Source of the DNA: Okamejei kenojei
Lineage: Eukaryota
Direction: 5' to 3'
Assembly (NCBI GenBank): GCA_035221665.1
Contig: CM069132.1
Span: forward strand, 61,876,001-61,939,483
Length of the DNA stretch: 63,483 nucleotides
The notes below the pieces were generated by a model, which saw only the letters and a list, made by a program, of their open reading frames with translations, was not told the DNA's origin and ran no database searches. Each line of letters starts with the position of its first letter. Positions within the stretch are counted from its first letter, which is position 1. A program made the position numbers and the translations under genes. Of the stretch, positions 1 through 63,483 are shown piece by piece.

Positions 1-1397
1 AAAATGACATATGACAGCGGTTGGCTGCTCGCCGTTATCTTTATTTTTTGTAATTCTAGTTTATTTTGCAAAACACTGAAATGTATTAAAAGGCTGGAAT
101 ATGCACCACAGATGTGGTGTTTTTTTACATTAAGCATTTAGATTTTGAAATGTAGCACCAATTCTTTTACGAGCAATCGGATGCTGTTTTATTAAATGTG
201 AAATCGACATTTGCTTAACATTTGTATATAATTTATATTTATCAATTTGACTAAAGTGGGGTAAATATGCATGTCCATGTTGAGAGAGCGCACAATTGGA
301 AATCATGTTGAAAAAGTAATGAAGGTGCTTTCTCTTGAGGGCGAACTTCGTTGGGTATTCAAGCCGAAAACTAAAACACCTGCAAAGTATTGTAATATTG
401 TTCGTTTCATGTACGTAATAAGCAACCATTAAAGCTGGATAACATTCATATCTGTCTACATACATTGGTACGTTTTTCTTTAGTTTGTTTTCTGGAAGCC
501 AAGGCATTCATTATCAAATTTCGGACAATACAATTACAATTATCTTTCCCTTGGCACGGGCTATAGTCATTTCACATTGATAATCGCATGCTCAAATGGG
601 AACAATTAGCCAATATGTCAAAAATTGTATTGGTTAGTACTTTATTCAGCAAAAATAACTCTCTTTGGGAAATTTTGTGAATCAAAACTCTCGGTTTGGC
701 CAATAACCGACAACATTTGTTTGGGTACATAGGGGCGTACATTAGAAACAATTGCATTACATTGCAGTTGTATTATAATATCTTTAATGCCGATTTTCAT
801 TCTGTTTTCCTGTTTGTTTCCTGGCTTTGAACTTCTGTTGCGCCGTGGACGTCACCTCTAACCTTGGGGGTGAAGGGATAATCAGCCCTGAAGCTTACAT
901 TCTCTGGTTAGACTCCCGCCGGAGGTGACGGGAGACCAAAACAGATTATAAGAGGTTGATCAACTACATTGGCAGAGAAACTAGCGAGACATATTCTAGT
1001 ATCATGGAAGTTTAATGTTGCGTGTGAGGTTGTTTTAATAATGAGTGATACTGGAGGTGGTTAAAGATATGTGGAAGCTTTTATATCTGCAGAAGAGGGA
1101 GTTAAGACCAGTGAAGTAGCATATTAAGGGGCTGTGGCATTCAAGGCAAATGACATGGGATCGTCTCTGTTGCTGTGGTTACTAACAGCGGGACAAATCA
1201 TAAAAAAACTTTTAATTGTAGCTATCTGTTTTTTGAATATACACCGCAGTAGATTTTATAGTCCCAATGTCATGAACGTAAACATATTTTTGAGTTTAGT
1301 TCTTCTCCCTCTTAATGTCGTTTTGCGTTCGTTCAATGTTTCTGCACTGCTGCACCAGGGAGCTATGACAATGAATTCCTCCAGTTGGACACTCAGT

Positions 1398-1411
1398 CCA
1401 CATGGTGGCGC
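1398..1411 (+). promoter_or_regulatory. Candidate CTCF site upstream of HoxA10
   Basis: CCACATGGTGGCGC, close to the CTCF core, in otherwise AT-rich DNA. Confidence 0.5.
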
Positions 1412-2977
1412 CATTTAGATCAATGTCAAAGCCGCTTTTGGGCAGCAAAATAATTATAATGAAAAATACTTTGTCGCTCTTCCAAAGTACGAGTTAAAGA
1501 GGTATGTTATTTTTTTTGAGGCAAAATAAAATAGTTCCTCTATGTTTGACAATTTAAATTCAATATTCATTGAATATCATAAAGAGCTCCAAAATATCTA
1601 ATCTTTCTAACAAAAGGTAGGTGATCTGGATCCATGTATATACGACATGGATTCTTGAATTGAGAAATGTGGCTTCACAATTATCAAAGAGCGGTTCGAC
1701 AGTGTACGTTACAATTAACGTGAGATTTGAATTCGGATGGAGTGAAAGTTATTTTTTAAACCGCTTTTGTTTCATTAAGAAAAAAAACCCTCCGGAAAAG
1801 GGAAAGTGCAGGATATTAATTTCAGAAACAGTATACTTTAATTGTCATTGAACATTGGTTAGAAAATACAATGTATTTGCTTCTTGAATAAATCACGGAC
1901 CACATTTTATATTTAGATACAATATGTGCACTATTCGATTTGCTGGTTAGGAAGAAAAGGTTTATTCCTGGAACTGGGTTGCTCATATTTGTTCTTTAAT
2001 TTATCCCTTCTGTTTTTGCTTGATATTGCATGGTTTATTTTATCAACATAATACTATCATGGGGCACCAAGTGATTTTATCTTGACGTTTGATCGGCAAT
2101 GTCAAATTTGATTTGTTTCCTCAACAACCGACGCATAATGCAGCTTTTGGAAATATATCCCCGCAATGACCATATGTATTATTCTGAACATTAACATGGC
2201 TTAAATGTGCTGAACTGTGGATCTTTGGTTTGGCACTTAAGATTCGGAGCACTTTTGCAGTTTTCCTGTTCTCTGTTCTTATGCGTTTCCCATATTTAAC
2301 GAAATAATGCGCATATATGTCTGCTTCAGAAATATCGAACAGTTCGTTGAAATGTAACAATCAAATTATGGTGGGTTTATATTTCTTAAATATTGAACGA
2401 ACATTAACAGTTCAACCGAAAAGTATAACTGACGAGATTTAATCATTTGCCCGCTTTCCTTTTTTTTTAGCGGGATAGTGTAATTTCAATTAACTGTTCG
2501 TTTTTAAATTATGACTAAAGATTTTGAAACGTTGGTGCATTTTTTCGAAAGTATATGCGATTGATTCTTTTTCGCATTACTTAATTTTGACAGTTAACGC
2601 AGAAATTAAATTAACCCATTGTTCCAAATTATACCTCTTATTTGTTGATATCCGTTGACCATTTTTTTTACGGTTAGAAAGCTAATTAGCAACTGTGCCA
2701 AGTTATGTAACATTTACCAAACCCTATTTTTATGTCGGAGCTTATTAACTAAACTAAGAATAAGTACGCGTTTGTGTGCATTTTGAAGTAAATTTCACAT
2801 GAAGTTCATACTTGCTGATCGTTCCTGTGGGAATACTGAGATTAAAATTGTCTTGTGCAGACTTGCGGTTCGGTAACGATGTCCTATAAAACTAGTTTGA
2901 CTGAACAATGTATAAACATGATATTTGTGACAAATTTTATTGCGTTAAATTATCGTAGTGGATGAAAATACTGTAGT

Positions 2978-3205
2978 NNNNNNNNNNNNNNNNNNNNNNN
3001 NNNNNNNNNNNNNNNNNNNNNNNNNNNNNNNNNNNNNNNNNNNNNNNNNNNNNNNNNNNNNNNNNNNNNNNNNNNNNNNNNNNNNNNNNNNNNNNNNNNN
3101 NNNNNNNNNNNNNNNNNNNNNNNNNNNNNNNNNNNNNNNNNNNNNNNNNNNNNNNNNNNNNNNNNNNNNNNNNNNNNNNNNNNNNNNNNNNNNNNNNNNN
3201 NNNNN
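2978..3205. other. Assembly gap (N run)
   Basis: Ns in the sequence. Confidence 1.
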
Positions 3206-5518
3206 GCATTATGGGATTGTGATAAGTTAGTAAGGGGTTTCGTTAAAACGTCAATATTCATCAATTGTTAGCAATGGAATATTTCTGTGAAAATGTTTCT
3301 TACTTACTATAACTTGAATAATGCTGCCAATCAATAGTATTCCTTTCACTTCATTCCTTTGTTTCAGATTATTTGACTAAAATGGCTACTCCCAATTATT
3401 ATCTTCACATTATTTAATGGCGTGTTATCAAGAATGTCATGAAATGCATCCCTATCAAGAATCAGTGCAACGTGAATATTTAAAGCATACCATTTGAAAG
3501 CTCCAGCAACCTTAGGCCATAGCGCCCTCTGGGTCTAGGATTGGCACTTGCACCACAGTACAATGGTCATTCATTCTGTTCTTGGTTGCTGTATAAAATG
3601 TATTCGGGCATTGCAGTACTAAATAAATTTAATAGGCAGATCCGAATTAAAAAAAACCTAAAAATAAATCTTAGTTTCTAAAGGCAATTTAAATCTTAGT
3701 ATTTGCTGCAACGATATACGCAAAATGGCAACGCTGGCCTATCTGTTAAAGAGCATATGTTTTAAAAAGAGACAATTTCAACAACCTCTTTTTTTAATCT
3801 TGGCAGGATTTGTGCTTCAGAAACTAATGCAAACCAGTTTCTAATTACTGAAATACTTGTCTTTCAATTATCATCAACTATTAACGCTTTGATTAAATAT
3901 CAAATGATTTGATAATATGTAACTGGATAAACCTCGAAAAATAAAGTGGGGAAGTAGGCATTTTCTGAGTGAGATTGCCAGTAATGTGGGACAGTGAAGG
4001 GTGAATAGATAAAGCTAGGGTGAGCTAAAAATAAACATGAGCTCGAACTCCAACTTCCCAACTTTTCGGACAATAAAACAGTCTAGACAACTCGGTTGGG
4101 CTTATCATTGTTTTAAAAAGGCCAATCTCTTCTTTTTCTATGTCTAACAAAACACTTTCCGATAATGTTCATTGTGTGCAGTTCGCTGCTTAATTGAACC
4201 AGGGCACAAATTTCCCTTTGCATAGCCTTTTGCATCAAAACATTCGCTATGTATCCAAGAAGCCGCTGCAAGCAAAATGCGAACGTATTTTAAAGTAAAT
4301 TACCGAAAGAAAGTTTACTTCTGCGATCGCAAATTGTAAAATACGAAAGAGTTTGGGCAGTCAGTTTTTTTTAATTTTTATTTGACAAGATGGGTGGGGT
4401 ACAGTAATGAAATTTACCGATTTATTCTGGAACGTGGAAGCTGTACATAAAACAGAACTAGCGTATGCACTTCATAGTTGAAGAACAGTGTGTTTGTTTT
4501 AATATGAAATGAATGTTAGGCAATGGAACGGCATTAAATTCAACATTAATACCACGAATCCTTCATTGTTTAAAGGTATCAAGTTATTGAATGAAACGTT
4601 CTCGTCAGAGTATGGGACTGATGTGAGGAATTTGTTGTAATTGTACATTTTACGCAAACTCTTTATTTTCAACGTGGTACATAACATGGACCATTTTGGT
4701 TTCTGACTCGACCCCCGCTGCGTCACCTTCACCGTGGCCTGTGCAACTGAATTGCCGCTTTTTTGTTATAAAGCTAGTGAGCTATTCTCTCAGTGTGAAA
4801 ACATAAACTCTTCAGTCGTTTTCTTAGAATCACGATTAGTAAAATGAAAATCTATTCGTCAGATTATGAAAAACGATATAAGTTAACAAAAACACAATTT
4901 CATATGAATAAAATCTGGCTCCTTATTTTAACAAAATCTATTCCTCGTAAATATGTCGTTAATTTTAAAGACACAGAGCATAATATGACTTTGCGCAATT
5001 CTGTGATTATTTGCACTTATTTTGCACGCGTAGTTTCTGCATAATTTAAGCATTCTTTATTGTAATCCTTAAAGCGAAATTAACATTAGGATTACTTAAG
5101 ACACTTTATATTAAAAGTAATCTCTCAATTCACAATAAACTATTTACTCCATTCGATCCACAAAATAAATTTAAGATAACCCATCCTATTTTTATCTGGA
5201 CTTCTTTGGAATTGTTAGATTGCTTTAGTTTATAATTGATCAAGCTTGTCGATATAAACTGTTGATAAGACCTAAATTGAAGTGTACATCGCTTTAATCT
5301 TCATTGTAAATACAAGCGCCTGATTTCACTAGTAAAAACCCTTTACCTTGCGGAATATTGCTCATTGTTCACGTTCAATGTCGATTATTCATTTGAAATC
5401 GTATAATCCAATTGCGCTTTCTTTGTTTTAGTTTTTAGAGGGAATATTGGAACATAATTCTATATAACACTAAAATAGCTGACTGAAATGAAATGAAAAT
5501 AGAACAAACGAATTAGGT

Positions 5519-5626
5519 CTCCCACGTTACAACAGGGACTGCACATCAAAAAGTACTCCATTGGCTGTAAAGCACTTTGGGACGTCCCAAGGTTGTGAAA
5601 GACGCTCTTTTCAATGCAAGTCTTTT
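5519..5626 (+). mobile_element. 5'-truncated SINE 3' tail, DeuSINE-like (SacSINE1/AmnSINE1 type)
   Basis: TTACAACAGGGACTGCACATCAAAAAGTACTCCATTGGCTGTAAAGCACTTTGGGACGTCC...GTGAAAGACGCT...AATGCAAGTCTTT closely resembles the recalled DeuSINE 3' tail consensus. Confidence 0.75.
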
Positions 5627-8600
5627 GTCTCAGTTTTAAATTGTTCGAGACATGCTTACGGAAGTCTATTTAAGCAGGCAATTGAAAAATATGGTTATTA
5701 ATATTTTTGTCATTCCAACCATTAAAAACAGTTATGCGTCTATTTCTGTTATTACTCTGCACTTCATTCAAACTTATTGTTCACTGCTGACATCCTTTGC
5801 TTTCTGGCTGGATTTCCGTTTCTCTTTCATTCAAATGCGAGTGTAAACGATGTCTTTAAATTTAAGTGTTAGACTCGCTATCTTTTAAAAAAAGAAATAA
5901 AGCATTATATCACAAACTATCCAGCAATAAATATCAGTGTTTCAATAGCAATTCCGTGGTGACAATTAACTAGATTAGTTAAATTTGTAGATTTAGAGGA
6001 TGATAAAATTTGGTGAGGTTTGATATCCTTGATTTTTAGATTTCTTGTCTGCGATTGATAGACGTTAGTTTACATTTTGATTATACACTGTGCAAAAAGT
6101 TAGTGTTGCATGGCTTTCTAATATTACCGAACAGTGTTTCTGTTTCAACGTGTTTTATTCTTTAAGTGTCCAATATAAAGAAATCAAGCCCTTTAATGCA
6201 GCGAATTTTCAGTTTTATCCATTTACCATCATTTTTTACAGTTGGTGCATTTTATTTTTAAATATCTTTACCTAAAAATGTAAGAAATAGAAATCATTTT
6301 GAAAGTAATGTGATTCCGAAGTGGTTGCTTACAACATTATTGAATACATATACAGTTAAAGGGTAACATTCTTTTCAGATTTATCTCGGAGATATAAAAT
6401 AATGATCTATTTTCAACTTCTCCAGCAATCTTAGCGAATTACAGAGAATTGTTATTACTTCTTTTTGAAAAAGCTATGTATGTTAAATCAGCGCCGTAGA
6501 TGGCAAATATTTGCCCTGGCCCCTCTACGAAAAGATTTCACTGCGCACATACAATGGCCAATACACTTGAAGGGCGAGGAGTTTTTGTTCGAAGTTCACG
6601 AAGTGTTGGATAGATTTTGTGACTGCAAACAAGAACTACATAATTATAAGCAATCTCACTCGGTGGTGTAGGTGGCGAGCATACGAGTCTTCTTCTTGGA
6701 ACTTTAGCCGGAAAACAGGGTGAAACGCACTCAGTCTGGCCTTCAGTCTTAAGTTCACGATCTAGGCTAACAACGAGCCCGAGCTCTGAGTGGGCACAGC
6801 CTGCTCAGTTTAGACATTGAAATCGCTTATTTACTTAAGAAGCACTACTTGCTCCATTGCAATCTATGCTCGTCCTTTTATAACAGACTGGACTATCTAT
6901 TATTTACCTCGTTTGTTGCAGCGTTGTAAGACGTGTGTTTATTGCTTACGCGTTGATGGAGAAATGTAGAAATCTTGCAGTACCCACGGTCGACATAGCT
7001 TGGCGCAAATAAATGTGTCCTCATTATTCTTTCTTTTGCCAAATGGAACGCATTAATGGCCATTACAAGTATTGTATAACTATGCACTTTCTAAAGCTAT
7101 TTCTTTAATTTAACTTTCCCCCCAACCATATTTCTAAAATAGGCGATAAAGCTATTTAATCTCCCCAACCTCCTCGGCATTAAACACATTTCTTAACTGT
7201 TACCAATGTCGCAATTAACAGTCACGTACACACCAGAATCTAGAAAACAAACTTATTTCCCTCAAATCCTTGCTGCTTCAATTACTTCCTGGTGTGGGCT
7301 TTTAAACATTTCACATGAGACTCACAGCTCCTCGACCCATTCCTATCCATAAAGTTGAGAAAGACCTGCAGTATCTTAGAAACAGGAGAAATCAATCCAC
7401 CATCCCCATTACAGTTTTACTGGGAAATTGGGTTATAGACGTTTAAACCTTTCCAAAAATGCACCAATAAAATTATCCAAATATGGTATCAATTTATTAA
7501 GCAATGAAACATTTGCAAAAAAAAACCAGATAAATATCATGCCTCCAACACATAAATGCGCCGCTTGTTAGCATTGCTGTACAGTAGCCTGAACCTTTAT
7601 ATATGAGACTCTGGCAGAGATGGTAATTGTTATTTTCACCCATTAAATCTTTGTCTGCTCCCATGATCATACGTGTCATTGGCTCAGAGGGATTGCAAAC
7701 GGGAATATTTTCAAAATTTTCGATAAAGAACATTCAGGTTTTTATATGATTTTTGGACGGCCGTGATAATTCTAAACAGTCGTTTGTGCTTAAATACAAG
7801 CATGCATAAGGAATCCTCCGAGACGGCCCTTTAGCAAACACGGTGCGTGTAAAGCCGGCCTTCATATCCCGCTGACTTTAACTGAAACGATATTTTAAAT
7901 AATCTGCTTTAGATTAACAACATTTTCTGAGCTTTAATCCAGCGCCAGAAGTTAAAATAACTGCAAATGGAATAATAGTACAGAGTGGCGGTGGGGAAGT
8001 GGTTGGGGGTGGGGCGGCACGGTTAACATTTTGAGTGCGGCTAAAAGATGGCTCGCAGAAAAACACAGTAATGTTAGAGATGTAATATTACATCCAAATC
8101 TAAAGACGACATTTACGGCGGCATTGCTTACTGCACTTTATTACGGAGATGGCCGATCAAAATACATACAACATGACCGACACACAGAATAGTTTCGTAT
8201 TCAGATTCCCATTGAGACATATTGAATAAATATGCCACAAATACACTGTTAAAGCCTCCCTTGACTTGGATCACAAGGGATTTATGTGTGTGCGTATGTC
8301 TGTGTGTGCGTGTATTTGGAGGGGGCTCTTATCGTTGTTGCGTTACTTTCTTTCTGCACTGATATTATGATAATAGCTGTAGATTGAGTATAATTATCTT
8401 CCACCTTAAATTCTGGATTTAAAAAGTTCACCAATCGAAGGCCCCGCTTTCTTCCATGGAAAAAGGTAAAGCATTTTCACCCCTCTGGTTTCATTTCTAA
8501 GTTATCTTTGGATGGGATGGAGTGGCATACTCTGGAGGAGGCTTCTATAGCGCGCTTAAAAAAAACTCGACCCGATTGTAGTTGAGATACTTGTAAATTT

Positions 8601-9588
8601 TGTTTAACTGCAGTGTATTCTATTTTTAAGACGATATGATGAAGTCGATTTTATAGATGTGGTAAACGATGTGTGTTCTTGGCCCAGCCAATTGAAGAAC
8701 ACATGATAAAGTATTTCGAACCAACTGTTTTCTATTTCTTGAAATTGGTATTTGGTAAGAAATTTCAAGAATTGCCACAATCCAGTCAGCCTCGCCGAGG
8801 AAATAGATGAATGGATAAAAGGAAGTGGTTGTAGAATTAGTTTGTTGAGCCCGACCTTCCACACTTAACTTACAGCGATGCATTATGTCCCATTAACTCA
8901 CTAAACTCTAAACTACAAAAAAAAGGCCAGATATACAATCACGGACTTGTATTTCAAGAGTGATTCTTCAACCCTGCGCATACAAGGAATGGCAACAGAA
9001 GTAACAATAAGGAAAGGCTCATAGTGGATCTGAATCACAGTGATCACTGTGAAACTGTTGCAGCAGGCGGCTGGGTAATTACAATCAGACCCGTGAAAGT
9101 CAAGATTACTTCTGTTTTCTTGCAAGTATCCGCCTGCAAAACTTAACGCGTGATTAAAAGTGTACAAGATAGAACTACAACTTTGTTCTTTTTATCAATT
9201 GCGTGTGCGAATAATTGGAAATATGTAAATAATTGCTACTTTGAAACAGTTAGGTAGCTTCACATTTTGCTGAAACTTGTAGTATTGAATTACAATTTTG
9301 CCCCTCTTTTATTTTATTTGAAGGACGTGATTCTAATAAAGTAGAACTGAATAAATAAAGATGCATTTAGACGTTTTTGCAGTTTACCGAACACATATGG
9401 TGACCTTATTGCCGTTCTGGTGACGTAGCCCCACCACGAAGGAGGGGCTTATGGCCAGCTGTGCCATTTGATTGGTTCGTCCCGCCTGTCGTGCTGCGGA
9501 GGTATCTCTAATCATATTCAACGTGTTTGCACAAGAAATGTCAGCCTGAACTGGATATCTTCTGCTTTCGCCAAATTACCCCACAACA

Positions 9589-10348
9589 ATGTCATGCTCA
9601 GACAGCCCGGCTGCAAACTCCTTTTTAGTAGATTCTCTGATCAGCGTGGGCCGTGGCGGGGAAGGGACCTATTACCCCAACAACAGCGTATACCTGCCGC
9701 CTGCCTCTGATCTATCATACGGCATCCAAAACTGTGGACTTTTCCCATCTCTGAGCAAACGCAGTGAGAACAACTCTCAGAGTATGGTCCTGACTTCTCA
9801 TCCCTACATGAGCGGGATGGAGGTCTGGTCAGATCCTCCCAGGTCCTGTCGCATGGAGCAACCTGCAACCCAGCAAGTAGCAGCATGTTCCTTCCCCCAG
9901 AATATCAAAGAAGAAAATGCATATTGCTTATATGATTCTGAGAAATGTCCAAAAAGCGCGGCAGCAACAGATCTTTCCACGTTTCCAAGGCTAACATCAG
10001 AATCGTGCTCCAATAGTGACACTACTACTAGCGGCGGGGTTCCTGTGCCCGGCTATTTCCGTCTGTCCCAAGCCTATCCGACAACCAAACAGACACTTTA
10101 TACCAACACTGGACAGGTTGGGGCCTCTCCGTTCGTGCCTCAGTCCCAGATCCGTTTTGGAACACCCCCTTCTTCAGCTTCGACCCCGAGTGAATTGGGG
10201 AGAAAAGGAAGCGAGGGGACATCCCCCGGCCATTTAACCTGCGGCTCGGAAAGAGAAGAGGCAGAAGCTCCGGCTTCTTCACCAAACGAAGAATCTTCAC
10301 CAGTCCATTCAGAAAGCAGCAAAAACTCTCCTGAGAAAGAAACAAAAG
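9589..10348 (+). CDS. hoxa10: Homeobox protein Hox-A10, exon 1
   Basis: ORF begins MSCSDSPAANSFLVDSLIS and contains the PG10/A10 motifs YLPPASDLSYG, QNIKEE and VPVPGYFRLSQAY. Ends at donor AAAG|GTAGGT (intron from 10349, phase 1). Confidence 0.96.
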
Positions 10349-11824
10349 GTAGGTACAAAATAGACAGTGGGCGATTTACAGAGCGAACAATCAGAAGCTA
10401 ACAATCAGAGTAGACGTGGCAGGTACAGCCAACAAGCCTAACAAAGGGGGGTTTATTTTGACCTTGTGAACTTTTTATTTTTGGGCGTGAGCTATGCTGT
10501 AAAAATTAATGCCTACTATAGTTTATAGCATGAGCCCACGCTCCGGAATCAATTGTACTCACATTCTAAACTTGTCAAATAAGTTACAAACCACGAATCC
10601 TTATTGCAGTTATGTAAGTGTACCGCATAGAAGGACATATTTGCACACAGGGTCCAAAGTAAATAAAAGAGAGCCAATGAATAATACTCAAAGGAACCCA
10701 GGAACGTTTTATGATCTAGCGCGTCTTTCCAGAAAAAAATGATGGAAATGAAAATAAGAAAAGTTTTCAAAATAATATAATATATCACTGCCATATTTTA
10801 AGACATTTGGTGCTTTTAGGTCAATGTCGATTTATTGCATATGATTTTGTTTAAACTTAGATGTTAAAAGACAGTTTTAGGGGTTGCCTAGTTTTTATTT
10901 TACTGTATTTGAAATCCATCCAGTTAACAACATGGGAGCACCACAATAAAATGATTAAAATGTCCATCGATTAGTTTAATTGTAACTCTAACGAACTTCC
11001 AAGGAAAACATTTGAGTGAGTTAGTTCAAGTGAGAAAATTGAGGAGTTGAAGAGGCTAGAGCCTTAAAAGATTGAAGACGAATACATTTCGATCTGTTGC
11101 ATTTAAAGTTATTTTCTTAAACGAAAAACTCCGCTTAATCTCATTGGATATTGTCATGGATGAAGGTAGGATTTGTTTGATGTGGAACATGGCGAGAAAT
11201 AGGACTGAAAACATAATCTTTGGACATGATAGCAGGGGGAAAGACATGCTTACTGGTGCAAACCAAATATTGAATATTGCGATAATTGCAGGAGAATGTT
11301 TCATTTTGCTATTAACCAAGCATCTTAAACCAACAACTAATATCGTTGGTATTAACCAAGCATCTTAAAAGCGAAGAATTATAAGACCCTTGAATGACGT
11401 GAAATCAATCTGACAGTGTTACTCTAAGTACAAAGGATTCTTGACAATTGTTTAAATATATCTAATGCCATTAACATACAGATTTCAAACTAATTCCATC
11501 TTCATCCTAATGGCCCTCATGGTTCATTACAATACCATATCATCCCCCCATTTCAGAAATCAGATTAAACCTTGATATCGTTCAAAATGTTATTGTTTCC
11601 ATTCCATGCGAGTATGTACCCAATGTATAGACAAAAATGGAACAATATTGTCATTGTATTAAAAGTTAAAATGTAAAATAAATGGAGAATGTAGCATTTT
11701 TAATGGTTGATATTATACCTATTTCTTGGCACAATGACATGAACACAGGTAAAACGTCCATTTTACCACTATTAAGTTATTGAAAATTATTTGACGAAAT
11801 TTTCTTTTCTCTCTCTGCTCATTT

Positions 11825-11826
<2 letters not shown>

Positions 11827-11915
<89 letters not shown>

Positions 11916-11990
11916 ATCTCGCTCTCTCTCCCTCTCTCTCCTCCCTCTCCCTCACCGCCTCTCTCTCCCTCTCTGCCTCTCCCTCTCTGC
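11827..11990. repeat. (TC)n microsatellite grading into a pyrimidine-rich tract in the HoxA10 intron
   Basis: Directly visible; pure TC repeat to ~11902, degenerate afterwards, just upstream of the exon 2 acceptor. Confidence 0.95.
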
Positions 11991-12048
11991 CTTTGCATGT
12001 CTGTTGTTTTTCTTTCCTTTGTTTTTCTATCATTTTTTTACATAATAG

Positions 12049-12323
12049 GGGAAGTGAAAGCTGAAAATGGGGCTAACTGGCTGACTGCAAAGAGTGGCAG
12101 GAAAAAACGATGCCCTTACACCAAACATCAGACCCTGGAGCTGGAGAAAGAGTTTCTTTTCAACATGTACCTGACTCGAGAGCGTCGCCTAGAGATTAGC
12201 CGCAGTGTCCACCTGACTGACAGACAGGTCAAAATCTGGTTTCAAAATCGCAGAATGAAACTCAAGAAAATGAACCGTGAGAACAGGATTCGGGAGCTCA
12301 CAGCTAACTTCAGCTTTTCATGA
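12049..12323 (+). CDS. hoxa10: Hox-A10 exon 2 (AbdB-class homeodomain)
   Basis: Pyrimidine tract and TAG acceptor ending 12048; encodes [83 protein letters not shown]. Spliced CDS 760+275=1035 nt, 344 aa. Confidence 0.97.
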
Positions 12324-13199
12324 TAAATACAGACACTGGTTTGCCTATTTACTCGGACATCGGGAAGTTGTGCTAGTGTTACTGAAAGACTAAAAACTTT
12401 TCCACTTACCTCTGACTTCTCAGCCTTGTGCTGATTGTAGATAAATGCGATTTATGTGTTTTTGTTTTTATTTGTGGCGCTAGTCTGTTTCTGTATCTAT
12501 AATAATAAGTGTTGCCAATGATAAGCAAGGCATGCACAGAAGTTGTCGTCCTATATGACGATTTTCCAAAACTGCGGAGGGATAGGATTGGGGGGGGGGG
12601 GGGGGGGGGGGTGGTGAACATGTCAACAATCATTTAATTGTGCTAGTTACCAATTATCAGCTACGTAAATCGAACATTGTAATATTTAAATACATTTAAT
12701 GCTGTTAAAAGAGTTCCAGGATGATGTTACTACCATATACCGACATGTTGATAAAAAAAGTTAAATGTGAATATGCTGTAAAGTGTGTTGTTACATAGAT
12801 ATATCACATGCCATGAATGGAAATACCATAGCACATTTAAATGTGAAACCTTGTTGAAAACATAACTAAGTAGAATGTCGGACCTTTTATTCAATGCCGT
12901 CGATTCACTTCCAAAAGAAAATAAAATCAATTAGAATTGATTCATTCTGGTTTCGAAAAGATGAAATACTCATACTGGAAAACTCAGCTCATGCTAAGAC
13001 CTATTGCTGCTGCACTCTGTACGTTAACAAAAACTTGTGTTTCCTGGAAGGTGAATAAAACGTATTTCGTCGGAGTCCAATGAGATAGGTATATGCACAT
13101 TGTTTTTACTTCATTTTGTGTTCGTTTTTTTCTTACCTTATCTGTTGAGGAAGTTTACTGCAGGAATGGTGGGTTTAAAGACTGGCAATTACCGTTGCA

Positions 13200-13507
13200 A
13201 TCTATTTAAATATTACCTAGACGGTCGTAATTTGTCTGGGCTATATAGCGATGGTGCTGTAACGTTTGTCGGCTTTTGTTGAGTTTTATGACTTGCTAGT
13301 ATATCTGGGTTGTTGCTGTCTTGGACGAGTGGTTTCAGTTCAGCGAACAGCCACGAAGACAGAGGAAGCAGAGCACCGCTCGGATGTAGGAAATTGATTT
13401 TCTTTGAACAAAATACGCACCAAATCTTTTAATCTGCAAAAATCAGAAGAGTTTGAAGAATCGAAAAATCTTAGCAGATAAAACATCTGGAAGCATTCAC
13501 ATTGAAG
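13200..13507 (+). promoter_or_regulatory. Candidate promoter and non-coding first exon upstream of mir-196/HoxA9
   Basis: Hox/Cdx-type motifs (GTCGTAAT, TTTTATGAC) and TATA-like elements just past the HoxA10 AATAAA (13054-13059), then a strong donor AAG|GTGAGA at 13507/13508. Confidence 0.5.
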
Positions 13508-14154
13508 GTGAGATCTATATGAAGAGCGAGATCCATTTTCCTCTGTTTAGACCAATAGGTAAGGGATCATTTCTAATAAACTTGTGCTTTTAGTATATTT
13601 TTTAATGCAATCGGTGGCGTTAGCAGAGAAAACGTAAAACTACTGCATTGTTTATTTTTCTTTGGGGGATGGAGGACGTGGGGGAAAAGAAATATATATA
13701 TATATCTCTATTGACTGTCATCTGACTAGCTCTTTTCTTCGGGCAAACCTTGAACTCGTGATTATTGCTGTGCACACAAGTTGCAATGGCTTATCATTAC
13801 TGGAATGAATGACATGTATTCAGATCGCGTGAAATCATGTTCAGAGATAATAAAGAACCCCGCCATATTTAGTGGGGACTAACATGTATTATTGTGCTGA
13901 ATTTGCAATTCAATTTATTCATTTGAATTGGAATTCGGTATGAAACCCGAAATCCCCTCAATAATTTGGAAAATGATTTCAGGGACAAACAGCTTTGCAT
14001 GTGGAAGGATTGCTTTTCGATTTTGGTAAATACATGCGAGGTGTTGACGAGAAGCGCAATGATTGTGACCTCTATTTGAGTAAGCTTGTTGAATGTGGAT
14101 ATAGATTGCCCTACTACTAATGTACAGTGATAGGAATCTAAAGAGCTGAGATAG

Positions 14155-14238
14155 AACTGATGTGTGATTTAGGTAGTTTCATGTTGTTGGGGCTAAAGTC
14201 TAACTCTACAACACGAGACTGTCTGAATTACTGCAGTT
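14155..14238 (+). ncRNA. mir196: mir-196 precursor hairpin (HoxA-linked locus; mature 5p at 14170-14191)
   Basis: TAGGTAGTTTCATGTTGTTGGG at 14170-14191 matches mature miR-196. The complementary 3' arm is CTACAACACGAGACTGTCTGA, with an AACTG...CAGTT basal stem. Canonical position between Hox10 and Hox9. Confidence 0.96.
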
Positions 14239-17200
14239 ATCATCATCGCCAGTGAGTTCTTGTGCTGGTTTGGAAAGAAACCACAGATACTCAAATAATT
14301 CCGAAAACATAAAAGCTTTTGGTTTGACACAGCTAGCCACAAAGTGGCACGTTCTGCAATCGGATTAAGAATGTATAATAAAAAGACGTGGTAGTTAGTT
14401 CTTCTGTAAGTCCCCCCTCCTTCCCGAAATTAATCGAATTGTGTATTTTTTTCAAAGAACAGAAGATAATCTTTTTCATTTGCAAACTAACCATGGATTG
14501 TGCTTTCCGAACGATGTGGCGAACTGGCATTTCCTAAATATAATCATTTACCTTAGATTTTCTGTTTTTTTTTCTAATAAGGATCAAGTTCATGTTTAAA
14601 TTAAATATGATCCATTTCGATTTCCCTTCAATATATATGCGCTGTGGAGCCATTAGTTGAAAGGACCGGTGTTAATCAGCTGCATTCTACTATAGATTGC
14701 TGCAGTTACATACGTATGGCGGTATAATCGATGCATTGCAGATTTCGATTTTGTTAGTGATAAATATTCCATAGTTATATTAACATCGCTAAAAAGTCAC
14801 ATAATTGTTTTTGTACATTTTTACGTGGCTCATCTACAATTCGAGGTGAAAATCGGAAATAAAAAGGAACCTTGCAAAATGATTTAGGGTACGCATTTAA
14901 ACCTATGTATTCTACCATGTGCAAGACAAAGAAATTACTTGAAAGGCACAAGGCCTCGGTTATGATCATTACATGGCGCCTGGGCGCGTAATTTTGTTTT
15001 GTTCTTGGAAACAGCGACCTCGGCGGAGCGTAGTGGAAACGCTGCTTGGTCGGTGTCTCATGCTCTGCAGAAACTAGACTAAACACAGAAAGCAGACTTG
15101 TCCCATTATATTGGGCTCTTTAGACGAGACAAACAGAAGCTTTAATCGAAGCAAAGCAAGTAAACATGCACAATGGCACTTTATATTGTTGGTCAAGTTA
15201 GTTGAACAACCATTGGAATTAAACTATTTAAAATTGATGCTTCAGTGCCATTATGCAGAATAAGGATCATGTCTAGATTGATTCTTGTCCTAATTTATGA
15301 ATTCAGAATTAAATGCATTGCATATAACATTCATATATGATATCGTTCCATGGTAAAGACAAGCCGAACAAATTAACCGACAGAATGCGAAATACTTGCA
15401 CATTGTACAAAGGAAACGTATTTACCTACTATTTCCCAGAAGTTCGCGTAAGTGATTTAAAATAAGCATTTCAAGCAACCTACTGATACATTAAAACTAA
15501 AACTAATTTGTGGTCTGTGATCTGTGATGTAAAATTATATCACGCGGCATGTTATAGATGGAAGTGTTACGCAAAGCAGAAATATTTATCTTGATTATTT
15601 TTTTCAGTTAAATATAAATGAACATCTTCCGAAAAATATGCGTTGTTATACCATTGCAGGTTCATATTCTCCCGAAGCCACTGTACCACCTTAAAATATC
15701 GTCGGCAAGGTTTATTGACCCACGAAGGAAGTCAAGTTTGTACTGGTCAAAACATCCCTTCTGGTTACAGCCAGGCCCTGTTTAAAACGCTGTACAACCC
15801 AGCCCTTCGATTCAACGCATTCGCTTTTATTTGCCGAGTTTTATAGACCAAATACGTTGCCAAGTAATTGGGGATGTTTCTTTAACTATTGCGCTTCGGA
15901 ATAAATACGAATATTGTTTATATAAGTAACATTATTAATGCACACTCCCCCCACCCCCCAATTTAATTACATTCAACTAGGACTTATTTGACAAATTTAA
16001 CTGGACAGATAATGTTTTGTTTGAAATTCATTCTGGTTGCACCTTAAATGTTATTATTTGCGCGTTGCTTGCAATCATCTCCAAGGTTCATATGATTTAT
16101 AATCTTATATAAAGGGATTCGCTACAATTTTGTAGTTCCCTTCAATTGAATGTTCACTCACATTAAAGAAAAAGACCAATGCACACTGCCCATCTCTATA
16201 GTTTTAAGTTGAACATTTAATTTTGGATTGCTGCGAATGGCCTAAAAATTGTTTCATTATTCGTAAACACGCAACAGCCCAATATCACGTTTGGATTCTC
16301 AGACTATATGGCGTCGAGAATGTTTAGTTGCAAAGCGATCTGACCAATTTTGATTATTCTTATTTGCAGATATTCCAGGATTTGATTTCCCCCTTTCTGT
16401 TATTTTTATTTATCATGTGAATCTTTGTCAAATTATTTTGCTTATGGCAAATCAGACGCGAAAGCGATGAAAGATCTCTGTCCTCCTCGCACATTGTGTC
16501 TGCACAAATTGAGCATTGCAATTTCACACAGATGCTATCTGAACGGAAATAAAGGCGTCAGCGTTATTTTAAATGATAGGACCGAAAAGCCAAAATAAAC
16601 TCTACATTTCTGACTGTGTCATCCTTGAAAATGTTATCAGTCAGCTATATCATCATATTTTTGCCAAATACTTCTGGTTACAAGGTGTATTCAATGAATA
16701 TCTTATTTATCCGGGTAATTCCACAAACCTTTATAAAAAATAAAACAGGAAATCAATGATACAACACTTTTGACAGACCTTTCATTGGTATCATTTTGCA
16801 CGAATAAATAAAGATTGTTCTATTTATTTGCAACAACCGTAATTACTAAGTAAAAGCAAATCAGACGAACTCTGCACTGCACGAAAAGAGCAATGTTGCT
16901 TTATCCTTGATCCCCTCGCCTTGTTGTATAATGTGATATGATGGATCCCTCTATCAAATATATCTTAAACTTGAAATAGGTGCATCACTGCATTCCTCTA
17001 TAATGCGGATGATGTGTATCGATGCTGCATAATAACAATTGATTGAAGAACTATAGCGAATCACATCCAAGAACGAGATTATTTTATTTCTTTCTGCTGC
17101 TTTGAAATACCCTTGCTTAAGAGCTGTAACTTGGAAATAACAGATATTCTTCCCGTTTTGAACGCCCGAACAAAAGTCGAAACTGAAAATCTCACCCGGA

Positions 17201-19789
17201 CAAACTATGTAAAAATATTATGATTTTTATATGGTGGTGGGGGTGGGGAATGGATTGGATATGAGAGGAATTAAGTAATCACTATACCTTTTCTAACGAA
17301 TTCAAGTATATAGTTTGAAATCAAGAATTTCATACAAACAATAAATCTTTAGCATCACAGCTAGACGCGGCGCATTCCAACTTTGTTTTAATGGCTAGTT
17401 GTTTTCATAAATCTCCTTCAAATAAAAACCTTAATTTTAATGAGATGAACAGCTCTTTTTAGCGAAGTGCAGAGTCAGGGCCTCGTGGCTTCTCTCTCTC
17501 TCTGCATATACATATATATATATATATATAAAATCAACATTTGAATCCCAATTTCAGGCCATCTGCACAGGAAACGCAAAGCGTCTTTTTTTTTCTCCCT
17601 AAGGTTCAACACTGGACTTGAATGGTTCTTGATTCTGCTCTGGACCTCATCACTCCACCGGTTTCATTGTAACAGTCCGCTGCTCAGATTCTCGTGTCGG
17701 AACGCCAGCGACGGCTGAATCTCCCCGACACCCCCCGCCAACATTCACAAGAACTCACACTTTAGTCCCCCCCCCCCCCGCACCACCCACCATAACCACC
17801 CACCACAACCCTCTTTTCCGACCAAATCGTCCAAACTGGTGAAAAAATCAAAGAAGAATGAACAAAAATATATTTTTTTGATTAAAAAAATAAATAACAG
17901 GAAAAGGACGTTGCATTTCAGTTATTTGCTCCTTAAGGTTTGTACAATCAGCGGGTAGTTGTTGTGTCGAGGGCAGTTGTGTTGAGGAGGGTGTATTTGG
18001 GAGCAAGCTATTCACCACAGCGGCGGGAGCACGATGGTTTAAAGTGTATTCTGATAATTGCCTTTGTTTCATCACTATTTCTGTGCAATCGGATATAACG
18101 CAACAGTTCAAGTGCTTCACGTTAATTGCGAGGAAAGACGTTGGATTTCTACGCTGTTTATACTGTCGAGGTTTTTTCCTGCTACGTTTTATGCAGCAGA
18201 AATAAAGCATTCCACATATTTGGTCAAATCGCCACAAACTAAGAGAAAATTAAGAATTGGACCAATAAGGCTCAGATAGGAACCGGCAGCTTTAGCTGGG
18301 AAATCTAAATATTTGGCCTGAAAAATCCAAGGATATTTTAAATAAAACAAAACTGGAATGATTGTTATTAATTATTTTACAGGTTTGGAAATGCTGCTTA
18401 CATATAAATATATTTTTAAATTGTGTCCAAATGAAACAGTGAAACGTTACCATATTACTCTGCGAAATGTTGCGCCATGAAGCTATAAAAACAAATGCAT
18501 TGGCATCTGATTATTTGATACACAATAAAATATTTCATATGAGATTAGCGATGATAAGTTATTCTACGCGAAAATTATTATAGAGATAACGAGTATCACT
18601 TTACAAAATGTATTTGAAGTTATTTCAACGATTTTATATTAAATACATTATGTTGATTTGCTTAAAAAAGTGGACCGGGCCATGATGTCGTCCTTCGGAA
18701 ATATCGTTTATGTAATTTTTGCTCTTTTAAAGTGAAATAGTCCACCGCTTTAAACATGCACATTCACACATAATACACATATCGGTAGAATATGCGCCTG
18801 TATGTGTGTCTATGTATGTGTGTTAGAGAAAGTGGAGAGAGAGAGAGAGAGAGAGAGATAGAAGACTAGGCCTGTTTAGGTATTAAAGCACAGTGCTTCG
18901 TTGTAATATTTAATATGCCGAGAAGACATAACATGTGATAAATGCAACCATTAATACGGATGCTGGCGAAATCCACAGAATGCCCACACGTTTTAAATAT
19001 ATGATATGTCTAACAGTTTGCTTTTATTTACCATTGAAAGGAATATGTGTTAACCGTATAAGCGATGAGATTTCCAAATACCGTCAGTGAGGGAAAGCTT
19101 TGCAATTTCCTCCCCACATAATTCGCCAGTGAATGCATGAAGGAGAACGTCCACGAATCCGAAGAGAAAGATGTGGCAACTATTGGATTTCCGAACAAAT
19201 TAATATCATCCGTGAATCTGCATCTGTCAACCAAAATAGCACGCTGAATGCGGAAGTTGTAATTAATTATGGTTTATTGTAGGTAAAGAGTCGTTTTTGC
19301 AATGGCTATAGTTTGCTAACATGTAGTTTTATTGCTTAAACTGTTATAAAACGGAGATTGACACAGTGGGTTTAATGTGTACCTTATTTTTAAAATGAAA
19401 GATTCATAGCAGCTGCAGGTACACTCGCCACTTCTCAGTGGTAGCCTTTAAAACTTCGTTAACGATATTGATTTGTTAATACTGGATATGAATTTTAGGT
19501 TTTACTGAGCTCGAATAATAAATACCTGCCCTATTCTATTCTTCGTTGTTTTTTTTTTGCAGTTTATAGTTTCACTCTTTCCATAACGTTTTATGAGAAG
19601 GTTAACGATTATAAGGTGTTCGTTAAAAAAAACGAGCATCTGATGGGAAGATTGATTATGATATAAAGTAGTCCCTCAAGAAAAGAAATCCAACCGTTTT
19701 TTTTCTTGTATTTCAGTTGGCAGAAAGAAATCAACTTCCTTATATAGAAGTGATTATATGCCTATGCATAAAAAAACATATGGAGTTGC

Positions 19790-20005
19790 TATATAAAATT
19801 ATGACTATAAAAGATTGACCCTGCTACAAGCTGCGGACTGATTTATATTTTATTGTTGTTTTTTGAATCACGTGGGTGATGTATCCAATGGGGTGGAAGT
19901 GCGCTTGCACCATATTAGCGGACTGTACTTGTCCCGGCGGTAAGTTGTTATATTGAATTCTGCTCTTTCATATTTTCAGAGGCGCTTGCTGTGTCATTGC
20001 CGAGA
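19790..20005 (+). promoter_or_regulatory. HoxA9 proximal promoter and 5' UTR with a splice acceptor
   Basis: E-box CACGTG (19870-19875), CCAAT box, and a pyrimidine tract ending TTTTCAG at 19979, 26 nt before the ATG. Confidence 0.6.
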
Positions 20006-20546
20006 ATGTCGACATCGGGGACTATCAGCAATTATTATGTCGACTCTCTCATAATGCATGAGAACGATGATCTGCTGGCGTCCAGATATGCGTCGGGTCC
20101 ACTGGCTCAGGCTTCCAGGCAGGCAGCCCTTACTGAACACCCCGATTTTTCCCCCTGTAACTTCCAGTCTAAAGCGACTGTGTTCAGCACGTCCTGGAAC
20201 CCGGTGCATGCTCAGACCTCTGCCAACATGCCCACTGTTTATCACCCATACATGCACCAGGCACCTATTACCGCTACGCCTGATGGTAGGTACATGCGCT
20301 CCTGGCTAGAACCCATGCCGGGGACCTTGTCCTTTCCCGGGTTACCTTCCAGTAGACACTACGGCATCAAACCTGAGCCTGCAGCTGCCCGCAGAAATGA
20401 CTGCACTACGTTTGATACACACACGTTAGCCCTCTCAGAGTATTCTTGTGGACCATCTCCTGGTGATAAACGTCTGGCCGAGATTTCCTTTTCTGAAAAT
20501 AATGGAGAGGTTGAATCAAACGCAGATAAGCTGCACATGGATCCAA
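20006..20546 (+). CDS. hoxa9: Homeobox protein Hox-A9, exon 1
   Basis: ATG at 20006: MSTSGTISNYYVDSLI...PDGRYMRSWLEP...RHYGIKPEP (Hox9 activation region). Donor CCAA|GTAAGT at 20546/20547. Confidence 0.96.
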
Positions 20547-21175
20547 GTAAGTACGGATCTCTACTTTTATTAGTTTTACCTTTCTACCTAAGGCATATAA
20601 ATTAAAACCAATTTATAAAACTGACATCTTCATTATGTAAATAATTAGTTTAAAAAATGACTTATCTGGTTTCAATTCGCCGTTTTGTATGTGGTTGTAT
20701 AAAAATAAAAATAAATATTTGATTCAGGTTTATGTTGTACCTTTTAGGCATTGTCAAGGACAGAAACCATGAATATACTGAACTAATTCGTTATAATAGA
20801 GGAAGGGGAGATAGTAATTGCTGACTCCGTAATTCAAGTGCATCCTATGCAAGTAAACGTGATGGAGATAAGTTCACTGGATCGAAAAATGCACAATGCA
20901 AACATGCAACGTTTTACCTTGTTTATAAATTGTCTCAACATTGACATTTAATCTAGTATTTGAATTCGATTCATAGACTTTATTCATTGGCCAGGGCCAT
21001 GCGTGTAAGAGTATAATAATCTGTGTAAATACATGCATTTTCAGTAAACAATTTCATGCATCCAGAAATCCCCACCCTCTTTTATGTGTAAAGGTGTTTT
21101 GATTCTGAGAATATTACAATATTTAACCAACATGGAAAGGGAAATATCGTAAATGTGTTTCCTTTATACTTTCAG

Positions 21176-21417
21176 ATAACCCTTCCGCGAACTGGCTGCA
21201 CGCAAGATCAACCAGAAAAAAACGCTGCCCTTACACCAAACATCAGACATTGGAGCTGGAAAAGGAATTCTTGTTTAACATGTACCTCACAAGAGACCGC
21301 AGATACGAGGTCGCCCGGGTTCTCAATCTCACCGAACGGCAAGTTAAAATCTGGTTTCAGAATAGAAGAATGAAGATGAAAAAAATTAATAAGGAACGAC
21401 CTAAAGATGACCGGTGA
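21176..21417 (+). CDS. hoxa9: Hox-A9 exon 2 (homeodomain)
   Basis: Acceptor TTTCAG ending 21175; read manually as [79 protein letters not shown]. Spliced CDS 783 nt, 260 aa. Confidence 0.96.
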
Positions 21418-21646
21418 CATGGATTAAAATATCTTCGAGGAGGAAAAGGACTATTTCACCATTACTATCGAAACGGGCCCCGATTAGAAAGACATTATGA
21501 ACATTTTATCATACCATTAGCACAAATTATTCCTTTGCCAGTTCTGGATTACACTTGGTGGGAAAGACTCACACACTTGTTAGATGGGAACCAAAGAGGG
21601 AGACATCTACGGCAAGGTTACGTCTGTGGCTACGGAATCTACCTTT

Positions 21647-22267
21647 ACATGAAAACTACCTTCTCTTAATCCACCGATATTCTATGCGGACAGTAATTCA
21701 GTAATACTGTATTCGTTTAATATTTACTTGTTTTACATGCAGCAAACGAGGCTGCCTATATACTTGAATCCATGTGTCTGTTGTGATTATCTCTGTGACT
21801 GGGCCTCTGTGCTTAGGCGGTGTCTGAGTAAAGATCGTGTAAACAAACAAAAGAAAAATCTCAATTCAACTCAGGATGTTTAATATAAAACTAACAGGCT
21901 ATGTGTTGGATATGAAATGTTATTTTCGTGGTGAACTTGGGACATATATTGTATTATTTTCACTGTGAATTAACGTAAAATCGCCAGGCTTTATGCTGTC
22001 TTTGTGAGACTGAGTAACGGCCTTGCCTGGGTGCATGACGTTTGTGTTGTTCTTCAGCAAATATATGAAACTGAATTGCATAGAATGCTAATATAAGTTT
22101 TATTTAAAAGAGCGGCGCTGAACATACTGCTACACGATACTATTGTCTATTGTGATGAAAGCACGAATAAAGTTCTCAGACACTTTGTATTTATCGGTGT
22201 TGTGGTGCAAAGAAAAGTATAAGATTTGGTTTAAAAACTACCTATATGTATAACTAGTAACTACCTA
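21647..22267 (+). promoter_or_regulatory. miR-196 target sites in the HoxA9 3' UTR
   Basis: Extended site ACATGAAAACTACCT (21647-21661) and ACTACCTA 8mers at 22237 and 22260. Confidence 0.75.
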
Positions 22268-23879
22268 TGTTTTGTGTGTAAATGTTACTCTTAAAACAGT
22301 CTAGATGCATTTATGCTATGGAAAAAAAACAATATTGTCAATAAATGTAATGTGTACAATACAAGGAAAATATCTGGGTGCAATAGAAAGAACCGATACC
22401 ACTAATGTGTTTTAAATAGGGTTTCTGTAAACCTGCCGAGCTAACACGTTTAAACTTGTGTACACGTTTGAAATGAATACCTCGTGTCATATTGACCAAA
22501 CTATACTGTTTGTAATGAAATGTCATTTTATTTGTTGTCTAATAAAATATATGTTTCACTACATAAAACATGTGATTTCGCTTCTCACAATTCAATTTAT
22601 GGAAATGCATTGCACGGTATTTCGTCCAGGACTACGTTTAATAAATTCCGCCACAATTTCAGAATTTTGAAACGCACCATACTCAACACTAATATTTTCA
22701 AGATCTTCATTGCCCTCTTTACAGATGGTTTCGATTTCAATTCTTAAGATCAACCCCTAAGTTTTGCAACAGCCGGATAACGACATAAATATAATAATAC
22801 GTATACATTTTTTTAAAATCCCATTCATTACTAAAATGTAATCTCTAATGCCAACACAACTATTCTATACCTTTCTCAAATTCTGACATATAAAATGTGG
22901 TGTACCGCAATGTAATCCATTGTTTGGATTTTTCCAAATAAACATGGGATGTTTAGTTGAAAACTAAAACTAACGTTGGAGGTTTCTGGAATGATTCATA
23001 AACCATGAAGTAGTAACTTTGTTTTAGAAGCGGATTTGATGACGCAGAGTCTGAATACAGTTGAGCTTAACGCCCAGTTATCACCAATTAACCCGAGACC
23101 CTGCAAAAGTGCACTAACAACTTGTATTTGTCGCTTGGCCATGCTCCAATGTGGCTGGCTATTTATAAGATTTGTTGTGGGCTACCTATGCAAGAAATGC
23201 AGTACTTTTCTCCAAGTGGGAATGGATAACCTTGATCCAGTTGCCCGTGAAAAAAAACTAGAACGTTATGGGATTTCACCATATTATAATGAAGTGAATT
23301 ATTATATATACATTTTTTAAAAAGCCTGGCACAAATCCTTGCCGCCATTTCTTAAACAAATCGCACAAGAGAGTCGGAGCCTTTGAAAGCAAACAAAGTT
23401 AAATAATCTTAGGCATTTCACCACGAACAAAAAGTACACGATTTGACCATTTATGTAACTTCCTTTCTAACTGTAAGATCCCTGGTAACTTTTTAAAACC
23501 CCGAAGACAGTTTGGATGGATTTAGTGAGATTCAAATGATTTGGAATTTGGACGGAAAGGCCCGAGTAGCTGCAAGTCTTGGCAGTGGCTGTCGTTAGTA
23601 AAATTCAGAGTGGTGTACCGCAATAAAAGAAAATGACTGCTGTAAGCGTTTATGGGGTGTAAAACGCTGGAGGTTAAGGGGCGAAGTACATAAACACGAC
23701 ACTGACGATCGAAGTATTCTCCGCGTCTGGAGCAAACGCGTGAATAGCGTTGCAGTAATTGCAATATTTTTTATTATAATATTAAAAGTGGCGGTAAATT
23801 GAAATTATTTTATTTTTAAATGTTCAGTCTGGAGGGCTATAATGATGCGACGCCCTCTGTTGTTGCATGTGGAACTTCA

Positions 23880-24040
23880 AAGACTAAACAGGGAGACTTG
23901 CAATAAAATAAAGGGTCTGGCAAGCCGTCTGGAATTCAGGTTTTAATGAGTTTACAACTGTCCAGCTACAATCAGTATTTTTCCAGGGAAGGCCATCCAT
24001 TTGTTTTGTCTGGCTGCTTAGACAAAAGGGTCTGCGGAAA
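23880..24040. promoter_or_regulatory. Enhancer-like element resembling the Hoxc8 early-enhancer core
   Basis: CTGGCAAGCCGTCTGG...GTTTTAATGAGTTTAC at 23917-23955, with a Cdx-type CAATAAAA and forkhead/Sox-like motifs. Confidence 0.55.
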
Positions 24041-24291
24041 TAACGACCTTTATTAGTCTCGTCTCTAACACGGGCCCCTCACATATCTCTTTACCAATTT
24101 ATTGCGTCTAGTAGACAAATAACCAACATTTAGTTAATGTTAAGCCTTGTTAATAATACTTGATATTAAATTTGTTAAATAAAATAAAATGCCTGATTAA
24201 ACTCGATGCAGCTATTAAATTCGCCACAGAATTGAAAAGGCTTTCTGGGCATTCCTTGTCAGCAATTTCTTCGTAGCAGGATCTCTTTACA

Positions 24292-24308
24292 GCCAGAAGA
24301 TGGCAGCA
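24292..24308 (+). promoter_or_regulatory. Candidate CTCF site between HoxA9 and HoxA7
   Basis: GCCAGAAGATGGCAGCA fits the CTCF core CCANNAGRKGGCRS; the interval matches the known 7|9 boundary. Confidence 0.6.
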
Positions 24309-26216
24309 TTAATCCACAAAAGAGTTTAAAAAGAGTGCCGCCAAGCTGCCAAAAAGTGCAATAACTGCTATATCCTGGGATTTATTTATACAGTAGGTTG
24401 TAAATAGGATGAAAACATGCACGACAAATGACACTTGTAAAATCGGACTGTGGTCGACGGACTATATTCATTTTGTATCCATCAACTAATTTGTGAATAG
24501 ATTAATTCCACTTCAAACAAGGTTTAGAAAACCATTTGTATCTCAGCGTTTTATTTTAATGTATACTGAGACGATTTAAATTGATTATCTTCCAATCCAT
24601 TCCTCAACCCTACTGTGCTATTTGCAACAATGGATTGCGATTAAAAGTTACTTGAGAATTAATATTTTATAACCCCACATGAAATTGTGCATATTCACTG
24701 AGAGCACAAATACGCATGTACATCCATGCAAACAAATATAACACAATTGCATGTACTCAGACATACACGCAAGCAGTTACATGCAAATGAATGTATTTAC
24801 GTTGTTAATGCCTTCCATTTCAAGAGCAGCAGGAGGCATCTGTGATATGTAACTCATTGCAGGGAAATCAAACTTATATCATTAATTCAGTTATTTATAT
24901 TTTGAGCTTAGACTTCATGTTGTTATAACACATTTTTAAAAAATCAACCCTAGTGCCAGAAAAATATATTCATCCAGCTGCAGAATAAATTATCGTAATG
25001 ATACACGAGTATGTGGATATAAATGACTCCTCTTTAACTGCATGCAAAGGAGAAATGTATAAAAATAAATGATAAATTTGCATTATGTAAACACAGAGAA
25101 CTTGAGAGAGCGAAATTGGTATTTCAATGCGAAAACGTTAATGGATTTTAAATATAGAAAGTTATCAAATAAGTACGTAGTTGAATGCAGGATAGATGTA
25201 TTTAAATTAGTTTTAGAGTTCTCATAAAATCATTAATAACTCAAATAACTGTAACAAAAAAAAGTAATTTAGGAAGTTGCACATTTTTTAATATACTGTC
25301 ACCTACATAATATTTATCGTTGGGTCAAACTGCGGCATTTAAGCATAGAATATTTAAAGGGCATTCTCTGTAGGAACTCCCCCATATTGGTCTTGGGATG
25401 AGTGAAGGAACGGGTGGTCAGTTTCAAATAGTGTTGATTTCTTGTCGGAATGCGGAATAACTAAATATTTTATTTTCAAAGTTAACATCGTGCAACTCTT
25501 TATTGGTAATATGTTTGTATTTACCTTTCGAACAAAATATAGGTCTTTTAGCACACTGAAAAGCAGATTAATTTGATTTAAAATCTCGCCGAATATGCCA
25601 TAATTATCACCATAGGAAGGCTAATTATTTCACTATTTGTTTTTTTGAATAAACTCATTCTTTTTCATATGTTTATATGTGTATACGTGGGTTTGCACAT
25701 TATTGCCACAAAGCAATGCTAATTTGTAAATACTAGACTCCCCATTCTTTTAATAAGCTGCACGGAGGAACGTGGTATTTTTACAGCCTTATAATAGATT
25801 CCCAACTACAGCAAATGACTTGTAATGGAATTGATATGTATGTATTTCAAAATATGCTGACAGGCATGATCTATATTATTATTCAATCGCATTTCCAATA
25901 TATGCTGCGTGATCAAGTGCTCGTTTCTACTATGCCTATTGAAGTGTAAAGTTCCCAGCTGCACTTTCAGTATGATCTGTTGCTGCGCAACATCTTAATG
26001 CTGCATAAAGTCTTTTGCGTGTGTTTGCAAGCAGATTCCAAAACTATTATGAAAATCTGTTAGAATACGATGCAAAAATACCCATCGTTGTCCGGTTGGA
26101 ATATCCAAAAAATATAAATTTCAGAGTTCTGACATTTGCCAGATTTTCTGCAAAACATTATGTGACAATCAGCATAGTGAATTTGTCCTTCTGTCTCGTT
26201 GCTTGTCTGTCTCTCT

Positions 26217-26481
26217 NNNNNNNNNNNNNNNNNNNNNNNNNNNNNNNNNNNNNNNNNNNNNNNNNNNNNNNNNNNNNNNNNNNNNNNNNNNNNNNNNNNN
26301 NNNNNNNNNNNNNNNNNNNNNNNNNNNNNNNNNNNNNNNNNNNNNNNNNNNNNNNNNNNNNNNNNNNNNNNNNNNNNNNNNNNNNNNNNNNNNNNNNNNN
26401 NNNNNNNNNNNNNNNNNNNNNNNNNNNNNNNNNNNNNNNNNNNNNNNNNNNNNNNNNNNNNNNNNNNNNNNNNNNNNNNNN
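26217..26481. other. Assembly gap (N run), starting in a CT repeat
   Basis: Ns in the sequence. Confidence 1.
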
Positions 26482-27206
26482 ATTGAGAAGTTGTTAGTAA
26501 TTGAATATTTATCGATTTTTCCATCGTGAAAAATTAAATATGCCGATTCTGCTGAGAATATAACAACAACATTGCTTATACGCAAAAATGTATAAACCAC
26601 ATTTTTATTTCTACAATATTCGGTAATGTATGGAGTTACTGCCACGATACTTTTGTATAGTCGCATTGAAATGTATTTCGCTTTCTTTGTTTCGGTACTT
26701 TCTCCAATTCGATCTGTGAAACAACGATGCTGCGTAAAATGCATCCACTGACTCCTGGTAATAAAAGAAAATAAGAATTTAACGTTATTGCTACACAAAC
26801 AATATCAGTGTTTTATTAGCGAATACACAATTTTATTAGATACTACAATACAAGCGGACTTAATATGCAGGACAGAGTATTATAATTTTAGTCAAATATA
26901 TGAACGTGCATCTAGAGCAACGCGGTCGCAATGTTCAAAGGGCAACAGTACGGAGAAACTAGAATTCCTGGGAAGTGGGGAAAGAAAGTACCAAATGTAA
27001 GTGGAAAAACAGTTTTGGCAATTTCCTGCTGCATATTATTTGGAAATTGATGTATGCAACTTTGAGAAGTGTCGGTGACCTTTGCACATTTTGACTTAAG
27101 TTAAGAGCGTATTTTTTTTTGTTTTTATTGAAGTAGGATTACTTGGACGAATTGCTGATTTTATTCCGTTGAATTCCATTAGTTTTTATTCCATTACCCC
27201 CTTCCT

Positions 27207-28200
27207 TTGACTCGTGTTTTCGTCGGAGAGCTGTTAGTTCCAATCTAAGCAAAATCGGTAGCGGTAACCTATTTTCAGCGAGCAATGTTTAAACTTCGAA
27301 AATATGACTGTTTTACACGTTATGTGTTATATATTCTATGCTCGACAATCCCATGCTATGTATTTCCCTAACTAATTTTAATTAAACTTATTTTTTTTAA
27401 TTTTTAAACAATCAACTGGCATTCCGTCGCACTGCTAAAATCGTTTACAGCTCGACTTCGGATTTATTTTAAATCACTTGTAACGTATGAAAAGTTTAGA
27501 AGACAAAGCCCTCCTTCACGCGTTTCGGAGATATTGACATTAGCACGCCGTTTCGTTTTAGGTATGTACAGGAAACATGGAGATTGCCGACAGCTTTATA
27601 GGCTGGAGGTATATTAACTAAAGATTGTTCTTTTAACGAGCGAGGGACGAATGCAGTCCAATAATCTCCCGACAAAACATCATCGCTGGTGGAAAGCCTT
27701 TCTGCATAAAACTACCACTGCCTCTAGCCGAAGAGACCCAGAGTTCAAAAGAAAATCGCAGTTAATAATATGAGCTTATACTTCCTTAAGGGTTTCAGAC
27801 GTAAATGCAGAAACATATTTTTTTGCAATAAGCCTTTACTTTAAACGTACCAGGTGCATCGTTGTGTATCTGCTGTAAATACAGTGGCCTGGGTTTCCTT
27901 GCCTACGTGTAACATCGAACAAATATAACTCTGAATCTTGTGCATTAAGGCAACAATTCCGCTAGGAAGTGACCAAAGCCAAAGTAGAGTAACTGTCGCA
28001 ATTGCAAGGAAACTGTTTTCGGAGACACCTTCCATGATCTACTGAGAGAAAGGAGACAGAGTAAAAAGTTGTAAAACAAAAGGAGGAAATGATGCCGGGT
28101 TCAATCCCCTGCGGGGATCTAGTCAGATTACCTAGCAACTCCAAGAGGTTTCCACGGAATAGCGGTAGCATTGAAACGGCAGAGGAAGTGCGGTAGTTTA
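27207..28200 (+). pseudogene. Highly degenerate paralog-group-8 Hox pseudogene (psi-HoxA8): exon 1 ~27207-27800, exon 2 from ~27960
   Basis: Colinear frameshifted remnants of Hox8 motifs: MSSYFV-like (27207-27224), YDC (27303), SHAMYFP (27349), HGD-ADSF-G (27576), VQ*-PD-K-SS (27656), EETQSS (27730), SL-FP followed by GTAAAT (27801). Homeobox remnants follow: RQTYS (27976), ELEKEFLF (28000), ERQVK/QNRRMKW (28053-28091). The 3' end is approximate. Confidence 0.7.
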
Positions 28201-29121
28201 CAAAATGAAGTTATGTATTTCAGTAAATCAATATACAAACATGACTGGATCTATAAAAAGATGGAGAGCTCCTAGCAGGAGCTGATTTCTCAGTGATGCC
28301 CCGCCCAATCCCCTTGCAGCAATACTGCGGTTTATACCTCTCCCATTTCTAGTCCTCACTAAAACCACGCAGATTATCCTGTAATCTAGAGATTAGATGA
28401 ACCCTAATCAGTAATTCAGTAAGGTTGCAGTACCACAGGTCCCCAGTCCCTACCTCATTCTCACCACCCTCCAGATTCGTACAGGATTTCATATTGCTGA
28501 AATAACAGCAAACTCGCGCAGGGGGTGTGAGGGACAATGGAAGAGCGCTTGTCTTTTAATTGAAACCATTTAATCGTTTTTTTAAAGCAAATTGCAGAAA
28601 GGACTTGCTAATGTTGATTCAAAGTGTCCATCGATAATTTTCTGTGCACGAATCTTGCTTCTTTCTATGGACAAACCAGCATGTCTGCTTTTTTTTGTAT
28701 CAAAGAAAACCTTTCATTACATTTCCAAATTCATCGTGCATCTCATATTCAAAAGCGTTGGGAACATACCTGCGCTGTGAAAATTTCCACATGCGTGTGG
28801 GGGATTGACTTGTCAAGAACTTGTTAGAAGATACTTACTTTTGGAAAGTTCCACAACCCATCCTTATTAATAATGTAATGTTTTATATGATTCTTGCATA
28901 ATTTATTTTGAAAATAGTCGAATAACATGATATTTACCACCTGTGATGTGAGATGCTATTGGGTGACGGGATCACATGGTCGGGTCACGTGAATAGAAAT
29001 AAGTCGGGCCGAAGGAAAATGGGTGTTTGGTGTAAATCGGGGGTGTAATGCTGCCATATATCACGCTATCTCGTAAAACCGACACTGAAGAGTCTCGGCC
29101 AACAAATCACCAGACAAAATT

Positions 29122-29515
29122 ATGAGTTCGTCGTATTATGTGAATGCTCTTTTTCCCAAATATACGGCGGGGACATCCGTTTTCCAGAACACGAGTGGCT
29201 TTACAGAAGCAACTTCTTGCGCCTTTGCTGCGAACTCACAAAGATCGAGCTATGGAGCGGGCGCGAGCGCCTTCCCAACCCCGATGGCCGGGCTGTACAA
29301 TGTTAACAGTGCAATCTATCACGGCCCTTCCATGTACAACACAGGTTATAACCTAAATTCAGATTCCTACAACCTGCGCTGCTCTGCCTTAGACCAGAAC
29401 ATTCCAGTACTTTGCAGCGACCTGAGCAAACAAGGTTGCGAAAAATTGGATCAGACAAACGTGCACCCTCAAGCAGAGAGCAATTTCCGGATTTACCCCT
29501 GGATGAGGAATGCAG
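29122..29515 (+). CDS. hoxa7: Homeobox protein Hox-A7, exon 1
   Basis: MSSSYYVNALFPKYTAGTSVFQN (A7-type N-terminus), hexapeptide NFRIYPWMR, donor GCAG|GTATGG at 29515/29516. Confidence 0.96.
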
Positions 29516-29659
29516 GTATGGGACATAAATGTAACATGGCTATGGGAGACGTGCAAACGGCCAGTTAAAAAGATGAGTGCCAGTACATCCTGAAAGTAGT
29601 TAAAGAGTTTTAATGATAGCTACGGAACAGTTCCTCAAACGCATGTGGCATTGTATGCA

Positions 29660-29715
29660 GATAGCAATCATAAAACTTTTATTGCACAATTAATCAGTAC
29701 AATCCTCGTAAAAGC
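29660..29715. promoter_or_regulatory. HB1-like homeodomain-binding cluster in the HoxA7 intron
   Basis: CAATCATAAAACTTTTATTGCACAATTAATC...CTCGTAAAA: dense Hox/Cdx core sites, as known for Hox7 and Hox4 introns. Confidence 0.6.
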
Positions 29716-30442
29716 ACTCGACATCCGCTCATTTAAAGTTAACAGCAAGGCACATATTGCTTATTTACTCACTTTTATCAACATCAAATAAGTTTTTTTA
29801 AACAGATACGCGGGAAACAATATACTCGGGTGAATGGGATGATATATTCCATGCCTAATGTAACTTAACACCTAAAACAACGTCGGGAAACTGAATATAT
29901 ATATATATTCAGTTTCCTTGAGACTATATATATATAGTCTCAAGGAAGATCCATTGACTTCTGTAAAGCTTCATCTCTTATATATGTTTTCGTAATTGAA
30001 TAGCATCATTTAGTATTATAATGCAAGTGGTCTGGCCAGTAAAGTGGATTTCTGTGATTCTGTTTGTATTGAACAAGTCAACTCTCGAAGCATCTTATCT
30101 GGAAGTTTTAGACTTAATTTACCTGTAATTTCTTGGTCGGGATTATTACGATCGCTGTCATCTGAGTGAAATGTGGAGAACTCTAACCTTATTTCACTCA
30201 AGATAAAGAACACTAATATTCAATGATAATACTTTAAGACCACAGAGGCCTTATTGAACCTTGTTAAATAATCTTGCTCTTTAAATACATGGTTGGAAGA
30301 AGTAATCGCTTCGATCCAGATTGCTCTTTTGCATCTTAAAACAATTCATCACTATTTAAAAATTCTGGTTAGCCATAGACAATTTTAAAAAGTTGTGAAA
30401 TAGACACAGGAAAGGTGGAGAAACCAATAATGAAGTGGCTAG

Positions 30443-30760
<318 letters not shown>

Positions 30761-30829
30761 AATGCCCGGCTAAAGCTTGAACTGTGCGAATGTGCAAAGC
30801 TGTTTACCACCAGCTAACAATGACATTTG

Positions 30830-31838
30830 ACTACCTAGTCACAATCGTGGACTATTAGAACGATGCAGTGCAGTGGCACTCATTATACTACCTATATGTT
30901 TCAATAATCTTCTGAAATAAATACTATCTTTACTTTCTCTGATTTGGTTTTAATAAAAAAAATGCAAAATCTTTATCGGCAATAGTAAAACAATTATTAG
31001 GAAATGGGTTCAGAATTAAAGTGAAAGCCAATGGATTTAGACCATTTTCCCGGTCGTCAAATATTTTCCCTAGCTAATTTGACGGTCTCTTGTTGCAATA
31101 AATGCATTAATGGGAATATAGTTCTTAATCCATGCACTCCACGTAAATAAGAGACTGGGATTCGACTCTGGGTCTCTAATACTGTAGCGATAAGAAAAAC
31201 ATGAGCCTAAAAAAACAAGCTGTAGCCATTGTTTTCTGTAACTCACTTACCACTATGTGATATAAGATATATCTCATGCACTGAGCCATTGATCAAACTT
31301 ATTTCATCCTCATTAATTCACATTCTGAACGCATTTAAAACATTTCTGTACATTGTTCACAAAATAAGAACGTTATGATTTTAGAAGTTTCTTTCAAATC
31401 CAATGAAAAACCTCCGAGCCAGCCTATCACCTATTATTAGTAATGATAGAAGACTAAGTCATGAGTAAAATACTTTATTTTTGCTCAATTCCTCATTTTT
31501 TATCCACATTCTTCATTGTGTTTTGAGTATGTCTTTTATTTCATATATGTATCGTCCCAATAAGGATATAAAGCAATGTTCTGTTTTCACTTGGCAAATA
31601 AATGTAACTACCTAAACCACAATAGTGGACATCTTGCACGTTTATGGAAACTACCTAAATGTTTTAATTTAAAATTCGTTTCTAGACAGAGAATGTTGTT
31701 CTGGGGGCTTGAATTCCCGCCCTTCTTATAACAGCACCATAATATGAGAGTAAAATAGTGAAATATATTCCGATGTGTGTATTTTAATGAGGTGCGTATG
31801 TAGTCACTTTATTACAGGAAAATAGTGAATACTACCTA
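30830..31838 (+). promoter_or_regulatory. Five miR-196 8mer target sites (ACTACCTA) in the HoxA7 3' UTR
   Basis: Sites start at 30830, 30887, 31607, 31650 and 31831; distal AATAAA at 31991-31996. Confidence 0.85.
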
Positions 31839-33239
31839 GAGATACCCGTTTACGTTTAACGCGAATGGAATCCTTTCGCAATACGCTTCAATACTATGCT
31901 GTAAAAAGTAAAATAGTTGTATTAGGAGGGAGAAATTGCATTATTACTTTTTGATGGATGTCATTAAAATATATACCTGCTAAAGATTTCAATAAACCAT
32001 GTGCTATTGAATGATGTAATCGTGTTTCCTCGAGTGTTGTATCAGTTGTCTTAGACATGTGCACTGTTTAAATTATATAAAAACATGTAATAACCAAATG
32101 TAATAATAGAAAACCTGAACTGCATTGTCAACTGAATATATTGTGGTTCCATATTCGGTGTGGTATCTGTCAATCGAAAGTTTGCTTTGTAATCTGTGTA
32201 TGTGTTGTTCAATAATAACCAATGTTAACGGTTTAAGGTGCAATCTATTTAAAATATATATATTCGTTCTCGACATGTATACTTTGAATGGAAACAATGT
32301 AAGAAAACAAACGTCAAAAAAACATTAAACGGTGCTTAAATAAATATGGTTTTGATTTCTTGTCGAATCCAAACACCTCCCACCAAATGAGTGGGTATAT
32401 GATTCGGATAAATGCTTGGGTTAAATAATTACTGACAGGAATTGAATATAAACTGTCAGAAATCTTACACATAATCCCGACACACCGTACCCCCTCATAT
32501 CCAAGTAATCTGATTTTAATGACATAAAATGAAACAAAGCTTTTAAACTTTAATTTAACCCCATGTAAGGAAAATAGATTATTAAAACTGCGTGAGTGTG
32601 ATTTTAATTGGCCAGATATTTTTCTGAGCATGACAATATTGAGTCGAGATGCGTTCGAGTTGGGGAGGAATCTGGGCAAAAGTTACACTTGAGTAATTAG
32701 CGTCCGATTCCAAATCGTGCCCATTTATCAATTTGCGAGCACGGTAAGAAAAGTTTTGAAAAGGGACATAATGTTATATTCGGCCTCAATATAAAATAGA
32801 AAAAAAGAAGTGGGGAGAAGAGCCCAGTGCACTGTCATCGCCGATCTTTGAACGAATATGCGGGCAAGTGCATCTTAATATGTAATGGATGCAGTGCGGC
32901 AGTAGAACCTGAAGCTGAATCATATATTATAAGCGAGGACATATTCATTTTCCAATTGCAGCATTTTTAAGAAATGGTAAACTGGAAAGAAAATATGGAT
33001 AGAAAGCTGCGATTAAACGTAACATCGTCTTGATACGGTTAAATAACAGTATGTGTGTAGAAATAGGACTGACCAGTTTTTTAAAAAGCTAAAAATTGCA
33101 GATGGATATTATGATCATGATAACTCGTCTTCCGAAACTGAAAAAAATATAGTTAAACTGTGGAAAAAATCTTTTATAATTTCGCAATTTTAACTTGTCT
33201 CTTTGTTAAAAATGGCGTCTAGGACCTGCCTCCTAATAG

Positions 33240-33400
33240 TCATGGGGAAATGTCATAAATCCGTTGTTGTTTTATGAAAATTTACAACTTTGCAATAGAA
33301 CTTTACGAGTTGTTCGGTTTTTCCATTGGCCGCTGAAAGTCATGTGGAGAGTAACCGTGAACATGAACTTTTTATAATTTCCCTTGCGACTATAGAGCTG
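33240..33400 (+). promoter_or_regulatory. Conserved Hox7/8-Hox6 intergenic element ('four-cluster' type), probable distal promoter
   Basis: GTCATAAATCCGTTGTTGTTTTATGAAAATTTACAACTTTGCAATAGAACTTTACGAG...CCATTGGCC...GTCATGTG...TTTTTATAATTTCC: Hox/Cdx sites, reverse CCAAT, E-box and TATA-like motif in promoter order. Confidence 0.75.
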
Positions 33401-36400
33401 CATTCTTGTGCTAAACGCGTCTTGGTTCGGATGTGAGAGCTTGGAGGCTTTTTTTTCGCCGCATATTTTGTTCTTTTTTCCCCTTCCCAGCGCACTGATT
33501 ATTGCCCATGGAGCCTCAATACATCCAAGCTTTCAGCACAGATCTCATGGCTGGCAACCACGAATTCCTCCACAGAAGGTGGAGCATTGGACTAAAAAGC
33601 GCCGGCTGCTATCCGCAAGACAGTTTCCTGCAAGTCGTCACTAAACGCCGCTGGCGGAATGCGAGAGCCATTGGCCTGGGCTGGAGCTGAACGGACAGCT
33701 GTCAAACTAACACGGACTCTACAAACACTCTCTCTGGGGCTGACCTAACCCTGCGCACGGCCTGAGCAGAGCCCGGGAAAGCCAGCCCGAGAGATCGATT
33801 CAGCGGCAAGGTAGGGCTCATTCGTCATCGGTCACTTTGTAATTCCGAAAAATATATATTTTTAAGATATTATGCTAAAACCTACTTTCTAAGATTATTT
33901 AATTTGTCAAAGTTATAGTATATGATGTAAAAATGACAACAATCTTCGAAATATCTAATTTCAAATATCCATTGGATATGCACTCAAAAACACTATTTGA
34001 GTGTTGTCAGTGGCTTCTTTTATGGTTTGGAATTGCGAAATATGCTTGTTTTTTAATGAGTGTGAATAATACGCGGTACCTTCTGGTTGATCTGATCGAC
34101 AACCGGCTTATGGATTCAAAGTGTTTGGAGAAAAGGGGTAGCAAATATTAAAAAGTGAAATGTCTTGCCTGATCGACATTGCTTTGAAGAAGAATTCTGT
34201 GTCATTTTAACAAGTGCTGTTGCACATTTTATAGGACGAGAAAATTCACCCACAAGTTTAAAATTAATAAGATGCCGGTTGCAGCGATGGTGACGGGTTT
34301 CTTTCATCAATCAACTGATTATTTATTATGAATCGCCTTTTCTAACATTACATAATTTGAGTTTTAAATGATATATATTTAAATAAATGTCTATTGTGTA
34401 TTTGAAAATTATCTGATAACAGTTTATGATAACATGAGCATTCTTTGCCGCCGTTCACTTCGAGGGTCCATCCGCAATTGTTAGCGGTTTATTCCTATGT
34501 TGAACATGAATGGGAATAAAACCCCCAAAGACATCTTATTTCGTGTGTGAGCACACAAACGTGTCTGTTATTGTTGGAGCTTAGCATGGCGGTTGTCTTT
34601 CTGGCACTGAAACAGTGTTGTCTGACTTAAAATGTGAAAATGTGTGGTTATTGATGTTTGCTATCAGTTGTGGACTCGATACTGCCATCGTGTGTTTGGA
34701 GTGCGAATAAACCAGCACAGCGTCCCTTTCTGGTCATATGTTGCTGATTAAATGGTTGAGTTCAGCTCTCAAATTAACCGTTATATAAGTTGTTTTGTGG
34801 ACTCGTCCAGTAATCATCATTTTGCTTACCTTATACCTGAATGTTTCGAGTTTGATTAAAGTGCGGAGTGCAGCTTATTTACTGTTACTGTTTTACTGTT
34901 TTACTGTTTTAAATGTTAAAGGTCTTCAAGAATGGGCGTTTAATTGCGCGCAGAATAATAACACCCACCCCTGTGAAGTGCATGTTTGGATCATGTAAAG
35001 ATTTTGAATATTTGTACATCTGCAAAACACGCCCACTTTAGATATTGATCTATTTTTTTAAATCTTACGCGCAACTTATATGAAACGTAGCAGGTGATAT
35101 GTTTTAGAAATGCTAAATGAAAGATCTCAGGAGTTTCTGATTATTGAAAACTGAGATAAATAGATTCGTTTGCTCGAAATTCATGCAACCCTAAATTATA
35201 GTCCTAAATTGAATAATAATATGTGATTAACGTGGGAAAAATAGCGTTTTTGATACCGATAGGAGAGCGAAAGAAGCGTTAATAAGAATTTAGCGAAGAC
35301 TTAAATTAACCCGTGCTTTAAAAATAAGTTAAAAAGCAGTGTTTGTTCGAATTAACCTAGGTTTCAGTGGACAGATAAGATTTGTTTTTAATACTGCATA
35401 GATAGTTTAGTTAACATACACTACACATATCCAGAGGCTGCAAATACTACAATCACCATTAAAATGCTTCCGAGGTACGATGCGTTTTTGGAAAGTGTTG
35501 CAATTGTCAGAAAATAATTAGGAGATTATAGTACCTCATGTTCTAATTAAATCTTATAAAAATGAAAATGTTAACAAGCAATGGGCATAGCAAGAAGTAA
35601 TATAACATGCCAGGTAGGTTTCCATCTTGAATCACGGCCTCGAATTTCAGAGTTTCAGAAGCGGCGTTATTTTATTTTGAAAAAAATACGATACGTGGTT
35701 TAATGTGTGTTTAAATTATAGTATATTACAAAATATCTATTAGGCAGGACACTGATTATAACATTTTAAGTTAATTATTAGCACCAAACTAAGGCTCTAG
35801 ATATATTTAATAGGCCACGATAAACGAAAGGTATTTATGACTGGAATTGCATCTGCCGCAACTGTTTAGGCTGGACCAACCATAATTACCTCCAAAACGA
35901 AAAGACTTAGCCAAAATTCCCCTCTCATTAACTAGATGATAAAATCTAATTTACATATTTGCGTGGTTGGCAGTAATCAAACTTTGATTTTAAGAATGGA
36001 CTGACATTCTTTTACTTCAAAGGTGCGAAAATTCCGAGAATTAAATTCTAGATTCAACGGGATCGCAGTATGTTATTTAATGTTATTATTGGGAAGGTTT
36101 TGCTGTTTGCAAAAAAAAGTGCTAATACCTCAACGGAGAGAATAAATCAGAATCGTAAAATTTTAACCTTTCCCAGTCCAATTACCATCTATTTGTAAGT
36201 TACAATACAAGAAAAAATAATCGGGGCTGTATTTTCCAGATGATGCAAGCAAATTAAAAAACAAATATTCGAAAAGTGCAGTACAGTATGCACATTGATT
36301 TACATTGTGTTCGTCCACAAACATAGATTATTACTGTTTAATACATGTTCTGAGTTTTTCAGTTGAGATTTACCCCATTCTGTATTCATACTCTCATTAT

Positions 36401-38653
36401 GTTGCCTGGTTTTATCCAGTTTCCTAAGAAATAGTATTACAATTCTTCACAAGCAGCAATTGTGAAGTGGTTATTAACTATATTACCTAATAGAAAATAA
36501 TGGGCATAAATTACATTTTACCCTTTTATCCTTTGCCAACATGTAAAAATAATCCCATTTAAGTGTACAATGAGAGTTGTGGGATGGGAGGAGTTGGGGG
36601 AGGGGGGGGGGGGGGGGTGGGAAAGGGGTGCTTCGAAATCCTGCACTGATGCTTGAAGCACGAATTAACAAAAGCTTAAAATGATATCTAAAATAAATCA
36701 TAAACAGAAAAGATCAAACGTGGACGAGATAATTTCAAATTTATTAAAATCGCATGTACATTTGCAAGAGCAGGCACATGAAGAATTACAACACAAGGTA
36801 TGATACTACAGCAGTAACTGAGGAAAGCGGCAAGCGTCGGCCTTTCATTTAGAGGATTCGAACTAGCGTGGTCTTGCACATTTCCCTCCACACTCGTGTT
36901 GCATTTATACTCACACCTCCAACAGCTACAGATTTTGATTTCGGTAGTCATTCCATTTTTAGCCGGTCTATATTTAAGGGAAAACAGGCACATATAAGCT
37001 TTCAGAGCTGAACATTAATTATTCGAGGTATTTTAGCAACTTGCGGTAAATGTAATAGTATCCTTCCCTAAAAGATTTATTTTTATGACTTAAAGATTCA
37101 AAATTGTCCGATTACTAAACAACCGCGTTTATCACTCGCCGTAACTTGCAATCATTGTCCTAAATTTGCTTTGTTTCTTGTTCAGGGACTGCAACTGTAT
37201 TTACCACAACACTTACATTATCCTTATGTACAATATATGAACCCATACTTTGTATATAGGTACTGTTTACACCAGCTCAGATGTTTCGATCTCTATGTTA
37301 CTATTGTTGTCAAGAACAGGAATCTAACGAGATAATGAGATGTTTAGTAAGGAGCCCTTGGCTTCCGTCCTTTCACTGCGATCTGATGCCGCGCTCAAGG
37401 CGCAGTAAGTGCTCTGTTATTCCAAAACACAAATGACTCCATCGAGATGTTCAAAAATGCCTAATTATTGCAAAGAAACACTCCACTATTTTATGGTCGA
37501 TAAAACCTTAACAGCGTGCAATTATGGAAAATCGAAGTTGGGATTTGGGGAGTATTAGCAAATTTCAATCGCGTGCAATTAAAATTACATTCTGATGGGA
37601 AGGAGGCCATATGCAGACATATCAACTATAAAACCCAGCTTTTGTATGTTTGCAGGTCGGTTGGACGTTTGAATAATCTCCGTGAACGTTTTGTTAAATA
37701 CTTTCCCCCAGAAGTACTGTAGTGTTTATATACCAAATGCACATGTAGATGCATGCACGCTTTAATGAAGAGCGCTGATGCAATAACAATCACTCCCACA
37801 CACAATTACTGTGAAATCTTTCAAAGCTGAGATATGGCGTTGTGCTCTTCTGTTGGGATTTTCTTTACAGGAATATCAAAATTAAATCTATAAATCATCT
37901 TCCTGAATACATACTCTTGTTGCTATGTTCTTTCCTTATTTTTACCAGGGTGAATTTTCTAAACGCACAAATCAGACTTGGTGGTGAGCATCTCAGGACT
38001 TGTAGACGCTGTTGTTCTTTACCGTATTTAAAATAGTTATAGAAACAATATTCCATGGACTGATTTCTGATGTTTCCCAAGTAGTCTCACAAGCTACCAT
38101 GAAGGGATATTGTGTTTGTATAAAGAAAATTTCAAATGAAGAAATACATGAAAAGAATTAACCTAATCTTACAACAGTAATTTAACCATGTGTATTTTCA
38201 TATAAAACACATCTACTGAAATAATAATGTGTTACTCTATTTCTTATTTTCTATCATCTGTCTTCTAATCACTGGTGATCCAGCTATTGTCGAATACGTA
38301 ATGCAGAGTCATATTTCCATGTGTTAGGCTATATGAAATATGTATGCATAGTTATACCCTGTAACCTAATAGGGTTCTCATTGGGCCACTAATATTCTAT
38401 TAGAACCACCTCTGTTATAGTTCAGAACTGATTTGGTTGTTTGTAACTTTGCTAGCTCAGTCGTCGGATCTCCAGGGAGTTTTTTGAACTAAAGTCGTTT
38501 TCTATTGGCTAGACACTGATCAGCTGGTTATATTTGCTGCTGTCGCTTTGGCGCTCGGCCATCCTGAAACAAACCACCTCGATGACTACTAATAGCTAAA
38601 CCACATTGTGTACTAATACATAACAAATCATATTACTACAGAGTGTGGAGCAA

Positions 38654-39083
38654 ATGAGTTCGTATTTTGTGAACCCTACTTTCCCTGTTTCACTGCCCAG
38701 TGGCCAGGACTCATTCCTCGGACAGATCCCACTCTATACAACGGGCTATGATGCTCTAAGGCACTTTCCAGCTTCCTATGGGGCAACCACCCTCCAGGAC
38801 AAGAGTTACTCGTCACCTTGTTATTATCAACAATCTAATTCAGTAATAGCTTGCAATCGAGCGTCGTATGACTATGGAGCTTCTTGTTTCTATCCTGAAA
38901 AGGATCTAGCCAGTATTTCGCCATCCGGTAGTGGAAAGCATAGACCCCAGGATGACTTCTTTTCCTCAGACCAACATTACAAAACAGATTGTGCGCAAAA
39001 CAAAATTTTAAGTGAAGAAGGAAACGACCGGAAGTACAGTACTCCAATTTATCCTTGGATGCAACGAATGAATTCAAGTTCTA
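38654..39083 (+). CDS. hoxa6: Homeobox protein Hox-A6, exon 1
   Basis: ATG at 38654: [28 protein letters not shown]...[12 protein letters not shown]...[10 protein letters not shown] (PG6 hexapeptide). Donor CTA|GTGAGT at 39083/39084. Confidence 0.96.
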
Positions 39084-39218
39084 GTGAGTATATTTTGGTA
39101 GAATACAATGTAAAAGAAAAAAAACTTTACATATGACTCTTAATTTCAACTTTACGAATAGAATGCTACGTATGTTAATTACAATGTTTAAATGGAGTCG
39201 AATCGGATAAATGGATAA

Positions 39219-39545
<327 letters not shown>

Positions 39546-41349
39546 GAGCGCAAATTCAAAGGAAGTTATCCTGGGCCTTTCTGTTTGGTAGTGAGTTATT
39601 ACATGCTCATTCTGCTAAACAGTTCAGAAAAAAAATCGTATATCTGTTTGTTTTCGTTGTTCCTCCCCTTGAGCTTGTGTCTATGTATAATTGGTAGAGG
39701 AAGTGTTCAAATAATTCGCATTCCATAGGATACAATAATTATACGGTGTAGGATTAATTGTTTTATAAATGCGAAGTGTGAATGTTTCTGCTTCTCTAGT
39801 CGTTACTATGTGATGGGTTGCTCCACAGATAATGATCCAGTTGTTTCAATGGATAGTTTGCTCCGTAGATATAATTTGACAGTCTTAAAATAAATGAATG
39901 TTGTAGATATGCCCATTTGCTAATGATACATATTGCATTGTATATGTCCATAATTTGCTTTCATGTTGTTATATTTGGCCAATTAAGAGGGCACAGTATT
40001 CAGTTAGGTCGAGCCATTCTTTCCCCAACAAAGAAAACAATTATATATGCTTTTATCTTGACATTGGTAGGATAAACCAAGCTAGGTTGGTAACGCTTTC
40101 GCTTTAAATTGAAAATTTGAAGATAAAATATCTTAAATATATATTAAGATATACATTAATATATAAGGAAAATAAGGTGCCCGATTTTTGAGCTTAGCCT
40201 TTAACATAAGCTGCCGAAAACTTTTGTATTAAATAAGCTGTGAAAGGAAACTTAGCACTGTGAAATTGATCGGTTGATGTCCTTGTTTCAGGTTAAAAAA
40301 ATGGACTGTATACGTGGTAGGAATGACTATTTGGTTTCTGGGTCCATTAAAAAGGGCAGTTTTCACTAAATGCACAAGTAAAGACGTAGCTAGAGCCGCG
40401 ATTAAATTATAAAACATTCTTCATAATATTTATTACAGAGAACCTAGACATAGTATCAGACACAAAGCTTATGTTTTGATTAGGCAGATCTATTTGTAAA
40501 GTGCGCTGCCTTTTGTTAGATAATATAGAGCATTTGCTAATCGAACCAACACAGAATGCTGCTAAAAAACATTATTTCCACCTAAATTGGACACAAAACA
40601 ACGTTTATTTACCAGTTGAAAAGGGGTTCTGGTTTAGGATGCATTAAGTAATAAAGTAAAGTGGAAAGATATAAACGCATTTTCAGCATACGTGACATGC
40701 GTTTTAAGAAAACGAAGGTTGGTTTGAGAATTTAAGTGCGGGGTGGCTTCGAAATTTCCGCAGATGCACGAAGAACTCTAAGATTATGAGCCATGCAGAC
40801 AAAATAAAAAAAATTAAGATGAAAAGAATTAGCATTTTGATGCTGCACAATACCGTTTCCCCCCTGAACTAATCAGCGATGACAGCCGAAGGGTACGTAC
40901 ATCGCAAAATGTACATCTAAAATTAAACCTAATTTTTAAAATTTCAAAACAAACCAGCTACAAGAAAACGTCGAGTCCTGTCTCTATCATCATCAGCGCT
41001 AGCTTTTTTTTTCTATATAAAAAAACAGCTCTCGTGGATTAAACAAATGTACTGATGTGCGGCGTGGATCTTTTTTTGAAAGATGCTCTTCTCATTGGTT
41101 TATGTGATTTATTCTACGAAATGTAACGGTTAAGTTTGAAATGTGTGGTAGCCTTAATTCGACCCGAGGCCGATTTCCCCGTTCATCAGAACCACAGTCA
41201 CATAGCCTCAGTCTCCAGAGGGTGGCGCGCAAGGACAACCCAAAGCCAGTGCTGGGAGCAGCCGGCGCGCCCCCGTGCGCGTTCCCTTCTTCCTTTCTTC
41301 CTCGCAACCTTCCAATTTGTAGCCACAGTGCATGGATTTACCTCTAGAG

Positions 41350-41489
41350 NNNNNNNNNNNNNNNNNNNNNNNNNNNNNNNNNNNNNNNNNNNNNNNNNNN
41401 NNNNNNNNNNNNNNNNNNNNNNNNNNNNNNNNNNNNNNNNNNNNNNNNNNNNNNNNNNNNNNNNNNNNNNNNNNNNNNNNNNNNNNNNN
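41350..41489. other. Assembly gap (N run) over the HoxA5 promoter/5' UTR
   Basis: Ns in the sequence. Confidence 1.
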
Positions 41490-41548
41490 GACGCACAAAC
41501 GACCAAGAGCCACAAATCAAGTAAAAAATAAATAAATAAAAAAATCAA

Positions 41549-42125
41549 ATGAGCTCTTACTTTGTAAACTCATTCTGCGGTCGCTATCCAAATGGCCCGG
41601 ACTACCAGTTACATAATTATGGAGATCATAGCTCGGTGAACGAGCAATACAGGGATTCTGCAACGATGCATTCCAGCAGGTACGGCTACGGTTACAATGG
41701 GATGGATCTCAGCATTAGCCGTCCAGCATCTAACCACTTTAATGCCAGTGAAAGATCTCGAAGCTACCCTGCAGGAGCAACAACAGCAGCAGCAGGACCA
41801 GAAGCAGGAGCAGACACCAGGTACAACCAACCTGCCACGTCCACTCAATCTCCTTCACCTGACCCTCTGCCCTGCTCCGCCGTGGTCAGTCCGCCTGCCA
41901 GTGACAACCACCCCGGAATCAAAAACTCCATAGCAAGCCCAACTACCTCCTCAAATTCCAGCAGCAGCAGCAGTCAAATCAGTAGAGATGGGGTTGGCAC
42001 GTCGCCTGGTACTGAGGATGACACCCCGGCAAGCAGCGACCCTCCAAGTTCACAGAACGGACAAGGCACAGCACAGCAGCAGCCTCAGATTTACCCCTGG
42101 ATGCGAAAACTGCACATAAGTCACG
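41549..42125 (+). CDS. hoxa5: Homeobox protein Hox-A5, exon 1
   Basis: [30 protein letters not shown] (A5-diagnostic) and [13 protein letters not shown]. Donor CACG|GTAAAC at 42125/42126. Confidence 0.97.
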
Positions 42126-42473
42126 GTAAACCACCTTTCATCTTTGCATTAGTGGAATCTCAAATTACTTTGCACCCTGTAAATCAAAACGCTAAATATA
42201 TTCGCTGTGATTTCTGTCAGGATCATATTTTATAAGTTGTAATTATATTTGTAACCATTTGCGTGAGGGGGATAATATTAGGAAGGTATCCAGTTACGTG
42301 TCACTGTGGTATGGGTAAATAAGAATTGTTAGGTTGAAAAAGGTGTGGTTGATAATAGGACAGCTTCGGCCAAGTGGAGACTTCAACATTTTGTTCCAGT
42401 TAAGTTTCTAAAGTCATTTTACTATGAAGGCGCACAAGGAGCATAAAGGTTAATGTAGACAGGCGGGTGGTAG

Positions 42474-42833
<360 letters not shown>

Positions 42834-44274
42834 TCAATAGAAGCACTGGGCAGTAGCTGACCAATTAGCATAATGTCAATACAGTACTGACTTCCAAAAC
42901 TCTTTTTCCCGTGTTACTTCTATGAAGAAAAGCATTTCCATGTTGCCGTATTCCAATCTTTGCATCGTTAGTCTGCTTTCTGGTCGTACTGTTGCCTGTA
43001 CAAGTCATTGCTTACAGTATATTGTCTAGGAATAGGATAGCCTTGTGAATTATAGCTGTTTAACTTATTTATATTAATACAAGCGGTATTACTTGAAGTA
43101 ACTGTATAAAATCGTCCAGTAAAATGTAATTATGTGTTGCACTCTGCAAAAAAAAGTGTATGTATGTATTAGTGTTGCTAAATGTCAAAATAGCTCCAAG
43201 CTTGCAATACGTATTTAATTTCAGACCATCGTCCTCTGTATTGGATATCGTGGTGTTAAATCACTGAAATGCTACCTATTCTGTGTTATTAGTGAGCAGT
43301 GAATTTTGTGAAGGGTATTGCGACTTTGAACTGTATGTCTATGCTGTGCCTTTGTATGACTTTGCACGAATTCCAATAAGTGGCTCTTAGCGCAGCGTCG
43401 GTGTATGTTTTTTGTGACAAAGGATAACTATAAAGCCTAAAAGACTGGCAGTTTAAGAAATTAGTGATGAGCTTTTGTATTTGTTTTTAAAACTGACTGG
43501 AAGTTAAAATAAAGTTTCTATAGTAACTTTCCTGCTCTTTAGCCTCCCAAATAAGTATTTATCTTGCGTTTGTTGTCTTGTGCATTAAAATATTTCTACT
43601 AATTACGTTTAACATAGTTTTTGTCCAAACCTCCTAAGAAAAGTACATGCTTGACCTATTTTTTATAATTTTGCCCCATTTATCTGGAGGAAAAGTCTGC
43701 AGATTGGTTTAGCGTAGGTATTGAAGTTGCGCAAACTTATAAAGGCGGGTCTTTAAGCAATGCATTTCAAATGTTCTTATTAGTGCAAATGGCGGAATTC
43801 GGTAGAAATCAGTACACTTAATATTTACACATGGTGCTAAATTGTAGTATGGTGTTTTTTACGCATTTCGAAGTGAATACGTCCGCCTCTTGAATCCCAT
43901 TTCTTGCGCACTGATATTTGCGCACCGTTTGCTCAACTGTACTGCTCAACGCCAATTTCTTTGTTGCTGCTCTTACTGTTCTTCCATTTGAACAAACCCT
44001 TTTGATAGACCTGATTTCTCTGAAACTGTATAGTGTGGGTCTGAGGAAAAATTGTACCCTGAAGCATTTCAAACACTTTGTCCCGAAGGTAGGCGAGAGT
44101 CACGATCTCTCAACTCCTTGCTAAAGTGTAGCGTAAACCTTTTCCAACAGGTATTTTCACTTTACAGAGTTAACTTTACTTACCGCGACAAAGCAGGGCA
44201 GAAAAGTCACCACTTAGCTCCTGACAGCAAGGAGATCAGCACTTTCACCCTTTCTGCTGAGTGAGTGCTTGTCC

Positions 44275-44639
44275 TTTAAAGTTATAAACAGTAAACTTTT
44301 ATACACCTCAGTTCCGGCTATATGACATTTGGGTGCCAAATGAATAGGGTTTTGTCTATGAATTAGATCGTAAAATCATCCATAGCACAGACTGATAGCC
44401 TCACTGGCTATAAAAAATCACGTGGTGTCATTAAAGTAAGTTTTATGGTTTTGGGGAGTTGACAACCAACAGTATATTCTACATAACATATAATCTCACT
44501 GACGCTGGACTTCATTTGGCTCCTTTGCAGATTGCGTGTGCAGACAAGCCACTCAAATGGCTAATCTTCTTGTTCAGAGGACTATCCACAGCTCCACCAC
44601 TCCAGTGTACAGGAAAGTTGTATTTTCTTGCAACACAAG
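44275..44639 (+). promoter_or_regulatory. Conserved Hox5-Hox4 intergenic element (Cdx sites, E-box) and candidate non-coding first exon
   Basis: ATCGTAAAATCATCC, ATCACGTGG, GTTTTATGG and TATA-like motifs; donor CAAG|GTAATT at 44639/44640. Confidence 0.65.
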
Positions 44640-46407
44640 GTAATTTTTGTTGAAATATTATCATTACAGTTCGCAAAGAAGTTTGGCCCAGTAAAACAGG
44701 CCTTAAGTAGCACCCAGAGTGCATTGAGGCAGAAATGAGTCTGGGTAAACTACCGATTCATTTCTTGCTGCGTTCAAATGAAGCTTCTACTTTACAAACT
44801 GGGTAGGAAATAAAAAGGATAGATTAGGCAAGGAAATAATTTTGAGAGAGGCGTTTGGGTTCCATTAATAAAAATGTGTGTAACAGGTTTTTGAAAGACA
44901 CGATTATGTCTTACCAGAAGCTATTGGTGCTGTATAGTACCTCAATACTGTGGACAGAATATTCCTATTTCTATCTCGCAAGCTCAGATGTGCTATTTTC
45001 TTTTCTTATCTGTGATTTGCTTGAGGGAAATGTTATCCTGCTGTTGTGACAAGTCTCCTATTGGTGCCATTATTGAGTTTATGTTTCAAATGTGTTAATT
45101 GTCCTGCAATTTGGGAAGTTACGGGGCACTGATACTTTAATGAGTAGGATATGTGTTGCTTGAAGAGTTCCAATATAAACGCAGTCGGCATACACGATCT
45201 GATTAAGGCTCACACATTCAGGCAAACCATTCTCTTCCCCAACCCCCTCCACGAAATTGAACTTTTATGACGCTAATCATCATTCCTTTGAGGAATTAGA
45301 GAACGTAATATAACTAAAGGTGTAATTTGGGGGGGAAAAAATTATTTACGACCTAACATGAGGCATGTGTGCGAATGTAACACATGAATTGTTTAAAATA
45401 GTGAAATACAGCCAATGGAAGGACTGCTGCAACTTTAACTAACTATTGTAAGATCAACATTGTTGTTGGTGAATTGCGAGTTTCCCACAGTAGTGGCTGA
45501 CGAACCATAAACTTTATGACCGATTTTTCATTCTTTGAAGCTTCCGCTAGTCTAGTGCGTAGGAGACTTCCAAGTATAATCTAAGACTTCTTGAAGATAC
45601 TATTTCTGAACTACGAAAATTGTTTCCCCAATTGAGAACACAATTTATTACCTTCTATGGATATTCAAATTTCACTTAAAACGTCTAAGGCAGTCTATAG
45701 TGTATGAAGTGGAGTTGGTAGGCGGCTACGCGATTAAAGAGGTTGAAAGCAATTACCCTCCAAAACTTCCACTCAAAACATTCCACTGTAATTAGGTCCG
45801 TTTTACGATGTGCTATAAAAATCCAACAGTAAATAAAGGAAATCGGCCCCTGTATCAGTACAGCAGTTCCGGATCGGCCCTGTCATTCGCGTCAATCTGT
45901 TGTAATTTCCTTTGTATTAGTTTACATTTAAATATGACAGTTTAATATATCATCTGTCCGGATCACTTAAATTCCTCTTATAACAAGACGAAACGATGTT
46001 TAGTTTCACTCGCTGCTAGAGTGGCATTCAGACCAAGATTACTTGTTACTTATAACAGTTATTACTGATTTACTTGAACTAATTCCTAAACATCAGTGAT
46101 AATATATTATTTCGTTTCAAACAATACCCAAAGGTTTGTGCATTTGATATCATATACGGAACTTGAGAAAGCATATCATTAAAAAAACAGAGTCTCCAAA
46201 CTGGGCAAACAAGCTGGAGGGGCATAACGTAGGGCTAAAAGATTATATGTATATACTACCCAAATTGGTAACCGCTCACAGTTGTGCAATGCAGATATTC
46301 TGTGGGGACCAATGGTACCGAATGGTTTATGGTTCTTTCCTAAAAGAGGTAGCATCAAGAAGGTAGCTTTCCTCCACAGCCTTCTTTCCATTTTCACTAA
46401 ACTGTGG

Positions 46408-46554
46408 NNNNNNNNNNNNNNNNNNNNNNNNNNNNNNNNNNNNNNNNNNNNNNNNNNNNNNNNNNNNNNNNNNNNNNNNNNNNNNNNNNNNNNNNNNNNN
46501 NNNNNNNNNNNNNNNNNNNNNNNNNNNNNNNNNNNNNNNNNNNNNNNNNNNNNN
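46408..46554. other. Assembly gap (N run)
   Basis: Ns in the sequence. Confidence 1.
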
Positions 46555-48109
46555 AACTAATTTCTGAGGAGAATTGTGTGTGTTTGCCTTTCAGATGATT
46601 TCTTTCTATGGTTTGAGTCTGCCATTTTACGTAAACGATATTTTCATTATTGGGGCGTCTTTTACGAAGTTGTTCTTCAAGAAGACCCTTGGCCAAAGAC
46701 ATAACACGCAGTACAAAGGCAATCTGTTCCGTGAGTCAAACATAAATTATCAATAAATTAAATTTCCGTCAGAACAGAATATTTAATCTGAAATTATAGT
46801 GAATCAACTTTCCCTTAAAAAGCTGCTTTGCAATGTCTAAATCGGATATAACTGCAAAAATATTTTGGTTTCTTAAATAATCTATTGGTTAAGTTTCATT
46901 TGAGGAACTTATTTCAGAGCTTTAACGTATCATATATTTATCCTTTAAGACGCCATCTCATTAATCGATGGTTAAAATTAAAAGCAGCCTCTGTACCTCT
47001 CAGGCAACAATTCTCTTATCGCGGTAAAAATATAAATGTAAAACAAATGAAAGGTTGTGTGTGCTAAAGAGATGGACGCCATAAAATCTGGAATGCGACG
47101 TGCTTACGTTTCGTCTGTGCTAAGGGCATCGAAAGGGCACCACGTTCTTCAATTGCAATGTATGCTAGTTTTTCTGTGGATAGAATAGAAGTTTCCCTAA
47201 ACTGCATACATGAGATTCTTTCTCAAATCTAGAGCAAGGTACAGGCAATTTAATGGTGCAATTTAATTGTTATGTATGAAACGAATGCAGCTTTATATTA
47301 TGCAACACACTTCTGGGGCCCCCCTTCAGTGGATTTTTGTTGGGGGTGGAAAGGGCGTCTAGCAGTATTGAGATTTCATATTTATGAGTAAAGTAAGATA
47401 CTTGCTTTGCCATTCATTACAGCACAAAATAACCTGGAGTAAGTGGTAATATTCATGTTTATGAACATTATGCGTTACCACACAGCTTATCCAAAGGATA
47501 AATACATATAAATGTAGGTGTGAGAATATTATCCACGTGATAACCTAACACATAATGTCAGATTACTCAGCAAGTTGAATAAGTGTTTTGCCGACTAATT
47601 TCCTTCTCCAGTAGTATTTAGTTTTCCTGTTTGACTTTTAACGATATAGTTAGATGAAATATCTAAATTCTTAAAATGAAGGATATTAACAGAACGTAAC
47701 ACACATATACTCTCATGGCTTGAGTCGTATTCAAATGTTATTGCTTTATTTGTATGAACTCCCTTGATACGAATGTTCGTGGTATTAACTGTATTTCAGT
47801 CGAGACAAATAGTGATCTTAAGAAATAGATTGTTATTCAAAACGCTGCCATGATGTTTTCACCCGTAAAGTTTTGACTGCAGTATGACCTTGCAGAAATA
47901 TAGACCTTGTTAAGTGCCCCTGAAATGGTTTCATTAATAACTGCTGTGTTCGCTGGTATAGTAGATATAATAACCGCCTGAAGAATTGCGTACGTTTCAT
48001 TGTATCCTGCTGTAGTGGGAAAGGGGGGAAACATAGGTGGCATCACTAAATAAACCGGTATAGTCTTTTATTTTATTAGCAGAGATTTGTCCTTCATAAA
48101 ATAAAAAGC

Positions 48110-48113
48110 GTGC

Positions 48114-48159
<46 letters not shown>

Positions 48160-48188
48160 CGGGGGGGGGGGGGGGGGGGGGGGGGGGG
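48110..48188. repeat. (TG)n microsatellite joined to a poly-G tract
   Basis: Directly visible; G run at 48161-48188. Confidence 0.95.
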
Positions 48189-48643
48189 CATGTATGGGAA
48201 AGTACAAATGAATTCTCATGCACACCTTCTCTAAATAAGATATCGTTGCCCAACGATAGAAATAGCAATTTGAATTACCTGTATTTATGCGTTTGGATTT
48301 GTTAACGCGCGGAGGCAGGAAAGGGTAAATTGAAATAATCTTTTGGAGACAGTTTAGAATCACAGAAAAAAAACGTAACACCGTTTATTATTTCTCCTCT
48401 TCCTTTTGATATTTAATGTCTGTAGTTGAACTTAAGATAATTCGTAGTGTATTTTTTTTAATCTTCAGAACGAACGAACCTCAGTCTTGCCAAGGGACAT
48501 AAAAATGCGCACCTCTTTTGCTACAATATACAATTTGGATTGGAAATGTTTTGATGGTGTGGGGGATTTTCGTTCCTTAGATCACAGAGAATATGTTTTC
48601 AGAAAGGAAAAATAAGGAATTGAAGGAAATTGTATCTGCACAC

Positions 48644-48668
48644 TCTGCGACTCACCAGCAGAGCTCGC
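48644..48668 (+). promoter_or_regulatory. Candidate CTCF site between HoxA5 and HoxA4
   Basis: Core CCAGCAGAGCTCGC preceded by an upstream-motif-like CTGCGA. Confidence 0.4.
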
Positions 48669-51443
48669 TTTAGACCAAGTTCACAGTCAGTTTTAGCATG
48701 GGCTGAGAGCTCACGTATCCATTGTTCTATCTGTGGAACAGGGAAAAAACGAAAATGCTAAAGTAAACTCACGCTAAATTGATTTGTTTTTTTTCGCTGT
48801 GCTGTCTAAAATTACATCGGCTGGTCGCTGCAATAAAAAAACTTACCCAGTTTGGAACATCCAACAAAATAAAGGAGCACTTGAATGAACAGCTTGCAGA
48901 CTGTTGAGGTTCATGCCATTTTTGAGATTAAAGGAGCGCTTCACTTATGGGGGAGCAGGGTGGGAAGAGGGTTGGTGAAGGGCAGAGGGGGAGGGGTGGT
49001 GGGGGTTCTTTTAGCCTTCCCAATCTTGAAATTAGCCGTACATCATGAAAATAGTGAACGAAAAGGGATATTATTTAGTCCCCAATGGTGCCTTGAAAAA
49101 AGCTCCCTGTACGGTGGTTGGCAGGGCGGTACAACTATAGGTCAAAAAGTTGAGGGTCAAAAGTTTACGTTTTGCACGACTTGCAATCATCTGCTCAGAC
49201 AGAGTTTGATGTCAATGTTATAGCACGATCTTGACTATCAGCACAAAAGATAAAATTGCTTTGAGTTACCCGTGTATCATGCTATGGACTCCAGGTGAAC
49301 CCTAGCGACTGAACGACCTCAATTACTGACGAAAGGAAAGAAAAAAATGTTCTTTTCATGATCGAGACACATTGTATTTCATATTGAATAATCGACTACG
49401 GTATTTTTTCTATCTGCTGTGTCAATGTATCAGGTAAATCTTCAGTAACTGTACAAAAACCAAACGACTTTTGTCGAAACAAATACAATTGTTTTATTTA
49501 GATTCTTCATTTTTCTGCCTGAAAAACATGTTAGGGGTTAAGATGCAGCCTGCCTGTCGAATTCCACTATACAGCAGCGTGCACAATCCACCCCAAGGCA
49601 AAGATTGACATCAATTAGATTTAGATTCAGAGAAACCTTCTTGCAAAAAAAGAAATGTAGAACAACTGCTGCTAATTTAGAATTAATGAAGACTTCACAG
49701 GTACATATGTTCGAAATGACATCTAGTTTAAATCATAAAATTATATAGGGATGTGGCCTATGCAATACTTCATTTAATTCTGTTTTGCTCACTTGGTTAG
49801 AAGTGTAGCCTTTAAAAGCAAAACGACATAAATATAATGCTGCTTAAATCTTATTTACATCCTTGAATACTTTTATTTATTTGAACAAGTATATGACGAA
49901 GACTCTCTTGTTTTCTTTACCGTTTAAATATATAATAGCAATGATTTACACACGAGTCAGCACTGGAACCATTATAATGGCTAATGCTAAAAATGTGTTG
50001 CAGATTAATATTGACTATGCTTGCAGTGTTAAAAGTAAAGAATTGAATCAGAGAAGGACAAATGTTGTCTAGGGCATTAAACTTAGATATACCGAATATC
50101 TGCTCACAGTTAGTTGCACTATTGCCGTTTGGTCATATTAAACATAAAGATCAAGTCCATTTTATAAAGATCGTTAGAAACCTTAAAGCGTTCACATATA
50201 TGTTTGTTAGGTCTTTGGATTTTCACGGTAGCAAGTTACAAGAAACTGGATTCAATGTATTTCGCAAATCAACATTACAGTTCTACCTTGGAACTGGAGA
50301 ATGCGTGCTTTCGAAAATCATTGGCACACAGGTAATGGGTTAGTTTAAATAAATTACAGAAATTAGAGATAAACGAAAATAATGCTCGTTACGAGCAGGC
50401 CAAATGGCATAACCCGTATACCGAGAGTTTGCAAAAAGACGAACGATTTCATATGCGGTACGAAAATAAATGCATTATTCAGTAGGTAAAGAAGCCATCT
50501 TTACTCGGAGTCCATATAACCTTCTTCTTCCCCCACCCCACCCGGTCGAATTCCTCTTAAAACATATAATATACATTTACAATACAGATTTCAACATACA
50601 CTCACTTTATGTATGTATGGACAAATAGGAATAAAGCTGCTGATAGAGTAAGTGACAAATGTATAGAGAGTTCGCATGTTTTGGTGAACGGGGAGAACGG
50701 CATGCGATAGTGCAACAAATAGAAATAAAGAGAAGAAGGAAACCCATCATGCATACATTGACCTTTATACCCCCCCTATAAAATGATCGGAAACTTATTT
50801 CAAACGAATCATTTCGTTTTGCAATGTTGACACTAGATTAGTTTGTAAGAAATTTAAAAATATTCCTAACAGGCAATAGAATCGATTGGGAACACTCGAC
50901 CGGTGAATTTGAGGAATAAAAGGTCCACGTGTCACAATTTTAAAACTGAATGTTATAGATTAAAAGCGATGTTTGCCTAAAATAGGTTTCTTTAAGAAGG
51001 ATTACATTCTCAAATAAAAATTTGAAGATGAAATTTGGAACACTTAGCATAGGGATGGGGGCACAAATAAGAGGATTTGAAATTAAATGCAGATGTATTA
51101 GTGAAACAATGCAGCGCTTTGTGCAACTTTTTTGAAAGTTTAAATTAATTTCAAAATCCTAAAAGCAAATTATCCGATCACGGATGTTGTTAAATATTAG
51201 TCGGTATGGTCCCCATTTGTTTTTTCTCTGATCATCAAACAGATATTTACAGATCTATTGATTTTTTCACTCGAAGTTATATTTACAAATGTTTAAAGAC
51301 GGTTATCGAATAGTCTCTATAGACTATATAGACCCATGCATTTTGGCTACTTCTCCCGTCCACAAAGGTAATGACCTGGGCAAAACACCCTGGTATTTGA
51401 AAGAGCACTATAGGCCTTTTAGAAATGGCTAAGTCCAAGGCCG

Positions 51444-51460
51444 AGGTGAAATTCAGGTCA
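51444..51460 (+). promoter_or_regulatory. DR5 retinoic acid response element (Hox4 5' RARE)
   Basis: AGGTGA-aattc-AGGTCA about 2.9 kb upstream of the HoxA4 ATG, within a motif-dense block running to ~51570. Confidence 0.88.
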
Positions 51461-54383
51461 CCGCGTCTAACAAATATGAAAATGTCGCCTCACGAATGGC
51501 ACGCCTTGTTACTTAACAAAGACTGTCAATGTATAAGATTAATAAGAAACAAAATGCACACGGTGTCACTTTTCGGTCACTTCCAAACTTAGCTTCGCGT
51601 ATCCCTTACGAAATCCCATTTCATTGAATAAAACCTTTTGTTTTGTTTCCCGGGTCGAAGTCCAATAAATGCACAGTTGTGCAGCTCTGTGGGATGCGGT
51701 GCAAGCTTGCTCGAAGATGTATCTTCGAAATGTACAATTTTATTTGTTTTATTTTGTTTTTGACTCGGACTCCGGCTGTTTTGACCATATGCCCCAGATA
51801 GAGATGGGAAACAAGTACATTTTGGCATGATACAATCTATTTGATAAACCCCGAGCAGTGCAGATGGATTCGGACGGTCAATGAAGAAAATATTACACCC
51901 TTAATCAACCAAACTACTGATTTGCTGTTCGGAAGAGTTAAGGCTGGTAAAGTGTAATTTCTGATTTATTAAACCGCGAAACAAATCTTCAATTCAGTAC
52001 CTCAGAACTTGGATTCTCTTTTATGTGAAACGGATTTCATCACCACGACTCTTTATAAAATTAAAATTTGATGTAAGTTCTTAAAATGCCCATGATTTGG
52101 AAATGTCGTAAAAAGCGTTAACTTTTCCTTTCTTTTTTAAAATGGCTGTAAATCTAGCCTTGCAGTAAAAATGTCAAACGTGCAAGCAGGCGAGGTAACA
52201 CTTGGGGGTCTTTGCTCCATCTCTGTTTATTATGAAAAAATGCTCTGGCGACTGACCTGCATTTGGACGTCTTCAGAAACGTCCTGTGTTTATACGATAA
52301 GCCTCTAATTCCCTATTTTTCGACAAAGAGCGTAAATATAGACGTGGCCCAAGCTAATTACAGGACTGTTTCATTTACTGGCAAGTTACTTGGTCGGTGC
52401 ACAGCTATGCACCCTAAGTCTGCCTAAGAGAAGGTGAGGGGTTGGGGGGGGGGGGGGGGGGGAGGGGCACAATTATTTTAGGAAGTTTGTCAGAATAAAG
52501 ATTTTGTTTGGCAGAAACTGAGATCTTATGAACATAATTTCGACGAAATTATTTCGTAAATTTTTCAAACAATATTATACACTGTTTAAATAGACACATT
52601 TAATTAAGTTATTCTAGTGGTATGTAAAATAAAATCGCCCAAAATATTAATGATCCTATTTAAATTGTCCCATACATAGCTTCTTTGAATAGTGAGCAGT
52701 GAAAATAAGCATGTATTAATTACACCGAAAGTCAATTGATTTTACAGCTTGGTGTTTAATTGAACGCGTTCTAATGGACGATTACACTGCGCTGCAAAAC
52801 AGGGTGGGTTGGTAAATGTACTCTACTAACTACGTGTTCCAGTGGTTGGAAAAGATTCTCTCTCATCAAATGTGCGCTAATGTGTCTGGATGCAGTGTAT
52901 CGTCCAACACATAAAATTGAGAGTTTAACGCTGCCTTTATTGACAAGAACGAATGTTATGAATCACTTTTATTACAGTCCAGAAAGCATATTTCATATGA
53001 TTACTTGGAAACTATAACGCGCAATGCACCAACTTGGCACTTTTCTGTTATGGCAACTACTTATTTTGTTTATTTTGGATAGAACTGAATTCGAATATAA
53101 GCATGGTAGAATTTTACCAATCAGGTTAACCAATCCAAAAATTAGTTCGTACAATTTAGTGCAAGTTATTATTGCCTTTTAAAAAAAGGAAGTAAACATT
53201 AGAAAGTGTTATCAAATATTACTGGTGCTTTAATCCAATTATATAACAGGTAACAAATATTAAAATTGCATTTTGTTTTCATTTTGTTTTCATGCAGACG
53301 TGACATCAAATGATAGAATCACCTGGTATTCATTTTTTTTAGCTATTAACTTTACAGGGAGATAAAATAACCAACTTTATTTCAGAATTCAAATGTTCAA
53401 AATTGACATAAAGTTTACTAAATTCCCTGCAATAAAGATTCATTCAAATTAATCGCTTTACTGAACAGTTGTGCTGAATGCATTCCTTTTTAAAAAAATA
53501 TAAAAGTAATGCAATCACTATCCACTTTTACTGATCATTTCCAATAACAATGTTCGTTTCATGTCATTTTTATTTCACACCACACAATTAAATCAGTTTT
53601 TAAAAAAGCAATCGAACATTAAACTGACAGTTTGTTTTAACAAAATGTTATTATGCCATGTAGGAATACCAATTGATTACATAACGTTTTGTAATATGCT
53701 TTAAGTAAACATAACAACATTTTCCGACATTCGCTTGGGTTATCGAACATATAGTTAATGTAATTTTACAGAAGGTTCTGCAGTATGATACTCGAAAAGC
53801 CTCATGTGTTATTATAATAAGCATAATAATTTTCAGGATTTTATGGGAATTCTTCTTTCAAGGACTGAATCACAGAATGCCTTTAATGGCATTATTGATT
53901 CCCAAATCCCCTTAATGTCCCGCCGATAAATTGGTGAAAATTGTTTATATCGCCGCATTTTCGGAATAGAATGAACTATTTCAGACATTATCAGACCGCT
54001 GCAGATGTTATCTTGTGATATTTTCCGCGTCACAACATATTTTACAAATATCTGTTTGGATAAAATATCGCAACATCATTGTATATTTTAAGTTATTTTA
54101 CAAGTACTTCTTTTCCAGACTATTTCAGTTCTTTTTTTTCTTTTTATGCGGCAATGTAATTTCAGGGAAACGAGATTTTGAATGATAATATGGATTTTTT
54201 CACTGGACTCCATGCATTCATCATTGGTGTATTTCCTTATCCGGGACCCACTGCCACTCTTCCCATTGGCTGCCGACATCACATGAACAGCTAACTTTAT
54301 ACACTTGACAGCAAGTAGGAGGGTTTTATGGAACAGAAAAACGACAACGCGAGAAAAATTAGTATTTTGCACTTCAGAAATTA

Positions 54384-54801
54384 ATGACCATGAGTTCGTT
54401 TTTGATAAACTCCAACTACGTTGAGCCAAAATTTCCACCTTGTGAGGAATATTCTCAAAATAACTACATACCAAGCCAATCTCCTGAATACTACGAGCGG
54501 CCGCGGGACACTGGATTCCATCATGAGGCACTATACCCACAATCAAACTACCCAGAGCCGACCTACAGCTTCAACAATGTCCAAGGCACTGGCAACCAAG
54601 ACATGTCGCAAAGAGGTCATATCCAGTCGCAGGCTAGCGTCCAAAATCACATACCGAGACAGAATCAGCTTTGTGAAGTGGTCCCAGTAGCCACACCAGC
54701 TTTGTGTAGCCAAAACGCGAAAAATGCCACTGTACAGAAGGGTACTCTCAGCAAAGAGCCCATAGTTTATCCGTGGATGAAGAAAATTCACGTTACCAAC
54801 G
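54384..54801 (+). CDS. hoxa4: Homeobox protein Hox-A4, exon 1
   Basis: MTMSSFLINSNYVEPKFPPCEEY and KEPIVYPWMKKIHV (PG4). Donor AACG|GTAAGT at 54801/54802. Confidence 0.96.
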
Positions 54802-54879
54802 GTAAGTAACTAAAGCTAACTGAAACAATTAAAATTCACTTGAAATCGGATGTGCGGAACCCTTTCTGTAACTAGCCCT

Positions 54880-54945
54880 TTCATGAGATTTACGATCACC
54901 TAACAGTTAGGTCGGTAATTACAGAGCCCATAAATTTGATTGCCC
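54880..54945. promoter_or_regulatory. HB1 element in the HoxA4 intron
   Basis: GATTTACGAT...GTAATTAC...CCATAAATTTGATTG homeodomain-site cluster typical of Hox4 introns; contains the inverted repeat ACCTAAC-A-GTTAGGT (54898-54912). Confidence 0.7.
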
Positions 54946-55149
54946 TGGATCCCGCTTCTGGCCATGTGTCTTTGATGCTTTTCTAACCTAAATACCCAGA
55001 GCCATTTTATTGCAGTAGATTGTTATCCGTTGTCAGAACACTTGACAAAAAAACTCTGACTTTTATAACCTTCCTTCACGTACATTTAAACCCATTGTCA
55101 GATTCGTGCTTGTCTCTGTATTTATGTTTGGTTACTTTTTTTTGTTCAG

Positions 55150-55475
55150 TGAACCCAAATTACACTGGAGGAGAGCCCAAACGGTCTCGAACTGCTTACA
55201 CGAGACAACAAGTATTAGAGCTGGAGAAGGAGTTCCATTTTAACCGTTACCTAACCAGGCGTCGACGCATTGAAATTGCACACACTCTTTGCCTGTCTGA
55301 ACGCCAGGTGAAGATCTGGTTTCAGAACAGAAGGATGAAATGGAAGAAAGATCACAAACTGCCTAACACTAAGATGCGTTCTGCTAGCTCATCATCTTCT
55401 GCAAGCCAGCAAACACAAGTATCCTCACAGGGCCCACAGCCAGATGGTTCAGCACCAAATTCATCAAGCCTATAG
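55150..55475 (+). CDS. hoxa4: Hox-A4 exon 2 (homeodomain)
   Basis: Acceptor TTCAG ending 55149; encodes [29 protein letters not shown]...[14 protein letters not shown]. Spliced CDS 744 nt, 247 aa. Confidence 0.97.
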
Positions 55476-57697
55476 CTGCTTCGCGTCTCCAACCCCTCTC
55501 CCACAACATAGTTTGGACCAAAATGTGTTTGCCACATAATTGACTTGAATGGGGAAGGATTTCTTGCAAGGAACATTTTCTTCCATGAGATATGCTACTA
55601 ACCTCATTAGGTCAAGCATTTATATTGTGTTAACCCATTCTCAGCAGACTTTTAAAATGTTTTCTGTTTGATTGGGTACATTTAGTATCCTTCATTACCC
55701 CCACATGCGAAGTTCTGTCAAAATGGCTTCTACCATGATATTCATAGCAAAAAAGAGCAAAGGACCGTGAATAATAGATATTGTGAAGAACTGTAAGCGT
55801 CATCATTTCAACTAGTGTAGTCTGTTGAAATATTTGTGAGAATATAAGGATAAACATGTTTGTAGAAAATGAGAAAGGCAGCAATATTTGTGGATGTGGA
55901 AATGGTTTTTAGAGCGAATAAACTGTTCAGATGCTACATATATAGGAAATAAATTATGTCGCCAGCGTTATTTAAGGTGTTTTCTTTATTTTAAATCTGT
56001 ATCCTCTATATAGTTGTGGTACTGATATCAGTGTACGAATGTGCAAAGAGCTTATTCAGAGATTTCAGACGAGTTGTTGTATATTTAACAGTTTTGGTAC
56101 AGTCCAAATGTGACGAAACTGTACAAATCATTGCTAAGATTTGTGTATTTTCTGTGGATATTTCAGTGTGCTATGTGCAGTGCCAAAATGTTGCTAAAAT
56201 TGAAGACACCATTTACTGTGTAAAAACAAAGCCCAAGGCTTTAAATAAAATGTTAATTCGTGGACCATCTCAGTTCTTACGTGTACAATTTACTTGCAGT
56301 CAAGATGGAATAAACACACCAAAACTAAGATTTCCTACTACACCAAAACATGACCATACATTTCAATGATTTAAAAAAATGGTCACATTCTTACCCTAGC
56401 AATGCGGATTTTTTAAAAAAAAGGAAAAACAGGGTGTGATTCCGAAGAATAACTCAGCGAAAGGGGATAAATTATAGTCCAGATCTATAATTCATCTTTC
56501 TACAGCCTCTGCACATCAAGTTCTACGTCACTAGGTCGTAAATAATGCAGTAAAATGTGAAGCGATCAAATAATAAGTCATCTACACGGTGGCGAATGTC
56601 CTTTTATAACCCTAATTGTTGTATTTCTGATCCTGAAAGAGAGTGTAATCACGTGAAATTAGTTTTAGATGGACTTTGCATCCATGGGCCTGAGACATGT
56701 TACGTTTAAAATGCGATATCGATGCTTATAGCAATACGCATTTTCTGAGGCCGGGAAACTTAAATTGCTAGAGTAAATACGCGAATATTTGCTGTGACAC
56801 AATTGTGTTCATCTTGTTGAAAGGGGCTAAATAATTAAGCAACAATTATGTAAATATAAAGTCCTAGTTGACGATGTCTAACATTATGATAATCTAATCT
56901 GTTCGATTATATTATCTGCTTGAAAGAAACCCACAGATATCATGGCTCCTGAAAAGCAGGCTAACCGCAGTATTTTTGTGAAACAAATGATGCATTCTTC
57001 AACATCCTGATGTCGATGTTGATACATGGCTTTGCGTAGCAATTGTTTAAAATTCACACTGGAAAGATTCATTCCTTGCTTTTATTTTTCTCTGCAAATT
57101 CTGCAGATAATAAGAAGTAACGATCTCAATATACTCTATACACCCCATGAGTAGTGAGGGAAATGTAATTAAGCATGATGCAGTCATTTCCTCCCAAAAT
57201 TATTATGCCTAGAAACTGGAATACTCTGTAGTTATGCAAATATTCCCCACAAGTAATCAGAACCTTCGCGAGGAAAAAAATTAAACTCGACTCGACACTT
57301 CACTTTCTTTTTAAACCTGTACATTTTTAAACCTGTACATATAACTTAAAAGATACTTTGCTTTTAAGAAATTACAAATAAACAGCGTTTGCATCAAACA
57401 TAAACTTTATAAAATATGGCTTGTATGAGGTTTACGACCACGGCAAACGAATATAAAAAGGCACAGAAAAGGCGACGAGAAACTTCAGTCTTTAGACAAC
57501 TGTGCTTGCTTATCTGTAAAGAGGAATTTTAAACAGATTGAAAATAACAGATTTTACCCAGAATCATTAATCACTTCATTCAATAAATACTTCTTTGTAT
57601 ACTTCAACAGCAAGTCTGAAGGGTGATCTTTTAGAAAAGTGTATGAACACATTGGATCTCTTGAATAAAATGTGGCCATCTCGGCACACACCATGCC

Positions 57698-57698
<1 letters not shown>

Positions 57699-57746
<48 letters not shown>
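57699..57746. repeat. Poly-C tract (48 nt)
   Basis: Directly visible homopolymer; other G runs at 12590-12611, ~36596-36617 and 52444-52462. Confidence 0.9.
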
Positions 57747-57749
<3 letters not shown>

Positions 57750-58026
57750 CGCGGAACAGTTGTGCTTTAGCTGGGCAACGTTTATTACAACAGGATATTA
57801 TAAAACGCATGTTTTCAAAGGCGAGCAATAATTTTCAACGTAAAAACAGTTTTGGATAGCGCAAGTTGATAATACCCTGTCCTTTACATGACCAAACTTT
57901 TGTTGCAACCAGCACATGAAACCCCGTTTGCATCTTTTTCTTTTGATGTTTTTGGTTTATTGTACACGGAACGGTCTTTTGTAATAAAACGTTGCATTGT
58001 TTGTCAACGGCTGGGCAACCAGAGTG

Positions 58027-58043
58027 AGTTCACCCAGAGGACA
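58027..58043 (+). promoter_or_regulatory. DR5 retinoic acid response element (Hox4 3' neural-enhancer RARE)
   Basis: AGTTCA-cccag-AGGACA about 2.5 kb downstream of the HoxA4 stop, matching the Hoxa4/Hoxd4 3' RARE type. Confidence 0.82.
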
Positions 58044-59339
58044 AATTTTCTGACCGATTAGCCGTTTTTAGCGTTGCAGACTGACCCCCTCAAACCCTTG
58101 ACCTTTAAAAGATGGACAGTGCTCTTTCCACTATTTCCTATGCCAATAGGTAGGAGCCAAAATAATACAGCTCGTTATCCAAGTTAAAATGTCAAAAATG
58201 TAAGCAAAATGTATTAAAACTACATTTAAATGTGCAGCGATATTGAATATTACACACAGACGGCCGCACTCCTGCACATTCTCCCACGGACACATATGCA
58301 CTCACAGACACACGCACATCGATAAACTGCATATGTCTTAACTTTTTAAAATGTGTAGTGTGTGCTTGCGTAAAGAAAAATCGTCCATGATTTATGTACG
58401 AGCTCGGAAAATTGCACGTGATGAGAAACTATGCTTGTTTTGAATGGTTTAGTGTGGAACAATTTTGTAGTTAATGACTTAAGAGGGTGGATTCCATCCT
58501 TCACGAGTAATGAGAGATAATTCACCCACGGGGCACTACATTGTTCTGATTATTGAAGAGAATAACTGAAACATGTTTTTCTGCTAACTTTCTTGATACC
58601 ATATTTGCACACATTTTGCAACTGACATTTTAGAGAGTTATTGGTAATTGATTAAATTATTTCAAAACATTTCTTCACTCGAAATATGTGGAAGTGCATA
58701 ATCGCCAAATGCTCAAAATTTGACACAATAATAAGATTTGAGTTTAAAGCTTAACTGAAATAGGAAGCAGAATTGCCACAAATCGTTAAATTTATTGGGA
58801 TCATCGACTTTTTTTAACAGCATAATGTTCCCTGTCACACTTAAAATAACTAGTCTTATGCACTATGATAATGCTGGGCTTTTGTAGACCTATAGACACA
58901 AAATAAAACCTAATACACATTTGGGTGGTATAAGAAAATATCGACTGCGGCTAGTGAGGGTCGATTCGGTGTCAAATTTAACAGCCTTATGGGGGGTGTA
59001 AAGTCACATATGAAAGAGTTAGCCTTCCGTGTGACGGTTATGTATGCGGGGTACTGTAACACTGAGCTTCAATATCAAACTGTCAGATGGACAATAAAGA
59101 CAGTTTGAAGAAATGCCCAAGAATATTGGACCGAGGCAGCTCGAAATGTAGGTGACATCAATGGTGGACCTGTCAAATCTGGGATCAGCACAGGCCAGTC
59201 ATTTTTGCATTATCACTTACCAGCGAGTATCCAAAGACTAAAAGAAAACCGAACAATAAAGATTCAAGTAAGAAGGACGCAAAGAGAAAAAAAAACACAC
59301 ACCACACTCCAAGATAAAGGGTCACGCGTCTCCTCCGTG

Positions 59340-59541
59340 TATGTATTGAAATTTTAATCTCTCTTGTCACGTGACTCATTAAATAATTAATGCAGCCGGT
59401 CCGGAATAGATATGTAGTCGTCAGTATTCGCACTAGATCTGTTTCAGTCTGATGTGAAAATGAACTTTCCTTAAAAAATAAGTCTATAATTGGAAGATCT
59501 GTCTGAGAAACTGAAGTGGCACAGATCAGCTCAGAATTGTG
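59340..59541 (+). promoter_or_regulatory. Candidate upstream promoter and non-coding first exon of HoxA3 (HoxA3 CDS lies beyond the window)
   Basis: Palindromic E-box GTCACGTGAC (59366-59375), CATTAAATAATTAATG homeodomain sites, donor GTG|GTAAGT at 59541/59542. Confidence 0.6.
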
Positions 59542-59919
59542 GTAAGTAGTGTCTTTGTGATTTGTTTTTTATTTTGCTTATGTTTTAAGATTTTTTTATT
59601 TCTTTAAACTGTCATAAATGTGATGAATAGCGCCCTTTAGTATTCAGATTTAAATCACGGCATGTCTGTGATGGTGTTTAGTCAGTCTCTCGCGTGTCAG
59701 TAATATTTTAGATTTTTTCATGATTAATTGCAACAAATACAAACACATATGATGATGTTCTAGTTCACAGTATGTATGCCTGGATACCACGGTGTAGCTG
59801 TGCTGCTTTGTTCAATTTCCCTGTCGTTAATAAATCACCATCTCTTACATGCGCAGGGCTGAAAGGCAACTGTAGGCAGGAGCGTTTGGAAATGAAGAGG
59901 CATCAGCTAAATTCCTCTA

Positions 59920-59956
59920 TGATTCATTAATTTGAGCGATTTACAATAAATGACAG
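59920..59956 (+). promoter_or_regulatory. Pbx-Hox plus Meis/Prep composite site candidate
   Basis: TGATTCAT (TGATNNAT) at 59920-59927, GATTTAC, and TGACAG at 59951-59956. Confidence 0.5.
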
Positions 59957-62880
59957 AGTTATGGTACTCCTGTAAATGCACTAACATATGTAATTCTAAA
60001 CAAACTACAGCAGTTATTTTGACTATACACTGCTTGATTTGATTCTAGTAACTATGAACCGGACATTACGCATAAGGCTAAAGAGTTACACAGAAACACC
60101 TGTCTTCATTATATTTGCCGATATATTTTCAGCCCTACATATTGCTCAAATATTTTATTCATTGCGTCCCACCTGTATTGGAATAAACTCCGAACTCAAC
60201 TGCACGTTATTGTTATCGCGAAAAAAATTAAAACATTTCAACATTTTTCTAGTTTTTATGTTGTTACCTGGTGAAAGAACATTCATAAAACGAGCATTTG
60301 CTTATGCTCATAATTAAGCACTGCTCCTAATATTTACAATAAAAGATAATTAGTAAAAGTACATAGCACTTAATTAAATGTCTTATCGCTCCAGTCAAGT
60401 ACATTTTATTATTCCTACTATTGGTTATGATCAATCAAAACAAGACAATTGCAACAGTACACCGGCTGGTACAATGCTTGAACTTCCGGGCTGGCATTCC
60501 AATAAAACACTTATGTAATTGGATCCACCTCCTAAAATTAGAACAGCGCGACGACTTTATGAGTTACTATGTGGCAACTAATGCACGATACTATAATTTA
60601 ACAATAAATGCTTCTTTCAGATCTTTTTCTCTCGATCCAAGAAGCAACCAGAATAACCCCAATGAGCATTGAGAAAGTCTAGAGCTCGAAGTTAAAGGTT
60701 AAAAAAAAGAATTAATTGTAATTGTAATTTCATGTCTACTTTCAGGTAGACTCATTTTGTTTTAGAGTAACAGGTGGTTTGGTGCTACAGTTCATCGGAA
60801 TCAGTGGGCACTAAATGAAAATGTCATTTATTTTTTCCAACTCCGTTATAAGATGAGAGGTTGTGTGCTCTCCACAGAGCTGATTCCATCCATGTTAAAA
60901 TGTATTACCCAGTCGCAAAAGGTAGTCATGGAGCCATTTGAGAGTGTCAGTTTGGTGGTTAGTTGAGGGAACAAAAGCCTTGGGTACTTCCTTTGTTTGG
61001 CGTTCACAGCAACCTCAAAGAATTCACAAGAGCCACAAACATAGAGCTTGATTTATTTTTAAAAATCGAGAGTAAAATCAAGATCACAATAACTGGTTAT
61101 TTCGAGGAAAACAACTTTTAAGTATTATTAAATATCGCTTATGCGTCCATCATATTCATCGGTTGGGGAAGGTTAACTACAATTGAGCAAGGGAATTCTG
61201 TTCCTTTAAATGTTAATTTGTTGTCGAAAAGATTGATAAAATGTGAGTGCTTTGTGCAACTGCCTCTTTATTTGTATATGGTACCAATGTTACTCCAATG
61301 TAAACCTCCCTACTCTCTATGTTTATAAAGTTGGCAGGCAAGTTTCATCCCACGTACGAATTTATTGAAGCTAACACGCGATTCCTCAGCTATAATCAAC
61401 AAAATAGAATGAAAGGGTTTGAAAATACTACCATGTTTCTTTGTTTAATTATTACCCGACTAACAAGGAAATTTAAAAAAACACCGCCTATTTCCGTTTC
61501 CCTCAACTCTCTATTTCATGTAAATATCTACATTCGCTGCATTTCCGATTTGAAGCAGTTTTATCACGGGCAAAAGAAAACAAAGTTTAGAGAAATATTC
61601 ATTTTCGGCCATCTCGAGATAGAACATTGAAAATCCAATAAATATGATAAAATGTTCAGCTTAAGTGCTCATGTTCATCACGCTTAAGTTCTTGCTTTAA
61701 AAAGAGGCTGCCAGTAAGAAAAGGCCACAAGAAAGGATTTGATTTGGGGTAGAACGGCAAAGGCGTCTTCAGTCTGTCCGTTTACTCCTTCAAACCTATC
61801 GCGTTATTGGCAATATTGCGTCCGCAGTAAATCGAGTAAATAGTATTGCCAGCTTGTTTACAAGTGATACGAAAGCACAAATTTTCTGGTTAGTTTAAAC
61901 TGTCGTTTGATAACTGGAGTCGTTTTATGGCGTGGAATGAGGAGTGCAATAAATTACTCGGCCTTAATGCTTTGTTGTGATGGGTTTGTCAATTGCACCC
62001 GCATGCAGAAATTAGTTTCTTATATGCCACTCTTAAACTGAAAGCAGCTAAGATTTTACTGATCCTTAGCTGCTTATTTTTAGAATATTTCCTTTTAACG
62101 CTTACACCAATTAAATATAACAAAACATTGATGTTTTATTTGGACCTCGTTTATTGGCTTTTTATAAATTACTCAACGATCACGCAATTTTATGAAGATA
62201 AACGTCTGAAAAATGTTCGTGAAATCCCTGTTCATTTACTGTTCTGAGGTCTAATATTTTCGTCCAAAATAATGTATTTTATTCGCTCGTGGGCGAAGTG
62301 AACGAACACCTATTATGCGATTTCACTGCAACAAATTATGTTCTGTGTAGTTTTGCATTTGTTAGTTACTAATGTCTAAATGGTTGTCTTTTTAAACAAA
62401 ATCTAAATCTATCTTCCATAAACGTGTAGCGGTGTTTGGTGTTTAAAGTGCAAATCCTATTCACTCTGTACGTTGCACGGCTTCAGCCTTACCTCGCTAA
62501 CACATTGGGACTTGGGTCTCCTCAAGACTGGTGCAGCTGTTTCTAAATCAACTGTTTCATAATGTAATGCCAGTTTGCAAACATGCTAACCTAACAATGA
62601 ACCACAAAAACTTTATTGTATGCGGTTAATAATCAGATTTAATCCAGATTCTGCGAACAATTATTTTTAAGTCACGTGAACGGATTCCATAGGTTTTTTT
62701 TCCCTGTCGGCTTGGCCCTGCTTGTTTGCTGGTCGTTTTTTTCTCGCCTTCTCTAATACATAGATCTCACTGAAAACGAATACCCCAGACGGCTGCAGAA
62801 ACGTATAAGGGAAACAGTTCAGCAGTTTGAGGGCACCAAATCAGTATTTGTGGAGTAACTTCATTCTCTGGCCTTTCTAG

Positions 62881-63067
62881 TTTGAGAGAGGTCTGCAGAA
62901 AGGAAATGTGCCTGGAGCAAATACACAGCAATATATTTAAAACAGCCGGATAATTTGAAAAATGTAGAATCTACAGTTGAAACTTTCCCCCTGTAAAGCA
63001 CATTATCAATTTCACAGCAGTCTTTATCTGTCCTTTGAGGCTGGATTGGATTTGGCTGAATTGTCAG
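62881..63067 (+). other. Candidate internal non-coding exon (HoxA3 5' UTR)
   Basis: Acceptor TTCTCTGGCCTTTCTAG ending 62880 and strong donor CAG|GTAAGC at 63067/63068. Confidence 0.45.
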
Positions 63068-63483
63068 GTAAGCTATACGACTTCTTTGTAGCTCTGTCTA
63101 TCTGCACAGAGGATAAATTCCAGTCTAGTTAGTAATTGATGGCTCAAAACTTGACCTAAGGAAAGGGAAGTCATTGCTTATCGTCAAGCCCGAAGGCCCC
63201 TTTATTCGCATTCTCCTTTCTTTATAATGCCTGTGTTGATAAAAGTTACGTTCTCGAATATTTATGGCCGAATTATATATTTTTAGAAGTCGTTTCGGAA
63301 AATCCTAAAATGGATAAACAATCTGACTCTGGAAAGAAAAATCTAACAAAATGCCTTGGGCTTTAAGAGGAGTCAGTGCTTGGATGGTTCCATCTGCCCA
63401 GTGCACTGCTCTAACTTTTCTGGGGGCGAATATTCGACCATGTCCATGTACAAATATCAGGAAGTTTCCTTCTCCAAAGATAC

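Follow-up and report, generated by a model that had tools for sequence, protein, structure and literature searches.

Possible, very old traces of a HoxA8 pseudogene in the HoxA cluster of the skate Okamejei kenojei

The window analyzed here, a stretch of 63,483 nucleotides from the skate Okamejei kenojei (contig CM069132.1, positions 61,876,001 to 61,939,483), contains the HoxA cluster, with HoxA10, HoxA9, HoxA7, HoxA6, HoxA5, and HoxA4 all encoded on the + strand. Exon 1 of HoxA9 was identical to the Amblyraja protein at 180 of 181 amino acids and to that of Leucoraja at 178 of 181, with 156–162 identical residues in sharks and 143 of 180 in Callorhinchus. A homeodomain search of the genome returned 76 matches and placed the Hox clusters on C2 (HoxA, containing the window), C31 (HoxB), and C7 (HoxD). 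A fourth cluster, HoxC, was not apparent among these 76 homeobox matches, of which only part was classified. HoxD5 is present in the genome, as is an intact HoxD14. The sole Rfam match was a mir-196 precursor at 14161–14234, between HoxA10 and HoxA9. Seed matches for miR-196 were clustered, with five lying 3′ of HoxA7 (30830–31831) and three 3′ of HoxA9 (21655–22260).

HoxA9, with its stop codon at 21417, and HoxA7, with its ATG at 29122, are separated by an interval of 7.55 kb in which no gene, no homeobox ORF, and no ATG-started ORF of at least 70 amino acids was found. No jawed vertebrate is known to have a functional HoxA8. A first-pass annotation had nevertheless read a still legible, two-exon HoxA8 pseudogene in this interval, and all 12 strings that it quoted are indeed present where it placed them, on the + strand between HoxA9 and HoxA7. 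Its slot and strand also hold, as the stretch lies in the Hox9–Hox7 gap on the coding strand of the cluster, approximately where the spacing of the HoxB and HoxD clusters puts Hox8. The candidate stretch has stops in all three frames, as would any intergenic DNA, and its GC content (40–44% at 27400–28600 vs. 27–42% upstream) is uninformative beside the HoxA7 promoter. The features discussed below are collected in Table 1.

Table 1. Candidate remnants, chance-level anchors, and noncoding landmarks in the skate Hox clusters. Positions without a prefix are those of the window; C and L prefixes denote contigs and extracted loci.
Feature	Position	Strand	Evidence or remark
Conserved noncoding element	23586..23678	+	blastn 77% over 95 nt, E 2e-10, to paralog between HoxB9 and HoxB8
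5′ anchors of the first-pass annotation (start, YDC, SHAMYFP)	27207..27369	+	chance-level
CHGDPSKFYG patch, Hox8 exon-1-like, candidate remnant	27573..27603	+	8.1 bits; 84/132 controls as good
QQEADLVQYPDCKSS (QQEADL) patch, Hox8 exon-1-like, strongest candidate remnant	27638..27685	+	15.8 bits; 0/132 controls (bounds picked after sight)
EE, hexapeptide, and donor anchors of the first-pass annotation	27729..27806	+	chance-level, without FPWM motif
RQTYS and ELEKEFLF anchors of the first-pass annotation	27976..28018	+	chance-level
Homeobox-like patch, end of helix 2 and helix 3	28031..28094	+	candidate remnant, not PG8-specific
HoxA7 proximal promoter/5′ leader to ATG	29016..29129	+	blastn: HoxB7, E 1e-37; gene-less HoxD site
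HoxD relic of Hox7 promoter/5′ leader	L046:5384-5496 = C7:75130384-75130496		1.1 kb after HoxD8 stop
HoxB8/HoxD8 upstream element	C31:12599555-12599633; C7:75127916-75127997		
HoxA14 remnant, homeobox exon 2 (L062:6682-6770) and exon-3-like piece (7083-7107), 0.3 kb on	C2:61852682-61853107		HoxD14 model
HoxB14 pseudogene candidate, marginal	L067:2135-2219 and 2500-2525 = C31:12502135-12502525		2.5-2.9 kb before HoxB13

Several noncoding landmarks could be recognized around the interval. For the conserved element in its 5′ half, no counterpart was found between HoxD9 and HoxD8. It contains TTTAT-type Cdx sites and is presumably a Cdx-type enhancer. At the other end of the interval lies the HoxA7 promoter, which a Hox7 promoter model built from the HoxB and HoxD sequences finds at 64–90 bits. 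The HoxD site used here carries no Hox7 gene: it matches the HoxA7 leader at 70% over 114 nt (E 5e-12 / 3e-13) and ends at the position expected for the ATG. Of the strong matches to 26 promoter queries, it alone had no adjoining living gene. Anchored at the former ATG, the HoxD7 site showed no coding trace (Bayes factor −5.8). This relic is likely a retained regulatory element of the lost HoxD7. A search of the accessible literature found no report of it, and older papers may already count it among their paralogous footprints.

The two living Hox8 genes of this genome provide landmarks of their own. HoxB8 and HoxD8 share an 80-nt noncoding element approximately 430 nt upstream of the ATG (70%, 0 of 60 shuffles), and the 3′ UTRs of both contain a near-perfect miR-196 complementary site. 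Neither was detected between HoxA9 and HoxA7, where 49–72 (upstream element) and 72–88 (miR-196 site) of 100 shuffles scored as high. Near 28670 a possible miR-196 site, and at 26671 a word resembling the promoter, had been picked by eye; neither beat shuffles, and both were discarded.

Ten anchors of the proposed gene were scored with a model of decayed Hox8. As controls served 132 windows of 2.5 kb taken from the HoxA, HoxB, and HoxD clusters, with repeats masked. Six of the anchors were equalled in all 132 controls: the MSSYFV start (3.4 bits; the controls had 13 equal sites per kb, and the target window itself 34 better ones), RHAVVYGP, which had been read as SHAMYFP (2.4 bits; 18 equal sites per kb), GEEPEH, which had been read as EE (6.6 bits; 1.7 per kb), the hexapeptide PTQMFPWMRP (1.3 bits; 20 per kb), RQTYSRFQ (3.1 bits; 12 per kb), and ELEKEFLF (3.5 bits; 9 per kb). 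A seventh, YYDC, scored 7.7 bits, was equalled in 81 of the controls, and lies 105 nt out of register. The parts of Hox8 that are most conserved, namely the start, hexapeptide, and helix 1, are thus at chance level here. The exon-1 anatomy that had been laid out from start to splice donor is not supported by this comparison: the FPWM motif is gone, and the GTAAAT donor at 27801 is a common hexamer that occurs three times between 26.5 and 29 kb. With the hexapeptide block at 1.3 bits and the splice sites unsupported, the layout of two exons around an intron of approximately 160 nt lacks support as well, and the PG8-type serine read in RQTYS at 27976 is not callable from an anchor of 3.1 bits that every control equals.

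Three anchors had their best site within the target window at the place in question: CHGD at 27573, QQEADLVQYPDCKSS at 27638, and helix 3 at 28048. The absence of an equal for the QQEADLVQYPDCKSS patch, which spans 15 codons, among the 132 controls is to be read with the knowledge that its bounds were picked after sight. The first-pass annotation had quoted a VQ block of exon 1 at this point; the best exon-1 block begins 18 nt upstream of the place quoted. The patch contains an in-frame stop and a 3-nt insertion, and is identical to HoxD8 at 28 of 45 nt and to HoxB8 at 26 of 45 (58–62%). The CHGD patch lies 65 nt upstream of it, where 66 nt would be expected, so that the two are in register within 1 nt; the linker joining them is a poor match, sharing 13 of 33 nt with HoxB8. 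In the homeobox-like patch, 46 of 60 aligned nt were shared with HoxD8, at the cost of 13 gap letters, and 37 of 64 with HoxB8. Its helix 3 anchor reached 7.8 bits, a score equalled in 62 of the 132 controls. Helix 2, which had been considered deleted, is not wholly so, as a S-H-A-L-like piece aligns at 28031–28045. Directly 3′ of this patch, at 28097–28108, is a word similar to the B box of tRNAs and SINEs.

For tests of the gene as a whole, the probable ancestral coding sequence of each of ten paralog groups was turned into a nucleotide profile HMM that allows for neutral substitution, for indels both short and long, and for an intron. The Hox8 model was made from 13 exon-1 sequences: HoxB8 and HoxD8 of this genome and 11 others (4 B8, 3 D8, and 4 assigned to the C8 type by motif). 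The test window, 26500–29000, was picked with the claim known, and eight statistics were compared with those of 132 controls and 150 dinucleotide shuffles. The controls were non-overlapping, repeat-masked windows from both strands of the three clusters, with genes masked; this set took the place of 256 windows, among which unmasked microsatellite windows had reached 20 bits.

All eight statistics were above the control medians, and 6–34 of the 132 controls and 6–44 of the 150 shuffles scored as high. None of the eight was significant once the number of tests was allowed for. The local score was equalled by 34 and 23 of 132 controls for exon 1, by 6 and 11 for the homeobox (7.8 bits; 6 of 150 shuffles), and by 10 and 11 for the whole gene. 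The whole-gene Bayes factor was −2.4 bits (15 of 132 controls, 44 of 150 shuffles), and that of a model with block retention −0.6 bits (16 of 132 controls). A two-rate model, allowing for rate variation, was equalled by 21, 6, and 10 of 132 controls. The block-retention and two-rate models were introduced after earlier ones had failed, which makes their p-values optimistic. Shuffled and intergenic DNA had been proposed as the yardstick for the first reading, and by that yardstick the stretch came close to ordinary intergenic DNA, with whole-gene scores reached by 6–34 of 132 controls.

A slight preference for paralog group 8, on the other hand, was indicated. In the whole-gene ranking of ten groups, Hox8 came first (3 of 80 shuffles, with a z of only 1.7), followed by PG2 (8 of 80, z 1.3) and PG4 (16 of 80), with the others at 24–74 of 80. 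For the local gene score with rate variation, Hox8 was equalled by 6 of 132 controls and the other groups by 20–93. Frameshift-aware protein alignment, which was uncalibrated, gave a divided answer: HoxB8 exon 1 was placed at 27576–27762 (18 of 50 residues identical), whereas HoxD8 exon 1 and both homeodomains were placed elsewhere. With nhmmer, two-sequence profiles of HoxB8 and HoxD8 run against 263 kb of cluster DNA found nothing in the region at E ≤ 20. A Smith–Waterman DNA alignment (B8 z 0.0, D8 z −1.6) was left unused, since its parameters were too lax and scores grew with length. Metagenome scans for the orthologous locus yielded no vertebrate locus; one match (L068) was a chance match and not a Hox locus.

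The position of the candidate was considered separately. Scaling from the HoxD and HoxB clusters predicts a HoxA8 ATG at 27213 and 27330, respectively, and the tryptophan of helix 3 at 27929 and 28091, with the aligned tryptophan near 28066. When applied to known genes, however, this heuristic was off by 245–2644 nt in five of five checks, so the close agreement for HoxA8 is partly luck and the slot is merely reasonable. Over the entire 7.55-kb interval, the best exon-1 match ends at 27757 and the best homeobox match at 28091, which keeps the order of the gene; the length-adjusted p-values for exon 1, homeobox, and gene were 0.61, 0.15, and 0.23, respectively. Of three further slots without a gene, that of HoxD6 likewise had its best exon-1 and homeobox matches at gene-like spacing, with scores at chance level.

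How much decay these methods can see through was estimated from the living clusters and by simulation. Differences at four-fold-degenerate sites numbered 193 of 295 between HoxA and HoxB, 230 of 350 between HoxA and HoxD, and 155 of 220 between HoxB and HoxD. The corresponding K2P distances of 1.6–2.1 are near saturation, suggesting roughly 0.8–1.1 substitutions per site in each lineage since the duplications. Pseudogenes were simulated from a C8-type protein with HKY substitution and chosen indel rates, and scored with a model of B8 and D8. At a decay of 0.2–0.5, all 72 simulated pseudogenes outscored the target on the two whole-gene statistics, the lowest of them reaching −0.1 vs. −2.2 observed (medians 15–192 bits). 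Among 48 pseudogenes simulated at 0.65–0.8, 16 by the whole-gene score and 20 by the block model were at or below the target, and power was low. A young, well-kept HoxA8 pseudogene, with a decay of at most 0.5 substitutions per site, is thereby excluded under the assumptions of the simulation.

Hox14 served as a positive control. A paper on the little skate HoxA cluster did not consider a HoxA14 gene to be present in skate (PMC2746220). A remnant of HoxA14 was found 6.3 kb before HoxA13, with 89 nt ungapped, 17.5 bits, and a Bayes factor of +13.9 from the homeobox alone (0 of 132 controls). A second candidate, for HoxB14, was marginal, as its 10.9 bits were matched by 0 of 132 controls and its Bayes factor of +1.0 by 11 of 132. 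The test windows for Hox14 were placed around the matches, and a scan of 45 kb gave one other high score (17–21 bits, exon-1 model). The clear detection of HoxA14 indicates that younger Hox fossils are within reach of the method; the HoxA8 candidate does not belong to these.

Pseudogenes that remain in place are a known feature of Hox clusters. Hox14 pseudogenes of cartilaginous fishes have been described (PMC3707753, PMC3509897). Like the chondrichthyan psi-HoxA14 and psi-HoxB14, the HoxA8 candidate would be a dead Hox gene left where it stood, but while the skate HoxA14 remnant is clearly above the controls, the HoxA8 candidate is borderline, with a local score below that of the HoxB14 candidate. 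Also within the HoxA cluster, a HoxA7 pseudogene has been described in place in bichir (PMC1845163); its loss is lineage-specific and probably far younger than that of HoxA8. Mammals are without a functional HoxA8 (PMC3394115). With HoxB8 and HoxD8 of its own genome, the candidate shares the slot between Hox9 and Hox7, the strand, and the order from exon 1 to homeobox. Unlike these genes, it has no ORF, FPWM hexapeptide, confirmed splice sites, upstream element, or miR-196 site.

A highly degenerate paralog-8 pseudogene in the HoxA (HoxM) cluster of the horn shark was reportedly described by Kim et al. in 2000. That report would concern the same slot and the same claim, in which case the horn shark may hold an earlier record of a HoxA8 remnant. 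A term search found neither 'pseudogene' nor 'Hoxa8' in a paper on the little skate HoxA cluster (PMC2746220) or in a second paper (PMC5054437). No paper pairing HoxA8 with shark was found among those searched, and we do not claim that none exists in print.

Taken together, we would give an even chance to the reading that the stretch is the site at which HoxA8 decayed in place, with 27573–27685 and 28031–28094 as its last alignable traces. HoxA8 would then have arisen with the cluster duplications, as HoxB8 and HoxD8 exist in the same genome, and would have been inactivated by about the time that jawed vertebrates arose, or earlier. Its hexapeptide, promoter element, and miR-196 site would be gone, and the sequence would since have accumulated indels and approximately 0.65 or more substitutions per site. 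Such a remnant would make no protein, and any present role would probably be that of regulatory space upstream of HoxA7. Between remnant and chance, Bayes factors were near 1 and rank tests gave p-values of about 0.05–0.15. Because the data are nearly neutral, the odds of a remnant rest largely on the prior for decay in place: dead Hox genes do stay in place in this genome, as seen for HoxA14 and the HoxD7 promoter relic, which counts for a HoxA8 remnant.

The strongest competitor, with a probability that we put a little short of even, is that the patches are chance look-alikes in ordinary intergenic DNA or in regulatory DNA upstream of HoxA7, with HoxA8 deleted or decayed past recognition and the apparent order produced by picking motifs with free spacing. 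This would account for the six of ten anchors found in every control and for the three more found in 62–84 of 132, for whole-gene and block Bayes factors below 1, and for the failure to find the Hox8 promoter element and miR-196 site in the A9–A7 interval. Reverse-strand models and models of other paralogs reached 7–9 bits in the same interval, and the empty slots of HoxD7, HoxD6, and HoxA12 gave p-values of 0.26–0.77, compared with 0.15–0.61 for HoxA8. Chance does less well in explaining why Hox8 ranks first of ten groups, why the best exon-1 and homeobox matches fall in the predicted slot and in order, and why the QQEADLVQYPDCKSS patch, without an equal in the controls, is in register with the CHGD patch.

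That HoxA8 is a well-kept two-exon pseudogene, lost late within the cartilaginous fishes and with a reconstructable protein, is very improbable: all strings are in order on the right strand and two patches are borderline, but six anchors are at chance level, every simulated pseudogene with a decay of up to 0.5 outscores the target, and the HoxA14 remnant reaches a far clearer Bayes factor on its homeobox alone. Equally improbable is an origin of the homeobox-like patch in another Hox paralog, such as a local Hox7 duplicate, or in a decayed repeat, which helix 3 scores that were alike under PG5, PG7, and PG8 (8.0, 7.2, and 8.1 bits at the same place) and the B-box-like word would fit, as exon-1 and whole-gene scores of PG5, PG6, and PG7 were unremarkable (whole gene 29–43 of 80 shuffles) and a genome search with the stretch at E ≤ 10, in which very common words were skipped, returned only the stretch itself.

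As a trace of decay in place, the stretch is possibly a very old Hox pseudogene of a known kind, a fossil unreadable from the skate genome alone, from which the proposed reconstruction of the lost protein is likewise unsupported. More tentatively, and as a proposal against which we would sooner bet, the skate clusters might keep in-place fossils of several lost genes in graded states, from a clear HoxA14 through a marginal HoxB14 and a HoxA8 at the limit of detection to a HoxD7 reduced to its promoter. Read as a decay clock, they would then put in order the Hox losses that followed the vertebrate genome duplications, and part of HoxA8 exon 1 and the homeobox would be recoverable from chondrichthyan orthologs pooled together.

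The Hox7 promoter relic in the HoxD cluster is the firmer by-product of this analysis, and the HoxA8 remnant would add a detail to the history of Hox clusters in vertebrates rather than a new kind of element. A bound is already usable: under the simulation assumptions, a loss that left a decay of at most 0.5 substitutions per site is excluded. If the remnant is real, HoxA8 was inactivated where it stood instead of being deleted, and its level of decay would date the loss before or near the split between cartilaginous and bony fishes.
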